64,000 nt of DNA, taken from contig JAJZWY010000001.1 of assembly GCA_021846445.1 (NCBI GenBank), positions 23,379 through 87,378 on the forward strand, in the 5' to 3' direction. Within the stretch, counting starts at the first letter, position 1, and each line of letters begins with the position of its first letter. Position numbers and translations under genes: made by a program. Positions 1 through 64,000 of this stretch are shown one piece after another. This DNA comes from a bacterium (GTDB lineage Bacteria; Patescibacteriota; Saccharimonadia; Saccharimonadales; UBA4665). The notes beneath the pieces are model-generated. The model saw nothing but the letters and a program-made list of their open reading frames with translations. It searched no databases and was not told the origin of the DNA.

Positions 1-1
1 A

Positions 2-82
2 GATGATGAGCTTAGCTATAGCGAAATAGCTAATCGACTGGAAGTCAATAAAAAATGTTATGCGCCACGTAGACTTATTTGA
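2..82 (+). CDS. 3' end of a CDS cut by the window edge; C-terminal HTH resembling sigma-70 region 4
   Basis: Frame 2 reads DDELSYSEIANRLEVNKKCYAPRRLI-stop. The LSYSEIA..L.V pattern is typical of region 4.2/LuxR-type HTH. Only 26 codons are visible. Confidence 0.3.
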   Translation, partial: DDELSYSEIANRLEVNKKCYAPRRLI

Positions 83-169
83 AACGCAAAGATAGAGGCT
101 TAGCTAGAAATAGCTTAAAATGCACTATTAATGAATATTTTTATTTTAAATAAGCTATAATTGGTATTG

Positions 170-1396
170 ATGTCTAAAAATAAACGAACTTATTCTAGGA
201 AGATGTTCCATTCAAAAATATTTTGTTTTTTAACTGGAGGGATTGTTTTAGTAGCTTTGCTGAGCGGAGCTTTTATTTTAGGTATTAACTTTGGGAATGG
301 AAATATTTCACTTAGTAATAATACTAATTTGAATCAATTACCTACTTCTTTAAATTATTCCTCAGTAAATACCGTATATACAATCTTAAAGAATAATTTT
401 GATGGGAAATTAACTGCGAATCAGATTATGAACGGTATTAAGCAAGGTTTGGTGAACTCTGCTAATGATCCTTATACGGAATATTTTAGTCCATCTCAAG
501 CTAAAGTATTTAACTCAGAATTAAATAATTCGTTTACCGGAATTGGTGTTGAATTAAGCCAAAATTCCAATAAACAAATCATAATTATTTCTCCGTTAAA
601 GGGTAGTCCTGCACAAACTGCCGGTCTTTTGCCAGGGGACATAATTAGTAGCATTAATAATATCTCAACCACTAGTATGAGTATTGATACTGCGGTCAAT
701 GATATTCGTGGACCAGCAGGTACATCAGTCAAACTAGGTATTATAAGGGGGTCTAGTAATCTTGTTGTCAAAATAACGAGAGCAACCATTAATATTCCTA
801 CAGTAAATTACAAAATTATCGATAACAATATTGGGTATGTCCAAATAACTTCATTTAGCAACGATACTTATGGGTTGGTGGAAGATGCGGCTAGTACTTT
901 TTTAAAAGGCAAAGTTAAGGGGATAATTTTGGATTTAAGGGATGATCCGGGTGGTTATTTATCAGCTGCTATCAATGTATCGAGCCTTTGGTTAAATCGG
1001 GGACAGACTATTTTGACTGAAAAAAGAGGAGATCAAGTTGTTGATAGCTTTAGTTCACCTACAACGGGAGTTTTAAGTCATATTCCGACAGTAGTTTTAA
1101 TCAATTCGGGGACTGCTTCTTCTGCAGAAATAACCACAGCGGCACTTCATGATAACGGACATGCCTATATAATTGGTACAAAAAGTTTTGGGAAGGGAGT
1201 TGTTCAACAGTTATTTAATTTGCCGGGTGGAGCTGAATTAAAGGTTACGGTTGCTAGTTGGTATCGCCCAGATAATAAAAATATTAACAAGATAGGTATA
1301 TATCCCGATCAAGTCGTTAATATGAACGATAAATACATTAATACTCCGAACGATTCACAATTGTCCGCTGCCATAAATTATTTTAATAAGCATTAA
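170..1396 (+). CDS. C-terminal processing (tail-specific) peptidase, S41 family, with PDZ domain
   Basis: N-terminal TM anchor and PDZ-like GIGVEL...GLLPGDII. S41 hallmarks are DLRDDPGGYL, the Ser region NSGTASSAEI and the Lys region KSFGKGVVQ. The ORF opens at TTG 161, but a TATAAT at 156-161 overlaps it, so ATG 170 is preferred. Confidence 0.85.
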   Translation: MSKNKRTYSRKMFHSKIFCFLTGGIVLVALLSGAFILGINFGNGNISLSNNTNLNQLPTSLNYSSVNTVYTILKNNFDGKLTANQIMNGIKQGLVNSANDPYTEYFSPSQAKVFNSELNNSFTGIGVELSQNSNKQIIIISPLKGSPAQTAGLLPGDIISSINNISTTSMSIDTAVNDIRGPAGTSVKLGIIRGSSNLVVKITRATINIPTVNYKIIDNNIGYVQITSFSNDTYGLVEDAASTFLKGKVKGIILDLRDDPGGYLSAAINVSSLWLNRGQTILTEKRGDQVVDSFSSPTTGVLSHIPTVVLINSGTASSAEITTAALHDNGHAYIIGTKSFGKGVVQQLFNLPGGAELKVTVASWYRPDNKNINKIGIYPDQVVNMNDKYINTPNDSQLSAAINYFNKH

Positions 1397-1461
1397 TTTT
1401 TAGGTTGTTATTAAATAGTATTAATCGTATAATTTACTTTGATAATTGAGGAAGTAAGTAG

Positions 1462-3063
1462 GTGAATAAGCCAACAAAATATATTTTTGTTACTGGTGGA
1501 GTGATATCTGGGCTTGGAAAGGGTATAACGGCTGCCTCAATTGCTAATCTCTTAAAATCTAGGGGGTTAAAGGTTAACCTTCAAAAATGTGATCCTTATC
1601 TAAATATGGATGCAGGTTTACTAAATCCACGAGAACATGGTGAATGTTTTGTTACATTTGATGGTGCAGAAACTGATTTAGATCTTGGTCATTATGAGAG
1701 ATTTATTGACCAAGAACTCAATAATAAGAGTTCTTTAATGGCTGGAAAAGTATTATATAACTTAATTCAAGATGAAAGAGCGGGAAAGTTCGACGGAGAT
1801 GATGTTCAAATCATTCCTCATTTGACCAATGCAATACAACAATATATTGCTGATGCAAGCAAGGGTTTTGACGTTCATATAGTTGAAATTGGTGGAACAG
1901 TTGGCGATTATGAGTCTTTAAGTTTTTTTGAGGCAATAAGAGAATTTGGTATTAAGTATGGGTTAGAGAATTGCCTATATATTCATGTAGTTTATTTACC
2001 ATTTATTAATACTTCAAAGGAAATAAAGACTAAACCTGCTCAAAATTCTTTAAGAGATTTAAGGGGTCTTGGAATCCAACCAAATATCCTGGTTTGTAGG
2101 AGCGAAAATGGGTTTAATAATTATAGAATCATTCAAAAAATTAGTTTATTTGCCGGTGTTCCGAATGAGAGAATTGCTATTTTACCTAATGCTAAATCAA
2201 TTTATGAGATACCATTATTATTAGAAAAGTTTGGCATAGCCGAACAAGTAGTAAAACTATTGAAATTAAAAGCTACTAAACCTAATTTAAAAAAATGGCA
2301 AAAGATGGTTGATTTAGCTAACAAAAAATTTGATCAAAAAATTAATGTAGCCATAATTGCTAAGTATCTTGACAATGCCGACACCTATATATCTGTTTTT
2401 GAGGCATTAAAATCAGCAGCTCTTTGGAATAACGTCAATATAGAAATTACTTGGGTGGATGCTTCCGAAATCGAATCCGGCAAATATGACTTAAATGATC
2501 TAAAAAAATTTGACGGGATGTTGGTACCTGGTGGTTTCGGAACCTCTGCACTAGAAGGTAAAATTAAGGCTGCTCAATATGCTCTTAAAAATAATATGCC
2601 TTACTTGGGATTATGCCTTGGTCTTCAAATGGGTGTCATTGCCGCTGCTCGTAATAAAGGTCTAACTAAGGCTACTTCTTTTGAAATAGACCCAGGATCT
2701 AAAGAACAGATTATTATAACAATGAAAGACCAAAAAGGAAAAGAACAAACTGGTGGGACGATGCGTTTAGGAAATTATTTTTGCAAAATTTTGCCAGGGA
2801 CAATCACTAAGAGATTATATGATAAAGACTTAATTGTCGAACGGCATAGGCATCGAGGAGAATGTAATCCAAAATATACAAAATTTTTTGAGCAATGGGG
2901 TATTCGTATTAGTGGACTAAACCCCGAATCAAAATTAGTTGAAATTATCGAAGGAATTGACCATAAATTTTTTATAGGTACTCAATTTCACCCAGAATTC
3001 AAAAGTAGACCTACTTTACCTCACCCTCTGTTTGTTGGCTTCATTCAATCGATGAAAAGCTAA
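1462..3063 (+). CDS. pyrG: CTP synthase
   Basis: N-terminus YIFVTGGVISGLGKGITAAS, glutamine amidotransferase Cys motif YLGLCLGLQ, and RHRHRGE near the C-terminus. Full length 533 aa. Confidence 0.95.
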   Translation: MNKPTKYIFVTGGVISGLGKGITAASIANLLKSRGLKVNLQKCDPYLNMDAGLLNPREHGECFVTFDGAETDLDLGHYERFIDQELNNKSSLMAGKVLYNLIQDERAGKFDGDDVQIIPHLTNAIQQYIADASKGFDVHIVEIGGTVGDYESLSFFEAIREFGIKYGLENCLYIHVVYLPFINTSKEIKTKPAQNSLRDLRGLGIQPNILVCRSENGFNNYRIIQKISLFAGVPNERIAILPNAKSIYEIPLLLEKFGIAEQVVKLLKLKATKPNLKKWQKMVDLANKKFDQKINVAIIAKYLDNADTYISVFEALKSAALWNNVNIEITWVDASEIESGKYDLNDLKKFDGMLVPGGFGTSALEGKIKAAQYALKNNMPYLGLCLGLQMGVIAAARNKGLTKATSFEIDPGSKEQIIITMKDQKGKEQTGGTMRLGNYFCKILPGTITKRLYDKDLIVERHRHRGECNPKYTKFFEQWGIRISGLNPESKLVEIIEGIDHKFFIGTQFHPEFKSRPTLPHPLFVGFIQSMKS

Positions 3064-3137
3064 ATAGCCTTATTTGATTGGTTTTATTTCTAAATACGCT
3101 TGATAATTTTAATTAATGAAGTTAACATAAGTACATT

Positions 3138-3530
3138 ATGGAATCTAACGCAAATTTAAAACGAATACTCTTAGTAGAAGACGATGATGCTCTAGCTAAC
3201 GTTTATATAGCTAGGCTACAGGCAGAAGGGTTTGATGTAAGGCGGGTAGCTAATGGTGAAGATGCCCTAGCCGACGCTCTAAGCTATAAACCGGATCTTA
3301 TATTATTGGATGTAATGATGCCTAAAGTTAGTGGTTTTGATGTTCTCGATATTCTAAGGAATACGCCAGAAACAGCTAATTTAAAAATAATTATGTTAAC
3401 AGCGTTAAGCCAAGAGAGTGATAAAGAAAGAGCACGTAGTTTAGGAGTTGATGATTATTTAGTAAAATCTCAAGTCGTAATAGCTGACGTTATAGAACGA
3501 ATTCGCTATCATCTTAGTCTCAATAATTAA
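3138..3530 (+). CDS. Receiver-only (CheY-like) response regulator
   Basis: ILLVEDDD acidic pocket, phospho-acceptor context PDLILLDVMMP, IIMLTALS, and YLVKS Lys. At 130 aa there is no output domain. Confidence 0.85.
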   Translation: MESNANLKRILLVEDDDALANVYIARLQAEGFDVRRVANGEDALADALSYKPDLILLDVMMPKVSGFDVLDILRNTPETANLKIIMLTALSQESDKERARSLGVDDYLVKSQVVIADVIERIRYHLSLNN

Positions 3531-3531
3531 T

Positions 3532-3804
3532 CTATATGACCCTTACTTCAGTCCTGTAGACACTTTTATTACTAAAGGTTCTAATTTTTCTTGAGCTGTA
3601 TTGAACAATCCCGTCTTTATTAGCATGGATGGTAAAATTTCTACTAATCTTAGTGCCCTCGCCAGGTCTTTTTGTCATCCCCACTTGGCGGACGATCACT
3701 TGTCCAATCTTTACTTTTTGTCCACCAAAAACTTTAACTCCTAGTCGTTGACCCGGTGAATCATGGATGTTTTTGGATGTACCACCAGCTTTTACGTGTG
3801 ACAT
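3532..3804 (-). CDS. rpmA: 50S ribosomal protein L27
   Basis: MSHVKAGGTSKN...GQRLGVKVFGGQ...G.IIVRQ-like core; 90 aa. Confidence 0.9.
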   Translation of the reverse strand: MSHVKAGGTSKNIHDSPGQRLGVKVFGGQKVKIGQVIVRQVGMTKRPGEGTKISRNFTIHANKDGIVQYSSRKIRTFSNKSVYRTEVRVI

Positions 3805-3805
3805 G

Positions 3806-4993
3806 CTATTCCTTTTCTAATAAAATCAATTGTCTGCCAACTGTTTGGTTAGATCTTATATAAATTAATTTTTGGGGATTTATCCCCTTACAACTTATCA
3901 AATTGTACCCCAAATTCTTTAATTGGTCAACAATTGGAAGATATTCTAAATTCTTTCCGTTTATATTCCAAACCGGTATTGCCAGACAAATTGTTATTTT
4001 CTGGCTAATTTGGGGATATAAATTAGTCAAGAAATCTTTTAAAAGTGATTCTATTTCTATCTTTATTTCGTTTACTTGATTGATCGATACTTTTCCTTGT
4101 AGAGGATTTCCTAAATATATTTCTGAGGCGATTAGGTCGAATTTAGGCCAATTTAGTTTTCTGGCATCACCAACTATAAACTTAGAGGTTGTTAAGTTCT
4201 CTAAAGCGAATCTATTAACTAGCCATTTAAGGTTATTTTTTGTATATTGAATCATTTTTTTATCAATATCCGAGCCTATTGTATTTAAATTCATTAATTT
4301 TGCTTCTTGTAAGACGACTCCTGTCCCACAAAATGGATCTAGGACGGTTAAATTTTTTTTGTTTTTTAATCTATAAAGAGCTAGATTTATAATTATCTGT
4401 GCTAACTTTGGGGGTAGCATACCAACTCTTGAATCTCTATTTGGCCGATCAAAATCTCTTTTTGAATAGTTATTAATATTTTGGACTTGAATGGTTTTGC
4501 CCAAAAATATTTGTTCTTTATCGCCCGATATAAGAAGTAATTCTAAATTGCCGAGTTTAGTTAAATTATTGTTAATAATAGTTGCAGCATTTAATTCTTT
4601 CTCTTGATTTTGGATAAACCTAATATTAAATTGTTTTTTCAATTTATTTTTAATTTCAAATCCTAATTTGTTTATTTTCGAGAACCTGGTAATTGCACCG
4701 TAATAACTTAATCCAAAATTCATTTTAGTATTATCCAGATGTTCTTTTTGAATAATTTCAGTTATTAAATTTTTAATTTTAGCTAAATTAAATAGATCGA
4801 TAATTCCCAATATTTTCCCAATTTTTATAGTTCCCCCCAGTCTATCTATAATCTTTTCGGGAAGATCGCTATTTTGATATATGGCAATGTTTGATTGATC
4901 TAAAAGCGTTAAATTGTTTGGTTCTAGTATAGAACAAAGTTCTGCATAAGCTATTTCTTTCTCTCTGCCTAAAATAAATATATATTGGTTCAT
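3806..4993 (-). CDS. Class I SAM-dependent methyltransferase, Trm11/RlmL-like (putative RNA N2-guanine or N6-adenine MTase)
   Basis: SAM motif I VLDPFCGTGVV, DID acidic loop, and a motif-IV-like IYLGNPL. It has an N-terminal non-catalytic (THUMP-like position) domain. The stop lies 1 nt upstream of the rpmA start. Confidence 0.5.
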   Translation of the reverse strand: MNQYIFILGREKEIAYAELCSILEPNNLTLLDQSNIAIYQNSDLPEKIIDRLGGTIKIGKILGIIDLFNLAKIKNLITEIIQKEHLDNTKMNFGLSYYGAITRFSKINKLGFEIKNKLKKQFNIRFIQNQEKELNAATIINNNLTKLGNLELLLISGDKEQIFLGKTIQVQNINNYSKRDFDRPNRDSRVGMLPPKLAQIIINLALYRLKNKKNLTVLDPFCGTGVVLQEAKLMNLNTIGSDIDKKMIQYTKNNLKWLVNRFALENLTTSKFIVGDARKLNWPKFDLIASEIYLGNPLQGKVSINQVNEIKIEIESLLKDFLTNLYPQISQKITICLAIPVWNINGKNLEYLPIVDQLKNLGYNLISCKGINPQKLIYIRSNQTVGRQLILLEKE

Positions 4994-5061
4994 TCAGGTA
5001 CTATTATAAACTGAAAAAAGATTTAATAAATTGATTTTAATTGGTTATAATACCTTGAAAC

Positions 5062-6117
5062 ATGAAAAATAATCCTTTTATAAAGACAAACTGGAAATTA
5101 ATTTTAAACATAATTACCATTTTTGCTTTAGTTTTACTGATCTATTTTACTAGGGATCAGATCTTATCTACGATCAAGAATTTAGCCCATATTGATGCTT
5201 GGGCGCTTCTCTTAATTATACCACTCGAAATATTAAATTATCATGCTCAAACTAAATTGTACCAAGGTCTTTTTAGGGTAGTAGGGAACAATTTACCCTA
5301 TAAATATTTATTTAAAATAGCATTGGAACTTAATTTTGTTAACCATGTTTTTCCGAGTGGCGGAGTGACCGGTATATCCTATTTTGGTGTTCGGATTAAA
5401 GATAAAGACCTAATTTCTGGAGGCAAGGCGACTTTAATTCAAATGATGAAATTAATTTTAACTATTTTATCTTTTGAAATTTTATTAGTTATTGGGGTGT
5501 TGAGTCTAGCCATATTCGGAAAAGTTGATGATTTAACTATTTTGGTAGCTGGCGTACTTTCAACCATATTATTTGGGTTAACCATTCTGTTTGTTTACAT
5601 TGTTGGTAGTCAATCAAGAATTGATCATTTCTTTGTATTTATAACTAAATCAATTAATAAACTATCTTATTTCATATTTAGAGGTAAAAAAGAATCAATT
5701 AATATTTTAAGAGTAAAAAAAGTGTTTAGTGATTTCCATGGGAGCTATAAACAGTTGGTTTCTAAAATAAAGGAGCTCAAGAAACCTTTTTATTATGCCC
5801 TACTAACTAATCTGACAGAAATTTTAGTTATTTATGTGGTTTATATTGCTTTTGGAAAATTTATTAATATAGGAGCAATTATTATAGCTTATGGGGTTGC
5901 TAATTTTGCAGGACTTGTCTCATTTTTACCTGGTGGAATAGGGATATACGAAGCTCTGATGACTGTTGTTCTAGCTTCTGCCGGTATCCCACCTCAATTA
6001 AGTCTGCCGGTAACAATAATGTATCGCGTGGTCAATACTGTGCTTCAGTTACCACCAGGCTATTTCTTATATCACAAAAACTTAAATATATCTAAAAAAC
6101 CAGAGATTAATCTATAA
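5062..6117 (+). CDS. UPF0104/lysyl-phosphatidylglycerol-synthase-TM-like (flippase-like) integral membrane protein
   Basis: About 8 predicted TM helices and the C-terminal LPGGIGIYEAL motif typical of this family. Confidence 0.5.
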   Translation: MKNNPFIKTNWKLILNIITIFALVLLIYFTRDQILSTIKNLAHIDAWALLLIIPLEILNYHAQTKLYQGLFRVVGNNLPYKYLFKIALELNFVNHVFPSGGVTGISYFGVRIKDKDLISGGKATLIQMMKLILTILSFEILLVIGVLSLAIFGKVDDLTILVAGVLSTILFGLTILFVYIVGSQSRIDHFFVFITKSINKLSYFIFRGKKESINILRVKKVFSDFHGSYKQLVSKIKELKKPFYYALLTNLTEILVIYVVYIAFGKFINIGAIIIAYGVANFAGLVSFLPGGIGIYEALMTVVLASAGIPPQLSLPVTIMYRVVNTVLQLPPGYFLYHKNLNISKKPEINL

Positions 6118-6121
6118 AAAG

Positions 6122-7219
6122 ATGGAAGATCTTAGTGTAACTGAATTTATAAATTTGTTAAATATTTCCCTAGATAGTTCATTCCATTATGTAAGTATAA
6201 TTGGTGAGATTAGTGAATTTAAGATTCGCAAAAACCAATGGGTCTATTTTAATTTAAAGGATGAAAACAGTACCCTTAATTTTTTTGGATCTATAAATAA
6301 CATAAAGACTGAGTTAATTGACGGGATGCTCGTGAGAGTTGTAGCAAAGCCTAGAATGCATAATAATTTTGGGTTTAGTCTAAATTTTTATTCAATTTCA
6401 CCGTTTGGAGAGGGTAGTATTAAAAAATCACTAGACCTATTAAAGAACAAATTAGAAATGGAGGGTTTATTCGATATTTCTAAAAAGAGGAAATTAGCGT
6501 ACCCTCCTAACAAAATTTGCTTAATTACGTCCACCCAATCAGCCGCTTACGGGGATTTTATGAAAATACTTAAAAACCGCTGGGGTGCAATAAATGTCGA
6601 TGTTATAGATGTTTTGGTGCAAGGTGAAAATGCTAGAAATCAAATTATAAATGCCCTAAATTTTTGCCAAAATCTTAAAGGAATTGAAGTTATAGTTATT
6701 ATAAGGGGAGGGGGAAGCTTGGAGGATTTATCGGTATTTAATGATGAACAATTGACCAGGGTAATTGACAAATCCAAAGTACCAACATTAGTTGCAATAG
6801 GTCATGAAATTGATGTTTGTTTAGCAGAATTAGCAGCTGACATGAGAGCATCAACTCCTAGTAATGCTGCCGAGCAACTAGTTCCCGATAAACAAGATAT
6901 TTTAGAAAAACTAAATAAAAATAGAATACTTTTGGAAAAGAGGGTTAAGGATAATTTAGAGGAATATTTGGAAAGAATATTCCAAAACCAAAAAAAATTA
7001 GATAATGAGATAAAAACTAAGTTTAACTTTTTAGAGCATAGTATTGAAAATAAAAGTATCATCGTGGAAGCTTATAAGCTAGATAATATTTTGGAAAAAG
7101 GTTTTTCTATTGTTCGGAAAAATGGGAAACTTGTTAGGGACGAAAAGGATCTTAGGAATAAAGATATTTTGAATGTTAAATTGTATAAAGGTAATCTAAA
7201 AGTGGAGGTAAAGAAATGA
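6122..7219 (+). CDS. xseA: Exodeoxyribonuclease VII large subunit
   Basis: N-terminal OB fold (VSIIGEISEFKIRKNQWVYFNLKD), IIRGGGSLEDL and GHEIDVCL motifs. The small-subunit gene follows with a 4-nt overlap. Confidence 0.9.
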   Translation: MEDLSVTEFINLLNISLDSSFHYVSIIGEISEFKIRKNQWVYFNLKDENSTLNFFGSINNIKTELIDGMLVRVVAKPRMHNNFGFSLNFYSISPFGEGSIKKSLDLLKNKLEMEGLFDISKKRKLAYPPNKICLITSTQSAAYGDFMKILKNRWGAINVDVIDVLVQGENARNQIINALNFCQNLKGIEVIVIIRGGGSLEDLSVFNDEQLTRVIDKSKVPTLVAIGHEIDVCLAELAADMRASTPSNAAEQLVPDKQDILEKLNKNRILLEKRVKDNLEEYLERIFQNQKKLDNEIKTKFNFLEHSIENKSIIVEAYKLDNILEKGFSIVRKNGKLVRDEKDLRNKDILNVKLYKGNLKVEVKK

Positions 7220-7413
7220 TTTCAAAGAAAAATACTAAAAATTTTAATCAATTAATGGCAGAACTTGATGGAATTATTGTGGATTTGCAATCTAGTGCAA
7301 TAGATGTTGATAAGATGATGATTAAATATAAAAGAGCCACTAAACTAATAAAAGAATTAAAAAAATATATTTCAGAAGCAAAAATTAACGTCAATAAAAT
7401 CAAATTAGATTGA
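7216..7413 (+). CDS. xseB: Exodeoxyribonuclease VII small subunit
   Basis: 65-aa helical protein (FNQLMAELDGIIVDLQS...) translationally coupled (ATGA) to xseA. Confidence 0.8.
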   Translation: MISKKNTKNFNQLMAELDGIIVDLQSSAIDVDKMMIKYKRATKLIKELKKYISEAKINVNKIKLD

Positions 7414-7453
7414 TTGCTTTATTTTTAAGTTATATTCTGATAAATTATAAAAC

Positions 7454-8119
7454 ATGAAACATAACCAAAATGGATCATTGGTTGCCACTATTGCTTTAGT
7501 AGTTTCGGTTTTACTGGTAATTTTGTTTGCCACTCTTTTTATCTGGGCATTTGAAGGTAGGCAAAGTTACAAGAACAACGATCAGATTTTGGTTAATCAG
7601 GCAGTTGCAGGAGCTAAGGCTGAACAATTAAAAACCGATAATGCTAATTTTGCGTTTCAATCTCAATTTCCTCTAGTAACTTATACTGGGCCTTCTCAGT
7701 ATGGTGGTATTACTATTGAATATCCCAAAAATTGGAGTGGATATGTTAGCTCTACGAATGGTAATTATCCAATTGATGGATATTTTAGCCCAGGGATTTT
7801 AACTACTGTCTCTGACTCTAGTATGTTAAATTTTGCTCTAAGATTTAGGATTAATCCTTCTTCGTATGCTAGTCTTTTGCAACAATATGATGGGTTACAA
7901 CAATCAAATTTGGTGAGTATATCCGCTTATTCTTTGCCTAAAGTGCCTTCTGTAGTTGGAGTTAAGATTGTAGGTGAAATGCTGGAGAATGGTCAAAAAC
8001 AGTCAACCGAAATCATCCTTCCTCTTAGAAATGAATCTCTAGAAATATGGACAGAAGGTAGTCAGTTTCTAAATACTTTCAATACCGAGATATTGCCCAA
8101 TATTTCGTTTTCTCCTTAA
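7454..8119 (+). CDS. Hypothetical membrane-anchored protein
   Basis: Single N-terminal TM (LVATIALVVSVLLVILFATLFIWAF) followed by an extracytoplasmic domain. No recognisable motif. Confidence 0.5.
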   Translation: MKHNQNGSLVATIALVVSVLLVILFATLFIWAFEGRQSYKNNDQILVNQAVAGAKAEQLKTDNANFAFQSQFPLVTYTGPSQYGGITIEYPKNWSGYVSSTNGNYPIDGYFSPGILTTVSDSSMLNFALRFRINPSSYASLLQQYDGLQQSNLVSISAYSLPKVPSVVGVKIVGEMLENGQKQSTEIILPLRNESLEIWTEGSQFLNTFNTEILPNISFSP

Positions 8120-8645
8120 TGTTTATAGATAAGTTCAGGGACATATTGAAGTTCTCTAGTTTAAATTAACAGAGAGCTTTAATCAGTGTAACAAAGCTAC
8201 ATAATAGCAAGTTCAAATCAAAATGACTCAAACGAATAATGAACCTGGTGTTTAGCGACGAAATCTCTAATGTTTCTTTGGTTTTCTTAAATGTGTTTTG
8301 TTGGATATTAGCAACAGCCCGTTTGGTGGTAGTAATAAATGTCTGAATATTGTCTAAAACTTCTGTTTTAACGGTAGTGTCAATAACCGAAAAGTTAGAT
8401 ATTTATTCATCTTCTTCTAATTTAACCATAACTGGTTGGCTATGAGTACATTGGGGATATTTTTAATGGTACTATGACAAAGGTTAAAAGTATTGGAATA
8501 ATCAACACTTTTACAGTCTCTTTTAGGAATAAGTTATTTCTCGAAGTAAGTAACTTTAAGTAGTTGACAGACATAATATTGTGGGTTACTTTATAAATAG
8601 ATAAACCCAATATAAAATAAACAAACTTCAATATAAGGAATATAA

Positions 8646-17397: not shown

Positions 17398-17757
17398 ATG
17401 GCAATAATAGATTACTTCGAGCGAAAACTTGACAACAAAAGGCGGTTAACAATTCCGGCTGAGTTAAGAGAAGAGTTTAGAAGTGGCGTTGTTGTTACTC
17501 GAGGGTTTAAGAAGTATCTGCACCTTTATTCTTTAAAGGTGTGGAAGGATGAGGTTGAGCCATTACTCGTTGGTAATATTTTGGACGAGCAGATGGCTGA
17601 ACTTAATGTTCAGTTTAGGACCGGTAAAATAGAAGGTAAAATCGACCTAAAACAGGGCCGAATAACAATAGAACAACACCTTCTGGATTATGCCGGTATT
17701 AAATATGACATTGTCGCAATAAGAGCCGGAAAATATTGGCGTTTGGTTGCGAAATAA
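17398..17757 (+). CDS. mraZ: Transcriptional regulator MraZ (short form)
   Basis: Two SpoVT/AbrB-type DxxxR motifs (LDNKRRLTIPAELR and IDLKQGRITIEQHL). It occupies the first position of the dcw cluster, upstream of rsmH. At 119 aa it is shorter than the typical ~150 aa. Confidence 0.7.
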   Translation: MAIIDYFERKLDNKRRLTIPAELREEFRSGVVVTRGFKKYLHLYSLKVWKDEVEPLLVGNILDEQMAELNVQFRTGKIEGKIDLKQGRITIEQHLLDYAGIKYDIVAIRAGKYWRLVAK

Positions 17758-18050
17758 GCACATTAACATTTTGATCCTCGAGATTAGCTAATTGGCAGTC
17801 AATAAGTGGAATAGGATAGGGGACCACTCTAAAATACCCTCGTACATTTTTTAAAACACCTCCCAAAACTCCACCTCACACATAAGTCTCTATAAGGAAT
17901 TACGAATAGTAAAAAGTTAGTAGATTTTTTAAATCTCATCAAATCTTTTTTACATACATGTTCGTTTTTCTAATAAAAAACAAAAACACAATAAAAACAA
18001 AAAATTGGCTGCTGATTAGGTGATCTTGCAAAAAACAAAAATAAAAAAAT

Positions 18051-18938
18051 ATGCACCAAAATAAAAATAAAAATCATATACCCGTATTACTCAGTGAAGT
18101 AATTAAAGTATTAGATCCTAGAATTAATGATTCTTACTTGGATTTAACGGCAGGTTTCGGAGGACACTTTGAAGCTATTTTGTCAATAACCAAGAATCCT
18201 TTAGAATCATATTTAATTGATAGGGATCAGTTTGCATTTGATTACTTGAAGCAGAAATTTAAAAAATTGGGTGTAAAAATTATTCATAATGATTTTTTGA
18301 ATGCTAGCAAAGAATTAGTAGACTCTAAGATAAAGGTAGACTTAATTCTTGCAGATCTTGGTGTATCAGCATATCACCTAAATGATGCGAAAAGAGGTTT
18401 TTCCTTTAATTTAAATGGTCCATTAGATATGAGAATGGATCAGAGACAATCCCTAACTGCCTATGATGTAGTCAATAAGTATAGTAGAGATAGATTGATT
18501 TATATCTTAAAAGAATATGGGGAAGAACCAAAAGCAAGAGTAATTAGTGACCTTATTATTAAAAATAGGCCAATCAAAAATACTTTTGACTTAGCTCAAA
18601 TCATTAGGAAGGTTTGGAAGAATAGTAGAGTAGATCCATCAACTCGAACTTTTCAAGCTCTTAGGATTGAAGTGAATCAAGAACTAGATTTACTTGAAGA
18701 AAGCTTGAAAATGTGGCTAAAGCTTCTTAAACCAGACGGGAGACTAGGAGTAATATCATTTCATAGCCTGGAAGATAGAATCGTAAAAAACTTTTTTAAA
18801 GAAAATGGCTCTTATGATTATTTAAAACAAGTAAAAATCCTCACACCTAAACCTATAGTTCCTAGTCGATATGAAATTGTCAATAATCCGCGATCTCGTA
18901 GTGCAAAACTGCGAGTCGTAGTGAAAATAAAAACATGA
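18051..18938 (+). CDS. rsmH: 16S rRNA (cytosine1402-N4)-methyltransferase
   Basis: HIPVLLSEV, DLTAGFGGH, DLGVSAYHLND, FQALRIEVN and ISFHSLEDR. Confidence 0.92.
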   Translation: MHQNKNKNHIPVLLSEVIKVLDPRINDSYLDLTAGFGGHFEAILSITKNPLESYLIDRDQFAFDYLKQKFKKLGVKIIHNDFLNASKELVDSKIKVDLILADLGVSAYHLNDAKRGFSFNLNGPLDMRMDQRQSLTAYDVVNKYSRDRLIYILKEYGEEPKARVISDLIIKNRPIKNTFDLAQIIRKVWKNSRVDPSTRTFQALRIEVNQELDLLEESLKMWLKLLKPDGRLGVISFHSLEDRIVKNFFKENGSYDYLKQVKILTPKPIVPSRYEIVNNPRSRSAKLRVVVKIKT

Positions 18939-19091
18939 AAGGGAAAAGCGATGCCAATACAGGTTAAAAGCAGATCCCGAGCGTATAAGGTTATTGTTAA
19001 AGTAATTTAACCTTAACGTTTAGAAAGAACAGTCCTGGATAATACCCAGGACTGAACTAAAAAATATAAAGATAAAAAGGGAATAAATAAA

Positions 19092-19439
19092 ATGACATAT
19101 TCAAGTACTCTCGCCATGAATAGATCTAGATATTCTGGCAGAAATCAAAACACTATTGGATTTAGTATTCCAAAAGCAAAAATTGGTCCAGTAAGTAATG
19201 CTATCATTTTGATTGTATTAATTTGTTTACTTGGTCTATTGTATTTATCGCAAATAACAAAGACTGATTCGTATGGTTATCAGATAAATTCAATGCAGGG
19301 TGAACAACAGCAATTAGAGGCTCAAAATCAAAACCTAGAAGTATCTACGGCTAGGATTCAATCGATGAGCACCATTTCTAACAGTTCTGTCGTTAAAAAT
19401 ATGGTACCTATTACCCCTAAAGCTGTGGTTTCGAATTAA
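19092..19439 (+). CDS. ftsL: Cell division protein FtsL-like
   Basis: 115 aa with a single TM (AIILIVLICLLGLLYL) followed by a coiled coil (QQQLEAQNQNLEV). It lies between rsmH and ftsI. Confidence 0.55.
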   Translation: MTYSSTLAMNRSRYSGRNQNTIGFSIPKAKIGPVSNAIILIVLICLLGLLYLSQITKTDSYGYQINSMQGEQQQLEAQNQNLEVSTARIQSMSTISNSSVVKNMVPITPKAVVSN

Positions 19440-19497
19440 ATAAGACTAGTACAAAAAGTTTATTGATTGGTTCAAACTAGGTTATAATTTTGTTTGT

Positions 19498-21288
19498 ATG
19501 GTTACAAATAAAATAAAAAATATTAATTATCAAGAGATATATTCGGCAAGAATTAATTTGTTTTTCGGGGGACTGGTTATTGTCGCGGGGCTTATATTTA
19601 TAAGATTATTTATATTACAAATTCTAAACTACGATAAGTATAAAAAAGAAGCACTGAATAGTCAGCTAAAACAGTATCAAATTCCAGCTACACGCGGATT
19701 AATTTATGCTGAGGACGGTAATCAGATTACTCCGATTGTTTTAAATCAAAAACTGTATACTTTGTATGCAGATCCGACTTTTATAAAAAATAAATCTCAA
19801 GCTGAAAAAATAGCCACTAGGATTAGTAAAGTTTTGAATAGCAATGTTCAAAATTTAACAAATTTAATGTTAACTAAAAATACCGAGTATGTTGTTCTGG
19901 CTAACAAAATTAGTCAGGCTCAAAGCAAGACAATTTTATCATATAAAATTCCTGGAATAGGAACTACTGGTCAAGATTATAGGGTTTATCCTTATGGTAG
20001 CTTAGCTGCTCAGGTTCTTGGATTTGTAAATGAAAATGGGGTAGGCGAATATGGTATAGAACAATATATGAATCCTGAACTAGCTGGAACTCCAGGTCGA
20101 GTTAAAGCCATAACAGATGCTGGAGGTGTACCTTTAGCTGCTTCTTCCTCCAATATTGAAATTGCTCCTAAAAATGGAGATAATTTAGTTTTGACCTTAA
20201 ATATTGGTATGCAGACTCAAATAGAGAAAATTTTAGCTACCGAATATAAATTAACTAAATCACAAGGGGAAAGTGCTATAGTTATGAACCCTTATAATGG
20301 TCATATTAAGGCAATGGCTAATTATCCTACCTTTAATCCTGCCAATTATCAAGCTGTTACCAACCCAAAAATTTTTCAAAATGCAGCTGTTGATTATAGT
20401 ATAGAACCTGGATCAACTATGAAAACCCTAACAACTTCAGCTGCTCTAAATTTGGGTGTTATTAAGCCATACACATCATTTTTTGATCCTGCGCATTGGA
20501 CCATAGATGGTTTTACTATAAGAGATATTAAACAGGATGGGGGCCCAAGGGAACAGAATATCCAAAGTATTTTAGCACTATCTCTAAACACTGGTGCAAC
20601 CTGGATGTTGATGCAAATGGGTGGAGGACAAATAGATCAAAAAGGAATTGATAATTGGTATAATTACATGACAAATCACTTTTTATTGGGGAGAGATACG
20701 GGCATTGAACAAGGGTATGAGTCTCCAGGGTTTGTTCCACCACCTAATATAGCCGATCCCTCTATAGATTTAAGGTATGCTAATACTGCTTTTGGACAAG
20801 GAGTGCAACTGACTGCTCTTCAGCTTGTTAGCGCAGACTCAGCTATCTTAAATGGAGGTACTTACTATAAACCTACACTAATTGCAAAGACTATAACACC
20901 TTCGGGAAGAGTTATTGTTAACCAACCAAAAATTTTAAAGAGAAATATCGTAAGACCTCAAGTTGGTCAAGAACTTGTTCCGCTAATGGAAGGTGTTGTT
21001 AAGGCTTATTTATATGGTGGTTTTAGTTTTATGAAGTTTCCATCAAATTATATAGTGGGAGGGAAAACAGGGACCGCTCAAGTTGCAATGCCGACAGGCG
21101 GATATTACAAGAATATATTTAATGGTACTTATGTTGGGTTTGTGGGTGGAAATAAAGTTCAATATGTAATTATTGTCTATAATATTAAACCCGGAGTTGC
21201 AGGATATGCAGGATCATACGCAGCACAACCTATTTTTGCAGACATAGTTCATATGCTTATAAACGACGGTTATGTTGCACCAAAATAA
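19498..21288 (+). CDS. ftsI: Class B penicillin-binding protein (FtsI/PBP2-type transpeptidase)
   Basis: N-terminal TM, SxxK (GSTMK), SxN (SLN) and KTG (GGKTGTA) motifs, in the dcw context. Confidence 0.9.
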   Translation: MVTNKIKNINYQEIYSARINLFFGGLVIVAGLIFIRLFILQILNYDKYKKEALNSQLKQYQIPATRGLIYAEDGNQITPIVLNQKLYTLYADPTFIKNKSQAEKIATRISKVLNSNVQNLTNLMLTKNTEYVVLANKISQAQSKTILSYKIPGIGTTGQDYRVYPYGSLAAQVLGFVNENGVGEYGIEQYMNPELAGTPGRVKAITDAGGVPLAASSSNIEIAPKNGDNLVLTLNIGMQTQIEKILATEYKLTKSQGESAIVMNPYNGHIKAMANYPTFNPANYQAVTNPKIFQNAAVDYSIEPGSTMKTLTTSAALNLGVIKPYTSFFDPAHWTIDGFTIRDIKQDGGPREQNIQSILALSLNTGATWMLMQMGGGQIDQKGIDNWYNYMTNHFLLGRDTGIEQGYESPGFVPPPNIADPSIDLRYANTAFGQGVQLTALQLVSADSAILNGGTYYKPTLIAKTITPSGRVIVNQPKILKRNIVRPQVGQELVPLMEGVVKAYLYGGFSFMKFPSNYIVGGKTGTAQVAMPTGGYYKNIFNGTYVGFVGGNKVQYVIIVYNIKPGVAGYAGSYAAQPIFADIVHMLINDGYVAPK

Positions 21289-21328
21289 GAATTATAAATA
21301 AAGAGTATATAGTATATAATCTTGATAT

Positions 21329-22369
21329 ATGCATAACATATTACGTATTTCTATTACCGATAACGTATTGGTAAATATTCTAGTTCTTGGTTTATTATCC
21401 TTCATTTTAAGTATTTTATTAACTCCTATATACACAACATTGGCGTATAAATATGAATGGTGGAAAAAACAAAGAACAGACGCATTGTCTGGTGAAAGAG
21501 CAGTCGTTTACGACAAAATCCATGCCCAAAAACATAGAAAAAAAATTCCCAATATGGCCGGGATAATTTTTGTTGTATCAATTGGTGTCATTACTTTCTT
21601 GTTAAATTTAAAGAGAAGTCAAACTTTATTACCTCTAGCAGGCTTAATAGGTGCCGGGATTATTGGATTTATTGATGACTTTATGAATATTAAGGGGTTA
21701 AATTCTAGATTTGCCGGCATGCAAGCTAAGCTTAAATTTATGTTATATAGTTTATTATCTATTGGAGGTGGAATATGGTTCTTTGCTAAGCTAGGGGTTC
21801 ATACGATTTATTTACCATATTTTCATAATGTTAATGTAGGGGTATTTATCGTATTGATATTTTGGCTAGTTGTAATCGCAACAGCAAATTCTGTCAACAT
21901 AACAGATGGTTTAGATGGCTTAGCAGGTGGTTTATTGACATCCTCTTTTATTGCTTATGCTATTATTTGTGGAGTAGAACATAAGTTTTTCTTAGCATCG
22001 TTTTGTATTACAGTGGTTGGTGCGTTATTAAGCTATACTTGGTTTAATATTTATCCGGCGAGATTTTTTATGGGTGACGTGGGATCTTTTGCATTGGGTA
22101 CTGCACTTGGGATAATAGCAATGCAAACCAATACTATATATGTCTTGCCTATAATAGGCTTAGTTTATGTATTTGAGACAGGTTCAGTAATTATTAATAT
22201 AATAAGCAAGAAATTGCGAAATGGTAAAAAAGTCTTTTTATCATCTCCTATACATCATCATTTTGAGGCAATTGGCTGGCCAGAGACCAAAGTTACGATG
22301 AGATTTTGGATTTTAGGCCAAGCTGCAACATTTATAGGATTAATTGTATTTTTGATTAGTAAATGGTAA
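21329..22369 (+). CDS. mraY: Phospho-N-acetylmuramoyl-pentapeptide transferase
   Basis: NSVNITDGLDGLAGG, FMGDVGSFALG and a HHHFE-type C-terminal motif; polytopic membrane protein. Confidence 0.93.
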   Translation: MHNILRISITDNVLVNILVLGLLSFILSILLTPIYTTLAYKYEWWKKQRTDALSGERAVVYDKIHAQKHRKKIPNMAGIIFVVSIGVITFLLNLKRSQTLLPLAGLIGAGIIGFIDDFMNIKGLNSRFAGMQAKLKFMLYSLLSIGGGIWFFAKLGVHTIYLPYFHNVNVGVFIVLIFWLVVIATANSVNITDGLDGLAGGLLTSSFIAYAIICGVEHKFFLASFCITVVGALLSYTWFNIYPARFFMGDVGSFALGTALGIIAMQTNTIYVLPIIGLVYVFETGSVIINIISKKLRNGKKVFLSSPIHHHFEAIGWPETKVTMRFWILGQAATFIGLIVFLISKW

Positions 22370-22390
22370 ATACGCTTATAAAGTGTTAAA

Positions 22391-23698
22391 ATGTCAAGAC
22401 TTGATATGTTTAAAAATAAAAATAGTAGACAGAGAAATACTTTTTTGGGTCGTAAAACCAATTTTGGAATAGATCTAAATTTGGGAAGAAAACATAAGCC
22501 AGATTATTGGATACCAATAATCTGTTTTTTATTAGTTATGATCGGTATAATAGTAGTTTATTCAATAACTCCAGCCCTAAAGTTAACTACTGGACTTTCG
22601 CCAGGCTATTATATTAGTAGACAGATTTTAGCTACAATTTTATCAATCATTGCATTTTTGTTTACTGCCTTAATACCTCTATATTTCTGGGTTGATAAAC
22701 GTAATTGGATAGTAATAGTAGCAATAGCCACAACATTCCTTGCCATTATCTTACCGGTGAATCCGGCATATCCTGCGCATAGATGGGTTAGGTTTGGAGG
22801 TATTTCATTTCAATCAATCGAAATTTTTAAATTTGCTGTAGTTATATGGTTGGCATATTTTTTTGCTAAAGCAATAAAGGATAGAACTATAACTGATTTT
22901 AAGAAAACCTTTAAACCTTTAATTATACTTTTAGTCCTAACGGGTGTTGTTGTAGCGATTATCCAAAGTGATTTAGGTTCTATGGGAGTATTGTTTGCAA
23001 TGTTGGTTATTATGGGATTTGTGGCCGGTCTACCCTTAAAAAAAATAATGGTCATTTTCGGTTTTTTGATTATTGGATTAATTATATCGATTGTAATATT
23101 TCCATATAGAATTGCAAGAATTGAGACATATCTTCATCCACAGTCCAATTGTCAAAGTGCAGCGGGTTATCAGGCTTGCCAGGCTTTAATAGCAGTCGGA
23201 TCTGGTGGGTTATCTGGGCTTGGCTTGGGACATAGTGTTCAGGCATACGGCTATGAGCCAGAAGCATCTAATGATTCAATTTTCGCTATATATGCAGAAT
23301 CGTTTGGATTTTTGGGTAGTATCATTCTAGTAGGATTGTTTTTCATCTTATTTTATAAATTTATTAAAATAGCAGATAGTTTAAATAATGACTTTGCAAG
23401 ATTGCTTGTAATTGGAATATTGGCTTGGCTATCGGTACAAACCGTGATAAACATTGGAGCCATGGTAGGTCTTCTACCCTTGAAGGGTATAACTCTTCCT
23501 TTTGTTAGTTATGGTGGTACTTCGGTTATATTTTCGGCAGCTGCCGTAGGTTTAGTTTTTCAAATTTCAGGCTATACTAGTAGTAAGAAATCAATTAATC
23601 CAAAAAGGGGCATAAATGAAGGTATGTTTAACAGGAGGAGGGTCGGGGGGTCACATAACTCCGATATTAATAATAGCCTCAACATTGAAAAAAATTGA
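22391..23698 (+). CDS. ftsW: FtsW/RodA/SpoVE-family peptidoglycan glycosyltransferase
   Basis: About 10 TM helices, EASNDSIFAI and LPLKGITLPFVSYGGTS motifs. The last 83 nt overlap murG in another frame. Confidence 0.9.
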   Translation: MSRLDMFKNKNSRQRNTFLGRKTNFGIDLNLGRKHKPDYWIPIICFLLVMIGIIVVYSITPALKLTTGLSPGYYISRQILATILSIIAFLFTALIPLYFWVDKRNWIVIVAIATTFLAIILPVNPAYPAHRWVRFGGISFQSIEIFKFAVVIWLAYFFAKAIKDRTITDFKKTFKPLIILLVLTGVVVAIIQSDLGSMGVLFAMLVIMGFVAGLPLKKIMVIFGFLIIGLIISIVIFPYRIARIETYLHPQSNCQSAAGYQACQALIAVGSGGLSGLGLGHSVQAYGYEPEASNDSIFAIYAESFGFLGSIILVGLFFILFYKFIKIADSLNNDFARLLVIGILAWLSVQTVINIGAMVGLLPLKGITLPFVSYGGTSVIFSAAAVGLVFQISGYTSSKKSINPKRGINEGMFNRRRVGGSHNSDINNSLNIEKN

Positions 23699-24794
23699 TC
23701 AACGTATCGAGATTATCTATATAGGTCAAAAAGGAGATAAATTTGCTAAGGATAACCTATCTTCGGTCAATATAGATAAATTCTTTTTTGTTAGAGCAGG
23801 TAAATTTAGGCGTTACCCAAAAGATGCCTGGAAACAGCTTTATGACATAAAAACCATTTTATTGAATATTAGAGATAGTTTATTTGTTATTTTAGGCATA
23901 ATAGAATCCTTTTTTTTATTTAAAAAAATTAAACCTGATATTTTATTTTCTAGGGGTGGATACGTCAGTGTACCGGTTTGTTTAGGCGCAAAATTAGCTG
24001 GGGTTAAATATATAACCCATGATTCAGATATAGTTTCCAGTCTTGCAAATAAAATTATTGGTAAATGGGCTGTAGCCAATTTTATAAGTGGCCCAAAGGA
24101 ATACTATGGATACCCAAAGGATAAGATGGTTTATACTGGAATACCAATTGATGATAAATTTAGACCTGTTAATGAATCTTTAAATCAAAAATATCGGAAA
24201 GAGCTTAAGATCAAGAATAATGAAAGTGTAATTTTAGTGGTAGGTGGTGGATTAGGTGCTAGAAACCTAAGTAAATCAGTTACCCTGGTGGCCAACGATC
24301 TATTAGGTGAAATTAAGAACCTAAGGATAATTATTATATCTGGTAGAGATAATTTAGAATATCTACGGAGTGAAATAGAGAAGAATATAGTGATAAAATA
24401 TCGAAAGTTTATAAGCTTGATAGATTTTACGAATGAACTCTATAAATATAGTGGAATTGCCAACTTAATTATTACACGAGCAGGAGCAACTTCACTAGCA
24501 GAATTTTCTGCACAACATAAGTCATTAATTGTAGTACCTAGTTCTTATTTAGCTTCTGGTCATCAGATAAAAAATGCCGAAGTTTTGGAGAATAAACATG
24601 CTATTGAGTATATTAGAGATATAGACTTAGACAAGAATCCACATTTATTAAAAAATAAAATAATTAATATATTAAATGACCCCGCAAAAATTAATGAACT
24701 GAAGGTTAATATATCTAAAACAAATAAATTTAATGCTTCGGAGAAAGTTTCAAGATATATTATTAAATTTGCTACTAAAAGCAATGGAAAATAA
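23616..24794 (+). CDS. murG: UDP-N-acetylglucosamine--N-acetylmuramyl-(pentapeptide) pyrophosphoryl-undecaprenol GlcNAc transferase
   Basis: N-terminal G-loop LTGGGSGGHITP and C-terminal ITRAGATSLAEF. Confidence 0.9.
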   Translation: MKVCLTGGGSGGHITPILIIASTLKKIDQRIEIIYIGQKGDKFAKDNLSSVNIDKFFFVRAGKFRRYPKDAWKQLYDIKTILLNIRDSLFVILGIIESFFLFKKIKPDILFSRGGYVSVPVCLGAKLAGVKYITHDSDIVSSLANKIIGKWAVANFISGPKEYYGYPKDKMVYTGIPIDDKFRPVNESLNQKYRKELKIKNNESVILVVGGGLGARNLSKSVTLVANDLLGEIKNLRIIIISGRDNLEYLRSEIEKNIVIKYRKFISLIDFTNELYKYSGIANLIITRAGATSLAEFSAQHKSLIVVPSSYLASGHQIKNAEVLENKHAIEYIRDIDLDKNPHLLKNKIINILNDPAKINELKVNISKTNKFNASEKVSRYIIKFATKSNGK

Positions 24795-24800
24795 AATTTT

Positions 24801-25715
24801 ATGAGCAAACCGTTTTTAAATAGAGACCCTACCCCAAAAGAAAGTTTTAAAAAAGGTCAACAGCTATCCTATAACCATTCCGTTTATTATCATAATAGTA
24901 ATAAAAAACAACATATTGCTTATGGTAAGCGAAGTATCTTTATTAATAAATACCTAAAAATTAATATAATTAAGGTGGTTATAACCATCCTTTTGTTAAT
25001 AGGATTATTTGCGATTTTAAGGATAAATTCTGGCGCAACAGTGTATTTTGTGGGCGATAATCCATCAGTAGATACTTATCTGAAAGGGAAGTATGAGGCA
25101 AGTATTGTAAAAACAGCATCAAATTATGTAAATAGCTCAATACTAAATCAGACCAAGGTGTTTTTTAATAGGAATAATTTGAAAAATTTACTCATGAAAG
25201 ATTACGGTTTTATCGATAATATAAATATTCAAACTAAGTTATTCTCTAATAATGTTGATATATATATATTTATGGGTAATCCCGTTATTTACTATTCTAA
25301 TAAAAATAATAATTATCTAATAGATCAAAACGGACAATTGGAAAATACTAATTATATTGAACCTATTTTGGGGCAAATGAAGCTAATTCATGTTACTGAT
25401 CAAGGAGTTATACCCCTTAAGTTAGGAGAATATTTGCTTTCTACCCAAGAAGTAACAGAGATTGAGGAGATCTATAATAAGCTTAGTCAAGACAACGGAT
25501 ACAACATAACTAATTTTGTTTTAAACGAAAATGGATCTGAAATAGATGCTTATTTTTCTAAATTTAAATATTTTGCTAAGTTTAACCTATTAGAAGGGGA
25601 TATTAATCTCCAAATAGGTAGATTTTTGGCAATTGAGAAATATTTAACAGCAAATAAGATAATTCCTAATAGTTATATAGACGTTAGAGTGGATGGAAGG
25701 GTTTACTACAAATAG
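24801..25715 (+). CDS. ftsQ: FtsQ-like cell division protein (POTRA-type)
   Basis: Single TM (VVITILLLIGLFAIL) followed by an extracytoplasmic domain. It is the last gene of the dcw cluster, right after murG. Confidence 0.55.
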   Translation: MSKPFLNRDPTPKESFKKGQQLSYNHSVYYHNSNKKQHIAYGKRSIFINKYLKINIIKVVITILLLIGLFAILRINSGATVYFVGDNPSVDTYLKGKYEASIVKTASNYVNSSILNQTKVFFNRNNLKNLLMKDYGFIDNINIQTKLFSNNVDIYIFMGNPVIYYSNKNNNYLIDQNGQLENTNYIEPILGQMKLIHVTDQGVIPLKLGEYLLSTQEVTEIEEIYNKLSQDNGYNITNFVLNENGSEIDAYFSKFKYFAKFNLLEGDINLQIGRFLAIEKYLTANKIIPNSYIDVRVDGRVYYK

Positions 25716-26393
25716 CAATTATTTTTTCAAAGACGATAGATCCTCCCTTTGTTACCCTATTAGTTCGTATTTTGTTCTTATGACAAAAAGAGATTTATGA
25801 TTCTAAAAAAAACTATATAAGCAACAGAATAAGCTCTATGTCAAATTTTATATTTTTTGGAAAAGGAAAGGGGAAATTAAAAAAAATTGGCAGTATGTAC
25901 TGTAGTGTGTAGTTTCACAACAATACTGTGGATAAGTCAAATAGTGCTTTATATCACATTAATATGAAAATAAAAGCTATGACACTGGAGTATAAGATTG
26001 TTGGTTGTGACTTTTAGAGTGTTATATGATTTAGGTGTAGCAAAAATAAAATTGCTTAACAAATTTAGATTATTAAAATATTAACAAAAACTAGAGTGAT
26101 TTACCCTACTTAATAGAGGGTGTCAGTAAGTAACCCATAGAAGAATATGTATAGTCGCAAAATATACATTGTGCGACGTACTATCTATATCTTTGATGCT
26201 ATGCTCTTGTTGTCACTTCTCTATTTATTTTTTTAATAATTTAATAAATTTTTTTGATTCTTTTTGGCGATAGTTTCCTACTTCTCTCTCGTTTCTTAAT
26301 TTAAATTTATTATATCAAGTTTAATAACCGTCTGTAGGTTTGTGTACTGTTCTATATTGTTCGTAAAATGTTCTATAACTTTAGGATTCTTGT

Positions 26394-27437
26394 TTAGTCT
26401 TCAACTAAGGCATAGGTTGCTTTTGCCACTCTTTTAAACCTTGATTTACCCTGTAAATTTAATAGAATAGTTGTTTCTTTAACGAATCTACTTTTTAAGA
26501 CCATCTTTACAATCTCATCTTTATGGAGCGGTTTATTTGCTTCTTTCAGGATTTCTGTAATGATATCCGAAACCGTACCTCTAGAATAGCCCCACTCTTT
26601 TAATGCATATATCCCTCTACCAATTAATATAAATCTTTTATCTTTAATTAACTCGTTGTGAATAGCTTGGGTAGTAACATTATTTCTCTTAAAATCACTT
26701 TTTCTGATTTGTTCAGCTATTTCGCTAAAATGCATGTGTTTACCATTATTTTTTAGCGTCACATAGATTTTATCTCTAATATTTTTAGGGTTAACAGTTG
26801 GCCATTTGTTCAGTCCCCAAAGTCCATTAAGAGTTGATATCAATTTTGATGATGATGTTAACGATTGAACAAACTTTTTATCAAGACTTATTGTTTTAGC
26901 AGAAGTAATTTGATCAATGGTTAATGGCTTTCCTGAATTTTGAATATATGTAACTATACTATCAATTAAGGGTTTTATGTCTTTTGCAACGTCATATTTT
27001 TGATCCACAACTGAGGCATAGTAGTTATCATCATCTGGCAAAAAATTAAATTTAGAACTTATTTGACACAGAAACATTATTCTTGATTGGTCAATTTTGG
27101 TTGGTTTCGGGCTAAATATAGAAGCAATCTTCAAGATTCTTGCAATTCCATGTTCTTTAGTTATAATTTCTGATAACTTACTCTCGAAATCTATTAGTGT
27201 ATCTGAAGGTTTTTTACTAGCTTGATCTTTTAATTTAATAATTATTATTTTTTCTAATTGACGGACACGTTCACGGGTTATTCCTAAGATTTCACCGATC
27301 TGTTCAAGAGTCTCTTTTCTTTCGTTAATACCGAATCGTCGAGAAATGATTTCTCTTTCTCTATCTTTATCTAAAGACTCAATAACATCAGTTACGACTT
27401 TTAATATATCTGAATTATTAAGGTTTTCTTGATTCAT
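26394..27437 (-). CDS. Sigma-70 region-4 HTH protein with a C-terminal HARE-HTH-like winged helix
   Basis: N-terminal ...ETLEQIGEILGITRERVRQLEKIIIIKLK matches region 4.2. The C-terminal MHFSEIAEQI...IGRGIYALKEW and LHKDEIVKMV...ATYAL regions resemble RpoE-delta/HARE-HTH repeats. No region 2 is present. Confidence 0.55.
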   Translation of the reverse strand: MNQENLNNSDILKVVTDVIESLDKDREREIISRRFGINERKETLEQIGEILGITRERVRQLEKIIIIKLKDQASKKPSDTLIDFESKLSEIITKEHGIARILKIASIFSPKPTKIDQSRIMFLCQISSKFNFLPDDDNYYASVVDQKYDVAKDIKPLIDSIVTYIQNSGKPLTIDQITSAKTISLDKKFVQSLTSSSKLISTLNGLWGLNKWPTVNPKNIRDKIYVTLKNNGKHMHFSEIAEQIRKSDFKRNNVTTQAIHNELIKDKRFILIGRGIYALKEWGYSRGTVSDIITEILKEANKPLHKDEIVKMVLKSRFVKETTILLNLQGKSRFKRVAKATYALVED

Positions 27438-27586
27438 TTAGTTATATTATACAACAAAATCTTAAAAAGCAAAAGTTTATGTATTTATACCGTTATTTTA
27501 GCACAAAAATGACTAAAATACACAAAAACTGTCATAAAGAATTGTAACCTCCTACCCTTTAAAATTTAGCAATTTTGTTAAATAGC

Positions 27587-29875
27587 TTACTTTTTATGTT
27601 TTCTCTTTTTGAATTTTGGTTTAGATACACTATTTTTTAATATTTCTTGGGCCTGTTTTTTGGTAATAGTTTTTGGGTTAATATCCTTAGGCAGTTTCGA
27701 GTTCTTTTTCCCATTTGTTAAGTATGGTCCATAAGGACCATTGATTATTTTTAGTTTATCGTCGAATTCTTTAATTATTTTCTTTTTCAGGTTTTCAAGA
27801 TGTTCATTATATATTTCTAGAGCTGTTGGCAAGTCAATAGTTTTAGGGTCGTGGTTTTTAATGGAAATAAACATTTTATCTATTTGAATATATGGACCAA
27901 ATTTACCAATGTTTGCATTTATTTCTTTATTGTCTTTTGTTTTACCAACGACTCGAGGTAACTTAAATGCTTCTAGGGCTTGATCTAGAGTGACATTCTC
28001 GAGTGTTACACCCTCTGGAAGAGGGGCAAATTGTGGCTTTATCGATTTTTCGTTGTCTCCATCTCCTTTTTGGAGCATAGGACCATATCTCCCTAATCTA
28101 GAGTAAATTGGTTCGTTCGTGTAGGGGTCGTTACCAATTAATCTCATTTTTGAGATATCTTTTTTGGGTATATTTTCTATTTTATCTATTTGTGGTTTTA
28201 ATTCTTCATAAAAAGATTTTATGATCTTTTGCCATTCTATTTTGCCATTAGCTATTTTATCAAAATCTTTCTCAACCTTTGCGGTAAATTTGTAATCTAC
28301 GATTTCTGGAAAATAATCTACTAAAAAGTCTATGGTCAATTCAGCTATTGGATTAGGGCATAATTTATTTTTATCTGCTCCAATTACAATATCTTGATCT
28401 GATTCGATAATTTGATTATCTTTTAATGTTATTATTTTTGAAATTTGGTTGATGCCGTCTATATCCTTTTTTTGAACGTATCCTCTATTTTGAATAACCG
28501 AAATGGTCGGTGCATATGTACTCGGTCTGCCAATGCCTAATTCTTCTAATTTTCTAACAAGGCTTGCTTCATTATATCGAGGCTTTAGTTTAGAAAAATT
28601 TTCATTTGTCGTAATGATTAATGGTTTAATATTCTGATTTAGTTCTAAATTTGGAAGAATTTTATCTTCGTGAGGATTCTCGTAGATTTTTAAAAATCCA
28701 TCAAACTTTAATGTTTCTCCTTCAGCTACAAAAAGATCATTTTTATTAGATATCTTTATGTCAATTTTCTTTTTGGAACTTTCGGCTTTAGACATTTGAG
28801 ACGCTATTAGCCTGTTTCTAATTAATTTATAAAGTTTATTGAGTGATTGATCGGGGGTCTCTTCAAGATTTAGATTAGTTGGTCGTATTGCCTCATGAGC
28901 TTCTTGAGCATTTGTGCTTTTAGTTTTATATTCCCTAATGTTTAGATAATTTTGTCCAAAGTTCTGAATTATATATTGTTTTGTATCTTTTATTGCTTCT
29001 TTTGAAAGATTAGTACTGTCAGTCCTCATATAGGTAATGTACCCATTTTCATATAATTTTTGGGCAATATTCATGGTGTATTTTACCGAATATCCCATTT
29101 TTTGTGATGCTACCTGTTGAAGTGTACTGGTCGTAAAAGGTGCGCTTGGGTTTTTAAATGATGGTTTGGAAGAAATATTCTGAATACTAAAAGTAGCGTT
29201 TTTTAGATCACTAAGATAGTTTTTTGCTTCTTGGTAATTTTTTATTTTTTTGTTTAATTCAGCCCTGAAGGCTACATTATTAACCTTAAATTCTGCGACG
29301 ATTTTATAGGTTGAGCTTCTTTGAGAATTATTGATCTCCCTTTCTCTATCAACAATTAATCTAACGGCTACTGATTGTACCCTACCAGCGCTTAATCCTG
29401 GTCTAATTTTTTTCCAGAGTACAGGACTTAATTGGTAACCAACTATGCGATCTAGTACTCTTCTGGCTTGTTGAGCATTTACTAAATTTAGGTCTATATT
29501 TCTAGGATTTAAAAGTGCATTTTGGATTGCTCCTTTGGTTATTTCGTGAAACACTATTCTATTTTTAAGTTTAGTGTCTATTCCAAGAATTGTAGTTAGG
29601 TGCCAGGCAATAGCTTCCCCTTCCCTATCTTCATCGCTTGCTAACCAAACTTTTTTACCCTTCGATTCTTTCTTTAATTTTGATACTATTTTTTTCTTAT
29701 CTTCTGGAACTTGATAAAGTGGTTTAAAATTATTTTCTATTTCTATATTTAGCTTGTTTTTAGGTAGGTCTCTAATATGTCCATAGCTACTTAAAACTTG
29801 ATATTTTGGACCTAAGAATTGGGAAATGGTTTTTGCTTTTGTAGGGCTTTCAACTATTACTAAATTATCTGCCAT
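27587..29875 (-). CDS. topA: DNA topoisomerase I
   Basis: Toprim LVIVESPTKAKTI and SDEDREGEAI; active-site Tyr context GYITYMRTDS. The Lys-rich C-terminal tail has no obvious Zn-ribbon cysteines. Confidence 0.95.
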   Translation of the reverse strand: MADNLVIVESPTKAKTISQFLGPKYQVLSSYGHIRDLPKNKLNIEIENNFKPLYQVPEDKKKIVSKLKKESKGKKVWLASDEDREGEAIAWHLTTILGIDTKLKNRIVFHEITKGAIQNALLNPRNIDLNLVNAQQARRVLDRIVGYQLSPVLWKKIRPGLSAGRVQSVAVRLIVDREREINNSQRSSTYKIVAEFKVNNVAFRAELNKKIKNYQEAKNYLSDLKNATFSIQNISSKPSFKNPSAPFTTSTLQQVASQKMGYSVKYTMNIAQKLYENGYITYMRTDSTNLSKEAIKDTKQYIIQNFGQNYLNIREYKTKSTNAQEAHEAIRPTNLNLEETPDQSLNKLYKLIRNRLIASQMSKAESSKKKIDIKISNKNDLFVAEGETLKFDGFLKIYENPHEDKILPNLELNQNIKPLIITTNENFSKLKPRYNEASLVRKLEELGIGRPSTYAPTISVIQNRGYVQKKDIDGINQISKIITLKDNQIIESDQDIVIGADKNKLCPNPIAELTIDFLVDYFPEIVDYKFTAKVEKDFDKIANGKIEWQKIIKSFYEELKPQIDKIENIPKKDISKMRLIGNDPYTNEPIYSRLGRYGPMLQKGDGDNEKSIKPQFAPLPEGVTLENVTLDQALEAFKLPRVVGKTKDNKEINANIGKFGPYIQIDKMFISIKNHDPKTIDLPTALEIYNEHLENLKKKIIKEFDDKLKIINGPYGPYLTNGKKNSKLPKDINPKTITKKQAQEILKNSVSKPKFKKRKHKK

Positions 29876-29934
29876 AGTTATATACTTAATAGCATTTTAG
29901 TATTTATTGCAATAAAAAACTAAAGTAATAATTA

Positions 29935-30108
29935 TCAGAAGTAATATTTATTAATTTTATATCCTATTATGATCCCAAGTATAGATCCTATAGTACTAAG
30001 TAATAAACTCCATCCCCCCAGCCAATTGCCCTTGTCAAATAAAACTGCACCTAGCCATTCAAATAACGTTCCAAAAGCCAAAAAACTTATTGTGTATATT
30101 ATTCTCAT
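29935..30108 (-). CDS. Unlisted small ORF: 57-aa two-TM membrane peptide
   Basis: My own translation: MRIIYTISFLAFGTLFEWLGAVLFDKGNWLGGWSLLLSTIGSILGIIIGYKINKYYF-stop. It falls below the 60-aa cutoff of the ORF track. Confidence 0.35.
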   Translation of the reverse strand: MRIIYTISFLAFGTLFEWLGAVLFDKGNWLGGWSLLLSTIGSILGIIIGYKINKYYF

Positions 30109-30320
30109 AAGTTAATTTTAACAAAAAGTCTAGAGATGTTCTATAAATAAAATATTCTTTGGGTTCAAATCTGTCATTAAAGTGACGACTTTTGTGTAAT
30201 AACATTTTGATGCCCCTGACGAGCTTATCTTAGATAACAATTGAGATTTTTTCTATATAACCTATGATTTAAGATCAATACGTTAAAAGTACCCTATAAT
30301 TAATTTTTATTAAAATAGTA

Positions 30321-30349
30321 TTGACAATAGCACAAAGACTTGGTACAAT
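30321..30349 (+). promoter_or_regulatory. Near-consensus promoter with extended -10
   Basis: TTGACA (30321-30326), a 17-nt spacer, then TACAAT (30344-30349) preceded by TG at 30341-30342. Confidence 0.6.
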
Positions 30350-30355
30350 AGCAGT

Positions 30356-30719
30356 TTGTTAGTTTATTTGGAATAAACTACAAGTACCTTACATTTCTAA
30401 CAAATTGTTAGATTGCTTTGGAGCGTCACACAAGTTTTTGTGTAAAGTTGTTACCCTCCACTTTTATCTTTTTGCCTTAAATTTATGGCAGATAGCGTTC
30501 TAAAGCAAACTAATCTCTTTAACTACAAACTAGAAGTTTTTAGTTCCCCAATTCAAAGTGATCCTAAAAGGTAGATTTTTTTAATCTGACGCGAGTATTA
30601 TTTCAATTATAATTTTTAATTCGTTGTTTCACTGGGGTGGGTTGAAGAGTTGTGGGGACAACTTAGGTTGTCCTCTAAAAGAGACTTCGGCGGTGCCCAC
30701 CCCCTCCGAAGTCTCTTTT
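30356..30719 (+). ncRNA. Candidate structured small RNA of unknown class
   Basis: It runs from the promoter above to the terminator at 30677-30719. No plus-strand ORF exceeds 29 codons. Perfect hairpins lie at 30360-30380 (9 bp), 30396-30412 (7 bp), 30428-30443 (6 bp) and 30654-30675. GGGGTGGG (30634-30641) is complementary to CCCACCCC in the terminator loop (30696-30703). Confidence 0.3.
30677..30719. terminator. Bidirectional intrinsic terminator (14-bp stem)
   Basis: AAAAGAGACTTCGG, a 15-nt loop, then CCGAAGTCTCTTTT. A/T runs flank both sides. It sits directly after the pth stop (minus strand) and at the end of the plus-strand candidate RNA. Confidence 0.8.
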
Positions 30720-30722
30720 AGT

Positions 30723-31373
30723 TTAAATTATGAAATTTCTAGTCTCAGTTATTATTGAACCGCTTCCAAAAATATATTCTGAAACAATCGAAGATACTTC
30801 TTTTTTTAAATTTGGAATAAGTTTTATTTCGCTTTTATTAAAATTAGATAAAACAAAGGTAGCAGTATCTGTTTTATCTGATAACTCATTCCAGATTCCA
30901 ATCCTTATTCTATTATATTGATTAGTTTTTAAGTTTTCTGTAATAGATTTTAGGCCATTATGACCAGCATCTCCACCCCCAAATTGAGTTTTGATTTTTC
31001 CAAAAGGTAAATCTAATTCATCATGTATTATTAATATATTTTCAGGAATAATTTTGTAATAATTACTGACTTGTCTAACTGCTAAGCCACTATTATTCAT
31101 CATAGTGGTTGGTTTTAATAAAATACATTTTGTATTATTAATGGTTCCAGAGGTAATAAGCCCGTTTAGGTCTTTCTTATTGATCCAATTTTGGTTAATT
31201 TCTTCATAATCGAGTACAAAATTATCTAAACACAAAAACCCAATATTATGTCTGTTGTTTTTATAGTCATCCCCATCATTTCCTAACCCAACGATTAGCT
31301 TTGTTGTTTCATTTTTTAGATTAAAGAATAAAGTGGGACTAGATACTTGGGGTCTTTTTTGTAGCCAACTCAT
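30723..31373 (-). CDS. pth: Peptidyl-tRNA hydrolase
   Basis: LIVGLGNDGDDYKNNRHNIGF, IIHDELDLPFGKIK and GGDAGHNGLKS. Confidence 0.9.
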   Translation of the reverse strand: MSWLQKRPQVSSPTLFFNLKNETTKLIVGLGNDGDDYKNNRHNIGFLCLDNFVLDYEEINQNWINKKDLNGLITSGTINNTKCILLKPTTMMNNSGLAVRQVSNYYKIIPENILIIHDELDLPFGKIKTQFGGGDAGHNGLKSITENLKTNQYNRIRIGIWNELSDKTDTATFVLSNFNKSEIKLIPNLKKEVSSIVSEYIFGSGSIITETRNFII

Positions 31374-31408
31374 TCTATTTATTATACTGCAACTATTATA
31401 TTTTTAGG

Positions 31409-32773
31409 TTAAGTATTATTTATTCGTTGTCTGTATTTATGTGCTTCGTGCTTTTCTATAAACCAAAGTTCTATGGGATTACCGTCAAATCCAAATTCCA
31501 TCCTTAGTTTATTTTCTAAATATCTTTTATAACTCCAATGGATATATTTCGTATTTGAACCAAAAATTTTAAAAGCTGGCCTATCATTATCTGTTTCTTG
31601 AACCATATAATTTAGTTTAGGTGTTCTGTTTTTTAAGCCAGCTGGGGCGTGCCTTGCGGTAGCTGTACTCAACCAATCATTTAATTTTCTGGTTAATATT
31701 TTTTTGTGTCTTTGTTCGTATACCTCCAAAACAACTTCGAAAATTTTAGTAACATTTTGTCCTGTTACCGAACTACTAAAAATTAATGGTGCATAAGGAA
31801 CAAAATCGAAGTTATGCTTTATAATTTTTGCTAGCTTGTCTCTCAGGAAAGGATCTTTATCGACAGCTGCATCCCATTTACTAACGATTATTATAATTCC
31901 TCTGCCACTATCTTTAATAAGACCGGCTATTTTTTGGTCAAGCTGAACATCAATTTCATTAACATCTAAAAGTAAAAGACATATAGCTGATTCGTTTATG
32001 GCAGTTAAGGTTCTAAGAACACTAAATTTTTCAATTCCGACTTCAATTTTTCCAGGCCTTCGAATTCCGGCTGTATCTAAAATTTGGATCGTTTTTCCGT
32101 TGAATTTTATTTCATTTCTGTTTATATCTCGAGTTGTACCAGCGCGAGCTGAGACAATAGCTTGTTGCTTTTTGAGTAAACTATTGAATAAATGAGATTT
32201 CCCAACATTGGGTCTCCCTATCAGGCTAATTGTAATTTTATCTTTAGTTTCTTTTTTGGGATGAATTATGGGGATATTCTCAGCTATTGAGTCTAAAAGA
32301 TCTTTAATTCCTCTTTTTTGGGTTGTTGAGGTTAGAAAAGAATGTTTAATACCAGAGTGATTAAAATGATCGATTTGCCAACTATCCTTAATTTTATCAA
32401 TTTTGTTAATTACTAAAAAAGTTGGTTTTTTGCTTTTTAAAAGATTTTTAGATAACCTTCGATCTTCATTATTGAAAGGTACGTCTGCTTCAACCACAAA
32501 AAGAATTAAATCGGCATTTTCAACGGCTTGCAATATTTGATCTTGAATACTAAATTCAAAATCGTCCTCAGGAGTTTTTATGCCTGCTGTATCAACGATC
32601 CAGAATTCACTATTATTCCAGGTTAATTTAGACATTAGACTATCCCTAGTGGTGCCTTCTTCTTTTGCAGTGATGGCAGACTTTTTTGCTAAAAATGTGT
32701 TATATAAACTAGATTTTCCGACATTTGTTCTGCCTACAATTGCAACTACTGGTGTTCGTTTAGTTTTATTCAT
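31409..32773 (-). CDS. der: Ribosome-biogenesis GTPase Der (EngA)
   Basis: Two tandem G domains (GRTNVGKSS/DTAG/NKID and GRPNVGKSH/DTAG/SKWD) plus a KH-like C-terminus. Confidence 0.93.
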   Translation of the reverse strand: MNKTKRTPVVAIVGRTNVGKSSLYNTFLAKKSAITAKEEGTTRDSLMSKLTWNNSEFWIVDTAGIKTPEDDFEFSIQDQILQAVENADLILFVVEADVPFNNEDRRLSKNLLKSKKPTFLVINKIDKIKDSWQIDHFNHSGIKHSFLTSTTQKRGIKDLLDSIAENIPIIHPKKETKDKITISLIGRPNVGKSHLFNSLLKKQQAIVSARAGTTRDINRNEIKFNGKTIQILDTAGIRRPGKIEVGIEKFSVLRTLTAINESAICLLLLDVNEIDVQLDQKIAGLIKDSGRGIIIIVSKWDAAVDKDPFLRDKLAKIIKHNFDFVPYAPLIFSSSVTGQNVTKIFEVVLEVYEQRHKKILTRKLNDWLSTATARHAPAGLKNRTPKLNYMVQETDNDRPAFKIFGSNTKYIHWSYKRYLENKLRMEFGFDGNPIELWFIEKHEAHKYRQRINNT

Positions 32774-33429
32774 AAAATAATTTCTTTGTATTCTCCCGGT
32801 TTTAACTCTCCGATCTGGAATTTACCAAATGCTATGCGCTGTAAATTTGTAACCTTGTAATCTAGAACGGATAAAGTACGCCTGATCTGGCGATTTCGTC
32901 CTTCGTGAATAATTATTTTATAATTAAATCCAGAATTAAGATAGTTTATTTTTAGTTTACTAATTCCATCTTCGAGAAGTATGCCCTTATTGAGTTTATC
33001 CAAATCGGTGGAACTAATTAATTTATTAGTTGAAACTAAATAGCTTTTTTGTTTGGTTTTACTGGGGTGTGCTAAATTATTTGCCAGTATACCATCATTT
33101 GTTAATAGTAATAACCCAGATGAATCTTTATCTAATCGTCCTATTGGTTTTAGCTTAAAGAACTTTTTATCCAGAATGTCATAAATCGTCTTCTGTCCCT
33201 GTCCTTTTCTACTTACGATATACCCCTTAGGTTTATTAAAAAGGAGTAACTTATATTCAGTTGGCAATTTAATAAGCTTATTATTTATCTTTATTTGGTC
33301 TTTATTTGAGACAATTTGTCCTAATTTTGGGATTATTCCGTTAACGGTAACAGAATTTGACAGCAATAAATTATCTGCCTTTCGTCTACTTATTCCGGTT
33401 GATATCGATATATATCGATTAATACGCAT
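32770..33429 (-). CDS. RsuA/RluB-family pseudouridine synthase with S4 domain
   Basis: N-terminal S4 (RINRYISISTGISRRKAD), catalytic GRLDKDSSGLLLLTNDG, and HEGRNRQIRR. Confidence 0.85.
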   Translation of the reverse strand: MRINRYISISTGISRRKADNLLLSNSVTVNGIIPKLGQIVSNKDQIKINNKLIKLPTEYKLLLFNKPKGYIVSRKGQGQKTIYDILDKKFFKLKPIGRLDKDSSGLLLLTNDGILANNLAHPSKTKQKSYLVSTNKLISSTDLDKLNKGILLEDGISKLKINYLNSGFNYKIIIHEGRNRQIRRTLSVLDYKVTNLQRIAFGKFQIGELKPGEYKEIIL

Positions 33430-33437
33430 TATCTAAA

Positions 33438-34745
33438 CTAAATAGTAAAGTTTTGGGTTGGATTATCTTCTTGAGATAAATTAGAATCATTTTGTTCGGG
33501 AGCTTGATCTATTGGATTCTGATTAGCTTCAGCGGAAGAAGTTGTTTCTTCTTGACTTTGTGGGGTGGCCAAAGTAGTTGGATTTAGGGGGTTATCTTGT
33601 TCCGAGACAAGATTATTTTCTAGCTCAGTTACTTCTTCATTATTTTTAGTTATTTGATCATTTTCTTGAACAGTTGAATATGGATTTTGTTGATCTTCGG
33701 TAGGATTCTGGTCGACCGAAGTAGATGATTGATAGTTGTCGGTATCAATGTCTTTAGCTTGTTCAAAATTATCTATTTTTTCTTCTATTTCAGTTCGTTC
33801 CTGAGACTCGGTCTCGGGAGTAGGAGTCAAATTTAAATTTTCACTATCGTCGTTGATTACAGAATTTTGCTCTGTTGGAGGAACATTTGGTATTAGGTTA
33901 TCATCTTGCTTTGCTACATCAATATTTTGTGTTTGATAAGCTTCTGTTTCCTGATTATTAAAATTAAAATCTGTAGATTCACTAGATGCTTTTATTGGAG
34001 CTGTGTCGGTCTGAAGCTCATTAATAGCACTATCCATAACTTGATCATTATGTTCTTGATTATCAGTTGATTCGTCTTGATAATTATTTTGATCAATTTG
34101 TTGCGCTAAAGAGCTAGATGTTGCTTGAGTGTCTGTAGTTTCTGGAACTTGGCCAAGAGTATTGCTTGTTATGTTAGATTCGGCATTTTCCATACCTTCG
34201 GATGGAACCGTTGTTTCGATATCAGGGCTTTCGTTACCTTCAGATGGAACCACTGTTTCGATATCAGGGCTTTCGTTACCTTCGGATGGAACCGTTGTTT
34301 TGGCTGAATCATTTTGTTGATTTAAGGACTGACTATAATCAGTTGTTTGAATAGTTTGGTTATCGATCTTGGCATTATTTTGAGAAAGCAATTCATTGGC
34401 TGCCTTAACGATATCCTCTAAAGTTACTTGGGATTTTACGAGATATCTGTCGGCACCTAAATTTTCGGCACGTTTTTGATCCTCGTTTTGACCTAGAGCC
34501 GTTAACATAATAACCTTAACATCTTTGAGACCTTCAGTATTCTTGATAATATCAAGCATTTCAAATCCACTTATTCTTGGCATCATTACGTCTGAAATTA
34601 TCAAATCTGGCAGTTGAGCTTTAGCAACTACCAATGCTTCCTCTCCATCGTGAGCAGAATAGACTTCGTACCCTTCAGCCTGCATTCTGGCCTCGTATAT
34701 TTCTCTTAAGTTATTGTCATCTTCTACTAAAAGTACTTTGGTCAT
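33438..34745 (-). CDS. Receiver domain fused to a ~300-aa acidic, Q/N/T/E-rich low-complexity tail
   Basis: The REC domain (VLLVEDDNN, PDLIISDVMMP, VIMLTALG, YLVKSQ) closely resembles the 3138 protein. The rest has no globular motif and contains TVPSEGNESPDIET repeats. Confidence 0.8.
   Translation of the reverse strand: MTKVLLVEDDNNLREIYEARMQAEGYEVYSAHDGEEALVVAKAQLPDLIISDVMMPRISGFEMLDIIKNTEGLKDVKVIMLTALGQNEDQKRAENLGADRYLVKSQVTLEDIVKAANELLSQNNAKIDNQTIQTTDYSQSLNQQNDSAKTTVPSEGNESPDIETVVPSEGNESPDIETTVPSEGMENAESNITSNTLGQVPETTDTQATSSSLAQQIDQNNYQDESTDNQEHNDQVMDSAINELQTDTAPIKASSESTDFNFNNQETEAYQTQNIDVAKQDDNLIPNVPPTEQNSVINDDSENLNLTPTPETESQERTEIEEKIDNFEQAKDIDTDNYQSSTSVDQNPTEDQQNPYSTVQENDQITKNNEEVTELENNLVSEQDNPLNPTTLATPQSQEETTSSAEANQNPIDQAPEQNDSNLSQEDNPTQNFTI
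34195..34301 (-). repeat. 42-bp tandem coding repeat, about 2.5 copies
   Basis: Plus-strand units lie at 34195-34236, 34237-34278 and 34279-34301 (ccttcggatggaaccgttgtttcgatatcagggctttcgtta and variants). They encode (T/V)VPSEGNESPDIET. Confidence 0.9.
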
Positions 34746-34800
34746 ATTTTCTTCTCTTCAGTTTATAACTATTATGCTTATTCTAGTACATATTCTTAAA

Positions 34801-36129
34801 TTATCCAACACCATTATTTAAATCTGTTATTTTGTGGTTCAATTCTTCAACCTGACTGTCGTTTAATTTCGGTAAATTGATATAAAAAGTACTTCCTTTT
34901 TTTAATTCGCTTTCAACCCATATTTTACCGTTATAAAGTTCAAGTATCTTTTTGGCAATAAATAGTCCTAGCCCTGTTCCTCCAATGGTTCTAGTTGCAG
35001 TGTTATCTATCCTATAAAATTTTTGAAATAGATGATTTATGTCCTCACTAGGTATTCCAATGCCTGTATCTCTGACAAAAATTTGAACAATGTTTTGATC
35101 TGCAGTAATCCCAATAGTTATTCCTCCTTCGGGAGTGAACTTGACGGCATTATCAAAAAGATTTGTAATAACTTCTCTCAACCTATCTGGATCGGCATAA
35201 ACATAATAAAATGGTAAAATATTTTTCTCATTAACTATTTCATTTTTTATTTTTTCTTCTGATCCTATAACTAATTCAATCTTTAATCCTTTTTTCTGAG
35301 CACTAAACTTGAGGTCCTCGGTTAATTGTTTTAAAAAGGAGCCCATTTCAATGACTTGTGGATGATTAGTTAATCTCCCGTCCTCAGCTTTGGCACTTGT
35401 TAGGAGGTCTTGGAAGAGTTGTCCAAGATGAGACGTTGCCATATATGCTTTCTGAAGATAATCCCTGACATTATTGTCTATGTTTGATATTTTGGTATTC
35501 ATTGCTAATGATAAGTACCCTTCTATTGCCGCTACCGGAGTTCTCATTTCGTGCGATGCTGTACTTATAAAATCTACTAATTGTTCTTCTTCTTTTTTTT
35601 CTTCATCAATATCTCTAAGTAAAATTATTGCTGATGTCACCTGATCGTTTTGTTTAATTGGAAAAGCGTTTATAGACACAGATATGGTTGAAGTATCCTT
35701 GTTAACAATCTGGAGATTTGTATTTCGAACATTTTGTTTGGTGTTAAAGACTTTTATAAATGGATTATCTTGATCAGACACAGGCTTATTTTTATCGTCA
35801 AGTAATTTGATCATCAATTTTATGTTCATTTTAAGAACGTCGTTTAGTTGCCAGCCAGTGATACTTTCGGCAGCTGGGTTAAATAAACTAATATTTAGAT
35901 TTTTATCAATAACAATAATTCCTTCATTAATAGACTTGAATATAAAGCTGTAATCTTGTTCAGAAATTTGCGAAGGATTTAAACTATTCTGATTTGATTT
36001 CTTTTTGAATCTGATATAAAAAAATAGAAGAAGTAATTCTATTATTACAAAAACTATGCCCAGGAGATAAATATATATGTAGTGCATATGCTTAGATAAT
36101 ATTATCTGATTTAAAATAAATGAATGCAA
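34801..36129 (-). CDS. Sensor histidine kinase (TM, PAS-like, HisKA, HATPase_c)
   Basis: H-box STASHEMRTPV, N-box NLFDNAVKFT, G1 RDTGIGI and G2 GGTGLGLFIA. A PAS-like NEGIIVID...ITGW region is present. ATG 36087 (MHYIYIY) is a possible alternative start. Confidence 0.85.
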   Translation of the reverse strand: MHSFILNQIILSKHMHYIYIYLLGIVFVIIELLLLFFYIRFKKKSNQNSLNPSQISEQDYSFIFKSINEGIIVIDKNLNISLFNPAAESITGWQLNDVLKMNIKLMIKLLDDKNKPVSDQDNPFIKVFNTKQNVRNTNLQIVNKDTSTISVSINAFPIKQNDQVTSAIILLRDIDEEKKEEEQLVDFISTASHEMRTPVAAIEGYLSLAMNTKISNIDNNVRDYLQKAYMATSHLGQLFQDLLTSAKAEDGRLTNHPQVIEMGSFLKQLTEDLKFSAQKKGLKIELVIGSEEKIKNEIVNEKNILPFYYVYADPDRLREVITNLFDNAVKFTPEGGITIGITADQNIVQIFVRDTGIGIPSEDINHLFQKFYRIDNTATRTIGGTGLGLFIAKKILELYNGKIWVESELKKGSTFYINLPKLNDSQVEELNHKITDLNNGVG

Positions 36130-36179
36130 ACATTATTTTTTTTAATTTAATACCTAAAAAGGTATAATTTCTTAGATAA

Positions 36180-36256
36180 GGCCTCTTCGTCTAGTGGTTT
36201 AGGACATCTGGTTCTCATCCAGAAAATCGCGGGTTCGAATCCCGCAGAGGTCACCA
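36180..36256 (+). tRNA. tRNA-Glu (anticodon CUC), CCA encoded
   Basis: Hand-folded cloverleaf: acceptor GGCCTCT/AGAGGTC, anticodon stem TCTGG/CCAGA with loop TTCTCAT, T-arm GCGGG-TTCGAAT-CCCGC. A TATAAT at 36163-36168 lies upstream. Confidence 0.9.
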
Positions 36257-36499
36257 CGAGAGAATTTTTTACTGGATTTACTTATTTTCATGAATTTCTT
36301 ATCTATAAACCTTAGAATTATGATGGTTCTAAAAGTAGTATCATTGTTTATCTAGCTTAACAGAGTATGTGAGGAGCTATTTAGTAGACAACATTTGTTA
36401 ACTTGACTTCTAAATCTCTTTACCCGCAGAGTTGCCTTATGGGTATAAAACTCAAGAACTATTGACTAAGGATTACGTTTGATGCACAATGTAATCATC

Positions 36500-36781
36500 A
36501 TGAGTAATAGCTTATTGAGTATAAGAACTGACGAGGAAACAAAAAAAGAAATAACAAAGTTTGCTAATTCTGTTGGTTTGACTGTAAGTGCTTTTGTAAC
36601 TGTCGTATTAAAGCAAGCCGTTAAAGAAGGTCGTATAGTGCTGACACCTGCCTTAGAGCCTACGCCCTACTTGCAAAGAGTCATAAAAAAAGCAGAAGCA
36701 GATCTTAAAGCCGGTTTAGCTACGCCTCCTTTAAATAAGTCAGAGGCTAGAGAACATCTTCATTCGCTAATGAAACAATAG
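36500..36781 (+). CDS. RelB/DinJ-family (ribbon-helix-helix) antitoxin
   Basis: MSNSLLSIRTDEETKKEITKFANSVGLTVSAFVTVVLKQAV is the typical DinJ/RelB N-terminal RHH. It ends 6 nt upstream of the toxin gene. The ORF opens at TTG 36479, but ATG 36500 is preferred. Confidence 0.65.
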   Translation: MSNSLLSIRTDEETKKEITKFANSVGLTVSAFVTVVLKQAVKEGRIVLTPALEPTPYLQRVIKKAEADLKAGLATPPLNKSEAREHLHSLMKQ

Positions 36782-36787
36782 ATCGTT

Positions 36788-37054
36788 ATGAAAGTTCGTT
36801 TCAGTCCTGATTTCGATAAACAGTTCAGCATAAGATTAAATAAACGCGAGCAAATTAAAGTTATTGATACAATTGAGCTGTTTCAGGACGATCCTTTCCG
36901 TAAAGACCTTCGCAATCACCCATTAAACGGAAAATGGTTGGGCCATCGTTCTATAAGTATTGGTGGTGACCTAAGGTTACATTTTAAGATGCTAGACGAA
37001 GATATCGCTTATTTTGTTGCTGTTGGTTCACATTATCAATTATATAGACAGTAG
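36788..37054 (+). CDS. RelE/ParE-superfamily toxin (YafQ/RelE-like mRNA interferase)
   Basis: 88 aa. ...HPLNGKWLGHRSISIGGDLRLHF...VAVGSHYQLY fits the RelE/YafQ fold signature (basic residues plus a C-terminal GxHxxLY). Confidence 0.7.
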   Translation: MKVRFSPDFDKQFSIRLNKREQIKVIDTIELFQDDPFRKDLRNHPLNGKWLGHRSISIGGDLRLHFKMLDEDIAYFVAVGSHYQLYRQ

Positions 37055-37086
37055 TAGTTGAATCACATTTGATATACTCTGGAAGT

Positions 37087-37534
37087 ATGAAAATGATGGA
37101 TTAAGAAAACTGGGAAGCTAGTATTGCTTGGTCAAAAGTCGTAGCAGGTTGTGTTTTGCATCAAGATGATGGCAAGTACCTTCTAGTCTAGGAAAAGCAA
37201 CCCAAGGTTCATGGTTTATGGAACATCCCTGCTGGATATGTAGACAAAGGCGAAACGATTGAGCAGGTAGCTATTCGTGAAGTTAAAGAAGAATCTGGTT
37301 ATGATATTAGGCTAAGTGAAAAGATTGGTATTTATCATGAAACCGTAGAGTCTCCAGTTAAGCATGCATTTACAGCAACAATAACAGGTGGAGAGCTTAA
37401 AAGTTCAACCAGAAGAAATACTTGATGCAAAATGGTTTACTTACGATGAGATTACTAGAATGAAACAACAAGGTAAGTTGCGTGTTGAATGGATTTATGA
37501 TGCTATTAGCCGAGTTGAAAACCGTGATCGCTAA
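37087..37534 (+). pseudogene. Decayed NUDIX hydrolase gene
   Basis: The Nudix box is intact in translation: GYVDKGETIEQVAIREVKEESGY. The frame is broken by TAA 37102-37104, TAG 37189-37191 (LLV-stop-EKQPK) and a +1 shift in the A-run at 37399-37402, after which VQPEEILDAKWFTYDEI...RDR-stop continues. Confidence 0.75.
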
Positions 37535-37710
37535 TGTAGTTTAGGGTTTTATCCCATCTAAGAATTTCTAGGCAAATAACTTTCCAATTCGATGTAGGGG
37601 AGTCACCATTAAAGTATTTTTTATTAGGTATAATCTGTTTGTTAGAACAGCCATATTTAATTTATTAATGACCCTCCAATACTCCGCTAGTTCGTTAGTA
37701 TAGTTTTAGT

Positions 37711-39024
37711 CTAATTTTGTTTAACAAGTTGTTGATAATAACTTCGGAGTGCCTGATAGTTGCCTTTCCCTGCGACAGGAATCAATGCCTCTTCCCCAGT
37801 ACTCGAATTAGTGTAAGTTGTTATAATTGGAGTACCACAGGATGTTTGGGTAAGGGTCGAACAATAAGCATACGACTTTATATTATTTAAATTATAATTT
37901 CTGGAGATATTTACTAATTCTAAAATATCGGGAAGAGTTAAGTTTGTTTGAACGTTATTCCCAAGTGCATTAAATAGATCACTTATTTTGATTGGATTAC
38001 TCAAGAAGCCTAATGATTTTGCCTTAGAGGCAATTGCGCTAAGTATTTGTCTCTGGTGGGCCGTTCTATTAAAATCACTATTCGGAAAACCGTACGCACC
38101 AGGTCCATCACCTCTAGCTCGCGCTAAATTAAGAGCTTCCTGCCCATTTAGGTGTACTATTCCATTGGGTAGATTTAGATGTGTATTAGGGTCATAAAGT
38201 CCTCTGGGATCTGGGCTTTGAATATCAACTGTAATACCCCCAACAGCATTGACCACATCTTTAAAGGCTCCGTAGTTTGATACGGAGTAGTAATCAATCG
38301 GTATCCCCAGATCTGTAACCACTAAATGTTCGAGTTGCCCCATACCACCAGTAGGATAACCCGGAAAATTAGTTCCCATTCCGTCATTTCCAGCGTTTAT
38401 TTTTTCCCAGCCATTATTATATGGAAATCCAGGAATTTTAACCCATAAATCCCGAGGAATACTAAGCATAAATATTTTGTGATCTTTAGTATTAATACTG
38501 AGCACAATTATGGTATCGGCAAGTGGTGCCCCACCATGGTTTTGCTGGCCAACCGAATCACCGGCTAAAAGTATATTAATCCTACCAGTCGATTCGCCCT
38601 TAAGCTTTGTGTTGGAAAAGACTGCATTAAAATCTGAGAATATATTACCATGAAAGATTTTATCAATGTTACCTATTACACTTGATCCTAGCCATACCCC
38701 AACACCAATTATCATTATAAGTATAATGGCAAAAGATGTTACGACTTTCCGTTTTAATGATTTTTTCTTTTTTGGTTTTTGTTTATTGGTATTTGGCAGA
38801 TTGTTAGATAGACTATACTTTTGGTTAGTCATAGTTCTGTTTAGCAGAGTACTTTGGGGGGAAATATTGGTAGTAGGGCTAAGTCTATTTGTAGAATTTA
38901 AATATTTAAAATCGTTAACTGACCTTTCTTTGGTTCTTGGTTTGGATTCATTTATTCTCCTTAAATTGTTGGGCTGAAAAAAACCATCAATACTTCTTCT
39001 AACCCTTTTTCTGTTTTGGTCCAT
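37711..39024 (-). CDS. LytR-CpsA-Psr (LCP) family cell-envelope phosphotransferase
   Basis: N-terminal basic region plus TM, then INILLAGDS, ADTIIVLSIN and LSIPRDLWV. Confidence 0.85.
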   Translation of the reverse strand: MDQNRKRVRRSIDGFFQPNNLRRINESKPRTKERSVNDFKYLNSTNRLSPTTNISPQSTLLNRTMTNQKYSLSNNLPNTNKQKPKKKKSLKRKVVTSFAIILIMIIGVGVWLGSSVIGNIDKIFHGNIFSDFNAVFSNTKLKGESTGRINILLAGDSVGQQNHGGAPLADTIIVLSINTKDHKIFMLSIPRDLWVKIPGFPYNNGWEKINAGNDGMGTNFPGYPTGGMGQLEHLVVTDLGIPIDYYSVSNYGAFKDVVNAVGGITVDIQSPDPRGLYDPNTHLNLPNGIVHLNGQEALNLARARGDGPGAYGFPNSDFNRTAHQRQILSAIASKAKSLGFLSNPIKISDLFNALGNNVQTNLTLPDILELVNISRNYNLNNIKSYAYCSTLTQTSCGTPIITTYTNSSTGEEALIPVAGKGNYQALRSYYQQLVKQN

Positions 39025-39056
39025 AGTAAAGTATTATATCAAAAAAATAAGGGTTT

Positions 39057-41558
39057 TTAGTTAGTAAGTTTTTGGCCAAAATTTTCTCGGTAGAACCATA
39101 CTTTAATTTTATCCAATATTAAGAAATAGACTAAAGCCATAACTAGAGATATAAAGATAATATGGATATTCAGCTTTATGAAGTAAAAATAATTGTTAAG
39201 GTATGGAATGTATAAAATTACAAGACTAAATAGACCAATTACTACGAATGAGATAATTAATGGTATTGAGAATTTTGGAGCTTTATAGAAGTGATCTTTG
39301 TTTCGTATTGAAAGAATAATTAAGAATGAAATTAAAGTGATAAAGAAGTATAGGGCGCTAGATACAATGGGTTGAGGGTGATTTCTGATTAGCCCAAAAT
39401 ACATAATCTCAAAAATAGCCGTTAAACTTCCCAAAAACATCGATATAAACATTAATGAATGAATATTTAATTTTGTTGGTCTTTGAAGTTCTGACTTTTC
39501 GACATTGTCCGAGGCAATAGTAAAACAAGGGAGTTCTGTGATCAGACTTGTCAGTAAAAATTGTATAGGAATCATTGGAAGACCATTGATATTAATTAGA
39601 AATAGTATAGAAAGTGCAAAAAAATTGCCCCAGTTACTAACAAATACATAACGAATATATTTGTTAATGTTGGCAAAGATTTCTCTACCCGACTTAATTC
39701 CATTTATAACTACCTCAATGTCTGACCTTAGAAGAAGTATGTCTGCGCTATCTTTTGCAACGTCAGTTGCATTATTTACGGCAATAGCAACATCTGCTAA
39801 CTTGAGAGCTGGGGCGTCATTAATTCCGTCTCCTTGATATCCGACAACATTTCCAGATAATTTAAGTAAGTTAATAATTCTATACTTTTGTTCAGGATTA
39901 AGTCTTGAAAAGGTATTATTTTCTCTCAAAACAGCAGATAATTCATTGTCTGTCATATTGTCAATTTGAGTACCGTCATAGACGTCATTTTGGTTAGATA
40001 TTAAGCCTACTTGGTTTGCCACATAGTAAGTTACTTCCCTGCTGTCTCCAGATAATATTTTTATTTCAATACCAAGCTCTTTTGCAAGTTTAATAGTTTT
40101 TTTGGTCGTTTTTCGAACGGGGTCGTCAAGTGAGGCATAGCCGACAAATTTTAAATTATTCTCATGCTCTAAAATATTAAATTTACGGTCAATTTTATCG
40201 ATTTCTTTATAGGCTATTCCTAAATGTCGTAATCCAATTTTACCTTCCTCTTTAATAATCTTATAAACTTCTTTCTTCTTAGAATAGGCACAGATATCAA
40301 GCAATGTTTCAACGGAACCTATTTCAATTAAGTATATTTTTTGGTGGTACTTTGCGACAATCCTTCTTCTCCTTGAAGAAGGATCAAATGGTAATTCTAG
40401 CAATCTTTGATATCCAGATGCTTCTTTTTTTAAATTATTGGGAACGTAATTAATGAATGCTTTATCAAATGGACTCTGAAATTTTTTTCTTTTCTCATCA
40501 AAATTTTCCAGACTAGCTATCGACAAAATCTGGAATAGTTTTAAGTCAGATGCAAAAACATTTTTAATACTCAAATTATTTTCGGTTAAAGTGCCAGTTT
40601 TATCTGAGCAGAGGATGTTAATGTTACCTAAATCTTCAACGGCTGTTAGGGTTTTAGCAATGACGTGTTTTTTAGACAAATTGATTGCTCCTCTTGATAA
40701 TGTAAGGGTAACAATTACTGGCATAGCTTCCGGTAGTACGGCAATTAAGAGTGCCACAACAAATAATGCTAGATTATCTAGATTACTAAACTTTTGATCA
40801 ATCAATAGTTTTAGGATAAAAATTAGAACTACGAAAAGAGAGGTGACTTTAACCAAAAAAGAACTAAAGGCATTTAAAGACTTTTCAAATTGTGTAGTTC
40901 TTTTCGTGCTTGTCGATAAATGAGCAATTTTGCCAAGCTCTGTATCAAACCCAGTAGCATAGACAATACCTTTCCCTTCCCCAGACTGAACAATACTTCC
41001 AGAATAAGCAAAGGGATCTAAGTCAGCTGTTTTATTAACTGGTACTGATTCTCCGCTTAGTTGAGACTCATTAGTAGATAAATTCTGCATAAAGTAAAGT
41101 CGAATATCTGCAGGAACTATATCTCCCTCTCTTAGAATTAGGGCATCTCCTGGAACAATATTTTTCTCAGAAATCAAGATTTGTTTTCCATCTCTTACAA
41201 CTAAAATTTCTCGATCAACTAATTTAGCAAGGCTCTCAATTGCTTTATCCGAGCGTAATTCTTGATAGAAAGAGAGGGTTGTGTTTACTATAAGGATAAC
41301 TAAAATAATAATTGCTTGATCAATATTTTTTAAAATAAAAGATAGGATAAGGGCAACTACTAGAAAATAAATTAATGAATTTTTAAATTGTTTAAATAGT
41401 ATTTTTAATTTCTTGAATTTTTGAGTCGTTTTGAAAATATTTTTGCCATATATTTTTAGTTTTTGATCAGCTTCAACTGAACTTAAACCATCAAATGAGC
41501 TATCCAGTTTTTTTATTAGCTCATCTATGCTTAATTTTTTAACTTCAGATTTGTTCAT
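39057..41558 (-). CDS. P-type cation-transporting ATPase, MgtA-like
   Basis: SGES, phosphorylation site CSDKTGTLT, PEAMPVIVT (MgtA-type PEMLP-like) and GDGINDAPAL. The ORF opens at 41597, but that would overlap the upstream NRAMP gene. ATG 41558 (MNKSEVKK...) gives the normal Cation_ATPase_N start. Confidence 0.88.
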   Translation of the reverse strand: MNKSEVKKLSIDELIKKLDSSFDGLSSVEADQKLKIYGKNIFKTTQKFKKLKILFKQFKNSLIYFLVVALILSFILKNIDQAIIILVILIVNTTLSFYQELRSDKAIESLAKLVDREILVVRDGKQILISEKNIVPGDALILREGDIVPADIRLYFMQNLSTNESQLSGESVPVNKTADLDPFAYSGSIVQSGEGKGIVYATGFDTELGKIAHLSTSTKRTTQFEKSLNAFSSFLVKVTSLFVVLIFILKLLIDQKFSNLDNLALFVVALLIAVLPEAMPVIVTLTLSRGAINLSKKHVIAKTLTAVEDLGNINILCSDKTGTLTENNLSIKNVFASDLKLFQILSIASLENFDEKRKKFQSPFDKAFINYVPNNLKKEASGYQRLLELPFDPSSRRRRIVAKYHQKIYLIEIGSVETLLDICAYSKKKEVYKIIKEEGKIGLRHLGIAYKEIDKIDRKFNILEHENNLKFVGYASLDDPVRKTTKKTIKLAKELGIEIKILSGDSREVTYYVANQVGLISNQNDVYDGTQIDNMTDNELSAVLRENNTFSRLNPEQKYRIINLLKLSGNVVGYQGDGINDAPALKLADVAIAVNNATDVAKDSADILLLRSDIEVVINGIKSGREIFANINKYIRYVFVSNWGNFFALSILFLININGLPMIPIQFLLTSLITELPCFTIASDNVEKSELQRPTKLNIHSLMFISMFLGSLTAIFEIMYFGLIRNHPQPIVSSALYFFITLISFLIILSIRNKDHFYKAPKFSIPLIISFVVIGLFSLVILYIPYLNNYFYFIKLNIHIIFISLVMALVYFLILDKIKVWFYRENFGQKLTN

Positions 41559-41568
41559 TTTATAAAAT

Positions 41569-42948
41569 TTAAGGTATAAATGAATAAATTGCTCCAATAC
41601 CTGCTACGATCATCAGTAGAACCAAGACCCAACCCATAAAGGAGCTAATTTTGCCGTTTTTCCAATCCCCCATTATTTTTTTATTTCTAGCTATTAGTAA
41701 GATCAGAATTATTATTATCGGGGCAACTAAACCATTCAGCGCTGCCGAATAAATCAGTGCTTTTATTGGATTTAGGCCAATAAAATTAATAGCTAAGCCA
41801 ATTAACATCGATATAATGATTACTCCATAGAATGCATATGCTTGATGTAGTTTATGGTTTAGACCTTGGTGTTTACCTATACTTTCAGAAATAGCATAGG
41901 CGCTGGCACCGGCCATTACGGGTATTGCTAAAAGGCCAACTCCTAATATTCCAATGGCAAATAACCAAAAAGCTAGGTTTCCGGCAAATGGTTTAAGGGC
42001 AAGAGCAGCTTGAGATGCAGTATTTATGTTAAAAATTCCATGGCTGTAAAGTACACTTGCACAGGCTGTAATTATAAAGAACATTACAAGATTACTGAGA
42101 AACATACCACTCCATACATCGGTTCTCATTTTTTTGATTTGTGCTTTATCGGTAACTTGTCTTTGAGCTAAAGTTGTTTGACCAATAGCAATTTCTTCCT
42201 CTACTTCTTGGGAGGTTTGCCAGAAAAATAAATATGGAGTAATCGTAGTCCCTAAAATTGCAGTAATGATTAAAAGATCATTTTTGTTAAAATTGATACT
42301 AGGAATTATTGCGTAATGGGCAACCGTGTGCCAATCTGGATGAGCTAAAATAGCAGATATAATATAGGCAATTAGGATTAAGGCCAACCATTTCAGATAT
42401 TTAGCATATCTGTTATAGGGTGTAAAAATTTGAAAAAGTACTATAAAAATAGTAAACCCTATTACTAATAAACCAAAATCCCAACTAGGTCTTAAAAGTT
42501 GGACTGCACTGGCTAGTGCACCAATGTCTGCACCAATATTAAATGTATTTGCGATAAATAATAACAGCGTACTGATATAAAGAATTTTTCTACCAAAATG
42601 GGTCCTAATGTTTGCCGCTAGTCCCCTACCGGTAACTAAACCAATTCTGGCACAAATTTCTTGAACAACAGCCATAAGCGGGAAAGTAAAGGCAGCCATC
42701 CAAAGCAATTTAAATCCATTTTGGGCACCAGTTTGTGAATATGTAGCTATTCCTGATGGATCGTCGTCTGATGCTCCGGTAGTTAGTCCTGGACCAAGTG
42801 AATACCAAAAATCTTTTGTTCGCTTAACTGGCTTAATGTTGCCCGTTGGAAGGGATGATGCTACTTTATTATATTTTTTAATTGATTTATCTAGACCTAT
42901 TGCGGGGTATTCAATAGTTTTTTCAAGAATTGACTTTTTTCTTCGCAT
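41569..42948 (-). CDS. mntH: NRAMP-family divalent metal (Mn2+/Fe2+) transporter
   Basis: GASDDDPSGIATYSQTGAQ signature and about 11 TM helices. Confidence 0.85.
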   Translation of the reverse strand: MRRKKSILEKTIEYPAIGLDKSIKKYNKVASSLPTGNIKPVKRTKDFWYSLGPGLTTGASDDDPSGIATYSQTGAQNGFKLLWMAAFTFPLMAVVQEICARIGLVTGRGLAANIRTHFGRKILYISTLLLFIANTFNIGADIGALASAVQLLRPSWDFGLLVIGFTIFIVLFQIFTPYNRYAKYLKWLALILIAYIISAILAHPDWHTVAHYAIIPSINFNKNDLLIITAILGTTITPYLFFWQTSQEVEEEIAIGQTTLAQRQVTDKAQIKKMRTDVWSGMFLSNLVMFFIITACASVLYSHGIFNINTASQAALALKPFAGNLAFWLFAIGILGVGLLAIPVMAGASAYAISESIGKHQGLNHKLHQAYAFYGVIIISMLIGLAINFIGLNPIKALIYSAALNGLVAPIIIILILLIARNKKIMGDWKNGKISSFMGWVLVLLMIVAGIGAIYSFIP

Positions 42949-42950
42949 AT

Positions 42951-43340
42951 TTATTTAACTTGACTTAAAAAATCAACTAATTCATTTGGAGTAAGGTTAG
43001 CCTTTATTAAATAAGCATCTGCCTTTTTCTCAATCTCTTTTTTAATTTCGTCGCGTTGCTCAAGGTTAGTAGTAATAATGATTTTAGCATGAACTGGACT
43101 AGTAGTTGATGGATCTTTTAATTTGTTTAAAATTTCGAAACCAGTCATATTCGGTATCATTAAATCAAGCAGAATTAAATCATATCGATCGGTTTGGCAT
43201 TCTTTCAAAGCTTCGATACCATCAGCTATAACTTTGACTGTATATCCATTTTTATTGAGGGCTCGTGTGTAAAGTTCACCTATGAAGTGCTCATCTTCTA
43301 TAACTAATATTTTTTTATTATTTGTTTGCTCTTGTTCCAT
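42951..43340 (-). CDS. Receiver-only response regulator
   Basis: ILVIEDEH, YDLILLDLMIP, IIITTNL and AYLIKA; 129 aa with no output domain. Confidence 0.85.
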   Translation of the reverse strand: MEQEQTNNKKILVIEDEHFIGELYTRALNKNGYTVKVIADGIEALKECQTDRYDLILLDLMIPNMTGFEILNKLKDPSTTSPVHAKIIITTNLEQRDEIKKEIEKKADAYLIKANLTPNELVDFLSQVK

Positions 43341-43368
43341 ATATATACTTTATCAAATATTTTTAATT

Positions 43369-44910
43369 TTAGCGCCTATAATATGAGTGATTGTTAATCC
43401 ATCCGTGAGCATTTTGGACTATCTCATCATTAACTAGGTCCTTTTGGTCTTTTGACAAGAGATTAAATGGTAAAACTGTAAAGCCGAATGTGCTACCCTC
43501 GTTTTGTTTACTTTTAACCCAAATATTCCCCTGATGAGCATCTATAATTGCTTTAGAAATATATAGTCCTAATCCAGTTCCTCCAACCTGTGATCTATTA
43601 TGATAGTCACGGTAAAATTTAGTAAATAATTTACCCATAATGTTCTCTGGTATTCCTCTGCCAAAATCTTGGATAGTTGTTTCAACATATCCTTCCTTGT
43701 TTAGGAAGGACTTAATAATAATTCTTTTTGAATCCTTGCTATATTTAATGGCATTATCTAATAAATTATAAATTACTTCTTGAATGCTGATGCGATCAAC
43801 TCCAACTTCGGGAAGATTTTGCTCAATATCTGTTTCAAAATTAATTCCCCTAACTTTAGCTCTAAGTGAAATATTATCTATTGCTTCACTTAAAATAGAA
43901 TTCCATGATTGATGGGTTAGCTTTAATTCCATTTGATCGCTGTCAATTCTGGCTACATTCAAGATATTATTAACAAATAGATTTAGTTGATCATTTGTAG
44001 CCTTCATTTTTTCCATAAATGAACTTAACTCTGGAGTTAAATTATCCTTTAATTCTTCGCTAAAGACTTCAATGTAACCCTTTAGTAAAGTTAAGGGAGT
44101 TCTTAATTCGTGAATTGCAATTGCTACAAAGCTGATTGCCTGGTCATCTTCCGAGTATTGTTTAGTATGATCAAATAGAGTTAGTATCAATGAGTATCCT
44201 TGACTGTTCCCTAGATTGTAATAGGCTACCATGTCGAAATAAAGAGTTGGGTGATTATTTTGGAGATTTAACTTAACTCTTTCCCATGATTTAATGCTTA
44301 TTGCTGTTTTATTTTTGACCTCTTTTAGCCAATTATCTAATGTATCATCTGAAGAAAAAGCAAGGTCGAGGATTGAATAAATATTTTTACCCAGTATATC
44401 CGTAATTTCTAAACCTAAATAAGTTGCTCCATACTTATTGACGAATTTGACGGTTTCTTGGTTATCTAAAACGAATATAGGTAGGGGTATTCTAGTTGCC
44501 AAGAATTCTGAACTAAGATCAGTTTTCTGTTGTTCGACTTTCATTAAATCCTGATTTGCTACAATAGCAATTTTGTATATTTGACCAATCAGATTCCCAA
44601 CTAATTCCTTGCCTACTTTTAGCTTATCTTGATCAACTTTGGGAAAATAACTATTACTATCGGGGTTTAGCTTTAGAATTGTATACCAGAGTATCTCAAG
44701 TGGTTTTAAAAAAAGTTTTGGGAGAACTATATAAATAATGGTTAAAAACAGAACACTCATTAATCCAGATAGGGCCAAACTAAAATAAAAACTTAAATTA
44801 AAAAAATGACTTTCTATATACAAGCTACCAAATATTATTAGCAGATTTAGTATCAAAAATATGAATGTAATATTTTTGTAAATTCTAGCTAATTTCTTAA
44901 AATCATCCAT
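43369..44910 (-). CDS. Sensor histidine kinase
   Basis: Two N-terminal TMs, H-box AIHELRTPL, N-box NLLDNAIKYS, G1 QDFGRGI and G2 GGTGLGLYISK. Confidence 0.85.
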   Translation of the reverse strand: MDDFKKLARIYKNITFIFLILNLLIIFGSLYIESHFFNLSFYFSLALSGLMSVLFLTIIYIVLPKLFLKPLEILWYTILKLNPDSNSYFPKVDQDKLKVGKELVGNLIGQIYKIAIVANQDLMKVEQQKTDLSSEFLATRIPLPIFVLDNQETVKFVNKYGATYLGLEITDILGKNIYSILDLAFSSDDTLDNWLKEVKNKTAISIKSWERVKLNLQNNHPTLYFDMVAYYNLGNSQGYSLILTLFDHTKQYSEDDQAISFVAIAIHELRTPLTLLKGYIEVFSEELKDNLTPELSSFMEKMKATNDQLNLFVNNILNVARIDSDQMELKLTHQSWNSILSEAIDNISLRAKVRGINFETDIEQNLPEVGVDRISIQEVIYNLLDNAIKYSKDSKRIIIKSFLNKEGYVETTIQDFGRGIPENIMGKLFTKFYRDYHNRSQVGGTGLGLYISKAIIDAHQGNIWVKSKQNEGSTFGFTVLPFNLLSKDQKDLVNDEIVQNAHGWINNHSYYRR

Positions 44911-44920
44911 TGAACCGCCC

Positions 44921-46147
44921 CTAGTTATAGGTTACATCTGCAGTTGAGCTAATAACCGTAATCCAAACTTGTCCTGGATCTAGGGCAATGTTCTGTCCAT
45001 TACTAGTTGTAAACATTATTTGGGATGAATTACTTGATTTTGACCAATTCCCTATGGTAAGGCCTCCGTTTTGGAATATATATGCTTGACCACTTCCTAT
45101 GTAAGAATAATCTGAATAGTAAGCCCCGGAGCTATCTAAAGGACCGTTAGTTTCAGGAACTACCATTCCAATGACTACTTTCGGGTTGTATTGAATGTTG
45201 GTGTCGGTACCTACTTCGGGTTGGCCTGCTAAAAAGCGTTCATAGCTATTTGTTTTGGGGTTGAAAGTATAGGAAGGGTTAAAGTAGAAATTGGATAATC
45301 TGAAATTAATATTGGTAACTGTTGGATGAGCCAGTGGTCCTAAAGTTTTTCTAGGCCACGAACTAAATTTACTAGGACCAAAATGAAGTACTGACTCGAG
45401 CGTATGCAAATTAGCCAGAGAAGTATATACATTATGGGGTGCTTGCCTGGAGGTTATTCTAGTGTAATAATTGCCATAGTAGAACTGATTAAGGTCATTG
45501 ATCCCCCAATTTTGGATATCTGTTAGGGCCAACGGGCTTCCTCCAACATGAGCATAGGATGCATCAAATCCCATTGCCCAAGAAACAAAATATGGCCGAG
45601 CACTTCTGATGGGTCCAACGTAATTTGGGGCTGTGTCTTGGTAAAGAGCCATAAACCTTGTTATTCCCCCTTCAGCCATTGCTTCAAATACTACACCAGC
45701 TTGCTCAAGTCCTGACTGTGGCCTGGCTTGGAGGCTATTTTCAATCATTACGGCTGTGACGGGTAGTTGATTGAGGCTTGGGTTTACCATTAAGCCCGTT
45801 AGATTGGAGGGAACTAAATTAGACTTTTGAATATTCGACCGAACAATTGTCTTAGCTTTTTGGGGTATCTTAGTAAAGTTATTATTAGAATTGTTTATGA
45901 TTAAGTAGCCAAAAATAATTAGGATAATAACAAGTAGACCTATACCAACTCGTTTTTTGGTTATTTTTAGTCTAAATTTCTTTTTAATGGGCATATTTGA
46001 ATTTGGTATAGTTTTTTGATCTTCTAATTTTTGTTGATCTTTAGTTTTGAACTCTCTATTTGTAGTTTCATCTTCAATAGCTACTTCCTCGGGTGTTTTG
46101 AACTGAACTTTACTAAGTTTATCAAAATCATTTCCCGCCATAGCCAT
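44921..46147 (-). CDS. DUF3048 (YerB-like) membrane-anchored protein
   Basis: TM anchor, then PVTAVMIENSLQARPQSGLEQAGVVFEAMAEGGITRFMALY, which is characteristic of DUF3048. Confidence 0.65.
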   Translation of the reverse strand: MAMAGNDFDKLSKVQFKTPEEVAIEDETTNREFKTKDQQKLEDQKTIPNSNMPIKKKFRLKITKKRVGIGLLVIILIIFGYLIINNSNNNFTKIPQKAKTIVRSNIQKSNLVPSNLTGLMVNPSLNQLPVTAVMIENSLQARPQSGLEQAGVVFEAMAEGGITRFMALYQDTAPNYVGPIRSARPYFVSWAMGFDASYAHVGGSPLALTDIQNWGINDLNQFYYGNYYTRITSRQAPHNVYTSLANLHTLESVLHFGPSKFSSWPRKTLGPLAHPTVTNINFRLSNFYFNPSYTFNPKTNSYERFLAGQPEVGTDTNIQYNPKVVIGMVVPETNGPLDSSGAYYSDYSYIGSGQAYIFQNGGLTIGNWSKSSNSSQIMFTTSNGQNIALDPGQVWITVISSTADVTYN

Positions 46148-46174
46148 ATTGTACCAAATGCTTATGCCTAAAGA

Positions 46175-47614
46175 CTAGTTATTTTTTAAATACTCTATAA
46201 AATTATTTATTCTTAAAATCGTCTCAGATTTCGAAAGTAAATAGATAGTGTCAAATAGTCCTGGACTAAAAGGGCTTTGGGTTATAGCTATTCTAATTAA
46301 ACTAAAAAGAACTACTGGTTTTTGATTTGTTTCAATTAGTAAATTATTTAATTTTTTAGTTATATCTTCAAGGCTAAAAACCGATTTTTCTAATTCTTGA
46401 ATGCTTTTTTCTAGCAAGCTAATCAGCTTATTTTTACCAAGATTGAACAGAATTTTATTATCTTTAATTAATTGATAATTTATATTTGGTCTTTTGAAAA
46501 AATATGAGGTCAAGCTATCTATTTCAGATAAATATTTTAATCTATCCTGAACTAATCCTAAAACATTCTTTTGATAATTAATGTCGAACTGAGAGGCTTC
46601 TTTAGGTAGGTACTTGATACTCAGTTTGTAAAGTTCATCTATTTTGAGACTACGAATAAAGTGTCCATTAATCCAGATTAATTTTTGCTGATCAAATCTA
46701 GCAGGAGATTTTTGAATATCTTTTAGTTTAAATTTTTGAATGATCTCTTCTATGCTATATATTTCTTGAGTTGAACCGTCGTTCCACCCTAGTGATGATA
46801 TAAAATTGATTAAGCTCTCTTCCAAAAAGCCCTCATTTAAGTATTCCAATATGTCTTTAGCATTATCTCTTTTGGAAAGTTTCTTTTTGCCATCAGGTCC
46901 CAAGATTGGGGGTACTGTTACAAATTTTGGAGGAGTGATTTCTAGGGCTTCATATAAATTAAGATATTTTGGGGTGGAGGCGATGAATTCTTGGCCTCTA
47001 ATGATATGACTAATTTTCATTAAATAATCATCTATGATGTGTCCAAAATTGTATGTTGGAAAACCATCACTTTTTATTAATATAAAATCGTCTATTGACT
47101 CATCTCCTGCACTAAGTCTTCCCATGATTTGATCTTCCCATGTATATTTTTTAGGATTTGATTTAAATCTTAAGGCCTTTGTTTTATCCCAGCCTGATAA
47201 TAACTTAGGTCTATAGTCTCTAAATAAAAAGGGTTTCTTCTGAGCTTTAGCAAGCAACCTAAATTCTTCGACTTCCGTTTTAGAATAAGGGTCAGAATAG
47301 GCCAGCCCCTTATCTACGAGTTTTTGAGCCCATTGATTGTAAATTGCTAGTCGTTGACTGGAAATGTATGGACCATATTGTCCTCCGATGTCAGGACCTT
47401 CGTCATACTCTAGTCCAAGGCTTCTTAGAGATAGCAGGATGTGTTCTATTGATCCTGTAACTTTTCTACCTTGATCAGTATCTTCTATTCTTAGAATAAA
47501 TTGTCCATTTTGACTTTTTGCCAGCAACCATCCAAACAAGGCGGTACGAATTCCACCTAGATGAATGAAACCTGTTGGACTAGGTGCGAACCGGGTACGT
47601 ATTTTAGTTTCCAT
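46175..47614 (-). CDS. gltX: Glutamate--tRNA ligase
   Basis: RTRFAPSPTGFIHLGG (HIGH region) and KLSKR (KMSKS region). Confidence 0.93.
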   Translation of the reverse strand: METKIRTRFAPSPTGFIHLGGIRTALFGWLLAKSQNGQFILRIEDTDQGRKVTGSIEHILLSLRSLGLEYDEGPDIGGQYGPYISSQRLAIYNQWAQKLVDKGLAYSDPYSKTEVEEFRLLAKAQKKPFLFRDYRPKLLSGWDKTKALRFKSNPKKYTWEDQIMGRLSAGDESIDDFILIKSDGFPTYNFGHIIDDYLMKISHIIRGQEFIASTPKYLNLYEALEITPPKFVTVPPILGPDGKKKLSKRDNAKDILEYLNEGFLEESLINFISSLGWNDGSTQEIYSIEEIIQKFKLKDIQKSPARFDQQKLIWINGHFIRSLKIDELYKLSIKYLPKEASQFDINYQKNVLGLVQDRLKYLSEIDSLTSYFFKRPNINYQLIKDNKILFNLGKNKLISLLEKSIQELEKSVFSLEDITKKLNNLLIETNQKPVVLFSLIRIAITQSPFSPGLFDTIYLLSKSETILRINNFIEYLKNN

Positions 47615-47645
47615 CTTTATATAATTATATTGAATATTTTAGAAA

Positions 47646-48635
47646 TTAGATAGAAGAAGCTATATTTGAAATTTGATTATTATTCAATGAACCATTATCA
47701 CTTATTAGATAAATTATTCCTTTATAAATCCAAGTAGCATTATCACTGTTGTTATAAACATAAACTTTAGCTGTTTTTGTGTTTAAAACTAAATAATTCA
47801 ATCCTACTTGGTTGATTACGTATTTATATAATAGTTGAGATGAGCTAATATTTGATTTTTTTTGAACAATCGAATAGCTTAGTCCATTAATATTATTTTG
47901 ATAAGATGATTCAACTATACCCGAGGCTGAACTAATTGATGATAGAGTATATCCAGATGGTTTATAGGATGAAGTTAATGGCCAAAACCCTGCTCTATAG
48001 GAAGCTATGATATATGGAATATCATTTAAGTTATATCTAGCGGGTGTAAAGATTATTCCTGCTCCAATCATTAAGACCAAAAGAGTAACTGTGCTTGAAA
48101 TAAGCGGATGCCTAAGGAAGAAAAATTTCTTTCTTGGAGGTTTATAGGCCGGAAAATCAATTGGGGCTTTATCAATAGCGTCTTCAAAAATGTTTGAGGG
48201 GTTGATTGTATTTTGATAATCATTTTGAATATTGTCGTCTGGAGTAATATTGGGGGTATCTTCCAGGTTGTAGCCATCTTGTGATAGTTCTTCGGGTTGA
48301 TCATTTATGAACGTAGGGGTAAGGCTTTGGTCCTGAAAGGTATTATTTAGACCATAGTTAGGGCTAACTTCTGTAGGTGGCTGAGGGGCAAAATCCGAAG
48401 CAGAATTGTTGAAAAGATTATATCGATAACGACTAATAATATTTTGTTTATCGTATTCGTTAAAATAGGCACTCTTGAAGTTATCTCCTTCTCTATTAAA
48501 ACTATAATCGGGTTCAGGGACTGACTCACGTCTTAGGGTTTTTGATCTTGAGGGACTTCGTCTTAAGCTGTTTGGAGTTTTAAAGTCCATAAATTTTTGA
48601 TTATTTTTATTTGAGCTAATATCCATCTTATCCAA
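47646..48635 (-). CDS. Hypothetical membrane protein with a disordered N-terminal half
   Basis: Low-complexity N/P/D-rich region, one TM (LISSTVTLLVLMIGAGIIF), then a ~130-aa extracytoplasmic domain. No motif recognised. Confidence 0.5.
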   Translation of the reverse strand: MDKMDISSNKNNQKFMDFKTPNSLRRSPSRSKTLRRESVPEPDYSFNREGDNFKSAYFNEYDKQNIISRYRYNLFNNSASDFAPQPPTEVSPNYGLNNTFQDQSLTPTFINDQPEELSQDGYNLEDTPNITPDDNIQNDYQNTINPSNIFEDAIDKAPIDFPAYKPPRKKFFFLRHPLISSTVTLLVLMIGAGIIFTPARYNLNDIPYIIASYRAGFWPLTSSYKPSGYTLSSISSASGIVESSYQNNINGLSYSIVQKKSNISSSQLLYKYVINQVGLNYLVLNTKTAKVYVYNNSDNATWIYKGIIYLISDNGSLNNNQISNIASSI

Positions 48636-48764
48636 TAAATCCCCTCAAACTGAATTTAACTTTTATTTACTATGTCTATATTAATACTACTTGTGATTAT
48701 CGGCAATAGGTAAGATAATAAAAGATAAACAATTTTAATTTTTGAAAGAATAATAATATTAAAA

Positions 48765-50234
48765 ATGGATTATCTAGATCCCCGAAAAAATTTTCAGAAT
48801 AAAGTTTTACTAATAACTGGATACATTTTAATATTTATAGCGATTGTTCTTGCTACGGTAGTCCTTCTTTATCAGTCATATGGGTATGGTATTCATGATG
48901 GTCGAGTTATTCAAAACGGGTTAATTTTCTTAAATAGTCAACCAAATCCTGCAAATATTTATGTTAACAATGTTTTTAAGGGAACAACTAATACTAATTT
49001 AACGCTAGAGAGCGGAGTATACAATTTTGAGTTAACCTTAAACGGCTTTAGAACATGGACTAGGAAAATCGAAATTGATGGTGGGACAATTGCCTATTAT
49101 GATTATCCCTTACTTATACCAGATAAGTTAAAGAGTACTATTATTAATAGTTCCTCAAACACTCCTTTAATTTTTACAGAAAGTTTAAATAAGCAATATG
49201 TCTTAATTCTTAATTCAGGATCTAATGATCTCTTCGATCTCTATAATCTAAGTAATAGCAAACCATCGTTAACTAAATTTTCCGTCCCCGCCAATATTAT
49301 TAGCAAAAATACATCTGGAACAAGTAGTTGGAATGTTATTGGTTGGGCAAACGATAATAGTCATGTCCTTCTAGAACATAGTTATGATGGAACAAAAACT
49401 GAATATATTCTATTAGATGTTACTAATCCAAGTAATTCCATTAATTTGTCTACACAATTTGCTTCTTTCTCGTTTAGCTCTATAAATTTTATTGATCTTA
49501 ATTATAAAAATTATTATTTATATAATCAGACTACCCAAACTTTAGATAGCGTTAGTTTATCTAATCCAGGAGTAGAGACAAATGTTTTGAACAACGTTCT
49601 TTCATATGACGGATACTTGAGCAACACAATTCTATATGCGACCACTGCTAATGCTCCTACTGGGCTTATTTATATTAATGAAATGCAGGGTAGTAATATC
49701 TATCATATTCGTACATTTCCTGCTGGATCGACCTATTTATTAAATATGGCTAGTTATGGTGGTACTATCTATGTTGCTGCGGGCTCTTCTGCCCTAGATA
49801 AGGTTTACATTTATCAGGACCCTGTATCTCAACTTCAAAATTTACCAAATCATGTACCGGTACCTATCCAAGTTTTATTTGTTAAAGACCCAAATTATTT
49901 AAACTTTTCAGAAAATAGTCAATTTATAGTTGCTGAAGGATATAACCAATTTGGAGTTTATGACTTTGAGAATTTACATGGGTATAATTACATTACTAAA
50001 TTGCCCCTTGATCCTCCTCAAACTCATGCGTTTTGGATGGATGGAGATAGGATGACTTATGTTTCGAACGGGAAGTTAATTATGTTTGAATATGACCATA
50101 ATTATAGACAAATCTTAGTACCCAGCTTAGCTAATTTTGCCCCAGCATTTGATTCAAATTATCATAATCTCTATACAATTTCGTATAATCCGATAACTAA
50201 AACTTATAATTTTGAGCAGACTTCTCTAATTTAA
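48765..50234 (+). CDS. PEGA-domain surface protein
   Basis: TM anchor, then PANIYVNNVFKGTTNTNLTLESGVYNFELTLNGFRTWTRKIEI (PEGA-like beta sandwich), then a large beta-rich domain. Confidence 0.6.
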   Translation: MDYLDPRKNFQNKVLLITGYILIFIAIVLATVVLLYQSYGYGIHDGRVIQNGLIFLNSQPNPANIYVNNVFKGTTNTNLTLESGVYNFELTLNGFRTWTRKIEIDGGTIAYYDYPLLIPDKLKSTIINSSSNTPLIFTESLNKQYVLILNSGSNDLFDLYNLSNSKPSLTKFSVPANIISKNTSGTSSWNVIGWANDNSHVLLEHSYDGTKTEYILLDVTNPSNSINLSTQFASFSFSSINFIDLNYKNYYLYNQTTQTLDSVSLSNPGVETNVLNNVLSYDGYLSNTILYATTANAPTGLIYINEMQGSNIYHIRTFPAGSTYLLNMASYGGTIYVAAGSSALDKVYIYQDPVSQLQNLPNHVPVPIQVLFVKDPNYLNFSENSQFIVAEGYNQFGVYDFENLHGYNYITKLPLDPPQTHAFWMDGDRMTYVSNGKLIMFEYDHNYRQILVPSLANFAPAFDSNYHNLYTISYNPITKTYNFEQTSLI

Positions 50235-51448
50235 GAAGTTTTGTTTTTGGATATTTTTCTAAATATATAGATAATTATTATAATCCCTAAGATCGAAAGA
50301 ATAGTTTTTCCGATTGAAGAGTTTATGAATCTATCCCAAAGAGTCGGACCGTTCCCCGGTAAATGGGTAGTTTGAGTAATTGGATTTTGGATTACTGATG
50401 GCTGAGTATTTGATGAAATATTTGGACTAATTTGCTCTCCGACAACAACCAGTCTATTAAGTGAAGTGCCTGGAGGATCACAAGTAATTAGTGTAGCGGT
50501 TGCTTGTTGCCCAAGTACTGGGCCAAGTACAGAAACATCACTAGGACTGACTATTTTTGTACTAATAACTTTGTAGACATAAAGGGTTCTGTTATATGTT
50601 AAATAAAAAGTGTCTCCTGGAACTAAATCATGTAAAAGTACAAAAGCAAACTTATATTTACCTGGATTAAATATATTATTACTGGAATGACCGAAAAATG
50701 CGGCGTTGCCGAATTGCCCAGGGTCGACTGTTGTTGGATAGTGAACTACTCCATCTTCCAAGAAATTTTCGATTGTCCCTTCATTGGTGGTGCTAATCGA
50801 ATAGTTCACGGGTATCTGAACATTAATTTTAGGAATTATAACTTCATTTGTAGATGAGGCTATTTGATTTGATGATCCTATAATTATAGGTATGGCCAAT
50901 TGATTGCTACTTGGTTGGATAAAAGGAGTTATTAAAACCTCGTTGAAAAAACCAAACATAAAAATGAAAATGGCCAAAAATGCTAAACCTAAACCAAATA
51001 ATAACGACTCCAGATGATGCTTAAGAGTTAATTTACCTCCGGCTGATAATTTATGATGAATATTTTTAGTAAGGGATCTTTTGGTTGACTGATTAGTAAA
51101 ATTATTTTGACCGATTATGGCGTTTTTCTGCCTGGTCATATTAAGCTCAAAGGAATCTATTCCAGCAGGCCTTTTAAGATTACGGTTACTAGCGTAAAAT
51201 TCATTCCAGACTTGTTTTTTTTCATTGTCCGATAAATGAATGTAATAGTTATGCCATTCTGTTTGAATGGTTACTATATCTTTTTGATTGTGGACTAAAT
51301 TATTTAAAAATTTCTGATGTTTGCTTTTTTGAGTAGTTTCTTGAAGTTCCTTAATTTCTGTTTGGACATTTGGCTCGTGTTGATTATTATAGATGTGACT
51401 TATTTTTTGTCGAATTAAGTTTTCTGCTGGTTTAAATTCATTATTCAT
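50231..51448 (-). CDS. Sortase-family transpeptidase
   Basis: Catalytic TLITCDP (TLxTC) and His region AAFFGHSS; both N- and C-terminal TM segments. Confidence 0.8.
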   Translation of the reverse strand: MNNEFKPAENLIRQKISHIYNNQHEPNVQTEIKELQETTQKSKHQKFLNNLVHNQKDIVTIQTEWHNYYIHLSDNEKKQVWNEFYASNRNLKRPAGIDSFELNMTRQKNAIIGQNNFTNQSTKRSLTKNIHHKLSAGGKLTLKHHLESLLFGLGLAFLAIFIFMFGFFNEVLITPFIQPSSNQLAIPIIIGSSNQIASSTNEVIIPKINVQIPVNYSISTTNEGTIENFLEDGVVHYPTTVDPGQFGNAAFFGHSSNNIFNPGKYKFAFVLLHDLVPGDTFYLTYNRTLYVYKVISTKIVSPSDVSVLGPVLGQQATATLITCDPPGTSLNRLVVVGEQISPNISSNTQPSVIQNPITQTTHLPGNGPTLWDRFINSSIGKTILSILGIIIIIYIFRKISKNKTS

Positions 51449-51536
51449 TTTAATCTGTATCTACTAGATAAGCATTTACCATTATAGTACAATTACATCT
51501 TAGGGGCTAAAGTTTTTAGACTCTGAGGGTTTCATG

Positions 51537-51621
51537 GGGCAAGTGGCGGAATTGGTATACGCGCACGACTCAAAATCGTGTTCCTTTTGGATTGAGGGTT
51601 CGAGTCCCTCCCTGCCCACCA
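51537..51621 (+). tRNA. tRNA-Leu (anticodon CAA), type II, CCA encoded
   Basis: Anticodon stem CACGA/TCGTG with loop CTCAAAA, a long variable arm, and T-arm GAGGG-TTCGAGT-CCCTC. The acceptor GGGCAAG/CCTGCCC has one A-C mismatch. Confidence 0.88.
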
Positions 51622-51640
51622 GTCGGATTTTTTATTTTAG

Positions 51641-52426
51641 TTAGATTGAATTGTAGATTCCAGATATGATTGCTTCAAATATACTATTTTCGTATATTGA
51701 TATATAGAAGCAAATAAAAGCACTTAATTTATTAAAGATTTGAAGAGGATCTACAGGGTTACTTAATTTGGTTAAAACTATTTTTTGATTATATATAAAA
51801 ATAATATTGTCGTCCAAAAGGCTAACAAGAGGCTGGTTATAGATTTTATTAAGTTTGATAAGTTTTTGATAAATCTGATTGAGATTATCTTGAAGGTTTA
51901 AGGTGGTTTGATGAGTTATAGACAGAAAGAATTTTTGAATTATGGGTAACGGTTGAATGATAATATTTAGATTATTCGAGATCGTTTGCGGTATAAAGGG
52001 TGCAGAGTCATTAACAAATACTATTTTTGGTTGTTTTGTTTTGTCAAGAAATCTTTCAAAAAGTAATCTAGTCTCTGCATTTTTTCCGAAATCTCCACCT
52101 AAAATTATAGAATCTGGCCATGAACTATAATCCATCAACTCAGCAAGCGCTTTTTGAGAAAAACTGCCACTCCGATTACTTGGCAAGAATATACCAACGT
52201 CTGAATCAATCTTGATTTCTTTTTTTAAAATATCTGGAAAGATAATTTTTATTGATCCGACCTTAGCCGTAAGTAGATATTCATAAATTGTAGCTATGTT
52301 TTTGAAATCATATTCATTTCCGCCGATCAATAAAATTTTACCAGCATTATTTCTGTTTTCTGGTTTTGCCCAAATTAAGTCTGGGTATAGAGGTTTAAGA
52401 TTTTCTTGAATCAATATATCAGGCAT
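51641..52426 (-). CDS. Hypothetical protein, distant YjeF-C / NAD(P)HX-dehydratase-like layout
   Basis: AGKILLIGGNEY...(A)KVGSIKIIFP and SIILGGDFGKN...IVFVNDSAPF mirror the GKVLIIGGS / VIGPGLG / LDADAL order of that fold, but they are degenerate. Confidence 0.35.
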   Translation of the reverse strand: MPDILIQENLKPLYPDLIWAKPENRNNAGKILLIGGNEYDFKNIATIYEYLLTAKVGSIKIIFPDILKKEIKIDSDVGIFLPSNRSGSFSQKALAELMDYSSWPDSIILGGDFGKNAETRLLFERFLDKTKQPKIVFVNDSAPFIPQTISNNLNIIIQPLPIIQKFFLSITHQTTLNLQDNLNQIYQKLIKLNKIYNQPLVSLLDDNIIFIYNQKIVLTKLSNPVDPLQIFNKLSAFICFYISIYENSIFEAIISGIYNSI

Positions 52427-52432
52427 CTTAAT

Positions 52433-53230
52433 TTAGATATTTAATTTTATAGCTATTGGGCAATGGTCTGAACCCATAATCTTTGGATAAATACTAGCAT
52501 TATCTAATTTAGGTCTTAATTTTTGGGAGATAAAAATATAATCTATTCGCCAACCGATGTTTCTTTCTCTAGCTCTGGCAAAATATGACCACCATGTATA
52601 GTGGCCATTCCCGTGGTGGTATTCTCTGAATGAATCAATAAAACCATTTTGGATTATTTTGTCTATTCCTTCTCGTTCTTCTTTAGTAAATCCTTTTTTT
52701 CCTTCATTAGGCTTGGGGTTGGCTAGGTCATCTTCGGTATGAGCTACATTCAGGTCACCACAAAAAATAACTTCTTTCTTCTGTTTTAGATTGAGCATGT
52801 ATTTTAAAAAAGCAGGATCCCATTGATTATGTCTTAATGGAAGTCTAGATAAATCATCTTTGGCATTTGGTGTATAGACACTAACTACATAAAAGTTCTG
52901 ATATTCTAGAGCAAGAACTCTGCCTTCATCATTAGGGTTTCCGTAAGGATCGTTTTGAAGGCCATATTCTTTAATAATTTCTTCTGGTAGTCCGTAGATT
53001 TCTTTTAGTGGTTTAAGAGTGCTTAAAATCGCTGTACCCGAATAGCCTGGTTTTTGGGCAGGATAAATGTATTCAAAGTAATTATCTAAATTAAAATTAA
53101 TTTGATTTTTGAAGGCTTTAATTTCTTGCAAACAAATTATATCTGGTTTATGTCGATCTATAAATTCCTGGAAGGTTCCTTTTTTTTGAAGTGCTCTAAT
53201 CCCATTTACGTTCCAGGAAAAAATGTTCAT
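52433..53230 (-). CDS. xth: Exodeoxyribonuclease III / AP endonuclease
   Basis: SWNVNGIRA, ICLQE, GDLNVAH and GSDHCPI. Confidence 0.92.
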   Translation of the reverse strand: MNIFSWNVNGIRALQKKGTFQEFIDRHKPDIICLQEIKAFKNQINFNLDNYFEYIYPAQKPGYSGTAILSTLKPLKEIYGLPEEIIKEYGLQNDPYGNPNDEGRVLALEYQNFYVVSVYTPNAKDDLSRLPLRHNQWDPAFLKYMLNLKQKKEVIFCGDLNVAHTEDDLANPKPNEGKKGFTKEEREGIDKIIQNGFIDSFREYHHGNGHYTWWSYFARARERNIGWRIDYIFISQKLRPKLDNASIYPKIMGSDHCPIAIKLNI

Positions 53231-53279
53231 AAAAAAAGTATAGCTTTGTTTAACTATATTTGCTAGACTCTTTAAAAGT

Positions 53280-53996
53280 ATGTCGCATGCTAAATATAAA
53301 AGGATTTTAATAAAAATATCTGGTGAACAATTAGCTGGAAAATTTGATTTTGGAGTTGATCCAGATATGGCCCATTATTTAGCCCTGGAAATCAAGAAAG
53401 TAGTTAAGCTTGGTGTTGATATTGTTATTATTGTTGGTGGCGGAAATATGGTAAGAGGTGCCCAAATTGCCCGAAAAGGGATAAAAAGAGTTACTGCTGA
53501 TCAAATGGGTATGCTTAGTGGGCTAATAAATTCAATGATTTTAACAGATATTTTTGAATCGGAGGGTCTTAAGGTAAGATGTCTTAGTAATGTGTTTGCG
53601 GATCAGATTGCAGAGCCTTATTCGTATAGGAGAGCCATTAAACATCTAGAATCGGGGAGAGTTGTGATTATTGCAGGTGGAACGGCCCGACCCTACTTTT
53701 CTCATGACACTGCAGCCGTTAGTTTTGCGCTTGAACTTGATGCTGACTTAGTATTAAAGGCCACAAAAGTTGACGGAGTTTTTGATAAAGATCCCAAGAA
53801 GTATAAAGATGCTCAAAAATTAGATTCAATAACATTTGAGCAAGCTCTAAGTAATTCCAAAATTGCAGTTATGGATAAAGCTGCTCTTGGTCTTGCAATG
53901 GAACAAAATAAACCAATTATTGTGTTTAACCCGTTAGAAAAAGACAACATCCTAAATGTACTTCTTAGGGGTGATGTCGGTACGCTGATTAATTGA
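53280..53996 (+). CDS. pyrH: UMP kinase
   Basis: KRILIKISGE, IVVGGGN and AGGT..PYFSHDTAA. Confidence 0.93.
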   Translation: MSHAKYKRILIKISGEQLAGKFDFGVDPDMAHYLALEIKKVVKLGVDIVIIVGGGNMVRGAQIARKGIKRVTADQMGMLSGLINSMILTDIFESEGLKVRCLSNVFADQIAEPYSYRRAIKHLESGRVVIIAGGTARPYFSHDTAAVSFALELDADLVLKATKVDGVFDKDPKKYKDAQKLDSITFEQALSNSKIAVMDKAALGLAMEQNKPIIVFNPLEKDNILNVLLRGDVGTLIN

Positions 53997-54343
53997 ATAA
54001 GTTAAATTGTTTAGGGGATTATTATTTTTTTTGGGAATAGTCTTAATGTCGAATATTTTTTGATAAAGAAAATTTATTAAATGAATATTTAGATGGTTCT
54101 TGACGTTACCTCTTGATAAGTTTGACGATACCAAATGCCTCCTTTTTTATAGCTTATTTTCCTTTGTAAAATAGAGATTCAAATTTTTCCTAAAAAAGCA
54201 ATCATTCTAACCCAGGTCTGGCGGTGTGTATTGGACGAAGTTCGAATGTATTTCGGGCAAAATCCGCAGGATTTTGACGAATGACACTTGCGCCTCGGCC
54301 GCCCAGTGCGCGCACAAGTCCGCCGCTAACGCTGGCGGCTCCC

Positions 54344-56335
54344 TTAACTTCTCCTTTGCGACATTGAATTTAGACTATTGAGATAATTTTTGAACCCCTG
54401 CTTTCCTTGCAGTTGGTTTTTTGCGTGATTACTTTTCTTATAACTAAAGTATTCCGCGTGTTCATCTGATAATTGATCTAGAAAGTCATGCGCTTGTCTC
54501 GCGCCACCGGATTTTAACGCAGTGAGAATGTGTAAACTTTTTCTGGCGCGAGTCATCGCAACATAAAAAGCGTTTTTCGTTACCCAACCCATATTCACAT
54601 TATCAAAACCGATAATAATTACATGATCAGCTGATAATCCTTTTGAACCGACGACTGTCATTAATTCAATGGCTCCCATCTTTTTTACTTCAATTTCTTC
54701 CAATTCTGCCTCCTCTTCTTCTTGATGTTCAATCTCCGTAACTTCCTTTTGGTTAATGGATTTTCTCTTAATATCGTCTTTTAACCGCTTCTTGTCGGAT
54801 AAAGAAATATGTCTAGCAATGCTTTCTATTTTTTGCTCTATTGTTTGCCCGTTTGTTTCTAAAATAGTCTTAATTTCATTAGATTTTTGTACTGCACTTT
54901 TGATTTCGGCGGCATCAAGATCATTAAAGTTTTGATTGTTTTGCATGGCCATCTCAATCAATTCATGCACCCTCGCTATTGCAACGTTTTCGTACTGTAA
55001 AATTTTACGGAAAGTGAAATTGTTTTGTGGGTTATTCGATAGCGAATAATAGCTTAGAATCTTGTGGTAGTCCTCTGAAAAATAGCGATTTTCCGCGCGA
55101 TATTCTGATACAAGCTCGTCTAGTTTCTTTTTCCCGTCAAACTTCTTATTTTTATAAAAATCCACTTCTTTTGCCGGAGTTAAAATGAGCAGAAAAGCGT
55201 CTTTTTCTTCTCCTTCGGTTAATTTTGCCTTTCGTTCATCAATCGCTGCTTTGTTATCCGCCACAAACTTTTCTATGTAATCAACCGCCGTTGGAGCAGT
55301 TGCGCAAGCAATCACTTGTACTTTAGGCTTATCATCAGCCGTTTTTATCGGTAGATAAATTTTTTCTATACACTCTGCTTCTCTATTTTGCTGAATAAAA
55401 TGGCCTGCTGACTTTGTGATATGAAAACTGCTCCGACCGCAGAAAGGTAACATGCCGTTTGCATAATCATTGTTTTGGTAAAGGTTCCGTATCAGAGTTG
55501 GCTTTCCCGATTTTAATTTTTCGTAAAGTACTTGTTCGTCATCGCCAACAATCAATAGCCCTCTGGGGTTATTAACTAGTTGTTTTATTAAATCGTCCTC
55601 GGCGGCATTAAAATCTTGATACTCGTCAATAATAAAGCAGCCACTCTCGTTAAGGTTTGCGTTTTCGGCCAAAGCGTCTTTCGCCCGCAAAATTAAATCA
55701 GCAAAACCAGCCGCATTGTAAAATTGGCACAGCTTAAAGTAGGTATCTTTCAGGCCACGCCATTCATCAGATTCATCAAACTCTGCATTATGCAACTGCT
55801 CCTCAAATTTTTTTAATGTATAAACACTGCGATCTAATCTAGCATAAAAAGCCAAGACATCGACCCACACAACATCTTTCCAAGACTGACCTATGATTCG
55901 GAAGTGTGGCTGAAAACGCCACTCTGTCGTACCATGATTTTGTTCAACGACACTTCGGGCAAATTTATGCAATGTATGAACTTCGACTTGATCTTTTTGT
56001 GCTTGGGTTAAATTTTGATCTCCCTGTATATCGCTGTCTAAATCTGCGACGAGCTTTCGGACAAAGGTGAGGCATAGGATTTTTGATGTTGAATTTTGCC
56101 CTAGCCAAAAACTAATCCTGCCCTTGAATAAGGTGCTTTTGCCCGTTCCGGGGCCAGAAACAATCAAAAACTTTCCCGCTCCGTGATTGGCAATAGCTGA
56201 AGCGTTTTGATTTCGGTATTCGGTACGTCCATTGTCGTCTAACGCATCAAGTTCGCTGTGTAAAGTTTGAAGCTCGTTTGATTCAAATGGGCTACCATCA
56301 TCGTTGATTAGATTTCGCATATTTCTTGGAAGCAT
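54344..56335 (-). CDS. SF1 UvrD-like helicase (AAA_19/UvrD_C-type), no nuclease domain seen
   Basis: Walker A SGPGTGKST, IIDEYQDFN, VGDDEQ and C-terminal SKGLSADHVIIIG...YVAMTRARKSL, with a long charged insert. Confidence 0.8.
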   Translation of the reverse strand: MLPRNMRNLINDDGSPFESNELQTLHSELDALDDNGRTEYRNQNASAIANHGAGKFLIVSGPGTGKSTLFKGRISFWLGQNSTSKILCLTFVRKLVADLDSDIQGDQNLTQAQKDQVEVHTLHKFARSVVEQNHGTTEWRFQPHFRIIGQSWKDVVWVDVLAFYARLDRSVYTLKKFEEQLHNAEFDESDEWRGLKDTYFKLCQFYNAAGFADLILRAKDALAENANLNESGCFIIDEYQDFNAAEDDLIKQLVNNPRGLLIVGDDEQVLYEKLKSGKPTLIRNLYQNNDYANGMLPFCGRSSFHITKSAGHFIQQNREAECIEKIYLPIKTADDKPKVQVIACATAPTAVDYIEKFVADNKAAIDERKAKLTEGEEKDAFLLILTPAKEVDFYKNKKFDGKKKLDELVSEYRAENRYFSEDYHKILSYYSLSNNPQNNFTFRKILQYENVAIARVHELIEMAMQNNQNFNDLDAAEIKSAVQKSNEIKTILETNGQTIEQKIESIARHISLSDKKRLKDDIKRKSINQKEVTEIEHQEEEEAELEEIEVKKMGAIELMTVVGSKGLSADHVIIIGFDNVNMGWVTKNAFYVAMTRARKSLHILTALKSGGARQAHDFLDQLSDEHAEYFSYKKSNHAKNQLQGKQGFKNYLNSLNSMSQRRS

Positions 56336-56352
56336 TCATGCTGTGCGGGCTG

Positions 56353-57522
56353 TTACCGATTACCTTTTGCACGATTGTGGGTTTTGCACAACATTTCACA
56401 ATTCTTTGCCGAAGTAGCACCGCCCTTACTCCATGCTGACACATGGTCGGCTTCCATTTCGCCAAAACTCCAAATTTTTTCCTTGTTAGCATCATGCCCA
56501 ACGGCGCAAAGTGAGCAATTTGATTTCTCTTTAGCTTCTGCTTCTTTAGTTTGTTTTGCGTAAACGGATCGTTTGGTCGCCTCATCAAAAACTCGAACAT
56601 CTAGCAATTTCGTGTCTTTTTCTCCACCAAGAATGTATTCAAAAATACCTCTGCGATTCTTGATATACGGGTCGCCATAGAGCTTATGTACCTCGGCTGA
56701 TATTTTGGCTGGGTTATATGATTTTTTGTGATACTCCTCATAAAGTCGTCCCCATTCAAGCCCGCGCATTTCGCTTTCTACGTCAGTAAATACGCTAGAT
56801 ACCCAGTCAATGACTGTGTTGAAATATTTTTTCAACTCATCAATGTTTTTGTCCTTACGATGTTTACTCATGTAATCGCCAATATTGCCCTTGCTTACCC
56901 AATCAAGAGCGCATTCCAAAAATTCCTGTCGGTTCGCACTGCCTGAAACATATGCACTCCATTTTTGAATGTTGGCGTTTTGGCTATTACTAAATTCTTC
57001 TTTGGCCTTAGTTACGAATGGACCAGAATACACAGCGTTGAGTAATTCCTGATTATTTAACGGAACACCTGCAATATTTATAGTCTTGAACCACTCTTTT
57101 ATTTGGCTCTCTGTGCCTTCGCACTCATAAATGAGTAGTTTCGTTTCCAAAATCTTGGTTTGTTTGTCTTTCGCCATACCGCCAAAGTATTGCTCCATGC
57201 CATTTTCGTCTTTAATGGCAAATTTGTCAGTGATAAATCGTCCAAGACTGGTGATGCGCTGTTGTCCGTCTAAAACTTCTAGGTTGTCGGCTGAAACTTT
57301 ATTGAAGTAGATCAATCCGATTGGGTATCCTTTGAGGACTGATTCGATAACGGTCATTTCTCTTTTACCGCCGTCAGACGCATAAATATAATTTCGTTGA
57401 TACTCTGGTTGAATAGTGAGCTTGCCAGACAAGCCAAACAAACCCTTGCCTTCAAGTTCGTTATAGACAAACCCATCACAGATTTCTTGAACAGTTATAC
57501 TGGTTTTTAGAATTGTTTTCAT
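56353..57522 (-). CDS. DUF262 (ParB-like NTPase) protein fused to a C-terminal HNH nuclease
   Basis: [14 protein letters not shown] (DGQQR motif) and C-terminal CSLC...[12 protein letters not shown]...[14 protein letters not shown] (HNH). The start was moved to ATG 57522, which is 1 nt after the MTase TGA and is preceded by AGGA. Confidence 0.8.
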
Positions 57523-57523
57523 A

Positions 57524-58633
57524 TCATTTTTTCCTGTGTTTAATAAATAACCTTTTGTAGACTTCTTTCCCATTCAAATAAGAACCTTTGCCGTATATTT
57601 TATTCGGGTCTTGGTCTACTCCACGATTTGAGCCTAAAATTTCAAATTGATCTGGGTTGTAATTATCTAAAAAACTAACTGGTACGCCCATCATACCCTT
57701 GTAATCACTTGGTATGTTTTTGACCAACGAAACCTCTATCGCATTATAGTTATCGTATTTCTCAAAAGGTTTTTTCGTTGTGAACTTTATCACTTCTTTT
57801 TCGGTCATGAGTTGAAGCGGTTCGTGACGGCGGCCATGATCGATATTTGTAAACCAACGAATGCCTTGTACTCGTGTTATATAAACTTTCTTTCCACTTT
57901 CGTTAGTCTTTACCTCGCGCACCTGTTCCAAATTGGCAATTTTTTCTGGTATCTCAAAAAACATCGCACCAGCATTGACCTTGTAGTTATTGCCCAACCA
58001 AACTTTGTTATCTCTAAGCAATGGAAATACTTCTTTGTAGGTAATTGCGTTCATGTTGCCAATAATCAAAAACTTTTTACCAAAATCAACAAGTTGTTTT
58101 ATGTACTCACGGAAAAGACTAAATGGAGGATTGGTTACCACAATGTCAGATTGTTTGAGTAGGTCAACGGACTCCTCGCTACGAAAATCACCATCGCCTT
58201 CGAGCGGTGTCCATTCGTTGTGTTTGTTTGTTCTTAACTGCTTGGCAACGTCTTTAAGATTAAACTCGCCATCGCCGTCTACGTCTTTTACTTTATTGAT
58301 AATAAATTTGTTGGCGGTTATTTTTGGACGACCCTTTACCTTCGTGATGGTTTTATCATCGCCAAATAATTGTAGTTGCGTGTTTGCGACAGGCGATGGC
58401 TTGTAGCTCGTCGTTATGAGTCGTTTTAATCTAAGTTTATTGAAATTTAGAACGAAATAACGAAAGAAATTGCTTTCAAACGGATCGTCGCAGTTGCAAT
58501 ACACCACTTTGCCTCGGAATACATTAGGGTCGTATTCCAAATACGCCTCAATTTCTTTTTGAATATCGCTATATTGAGTATAAAACTCGTCGTTTTTTAC
58601 CTTTTTTGCGTTTGTAAGAAATTCGTTCGCCAT
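57524..58633 (-). CDS. N6-adenine DNA methyltransferase, EcoRI-methylase-like family
   Basis: Motif [10 protein letters not shown], plus N-terminal KNDEFYTQ and [12 protein letters not shown] regions typical of this family. Confidence 0.75.
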
Positions 58634-58635
58634 AG

Positions 58636-58848
58636 TTATTTCAAAAGCTCGTCGCTTGATACTCCCAACGCTTGGGCTATTTTTTCAATGGTGGCAAGCG
58701 TAGGATTGCCTTTGCCCGCTTCAATATTGCTCATTTGAGCACGGTCAAGCCCGACCGCGCGACAAATGTCGCCTTGCGACATTTCCTTTTGCTCGCGTAT
58801 ACGCTTGATGTTTTTACCAAGTTTGGATGTTGGGGTTTTCATATTCAC
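58636..58848 (-). CDS. XRE-family HTH regulator in controller (C-protein) position
   Basis: 70 aa. LGKNIKRIREQKEMSQGDICRAVGLDRAQMSNIEAGKGNPTLATIEKIAQALGV is a canonical Cro/C1 HTH. It lies 2 nt upstream of the MTase gene. Confidence 0.8.
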   Translation of the reverse strand: MNMKTPTSKLGKNIKRIREQKEMSQGDICRAVGLDRAQMSNIEAGKGNPTLATIEKIAQALGVSSDELLK

Positions 58849-58969
58849 AGATGTATTCTAGCAAAATATTGTGTTGTATGACAATAATGTGATATATTAC
58901 AAGTATGTTGAATTTGAAGCGGCGGCAGCAAAACCAAAAATTTCCTTCCTTTCAAATTTTCCGCTTCGC

Positions 58970-58993
58970 GGCGGAGAGAGTGGGATTCGAACC
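58970..58993 (-). repeat. Partial duplicate of the tRNA-Ser(GGA) 3' end (att-like direct repeat)
   Basis: ggcggagagagTgggattcgaacc versus 60534-60557 ggcggagagagAgggattcgaacc. 23 of 24 nt are identical in the same orientation. Confidence 0.8.
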
Positions 58994-59046
58994 AATAATT
59001 ACATGCATCACTTTAACTACCATACAATTAAATTAATGGGGATATG

Positions 59047-59075
59047 TTGACAATAATGTCGCAGTTTGATACTAT
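59047..59075 (+). promoter_or_regulatory. Putative abiE promoter
   Basis: TTGACA (59047-59052), a 17-nt spacer, then TACTAT (59070-59075), ending 21 nt upstream of the abiEi ATG. Confidence 0.45.
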
Positions 59076-59096
59076 ATACAGTAGGAAAACTACCCT

Positions 59097-59681
59097 ATGC
59101 GTAACCAAACCAATATAGAAAAACTGATCACCAGTGGTAAAAAAGTTTTTACGACAGATGATCTAGCTGTCATTTGGGAAATTTCTGATAGAAAAAAACT
59201 TATAGGGCGCATTAAACACTATTTAAGACAACAAAGGCTTATACATGTCTATAAAGGCATTTACGCCTACGGAGACTACTCGGCCATGGATGTTGCCCAA
59301 AAGTTGGTACCTATGTCCTACATATCACTGTACACCTCGAGCCAGATACATGGTCTGACATTTCAATATTATCCAACTATATTTTGCATCTCACTCAAAA
59401 GCAAAAAATATGATATAGATGACCAAACTTATGAGTACCACAAAGTAAAAGAGGCTATATTCTTCAATAGTATGGGCTTAACCGAGGAAAATGGTTATAT
59501 TCTCTCAAATAAAGAACGCACCGTCTGCGATCTTCTGTACGTATTCCCTCATTTTGCTTTCGATAACTTGAGGGGTATAGATACAAATAAGCTCCGAGAG
59601 ATCTCCTATATTTACGAGAATAAACGGCTGGAGAATGATGTTTCTAAACTGATTAATATCATTGAAAGCGAGAATGAATAA
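59097..59681 (+). CDS. abiEi: AbiEi-family antitoxin/transcriptional regulator (type IV TA)
   Basis: About 190 aa with a winged-helix-like N-terminus (FTTDDLAVIW). It overlaps the downstream AbiEii-type nucleotidyltransferase gene, which is the canonical arrangement. Confidence 0.65.
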   Translation: MRNQTNIEKLITSGKKVFTTDDLAVIWEISDRKKLIGRIKHYLRQQRLIHVYKGIYAYGDYSAMDVAQKLVPMSYISLYTSSQIHGLTFQYYPTIFCISLKSKKYDIDDQTYEYHKVKEAIFFNSMGLTEENGYILSNKERTVCDLLYVFPHFAFDNLRGIDTNKLREISYIYENKRLENDVSKLINIIESENE

Positions 59682-60360
59682 AATGATAAACAGACAAAAG
59701 CATGAACAAATACTAAAAAGTATCTTGCGAGATATCTACACTAACCCAAGTCTCCAAGCTTCATTAGCTTTCAATGGAGGTACTTGTTTATATATATTTT
59801 ATGGGCTGGACAGATTCTCTGTGGATCTAGACTTTAATTTACGCTCCGATAAATTTGACTCAGACAAGCTCAATGGGATTATTCAAAAATATATCCAAGT
59901 AACAGACAGGTCTAACAAGCATTACACTTGGTTTTGGCTAGGTGGCTATGAAAAGACTCTCCAGAAAATAAAAGTTGAGGTGAGTAAAAGAGATTTTCCT
60001 GACAGATATATAAACAAAGACTTTTACGGATTGACCGTCTCTATATTGGAATCTAGTTGTATGTTTGCCCATAAATTATGTGCAATTACAGATAGAAAGA
60101 AAATACAAAACAGGGATCTATATGATGCTCACTTTATGTTCAATAAACAGTTTGACATTAATGAAGAGATTATTAAGTTACGAACCGGAAAAACGACTAA
60201 GGAGTATTTTAAAGAGTTAGTAACGTTTCTGGAAAAAGAGGTTACTGACAACAATATACTTGAAGGTCTTGGTGAACTATTGAGTGAACAGCAAAAGAAA
60301 AGTGTTCGTGCAACACTGAAAAGAGATCTTTTGTTTGATCTAAAAAGCCGACTCTATTAA
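59674..60360 (+). CDS. abiEii: AbiEii/AbiGii-family nucleotidyltransferase toxin (DUF1814)
   Basis: LAFNGGTCLYIFYGLDRFSVDLDFNL matches the F.GGT.L...RFS.DLDF core. ATG 59674 overlaps the abiEi stop (ATGAATAA). The ORF track opens at TTG 59662. Confidence 0.78.
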   Translation: MNKMINRQKHEQILKSILRDIYTNPSLQASLAFNGGTCLYIFYGLDRFSVDLDFNLRSDKFDSDKLNGIIQKYIQVTDRSNKHYTWFWLGGYEKTLQKIKVEVSKRDFPDRYINKDFYGLTVSILESSCMFAHKLCAITDRKKIQNRDLYDAHFMFNKQFDINEEIIKLRTGKTTKEYFKELVTFLEKEVTDNNILEGLGELLSEQQKKSVRATLKRDLLFDLKSRLY

Positions 60361-60444
60361 CTTAACTAGTAAAAATTCCAAAGCTTTGGGCTTTTCAGGG
60401 CTAAATTCGCAGTTCCAGACCAAGGTGGGGTTAGCTAAAAAAGT

Positions 60445-60472
60445 AAGCTCTTGAGACAAAAAGAGAGCTTTT
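60445..60472 (+). terminator. Possible intrinsic terminator after abiEii
   Basis: AAGCTCTT, a 10-nt loop, then GAGAGCTT followed by TT; 8 bp including one G-U pair. Confidence 0.35.
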
Positions 60473-60532
60473 GACAAGCTTTTTCTACCTATTTCATAGT
60501 CTTGACTTCTGTAAAAAGTTCCATAATCTATC

Positions 60533-60623
60533 TGGCGGAGAGAGAGGGATTCGAACCCTCGAGAGTCGTAAAACTCTACACGCTTTCCAAGCGTGCGCCA
60601 TAGGCCAACTAGGCGACCTCTCC
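60533..60623 (-). tRNA. tRNA-Ser (anticodon GGA), type II, CCA encoded
   Basis: The reverse complement folds with acceptor GGAGAGG/TCTCTCC, anticodon stem CACGC/GCGTG with loop TTGGAAA, an 18-nt variable arm, and T-arm GAGGG-TTCGAAT-CCCTC. Confidence 0.9.
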
Positions 60624-60732
60624 AAGTGCACTACCTTATATTTTACTGTAATTTAGTTGAATAAAAAATAAAAATTACTACAAAATTACCTTGTTATTCT
60701 ATCAATAAAAAGTTTAAACTATATCTTATAAT

Positions 60733-61602
60733 ATGTCATTAATTAAACTTCAGAACATCTCTAAAATTTATGGTTTTGGAGATGCGACTACCATTGCACT
60801 TGATGAAATTGACCTAAAAATCGAAAAAGGTGAATTTGTTGCTGTGATGGGACCGAGTGGATCCGGAAAAAGCACATTGATGAATATAATCGGTTTATTA
60901 GACCGTCCGACCATAGGTAATTATTTGTTTGAAGGAAAATATGTTTCTAGAATTAGATCAGATAGAGCTGCTAAGCTAAGGAGAGATTCGGTTGGTTTTA
61001 TTTTCCAGTCTTTTAACCTTTTAAATAGATTAACAGTGCTTGAAAATGTTTCTTTGCCCTTAATCTACAAGGGCTACGGCCAGTACAAGCGTTATAAGTT
61101 GGCGGGTAATATATTAGAAAGAGTTGGAATTAAAAATAGAGAGTATTTTTACCCAAATCAATTGAGTGGAGGTCAAGCTCAATGTGCAGCAATCGCTAGA
61201 GCTTTAATTAATAATCCGAAATTAATAATTGCTGATGAGCCGACCGGAAATTTAGATAGTGCCGGAAGTCGCTTAATTATGGAAATTTTAAGTGATATCC
61301 ATTCTATGGGAAACACTATTATATTTGTGACCCATAATCCCGAACTTACCCGTTATGCTACTAGAGTAGTTTATATGCACGATGGGAATATTATTTATGA
61401 CGAAAAAACGGCTGTTGGAAGAGTTGCCAAAAGGGCTAGGAAGACTTTATATACGATTCCTACAAAAACAATCGATGATGATTTAGAGGGTATTTCAACC
61501 TTAATGAAAGCAATACCACAACCAAATATTAGGCCGACTAAAAAGACAAAGAAAAGTCAAAAATATTCTAAAAAAGTAAATAAGAGAAGGCTTAAAAAAT
61601 GA
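60733..61602 (+). CDS. ABC transporter ATP-binding protein (MacB/LolD-type) with a Lys-rich C-terminal tail
   Basis: Walker A GPSGSGKST, signature LSGGQ and Walker B IIADEPTGNLD. The tail is RPTKKTKKSQKYSKKVNKRRLKK. Confidence 0.9.
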   Translation: MSLIKLQNISKIYGFGDATTIALDEIDLKIEKGEFVAVMGPSGSGKSTLMNIIGLLDRPTIGNYLFEGKYVSRIRSDRAAKLRRDSVGFIFQSFNLLNRLTVLENVSLPLIYKGYGQYKRYKLAGNILERVGIKNREYFYPNQLSGGQAQCAAIARALINNPKLIIADEPTGNLDSAGSRLIMEILSDIHSMGNTIIFVTHNPELTRYATRVVYMHDGNIIYDEKTAVGRVAKRARKTLYTIPTKTIDDDLEGISTLMKAIPQPNIRPTKKTKKSQKYSKKVNKRRLKK

Positions 61603-62828
61603 ATTTAATTAAAGGTTCTTATTTTAAGAATGCATTTGTAACTATTCGGAATGCAAAATTGAGAAATTTTTGGACTATTCTAGGTGTAATTATTGGTGTT
61701 ACTTCTTTTATCTTAGTTGTTGGGATTTCAGAGGGAATAAAGCTTCAAATTGCTACTCAGGTTAATCAATATGGAAAAGATATAATTACAGTGAGACCTT
61801 CTTTAGTTCAAGTATCAGGATCCAGTCTAGATAGTCTTTCTTTGCTCACTGGGGTAAATGTGTCTGGTTCATTATCTAGAAATGATCTTAAAATAATAGA
61901 AGGAAGTAAGGATGTTTCTTCAGTAGTCCCAGAAAGCGTTATGAGTGCAAAAATAGTTGGAACTCAAGGTAGTTATAGAAACGGTCTTGTAATTGGTACG
62001 ACTCCTAATTTTCTGAGTTTTTTAAATCAGAGTTTATCTTATGGTTCATTTTTGAACTCTAATGTAAGCTCGAATCAAGTTGTAGTAGGAAGTTCTGCTG
62101 CCGGAGAACTTTTTAATGTGGATGTGCCCTTGGGACAAACAGTTATGATCAACAATCAACCATTTGTTGTTGAAGGAATACTAAATCCCTTCCCTTCAAC
62201 GCCACTTAGCAGTGGATCTGAATTCAATAAAGCTCTTTTTATAACCTATAATCAAGCTATGGAAATGACCAATAATACAATAACAACTTATCAGATTATG
62301 GCTAAACCATCAAAACCCAATTTATTAGATCAAGCTAAGGGACATATTTATAATAATTTGCTTCAAAGCCACAACGGACAAAATAATTTTGAAGTATTAG
62401 ATCAAACTCAAAGTGCTAACTCTACTACTGGTGTACTCAAATTAATTAACAAGTTAATTATTGGACTATCGATTATATCTTTAACCGTTGGCGGTATAGG
62501 TATTATGAACGTTATGTTAGTATCGGTAACCGAGAGATATCATGAGATTGGAATACGTAAAGCCTTGGGGGCAACAAATAGACAAATATTGAATCAATTT
62601 TTAATTGAATCAACTACTTTATCTACCATTGGAGGATTGATTGGTATTATTTTAGCATATGTCATTGATTTAGTTATGAGAATGTTTACCAATATTCAGC
62701 CCTCTATATCTTGGCAAATAGTTGCCTTAGCATTTGGAGCATCGTTAATAGTTGGGGTCGTATTCGGAAGTTTACCTGCTCTAAAAGCAGCTAAAAAAGC
62801 TCCGATTGATGCTCTAAGAAGTGAATAA
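61599..62828 (+). CDS. ABC transporter permease (MacB_PCD plus FtsX domains)
   Basis: N-terminal TM, a large periplasmic-type domain, and a C-terminal FtsX core (GIGIMNVMLVSVTERYHEIGIRKALGA). It overlaps the ATPase gene by 4 nt. Confidence 0.85.
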   Translation: MNLIKGSYFKNAFVTIRNAKLRNFWTILGVIIGVTSFILVVGISEGIKLQIATQVNQYGKDIITVRPSLVQVSGSSLDSLSLLTGVNVSGSLSRNDLKIIEGSKDVSSVVPESVMSAKIVGTQGSYRNGLVIGTTPNFLSFLNQSLSYGSFLNSNVSSNQVVVGSSAAGELFNVDVPLGQTVMINNQPFVVEGILNPFPSTPLSSGSEFNKALFITYNQAMEMTNNTITTYQIMAKPSKPNLLDQAKGHIYNNLLQSHNGQNNFEVLDQTQSANSTTGVLKLINKLIIGLSIISLTVGGIGIMNVMLVSVTERYHEIGIRKALGATNRQILNQFLIESTTLSTIGGLIGIILAYVIDLVMRMFTNIQPSISWQIVALAFGASLIVGVVFGSLPALKAAKKAPIDALRSE

Positions 62829-62831
62829 TTT

Positions 62832-63437
62832 TTAGATATATTTACCGAAAAAATACCAAAAATGTTTAAGTATCAACATTGCTATTAATAGCAACCAGAT
62901 AATCACAATTTCAAGGTGATGTCTCCTTAAGAATTGGTAAAATGGTTGACATTTTTTGGTTATCTTTATGAATCCTGAGTCAATGTTATAAAAAGTTACG
63001 TATACAAAAGTTATGATTGTGATAACCCAAATTGACATACAATAGGGGCAAAGCGCGTTAATTCTGTAAACGCTCTCAAAAAAAAGCCAATGAACAAAAC
63101 CTATTCCTAGGATTGTCCCAAATTCAAGACCGATCCAGAACCACCTTTTAAAGGTAGCACCAGCTAGTATGGCTACCCCTATCGTTAATAGTGATCCAAA
63201 GGTAGCTAATCCAATGTATGGATTCGGTATTCCAAGAGCACTTCCCTCTTTCGATTGCATAACGTTTCCACAACTAACTATAGGGTTTAGGTCACAGATT
63301 GGTTTATAATTCGGATTTTGAATGATTTTGATTTGGTCGTAAGATAATGAAAACGCACCAAAAAGACCAACGATAGCTGAAACGATTAAGATATAAGGTA
63401 GAGCATTAGGAATTGTCCATTTCTTTAATAAATTCAT
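62832..63437 (-). CDS. Vitamin K epoxide reductase (VKOR) family membrane protein
   Basis: Loop cysteines CDLNPIVSC, active-site CPYC, and 4-5 TM helices. Confidence 0.75.
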   Translation of the reverse strand: MNLLKKWTIPNALPYILIVSAIVGLFGAFSLSYDQIKIIQNPNYKPICDLNPIVSCGNVMQSKEGSALGIPNPYIGLATFGSLLTIGVAILAGATFKRWFWIGLEFGTILGIGFVHWLFFESVYRINALCPYCMSIWVITIITFVYVTFYNIDSGFIKITKKCQPFYQFLRRHHLEIVIIWLLLIAMLILKHFWYFFGKYI

Positions 63438-63458
63438 AGTCTTATTCTAGCATAGTTA

Positions 63459-64000
63459 TTATTCTGCACATTGGTTTGAGGTTACTTTAGATGGGTATTT
63501 TAGAGCATACTCTAGAGGTTTTACGATTTGATTAGCACTGAGTGCATAGCCAACATTATTATAAGAAGTAGATTTTGCGAAAATTATCCCAACGACTTGA
63601 CCTTGTTGATTTATTAGAGGTCCACCTGAATTCCCGGGCATGACATCGGCTTTCAGCTCATAGACACTTCTTGAAGTATTTCCTTGTCCAAAAATATTTA
63701 ATCCGTAAGCTTGAATCTCGGCTAGAACTAAGGAAGGTTTAATAGATAATGGACCACCTCCAGGGTAGCCAAGAAACGCTGTTGGTGAATCGTTGTTTAG
63801 GGTATTACTATCAATAACTAAAGGTTTGTCGGTAAGATTTGACAATCTGAGTATGGCAAAATCTAAATTTGGATTAAAGTAAATTGGTGTTGCCCGGGTG
63901 CTACCATTATTATCATAGACAAATATTTTATTGACTCCGGCAATAACATGAGCATTGGTTGCAACTAAGTTCGGCCCTATAACGAATCCCGATCCTTCAA
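63459..64000 (-). CDS. Trypsin-like (S1/HtrA-type) serine protease, 5' end beyond the window
   Basis: Upstream of the listed TTG, the same frame continues as GSGFVIGPNLVATNAHVIAG (His) and DFAILRL (Asp). GNSGGPL provides the Ser. Confidence 0.78.
   Translation of the reverse strand, partial: EGSGFVIGPNLVATNAHVIAGVNKIFVYDNNGSTRATPIYFNPNLDFAILRLSNLTDKPLVIDSNTLNNDSPTAFLGYPGGGPLSIKPSLVLAEIQAYGLNIFGQGNTSRSVYELKADVMPGNSGGPLINQQGQVVGIIFAKSTSYNNVGYALSANQIVKPLEYALKYPSKVTSNQCAE

Follow-up and report, generated by a model that had tools for sequence, protein, structure and literature searches.

A two-module defence gene block between pyrH and tRNA-Ser(GGA) in a Saccharimonadales genome and its probable origin

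The interval between pyrH and tRNA-Ser(GGA) in a 697-kb Saccharimonadales genome (GCA_021846445.1) measures 6.3 kb and holds two defence gene blocks. How both blocks came to lie at a single tRNA gene was addressed in a 64,000-nucleotide stretch of contig JAJZWY010000001.1 (positions 23,379 to 87,378), referred to here as the window. The preferred reading, to which a probability of about 0.7 is given, is that the island is a fossil composite of two independently acquired defence modules, the first (a restriction-modification (RM)/helicase cassette) inserted by a large serine recombinase (LSR) and the second (an AbiE pair) by a site-specific insertion, and that it is now immobile. Because the window contains no recombinase, the insertion mechanism is deduced from other genomes. 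The features of the locus are listed in Table 1.

Table 1. Features of the pyrH to tRNA-Ser(GGA) interval and its flanks (window coordinates)
Feature	Position	Strand	Evidence or remark
pyrH (UMP kinase)	53280..53996	+	PF00696 at 6e-34; conserved left flank of insertion site
AT-rich spacer, 26% GC	53997..54218		Chromosomal (B'-side) flank of attR-type junction
TGGCGG crossover core, left (attR-type) junction of RM cassette	54219..54224		Equals tRNA CCA end (CCGCCA, tRNA strand)
attP-type (P) arm of cassette, including TTCGAA 54241-54246	54219..54302		84 nt; matches L042 8444-8527 and 13272-13355
UvrD-like SF1 helicase (GajB-like), variable accessory gene of cassette	54344..56335	-	PF00580 at 6e-27; PADLOC GajB/DRT helicase
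Candidate type II restriction endonuclease (GmrSD_N/DUF262 + HNH)	56353..57573	-	PF03235, PF01844; PADLOC REase_II at 1e-82
EcoRI-family N6-adenine DNA methyltransferase	57524..58633	-	PF13651 at 8e-124; PADLOC MTase_II at 1e-107
Controller (C) protein, XRE-type HTH	58636..58848	-	PF01381 at 3e-15; PADLOC Control_protein at 4e-16
Cassette promoter/leader region; last L042-homologous stretch	58849..58969		Alignment perfect to CCGCC/GCGAAGCGG, collapses beyond
Displaced tRNA-Ser 3' fragment, nt ~52-75 (T-loop to CC)	58970..58993	-	23/24 vs live gene; B-type (attB) motif spacing
AbiE module between repeat copies	58994..60532	+	Non-coding ends of 103 nt and 172 nt
AbiEi	59097..59681	+	PADLOC AbiEi at 1e-39
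AbiEii	59662..60360	+	PADLOC AbiEii at 9e-55; PF08843
Intact tRNA-Ser(GGA), integration target	60533..60623	-	ARAGORN; Rfam RF00005 50.6 bits; encoded CCA
ABC ATPase + MacB-like permease, conserved right flank	60733..62828	+	Same genes after tRNA in G002, G004

The insertion site in related genomes

Convergent synteny of pyrH and tRNA-Ser(gga) was found family-wide in the relatives compared, all of which keep tRNA-Ser(GGA). The same-genus sister species G002 has an empty site, in which the pyrH stop codon is followed by 33 nt, tRNA-Ser(gga) and the ABC genes, with neither module. The closest relative, G004, carries a different 5.7-kb element at the same site. This element encodes an LSR with Resolvase and Recombinase domains, an excisionase-like HTH_17 protein and APH/methyltransferase cargo, and has TGGCGGA at its pyrH-side border. 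Gene blocks whose mobility is not obvious are present at this site in G001 and G003. Outside this genus, members of the family have clpB-like and other housekeeping genes in the interval. The insertion hotspot is confined to this genus, and the description of the site as a defence-island hotspot, made in the earlier note, holds for this genus but not for the others.

The RM/helicase cassette and its borders

The GC-rich methylase/nuclease/helicase operon is located beyond the inner tRNA repeat, as had been described, and the block is compositionally foreign. Among windows of equal size it ranks within the top 0.7% for GC content (39.8%; genome mean, 33.5%) and within the top 0.3% for tetranucleotide distance. 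Positions 54219-58984 are 99.7% identical, with 12 SNPs, to contig JAMCPD010000025.1 of an unrelated metagenome-assembled genome (L042; about 45% GC; Actinomycetota by record title only), in which the block occurs without AbiE and adjoins a 516-aa LSR (PF00239, PF07508 and PF13408) at tRNA-Ser(gct). The UvrD-like helicase, which matched no equivalog at or above its cut-off, is common to L042 only (99.4% amino acid identity), and the helicase slot of other cassettes contains AbiL or PDC-S06/LmuB-like genes instead. For the DUF262-HNH nuclease, 527 relatives were found, and the 80 kept of these show 81-100% amino acid identity.

The order tRNA, LSR, RM is repeated at Ser, Gln and Glu tRNA genes in L043, L098 and L077, and the junction core is always the 3' end of the element's own tRNA. 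In this genome, G004 and L042 the terminal hexamer is that of the tRNA end, and the core switches to that of tRNA-Gln (GAGCCA) in L043 and of tRNA-Glu (TACCA) in L077. The constant neighbour of the cassette is an LSR, not a transposase. Module 1 is a cargo cassette of small LSR elements, observed mostly in Patescibacteria (CPR), at tRNA CCA ends, and the recombinase of the RM block was most likely an LSR rather than a classical tyrosine integrase.

The left end of the block had been interpreted as a further copy of the tRNA end. The identical 8-mer TCTGGCGG is indeed found at 54217-54224 and 60531-60538, followed on the left by TTCGAA. The 8-mer alone is weak evidence, because the genome contains eight copies of it and 130 of TGGCGG. 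Position 54219 is a true element border, since the independent cassette in L042 ends exactly there, but the tRNA-copy interpretation was abandoned: as the L042 homology ends exactly at TGGCGG/GGCGG, 54219-54302 is an LSR attP-type arm and not a decayed tRNA copy. The earlier note had named an absent empty site and a chance match at 54217 as points on which its reading could fail; an empty site exists, and the match marks the border of a mobile unit. The other point it had named, relatives sharing the 6-kb segment with equal composition and no repeat borders, is not borne out either. The "TC" shared by the 54217 end and the tRNA flank is probably due to chance.

The left border of module 1, which extends from 54219 to about 58975, is an attR-type joint composed of the attP-type arm, the TGGCGG core and the chromosomal flank, and the right border is the GGCGG (58970) of the 24-nt tRNA-Ser 3' fragment. 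Every L042 junction has the same core, as does the G004 element at its left end. The L042 homology stops short of the AT-rich spacer, which resembles that of G004 over its first ~30 nt only. In L042 the 84-nt arm flanks the cassette on either side, forming an inverted repeat, and one arm is left in the island. The distance from the core to the start of the T-loop-like motif is 18 nt for tRNA arms (19 nt in L077) and 23 nt for the element arms of this genome, G004, L042, L043 and L077; a hand count gave 24 nt in the L098 element arm. From attP to attB, the zinc-ribbon-domain motif of LSRs moves 5 bp towards the centre (PMC3783163), and the island TTCGAA, 5 bp farther from the core than the tRNA T-loop, matches this geometry. 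A clear half-site motif is absent from the P'-side cassette sequence (GCGAAGCGG...), so the right junction could be a microhomology-mediated deletion instead of an LSR crossover.

The tRNA repeat and the AbiE module

The direct repeat of the tRNA-Ser 3' end was confirmed, with 58970-58993 (GGCGGAGAGAGTGGGATTCGAACC) matching 60534-60557 at 23 of 24 positions. When up to 3 mismatches were allowed, two copies only were found in the window and none in 100 dinucleotide shuffles. This copy is the sole tRNA-Ser 3' fragment in the genome, and three other tRNA-Ser genes carry the same 3' 28 nt. Within the T-arm the copy breaks off abruptly, and the sequence past that point has no remaining resemblance to the tRNA. 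Its mismatch, A64, would break the T-stem and may have arisen neutrally in a copy that no longer functions, or else have come with the donor sequence.

AbiE lies exactly between the repeat copies, in agreement with the earlier note. The block has a native-like, not atypical composition (34.7% GC) and is missing in all four same-genus relatives and in 58 of the 60 other genomes searched. The mode of entry of AbiE is read from the repeat, because no relatives of the module were found beside a tRNA or integrase gene. For this AbiEi/AbiEii type IV toxin-antitoxin pair, the repeat would be the footprint of a site-specific insertion with the crossover in or near the T-loop.

History of the island and comparable systems

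In the proposed history, the LSR would have cut within the CCGCC(A) core, its zinc-ribbon-domain motif being the tRNA T-loop (GGTTCGAA), which is presumably mimicked 5 bp farther out in the element arm. AbiE may have inserted after the RM cassette, or AbiE may have come first, the cassette then entering the displaced fragment that still bore the original flank. Of the two successive insertions claimed earlier, separate acquisition is upheld by the L042 block without AbiE and by the repeat that brackets AbiE, in either order.

Classical tandem tyrosine-integrase islands, with 54217-54250 as a heavily decayed third copy of the identity block, would account for a 24-nt repeat beginning in the T-loop, which is a classical footprint; Islander-type islands are defined by such tRNA repeats (PMC4383910). 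This origin of both modules is quite unlikely, and for module 1 it is already disfavoured, as the left end past TGGCGG is 99-100% identical to the L042 arm and hence element sequence, its TTCGAA is displaced 5 nt relative to the tRNA, and the recombinases beside the cassette and at the site in relatives are all of the serine type. The RM/helicase block could also be a transposase-less inverted-repeat transposon (like a mobile insertion cassette), moved by a DDE transposase in trans and placed near the tRNA by chance, with a coincidental TGGCGG match. The L042 block has 84-89-nt terminal inverted repeats, and the AATTT that flanks each of its 84-nt repeats could be taken for a 5-bp target duplication; RM units with long inverted repeats and short target duplications have precedent (PMC2853133). 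The tracking of tRNA ends by the terminal hexamer, the adjoining LSR and the attP-type motif spacing of the arms make this very improbable.

AbiE might instead be older resident DNA without site-specific entry, the 24-mer being left over from a partly duplicated tRNA-Ser or from an illegitimate recombination event in which the recombinase module was deleted. Its native-like composition, the lack of an integrase and of att-bearing relatives, the three tRNA-Ser genes that could seed recombination, and a cassette/fragment joint marked by short CCGCC microhomology only are consistent with this. It is nevertheless considered unlikely, given the sharp stop of the copy inside the T-arm, which is typical of att sites, the rarity of AbiE among the genomes searched and the empty-site allele without either module. 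A foreign block misjoined during assembly or binning has a negligible chance: another bin does hold the 99.7%-identical copy, and in metagenome contig L134 the identity, at first 100%, falls to about 78% at the tRNA, but both flanks are syntenic with relatives, the 12 SNPs separate the two cassettes, and at least 24 assembled contigs from NCBI, ENA and Logan samples have the same structure.

The composite fossil island preferred here resembles the ssrA islands of Dehalococcoides (DsiB, a CcrB-like LSR; McMurdie 2011, PMC3146451), which are arranged in tandem downstream of one small RNA gene in a streamlined genome, carry at each border ~20 bp of the gene 3' end, from the T-loop, as a direct repeat, are integrated by a serine recombinase (as deduced here) and in some cases lack an integration module, being fixed or only cis-mobilizable. 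Their target is tmRNA, their borders are 20-bp repeats and their cargo is dehalogenases, whereas the target here is tRNA-Ser, module 1 is bordered by a 5-6-nt core, the cargo is defence genes and the whole genome lacks the recombinase. The phage LSRs A118/LI, Bxb1 and phiC31 (Rutherford 2013, PMC3783163) likewise share with their targets only a short crossover core, have the 5-bp attB/attP motif offset and possess the Resolvase, Recombinase and Zn_ribbon domains of the L042 LSR. The present element differs in its size (about 5-6.5 kb), in carrying no phage genes and in using the universal tRNA T-loop as the attB motif; in its intact relatives, but not in those phages, a second attP-like copy is retained within the element in inverted orientation.

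A further comparable system is that of the CPR twin-inverted-repeat LSR islands, whose L042 cargo module is nearly identical to the island cassette and whose RM family recurs in L043, L098, L077, L068 and L045. The window copy retains one of the two cargo arms and no recombinase module, a tRNA fragment replaces the expected inner arm, and the cassette is a decayed derivative of such an island. A full-text literature search found no description of twin-inverted-repeat serine-recombinase cassette islands at CPR tRNA genes. Mobile RM systems (Furuta, Abe & Kobayashi 2010, PMC2853133) include RM units between long inverted repeats and an RM with an integrase homolog in a tRNA gene with 3'-end repeats; among the tRNA cases considered, by contrast, one integrase was of the tyrosine type and the rest showed just strong or weak integrase similarity, and no recombinase was linked to the inverted-repeat cases. 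The CIME concept of cis-mobilizable elements and of accretion of integrative elements, as cited in PMC3146451, covers att-flanked modules that lack recombination genes and are stacked at a single target; here the cognate recombinase is absent from the genome and module 1 lacks one att arm.

The loss of the integrase proposed earlier is borne out: no PF00239 match and no serine recombinase were found in this genome (44 of the 61 relatives have 1-12 matches), its only tyrosine recombinase is one Xer-like protein, and a search of the island revealed no recombinase or LSR remnant. The identical island is present in several samples. As the genome lacks a serine recombinase, one cassette arm is lost and no integrase accompanies AbiE, the island is immobile and fixed in the species, to which it presumably gives restriction and abortive-infection defence. 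It combines a decayed tandem tRNA island with a cargo cassette of the CPR LSR element family, both of known kinds.

Gene content and composition of the two modules

Two predicted defence modules lie between pyrH and tRNA-Ser(GGA) in the genome under study (G000; 697 kb, 33.5% GC, 11 contigs), of which the window covers C5:23379-87378. Genome size and gene content point to a probable Patescibacteria/CPR bacterium. The features listed in the earlier note were all confirmed, and the genes were found where it had placed them, with AbiE between the two copies of the tRNA end and the GC-rich operon beyond the inner copy.

Features of the island and its flanks (window positions)
Feature	Position	Strand	Support
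pyrH	53280-53996	+	
UvrD-like helicase	54344-56335	-	
DUF262/GmrSD_N+HNH nuclease	56353-57573	-	PADLOC type II REase_II model 1e-82
EcoRI-family methyltransferase	57524-58633	-	PF13651 8e-124
Controller-type HTH (C protein)	58636-58848	-	PADLOC Control_protein 4e-16
AbiEi	59097-59681	+	PADLOC 1e-39
AbiEii (DUF1814 nucleotidyltransferase)	59662-60360	+	PADLOC 9e-55, PF08843
tRNA-Ser(GGA), CCA encoded, intact	60533-60623	-	ARAGORN + Rfam
ABC/MacB gene pair	right of tRNA-Ser		

In the restriction-modification (RM)/helicase block, the genes of the methyltransferase, the endonuclease and the C protein adjoin one another on the same strand and form one operon, which is the arrangement of a type II RM system with a controller protein. 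By homology, this block is predicted to encode a type II RM system under C-protein control, accompanied by a UvrD-like helicase as an accessory. The helicase matches GajB models, but the island contains no GajA-like (OLD-family ATPase-nuclease) gene, and an assignment to Gabija was rejected for that reason. The helicase slot looks like a variable second-defence position, since sister cassettes hold AbiL or a PDC-S06/LmuB-like ATPase there. In the AbiE block, the gene of the AbiEi antitoxin/regulator is followed by the overlapping AbiEii open reading frame, and homology likewise predicts a type IV toxin-antitoxin (abortive-infection) pair. All open reading frames are intact, and the proteins of the RM/helicase cassette are 99-100% identical to those of a copy in another genome (locus L042).

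The comparison of GC content and k-mer signature called for by the earlier note set the RM/helicase block apart as atypical: among genome windows of the same size, its 39.8% GC ranks within the top 0.7% and its tetranucleotide distance within the top 0.3%. The composition of the AbiE block is ordinary for the genome. The 6-bp palindrome most avoided in the genome is GGATCC (observed/expected 0.49); GAATTC, the EcoRI-family site, is only mildly under-represented (0.74), and palindrome avoidance therefore gives no obvious clue to which site the resident RM system recognises. An Rfam search of the GC-rich stretch 54225-54343 gave no match. A 12-nt repeat, TGACAATAATGT, occurs at 58879-58890 and 59048-59059. 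The copy at 58879 is cassette sequence, as the surrounding stretch aligns with L042 at 97.8% and the repeat is visible there, and the copy at 59048 overlaps the abiE promoter; the repeat possibly reflects promoter convergence or chance.

Insertion site and mobility of the RM/helicase cassette

The convergent pyrH/tRNA-Ser(GGA) pair is conserved across the family, and the interval between them is in a different state in each of the genus's five species. The empty site that the earlier note expected in related genomes is present in G002, where the pyrH stop is followed by 33 nt, tRNA-Ser and the same ABC genes, as in the empty alleles of Islander-type islands. The closest relative, G004 (pyrH 88% identical), carries a 5.7-kb element at the site (L031 2957-8652), which encodes a 646-aa large serine recombinase (LSR; PF00239+PF07508) whose gene runs into the tRNA, and an excisionase-like HTH_17 protein. 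The cargo of this element consists of an APH-family kinase/phosphotransferase and two methyltransferase-like genes (one RMKL/UPF0020-like), none of them defence genes, and the element is devoid of long inverted repeats. The site holds a 546-aa open reading frame of unknown function in G001, and genes for an FHA protein and a PP2C phosphatase in G003. In other genera of the family the interval contains clpB-like, GTP cyclohydrolase, NUDIX and other housekeeping genes, and a family-wide hotspot was rejected on this ground. The term hotspot, used in the earlier note, is thus justified for the genus but not for the family.

The stretch 54219-58984 aligns with contig JAMCPD010000025.1 (L042; about 45% GC, in a bin titled Actinomycetota, the phylum being taken from the record title only) at 99.7% identity, with 12 real SNPs in 4.75 kb. 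The homology starts exactly at TGGCGG (54219) and collapses at the junction of CCGCC and GCGAAGCGG, which corresponds to the GGCGG that opens the inner tRNA-like 24-mer (58970). As in LSR elements, the two junctions share only this short core. Judged from these borders, the RM/helicase block is a mobile unit in its own right, and the match noted earlier at 54217 marks a true element border, at 54219, exactly as had been proposed.

In L042 the cassette adjoins an LSR gene, which lies immediately downstream of tRNA-Ser(GCT) and encodes a 516-aa protein with resolvase, recombinase and zinc-ribbon domains. The order begins with the tRNA ending in CCGCCA, a 120-nt arm, the LSR gene directed toward the tRNA, the same arm inverted and TGGCGG; then come an 84-nt arm (identical to window positions 54219-54302), the C-protein, methyltransferase, endonuclease and helicase genes, the 84-nt arm inverted, CCGCCA and the flank. 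The same layout, with unrelated arms, is complete in L043 (tRNA-Gln), L098 (tRNA-Ser(GGA)) and L077 (tRNA-Glu), and also in L068 and L045. G000 has a single arm (54219-54302), the inner arm of the cassette being missing. Wherever the tRNA was identified, the junction core is the 3' end of that very tRNA (GAGCCA, CCGC, TACCA); this correspondence excludes coincidence and speaks against an ordinary transposon. Among the other 79 RM loci, the 84-nt arm is present in L042 only, and the arms therefore appear to be element-specific.

Several features of the intact relatives (L042 6809-13360; L043, L098, L077, L068, L045) were also observed. The LSR lies between near-perfect inverted repeats of 93-148 nt, and the cargo is flanked by a second inverted-repeat pair of 84-198 nt. 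Both pairs abut at the tRNA-end core, so that an inverted intact attP-like site is found inside the integrated element. Both in L042 (6761-8308, -) and in the G004 element (L031 6851-8791, +), the LSR open reading frame continues past the att junction and ends on the strand antisense to the tRNA gene. The recombinase would therefore have one C-terminal tail when the element is integrated and another when it is excised; the arm copies of L042 encode alternative LSR tails as well.

The nuclease search gave 527 relatives, and the best 80 of the 527, which share 81-100% amino-acid identity, are mostly from Patescibacteria, with some in bins of other phyla. Within this best 80 the DUF262-HNH nuclease is unusually conserved; its partner methyltransferase shares 43-99% identity and is absent or several kb away in some nuclease loci.

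The site geometry of serine integrases has been described: the motif of the zinc-ribbon domain occupies positions 16-24 of the attP half-site and 11-19 of the attB half-site, a shift of 5 bp (PMC3783163). In the tRNA arms the T-loop sequence (G/A)TTCG begins 18 nt from the core (19 nt in L077), and in the element arms of G000, G004, L042, L043 and L077 the distance from the core to the start of a T-loop-like motif is 23 nt (24 nt in L098, counted by hand). The half-site motif thus lies about 5 bp farther out in attP than in attB in five loci. When the left end was compared with the tRNA 3' half, as the earlier note had suggested, TTCGAA (54241-54246) was found to be offset by 5 nt, and the best reading is that it serves as the recognition motif in an attP-type arm. 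Such an offset from the tRNA spacing is then expected and does not point to decay. The joint at 54219 is of the attR type, composed of a P arm, the core and the chromosomal flank.

The displaced tRNA end and the order of insertions

The terminal 24 nt of tRNA-Ser (60534-60557) recur at 58970-58993 with one mismatch (23/24), as the earlier note had reported. At up to three mismatches the window contains no further copy, against 0 in 100 shuffles, and the inner copy is the sole such tRNA-Ser fragment in the whole genome. The motif spacing of the inner copy is B-type (18 nt), which marks it as a genuine tRNA piece; its lone mismatch would unpair the T-stem, which suits a dead copy. The AbiE module has the ends of an Islander-type island, with the intact tRNA-Ser(gga) gene on one side and a displaced tRNA 3' fragment as a direct repeat at the far side, and the RM module repeats just the 6-nt core TGGCGG. 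No direct repeats of the tRNA end, and hence no second example of the 24-nt type, were found in the relatives, an absence consistent with serine-recombinase junctions. Elsewhere in the genome, tRNA-Ser genes tga, gct and cga are clustered with tRNA-Arg (C11:19311-19687). The 3'-terminal 28 nt of gct and cga are identical to those of tRNA-Ser(gga), and no fragment copies lie beside them; both would serve equally well as targets of the same recombinase.

The 24-nt repeat around AbiE starts in the T-arm and extends to the CC of the CCA end. From the repeat alone, we infer that AbiE entered by an insertion with T-loop crossover, of which such bracketing is the classical footprint. A tRNA-end repeat of this kind is known for tyrosine integrases. 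Dehalococcoides has the same footprint at its ssrA islands, which use a serine recombinase, are stacked in tandem and in some cases are without integration genes (PMC3146451); the T-loop-crossover repeat is common to these islands and the AbiE module. Between the AbiE-tRNA spacer and the end of the LSR gene in G004 (its 3' end), only about 6 nt beside the core match, and this similarity was rejected as evidence that AbiE is left over from a G004-like element. No LSR remnant was detected at the module ends. Searches for an AbiE cassette beside a tRNA or recombinase elsewhere found none: the only relative in the family (G048, 70% aa) is not near a tRNA, and eight metagenome contigs with AbiE relatives (64-80% identity) carry no tRNA.

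Two orders of insertion fit the sequence equally well. The RM cassette may have entered first, in which case AbiE would then have displaced the tRNA end attached to the cassette. Alternatively, AbiE may have entered first and the cassette then inserted into the displaced fragment, where the original flank was kept and attB was hence complete. The AbiE-first order would also explain the location of the cassette at the distal tRNA copy, and is consistent with the cassette's 99.7% identity and unameliorated composition.

Absence of a recombinase and fixation of the island in the sampled population

An LSR gene (Resolvase + Recombinase + zinc ribbon) is absent from the window and the genome: no PF00239 match was obtained in G000, and 44 of 61 relatives have 1-12. 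The sole tyrosine recombinase (PF00589) is a 305-aa Xer-like gene on another contig, and the island contains neither an integrase nor a recombinase remnant, in keeping with the lost integrase postulated in the earlier note. An LSR is present beside the 99.7%-identical L042 cassette and at the same site in G004, and from these other genomes we infer that the RM/helicase cassette was probably inserted by an LSR, the window itself being without one.

Exact-protein look-ups with the nuclease and with pyrH each returned at least 24 contigs from NCBI/ENA/Logan samples, all with the same composite island, and no within-species empty allele was seen among the 24 contigs read per look-up, out of 35 and 47 indexed blocks. 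This recurrence shows that the island is real and was not created by assembly, and that the population sampled is fixed for it. One metagenome contig, L134 (ena:ERZ27237444:k141_1089781), is 100% identical to the window from 48353 through the tRNA-Ser gene; beyond it (window to 64000) identity drops to 89% and then to about 78% over the ABC/MacB genes. This contig is either a recombinant broken at the tRNA or a chimera whose parts were fused at that conserved gene.

Islands stacked at a single small-RNA gene, some of them without an integrase, have already been described (PMC3146451), as have mobile RM units that are bounded by inverted repeats or located at a tRNA gene (PMC2853133). The island in the window is a decayed addition to these known kinds. 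Full-text searches of a literature library found no description of the twin-inverted-repeat LSR element family, which was derived here from L042, L043, L098 and L077. Taken jointly, the observations suggest that the RM/helicase block may be non-autonomous cargo of a widespread tRNA-end-targeting LSR family, in which the recombinase and each cargo form separate inverted-repeat cassettes joined at the CCA-end core. The cassettes would have moved very recently between phyla (12 SNPs/4.75 kb between a CPR-type genome and a bin titled Actinomycetota), and this one would have been locked in a reduced genome after loss of the recombinase module and one arm. This reading is tentative, with a probability of about 0.45.

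The island is a concrete case, dated by identity, of a 0.7-Mb genome gaining and then fixing defence genes, with a single site beside a tRNA, one that serine recombinases use, as the point of entry. It also provides explicit attB/attP predictions for a recombinase family of uncultivated bacteria, namely the T-loop as the zinc-ribbon motif, CCGCCA as the core and an offset of 5 bp. That a nearly identical cassette occurs in a bin assigned by its record title to a different phylum is a hint that genes have recently passed between ultra-small bacteria and potential hosts.

Follow-up and report, generated by a model that had tools for sequence, protein, structure and literature searches.

A probable mobile, C-protein-controlled Type II-like restriction–modification operon with a separate helicase gene at its 3′ end

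Do four tightly packed genes for a small regulator, an adenine methyltransferase, a DUF262-HNH nuclease and a UvrD-like helicase make up a new kind of restriction machine, or a known kind to which a gene is appended? The question is raised by a locus in a window of 64,000 nucleotides, the whole stretch of DNA analysed, from a bacterium of the Saccharimonadales (GenBank assembly GCA_021846445.1, contig JAJZWY010000001.1). A sequence-only reading had proposed a helicase-assisted restriction-like system that could not be mapped to known systems. The locus is probably a horizontally mobile, C-protein-controlled Type II-like restriction–modification (R-M) operon whose 3′ end carries an accessory helicase as a separate gene. 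As a defence system, its core is of a known kind and forms no new class; the link of the helicase to R-M is a modest new lead. The features are compiled in Table 1, and related loci in other genomes are designated by L and a number.

Table 1. Features of the R-M operon, its regulatory region and its borders (window coordinates)
Feature	Position	Strand	Basis or remark
Mobile cassette (regulator, methylase, nuclease, helicase, end sequences)	54219..58984	-	4,766 nt, L011 match
Controller (C) protein, XRE-type HTH, 68-70 aa	58636..58848	-	Pfam, PADLOC
EcoRI-family N6-adenine DNA methyltransferase, 369 aa	57524..58633	-	Pfam, PADLOC
Predicted restriction endonuclease, 389 aa, ParB/DUF262 NTPase-like + helical middle + zinc-ribbon HNH	56353..57522	-	
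SF1 UvrD/GajB-like helicase, 663 aa, probable accessory gene	54344..56335	-	Pfam, PADLOC
Sigma-70-like promoter TTGTCA-18-TAGAAT, predicted, for the operon	58855..58884	-	Promoter scoring
Dyad TATTGT-N8-ACAATA, candidate C-box (controller operator)	58867..58886	-	Overlaps -35 hexamer
G+C-rich right end, terminal repeat sequence	54219..54302	.	L011 homology
24-nt copy of tRNA-Ser 3′ end, left junction of cassette	58970..58993	-	Direct repeat
tRNA-Ser(gga)	60533-60623		

A single operon of foreign composition had been claimed, and both parts of the claim stand. The four minus-strand genes, from controller to methylase, nuclease and helicase, are separated by 2, 1 and 17 nt behind one predicted upstream promoter, with no promoter-like or terminator-like site found on the coding strand at the nuclease–helicase junction. 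The G+C content of positions 54200-58970 is 39.8%, against 32.5% (sd 1.7%, maximum 36.7%) in 248 other stretches of the same size across the rest of the window. The label ‘GC-rich’ holds relative to the present host and not beyond it; the cassette keeps ∼40% G+C even where host flanks have 53–64%, and the line with 39 G+C in 60 nt quoted at 54301 belongs to no gene but to the element's non-coding 3′ end, where G+C is 57%. Some gene starts allow alternatives. The controller may instead start at the ATG at 58842, which yields the 68 aa called in other assemblies; the mechanical reading frame of the nuclease extends to 57573, with an internal Met serving as the start in nearly all homologues; and the helicase may start at the Met at 56320, because its homologues mostly have 654–658 aa versus 663 aa in the window.

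By sequence models, the first three proteins correspond to Type II R-M components. The small HTH protein encoded at the head of the operon matches Pfam HTH_3 (2.9e-15) and PADLOC Control_protein (4e-16), and the methyltransferase, with its NPPF motif at residue 168, matches Pfam EcoRI_methylase (8.4e-124) and PADLOC MTase_II (PDLC03297, 1.3e-107). The nuclease, encoded 1 nt further on, matches PADLOC REase_II (PDLC03418, 1.1e-82) over residues 6–371 of the 372 in the model, whose seed may consist of characterised or only predicted REBASE entries. Thus, a Type II-family methylase and a REase_II-family nuclease are adjacent, and the coupling of the nuclease to its own methyltransferase and controller that the sequence-only reading had noticed is borne out. 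The claim that the locus fits no known system falls for three of the four genes, since their PADLOC matches, full-length in the case of the nuclease, are to components of a named one.

Both features of C-controlled R-M systems, a controller-type HTH gene and a candidate operator dyad at its own promoter, are present. No other promoter-like site of the coding strand scores as high as the predicted promoter, which has 10 of 12 matches and a TG extension. The dyad is preserved 5′ of homologous HTH genes in L012, L092 and L099, and ATTGT/ACAAT dyads of related form are found in the more divergent L058 and L041.

The nuclease combines Pfam GmrSD_N (DUF262, 2.5e-20) with HNH (PF01844, 2.5e-6); DUF1524 has no Pfam match, and a CxxC...C..C HNH stands in its place. 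Profile searches therefore agree with the earlier description of this protein as DUF262 plus a classical HNH rather than DUF1524, as they do with the other domain assignments, and the motifs then quoted are all located (DGQQR at residue 85, DH at 359 and HN at 382 in the nuclease, besides those of the methylase and helicase). QR, DGQQR, FxxxN, CxxC, DH, N and C..C are invariant in two nuclease clades that are 38–43% identical. As the ParB/DUF262 nucleotide-binding motifs (DGQQR) are intact, the sequence suggests that the nuclease may need NTP. An AF2 model (pLDDT 72) has its best fold matches, all weak, in BrxU (7p9k, the top one, E=2.8e-3), ParB CTPases, Gme HNH and McrA. No sequence relative with a solved structure was found, nor biochemical or genetic data on the family in the literature searched, and palindrome avoidance yielded no recognition site.

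The methylase–nuclease pair is an extremely widespread, tightly coupled module, found in at least 583 species of many phyla. In the best 80 loci, which also span many phyla, the nuclease is 81–100% identical over its full length, and its relatives at E≤1e-30 amount to 446 cluster representatives (50% identity). Nearly all related loci have a homologue of the EcoRI-family methylase directly 5′ of the nuclease, the distance from methylase stop to nuclease start being -4 to +13 nt in 44 of 60. The pair is also carried on Enterococcus, Moraxella, Apilactobacillus and Arthrobacter plasmids and by a Flavobacterium phage, with the EcoRI-family methylase upstream each time. Conservation is stronger in the nuclease than in the methylase (83% versus 67% mean pairwise identity), and the two distance sets are weakly correlated (Spearman 0.18). 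In L025 and L069 the nuclease is present and no EcoRI-type methylase is found within 7 kb upstream, a situation unexpected for a classical restriction enzyme; the methylase could be elsewhere.

The helicase matches Pfam UvrD-helicase (6.1e-27) plus UvrD_C, and helicase motifs I, II, III, V and VI are all intact, with no variation across the family (Walker A GPGTGKS at residue 61). Pfam finds no nuclease domain in it, as the sequence-only reading had maintained, and no HUH/Rep or relaxase domain. Its scores fall far under the equivalog cut-offs for PcrA, UvrD and Rep. The PADLOC matches are partial only: RTasHel is the best overall (2.7e-27), and several GajB models match at 1e-17 to 2.4e-25, mostly over parts of the protein.

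Across genomes, the helicase family is repeatedly the terminal gene of unrelated R-M operons, but most copies of the module lack it. It is present in one of 80 species-level loci carrying the nuclease and missing from the other 79, and is therefore not a core part. Of 17 evaluable contexts, 10 have it closing an R-M operon, at a spacing of -4 to +37 nt, with 4-nt overlaps of the last R-M gene in L097 and L110. Among these operons, Type II is represented by two nuclease clades and a Dam-type methylase, Type I by a fused M-S form, and Type IIG by forms that have an HKD-SNF2 protein and forms that lack it. R-M operons of at least five other kinds are followed by the helicase, which also occurs alone; in 7 of the 17 contexts it stands alone or beside non-R-M genes. 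Searches of plasmids (E≤1e-30) and viral contigs yielded no member of the family. The regulator–methylase–nuclease–helicase order does recur, in at least four unrelated genomes (L099, L114, L091/92 and L011), a check that the sequence-only reading had called for. For the closest helicases (at least 85% identity), all four contexts have the C-M-R layout of the window. In helicase-less loci, defence-type cargo of other kinds takes the place 3′ of the nuclease and also sits between methylase and nuclease. It includes AAA_13/PDC-S06, OLD, HerA, SIR2, PDC-S33 (RelA/SpoT), PDC-S53 and PDC-S39, along with RhuM, DUF2130, T5orf172, Fic and PIN_8; several are PADLOC PDC candidates from the ‘guilt by embedding’ approach.

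The cassette is 99.7% identical to positions 5539-10304 of L011, whose genome flanks are not homologous to the window. In L011, the right-end sequence occurs at both cassette ends as 89-nt inverted repeats (5388-5476 and 10221-10309, 99% complementary). There may also be a 5-bp target duplication, and this cassette has neither a transposase nor an integrase of its own. At the right end in the window, homology to L011 ends at the same base, ...CACACCGCCA. At the left junction, the 24-nt tRNA-Ser copy directly repeats 60534-60557 (96% identity). Owing to the near identity with L011 and the bounding inverted repeats, the sequences indicate that the cassette moves as one unit. Mosaic cassettes also occur, in which the C and helicase genes are conserved and the methylase–nuclease cores between them are swapped; controller identity is 94–99% in L092, L099 and L114, including where methylase and nuclease differ.

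In an operon of this kind, the C protein would bind the dyad over its own promoter and so delay nuclease expression after transfer, and the EcoRI-family enzyme would place an m6A mark on host DNA. The nuclease would bind unmethylated sites via its ParB/DUF262 and helical domains, with NTP binding or hydrolysis probably acting as the switch, as in GmrSD, BrxU and SspE, and its HNH domain would nick or cut. The core restriction reaction would not need the helicase, presumably co-transcribed cargo that may be an independent defence gene or may act on nicks and ends made by restriction.

A four-component ‘helicase-assisted restriction’ machine is possible and goes no further, because the helicase is optional, occurs behind other R-M operons and is also found alone. 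An integrated system in which it is a working partner of the nuclease is rather unlikely. The HNH domain would nick unmethylated DNA and the helicase would load at the nick or end and unwind the invader (nick-and-unwind), or else would sense DNA termini and burn nucleotides, like GajB in Gabija. The 17-nt junction free of internal promoter or terminator argues for such a partnership, as do the recurrence of the cassette in at least four genomes and its movement as a unit, the occurrence of one helicase (85% identity) behind two nuclease clades only 38% identical, and helicases that overlap or abut the last R-M gene elsewhere. Precedents exist: GajB is described as sensing termini arising from GajA nicking (10.1101/2023.05.02.539174, accessible part), SspE, a DUF262 enzyme, is described as a nickase (PMC9646914, accessible part), and CglI and NgoAVII are cases where the nuclease of an R-M system can require a helicase-like ATPase that is a separate protein (PMC4267653, PMC5861437). 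However, with nearly all nuclease loci lacking the helicase, the nuclease evidently works without it; the helicase itself often has no R-M neighbour, many unrelated defence genes fill the same slot, and the GajB matches are partial. A functional link tighter than ‘cargo’ could still follow from the C-M-R layout shared by the closest helicases and from the retention of C and helicase around divergent cores.

The remaining readings change the role of the methyl mark or of the helicase. By an SspE-like logic, the mark would be a licence and not a shield, with DUF262 sensing host m6A and nicking of the invader ensuing. DUF262 domains of GmrSD and SspE do sense modified DNA (PMC12065111), SspE relies on the host's own modification according to the accessible part of PMC9646914, and the stronger conservation of the nuclease, the weakly correlated distances and the two loci with no nearby methylase are consistent with this logic. 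It is nevertheless improbable: a C protein placed first with a conserved operator-like dyad is the classical way to hold back a toxic nuclease, methylase and nuclease are translationally coupled and form a strict pair on plasmids and phage, and the nuclease matches a Type II REase model. Least credible of all is that the helicase serves transfer, repair or maintenance of the mobile element and not defence. The inverted repeats around the cassette in L011, the possible target duplication there and the lack of a transposase or integrase in the cassette itself, together with a conserved frame of C and helicase around exchangeable cores, speak for such a role; yet the protein has no HUH/Rep, relaxase or nuclease domain, its family is missing from the plasmids and viral contigs searched, and many of the various operons to which it is joined do not share these end sequences. 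The preferred reading remains that of a Type II-like operon with an accessory helicase.

PvuII and Esp1396I are examples of C-protein-controlled Type II R-M systems. The operon in the window resembles this class in its C, M, R order, its small XRE-type HTH protein, the dyad over the promoter, the combination of an m6A methylase with a nuclease, and carriage on plasmids, phages and islands. It differs in its nuclease, neither PD-(D/E)XK nor a simple HNH enzyme but endowed with a ParB/DUF262 NTPase-like domain, and in the appended helicase gene. With GmrSD, BrxU and SspE, the nuclease shares an N-terminal DUF262 with QR, DGQQR and FxxxN, a helical middle and a C-terminal His-Me finger nuclease (PMC4619093, PMC12065111), whereas its C-terminal domain is a zinc-ribbon HNH and theirs is DUF1524, its length of 389 aa is far shorter, and it is paired with its own methylase in nearly all loci. 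Because of this pairing, it is presumably blocked by modification and not dependent on it. A GmrSD-family Type IV enzyme is rejected: DUF262 is present, but DUF1524 is not, and nearly all loci have an EcoRI-family methylase immediately upstream.

PADLOC finds no PglZ/BrxC, DrmA/DrmB, DndACDE, SspABCD, mad1-8 set or NsnB/NsnC among the four proteins and their two neighbours (54.3–60.4 kb), where mad1 (0.0014) and mad8 (0.0011) give marginal lines; BREX, DISARM, Dnd-Ssp, MADS and Menshen are rejected for want of signature proteins. Two DUF262 proteins without DUF1524, Menshen NsnA and PD-T4-2_A, align with the nuclease over DUF262 and the next helical domains (7.8e-27 and 6.4e-15); the locus differs from Menshen in lacking the NsnB ABC ATPase and the NsnC effector, in the fused HNH and in the methylase partner. 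Gabija (GajA OLD nuclease plus GajB) likewise has an SF1 UvrD-like helicase adjoining a nicking or cutting nuclease, and GajB matches reach 2.4e-25. Here these matches cover part of the models and the partner is an R-M operon; Gabija is rejected, as no GajA (OLD-family ATPase-TOPRIM nuclease) lies next to the helicase and the same six proteins give no real GajA/OLD match in PADLOC (a single GajA line at 0.0098, on AbiEii). The CglI and NgoAVII operons also combine methylase and nuclease genes with a further gene for a helicase-family ATPase, the ATPase being an obligatory, always present SF2 DEAD-Z1 motor and the nuclease PLD plus B3 (PMC4267653, PMC5861437). The CglI/NgoAVII type is rejected for the window, with its SF1 UvrD-type helicase, absent in 79 of 80 loci, and its DUF262-HNH nuclease. 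A further parallel is found in embedded defence genes, such as PrrC in Type I R-M, where variable defence-type genes are likewise nested or appended. In its accessible part, the study of such embedding deals with Hma, BREX, DISARM and Type I R-M (bioRxiv 10.1101/2024.01.29.577857); compared with these, the host operon here is a two-gene Type II module that takes up cargo even between methylase and nuclease.

The cassette is a C-controlled Type II-like restriction–modification (R-M) operon of a widespread and apparently unstudied DUF262-HNH family, with an optional GajB/UvrD-like helicase. Its four genes, for controller, methylase, nuclease and helicase, are consecutive minus-strand ORFs with spacers of 2, 1 and 17 nt. 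The coding strand has one good promoter-like site, TTGTCA-18-TAGAAT, 5′ of the controller gene, and at the nuclease/helicase junction this strand has neither a promoter-like nor a terminator-like site. The single operon proposed in the sequence-only reading is upheld, and each of its domain calls is confirmed by Pfam, including a DUF262 and HNH combination in which DUF1524 has no match. A nuclease domain has no Pfam match in the helicase either. The mechanical ORF of the nuclease runs to 57573, and an internal Met is the start in nearly all homologues. A dyad, TATTGT-N8-ACAATA, overlaps the −35 hexamer and is kept 5′ of homologous HTH genes in loci L012, L092 and L099 from other genomes; the more divergent loci L058 and L041 carry related ATTGT/ACAAT dyads. 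Conservation of the dyad over the −35 hexamer gives further support to a probable controller role for the HTH protein. Folding of the 3′ flank as RNA gives an energy no better than that of shuffled sequence (z = 0.68) and hence no sign of a structured RNA.

Features of the cassette, its neighbourhood and related loci (L numbers are loci from other genomes)
Feature	Locus	Positions	Strand	Details
Helicase ORF	Window	54344-56335	minus	663 aa; Pfam UvrD-helicase 6.1e-27 and UvrD_C
Nuclease ORF	Window	56353-57522	minus	389 aa; Pfam GmrSD_N (DUF262) 2.5e-20 and HNH 2.5e-6
Methylase ORF	Window	57524-58633	minus	369 aa; Pfam EcoRI_methylase 8.4e-124
Controller ORF	Window	58636-58848	minus	70 aa; Pfam HTH_3 2.9e-15
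Promoter-like site	Window	58884-58855		
Dyad	Window	58886-58867		
Segment shared with L011	Window	54219-58984		
Right-hand repeat copy	Window	54219-54302		
Palindrome, one arm	Window	58915-58984		
Copy of tRNA 3′ end	Window	58970-58993		24 nt
AbiEi/AbiEii pair	Window	59097-60360	plus	PADLOC AbiEi 1e-39, AbiEii 9e-55
tRNA-Ser(gga)	Window	60533-60623		
Segment between inverted repeats	L011	5388-10309		
Palindrome	L011	5500-5593		
Palindrome	L114	3286-3373		
Palindrome	L092	5153-5261		
Palindrome	L099	5085-5189		
Nuclease without nearby methylase	L025	7001-8170		
Nuclease without nearby methylase	L069	4454-5623		
Pair without controller gene	L004-L006	5405-6754		candidate division Kazan

The system had been thought impossible to map onto Types I–IV. 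This fails for the C-M-R part because three PADLOC models of Type II kind match it: Control_protein (4e-16), MTase_II (1.3e-107) and REase_II (PDLC03418; 1.1e-82, positions 6-371 of a 372-position model). For the provenance of the REase_II model, the searchable text of two PADLOC papers cites only REBASE. The helicase obtains partial PADLOC matches only (RTasHel 2.7e-27, GajB 2.4e-25). What stands of the earlier interpretation is a recurrent operon; the system is not unmappable, and the helicase is optional, not core. None of these findings overturns current classification. Neither the methylase nor the nuclease is represented by a model in NCBIfam, and the literature yielded no paper in which a DUF262-HNH enzyme has an EcoRI-family methylase as its partner. 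GmrSD, SspE, PD-T4-2, Dazbog and Menshen are covered by a 2025 survey of DUF262 systems, from which this pair is absent (PMC12065111). A search for the recognition site through palindrome avoidance in 59 kb of host DNA gave CATG as the lowest 4-mer (O/E 0.71) and 6-mer counts that were too small; no site can be named.

The foreign composition noted earlier is borne out, with 39.8% G+C at 54200-58970 against 32.5±1.7% (maximum 36.7%) in 248 equal-size windows elsewhere in the window. The cassette is mobile. It matches part of L011, from an unrelated genome, at 99.7% nucleotide identity, and the flanks there show no relation to the window. The L011 segment is flanked by 89-nt inverted repeats, 99% complementary, perhaps with a target duplication of 5 bp (AATTT); it lacks a transposase and resembles a non-autonomous transposon. 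These repeats are taken as real because they are internal to an 89.5-kb contig. Of the two repeat copies the window has kept the right-hand one alone, and its end (...CCAATACACACCGCCA) falls on the same base as in L011. A 105-nt perfect inverted repeat in L099 was set aside as a possible assembly artefact, since a metagenome contig begins with one of its arms. Where host flanks have 53-64% G+C, the cassette stays at about 40%. Four loci also carry an imperfect palindrome, about 95 nt long, of which the window has one arm only; its place is either 5′ of the controller gene or, inverted, 3′ of the helicase, depending on the locus. Beside the cassette, an AbiEi/AbiEii toxin-antitoxin pair lies between a tRNA-Ser(gga) and a copy of the 3′ end of this tRNA, which marks it as a separate tRNA-targeted islet; no integrase is found among the ORFs listed for 58970-60623.

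The four-gene order recurs in unrelated chromosomal contexts. Identities to the window's proteins, in the order HTH, methylase, nuclease and helicase, are 99, 65, 82 and 86% in L099, 96, 72, 93 and 85% in L114, and 94, 48, 38 and 85% in L091/92. The cassette is a mosaic: nucleotide identity is 91-95% for the controller and 83-85% for the helicase, and falls to 62-80% in the methylase-nuclease core between them. The nuclease of L091/92 belongs to a second clade (clade B; 369 aa, 38% identical to the window's), conserved at 83-94% across Patescibacteria, Deltaproteobacteria and Bacteroidota, and in those loci the same helicase gene comes after it. Both P0501, a nuclease of clade B, and P0161, homologous to the helicase, are recorded on a Cyclobacteriaceae contig 4,703 nt in length, which suggests a single contig for the two.

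The QR, DGQQR and FxxxN motifs define the ParB/DUF262 nucleotide-binding centre of the nuclease (PMC12065111) and are invariant across its two clades, which share only 38-43% identity, as are the HNH residues C336, C339, D359, H360, N374, C375, C379 and N383. Comparison of the two clades singled out no specificity-determining segment, the differences being spread evenly along the protein. Searches of PDB sequences gave no relatives of the nuclease (single sequence and profile) or of the methylase, and no biochemical study or solved structure of the DUF262-HNH nuclease family was found. AlphaFold on 20 near-identical nuclease sequences produced an unusable model (mean pLDDT 37); with the 369-aa clade added, mean pLDDT was 72. 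The best fold match of this model is BrxU (7p9k, E = 2.8e-3); ParB CTPases, EcoKMcrA and the Gme HNH nicking enzyme (4h9d) are also among its best. Each match is weak, yet together they agree with the Pfam domains. By analogy, the nuclease may be switched by NTP in the manner of GmrSD, BrxU and SspE, a likeness drawn from knowledge of the family. The C protein would then set the timing of expression, m6A would protect host DNA, and the NTP-switched DUF262-HNH enzyme would cut or nick unmethylated DNA in a cleavage reaction for which the helicase would be dispensable. If the core works in this way, it represents a very widespread family of restriction enzymes with a ParB-like NTPase module in the nuclease.

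As a mobile module, the methylase-nuclease pair has been very successful. Relatives occur in at least 583 species (scan with one genome per species), and the best 80 of these are 81-100% identical over the full length, in hosts from many Patescibacteria lineages, Gammaproteobacteria, Omnitrophota, Chloroflexota, Bacteroidota, Bacillota and others. In a library of 50%-identity representatives, 446 proteins match at E<=1e-30. Copies are carried by Enterococcus faecium megaplasmids, small Moraxella and Apilactobacillus plasmids, an Arthrobacter plasmid and Flavobacterium phage laban6-1, with an EcoRI-family methylase gene directly upstream of the nuclease in each plasmid or phage record inspected. 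The distance from methylase stop to nuclease start is −4 to +13 nt in 44/60 evaluable loci. Among L011-L090, the nuclease has a mean pairwise identity of 83% (minimum 75%, almost no indels) and the methylase 67% (minimum 46%, many indels), the latter being most variable at residues 201-260 and 341-360; distances of the two proteins are weakly correlated (Spearman 0.18). A nuclease more conserved than its methylase reverses the usual R-M pattern. Two nuclease genes have no EcoRI-type methylase within 7 kb upstream: one (L069) follows a RhuM gene amid menaquinone-synthesis genes, the other (L025) an AAA_21 ATPase gene and a 190-aa ORF. These are orphan nucleases unless their methylase is located elsewhere. 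The pair without a controller gene in candidate division Kazan adjoins a serine recombinase (Resolvase/Recombinase domains).

Homologues of the helicase (65-89% identity) occur in multiple phyla, and within the family there is no variation in helicase motifs I, II, III, V and VI. Two other conserved stretches have no Pfam match, namely an invariant N-terminal segment (residues 1-40; N11, G14, P16, F17 and others) and an acidic run at E536-E549 (EEEEAELEEIE). Scores far under the NCBIfam cut-offs of PcrA, UvrD and Rep indicate that it is not a housekeeping orthologue. The family was not found on plasmids (tblastn, E<=1e-30) or in a scan of viral contigs; a metagenome scan returned only 8 loci, the peptide patterns being too common. 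Of 17 evaluable contexts, 10 have the helicase at the end of an R-M operon, where it shares the strand of the gene before it and lies −4 to +37 nt from it. These operons are of C-M-R type (four versions), Type I-like with a fused M-S (twice), Type IIG with an HKD-SNF2 protein (twice), a Type IIG-like methylase, and a Dam-type MTase_II with an unknown 382-aa protein. The other seven have it either alone or next to ImmA/DUF4411, Abi_C or a housekeeping UvrD.

The link of the helicase to R-M genes is more than chance, and its place behind many types of restriction operon makes the family a testable candidate for a general restriction helper. A helper role, acting on nicks or ends made by restriction, ranks second of two possible roles for the helicase and may be framed by analogy. 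In Gabija, GajB is described as sensing the termini made by GajA (10.1101/2023.05.02.539174), and this end-sensing provides the analogue; the helicase-like subunit of CglI/NgoAVII is a looser one (PMC4267653, PMC5861437). A bolder joint reading, which we consider unlikely, takes the 650-aa SF1 helicase family as a portable general restriction accessory and its partner here as an NTP-switched, methylation-blocked DUF262-HNH enzyme. The helicase would join operons of Types I, II and IIG at their 3′ end and act on nicks or ends left by any restriction nuclease, either unwinding the invader or combining Gabija-like end-sensing with nucleotide depletion. If true, the helicase would be a modular second stage of restriction, and the DUF262-HNH enzyme would be mechanistically unlike classical Type II enzymes. 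Ranked first is a role for the helicase as independent, co-transcribed defence cargo. Among the best 80 of at least 583 species-level loci, it is present in only one (L011, the same cassette as in the window), and it is not a core component.

In the other loci, the slot after the nuclease is occupied by different genes, among them those for an AAA_13/PDC-S06 ATPase, OLD-family nucleases, a HerA-like ATPase, SIR2, a RelA/SpoT-like PDC-S33 protein, a 907-aa PDC-S53 helicase, PDC-S39, DUF2806, a trypsin-like protease and DUF2130 (PDC-S names are PADLOC candidate defence models). In 15-21 loci, same-strand cargo of 0.6-2.9 kb separates methylase from nuclease, and among its members are RhuM, T5orf172, DUF2130, Fic, an OLD-like ATPase, HATPase_c_3, PIN_8 and a Dam-type methylase. 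This highly variable, defence-type cargo follows the ‘embedded defence gene’ pattern. The pair is a natural ‘cargo rack’, and guilt-by-embedding searches extend with it to two-gene Type II systems. A preprint describes embedded defence genes in Hma, BREX, DISARM and Type I R-M systems (bioRxiv 10.1101/2024.01.29.577857); here the host operon is a two-gene Type II module.
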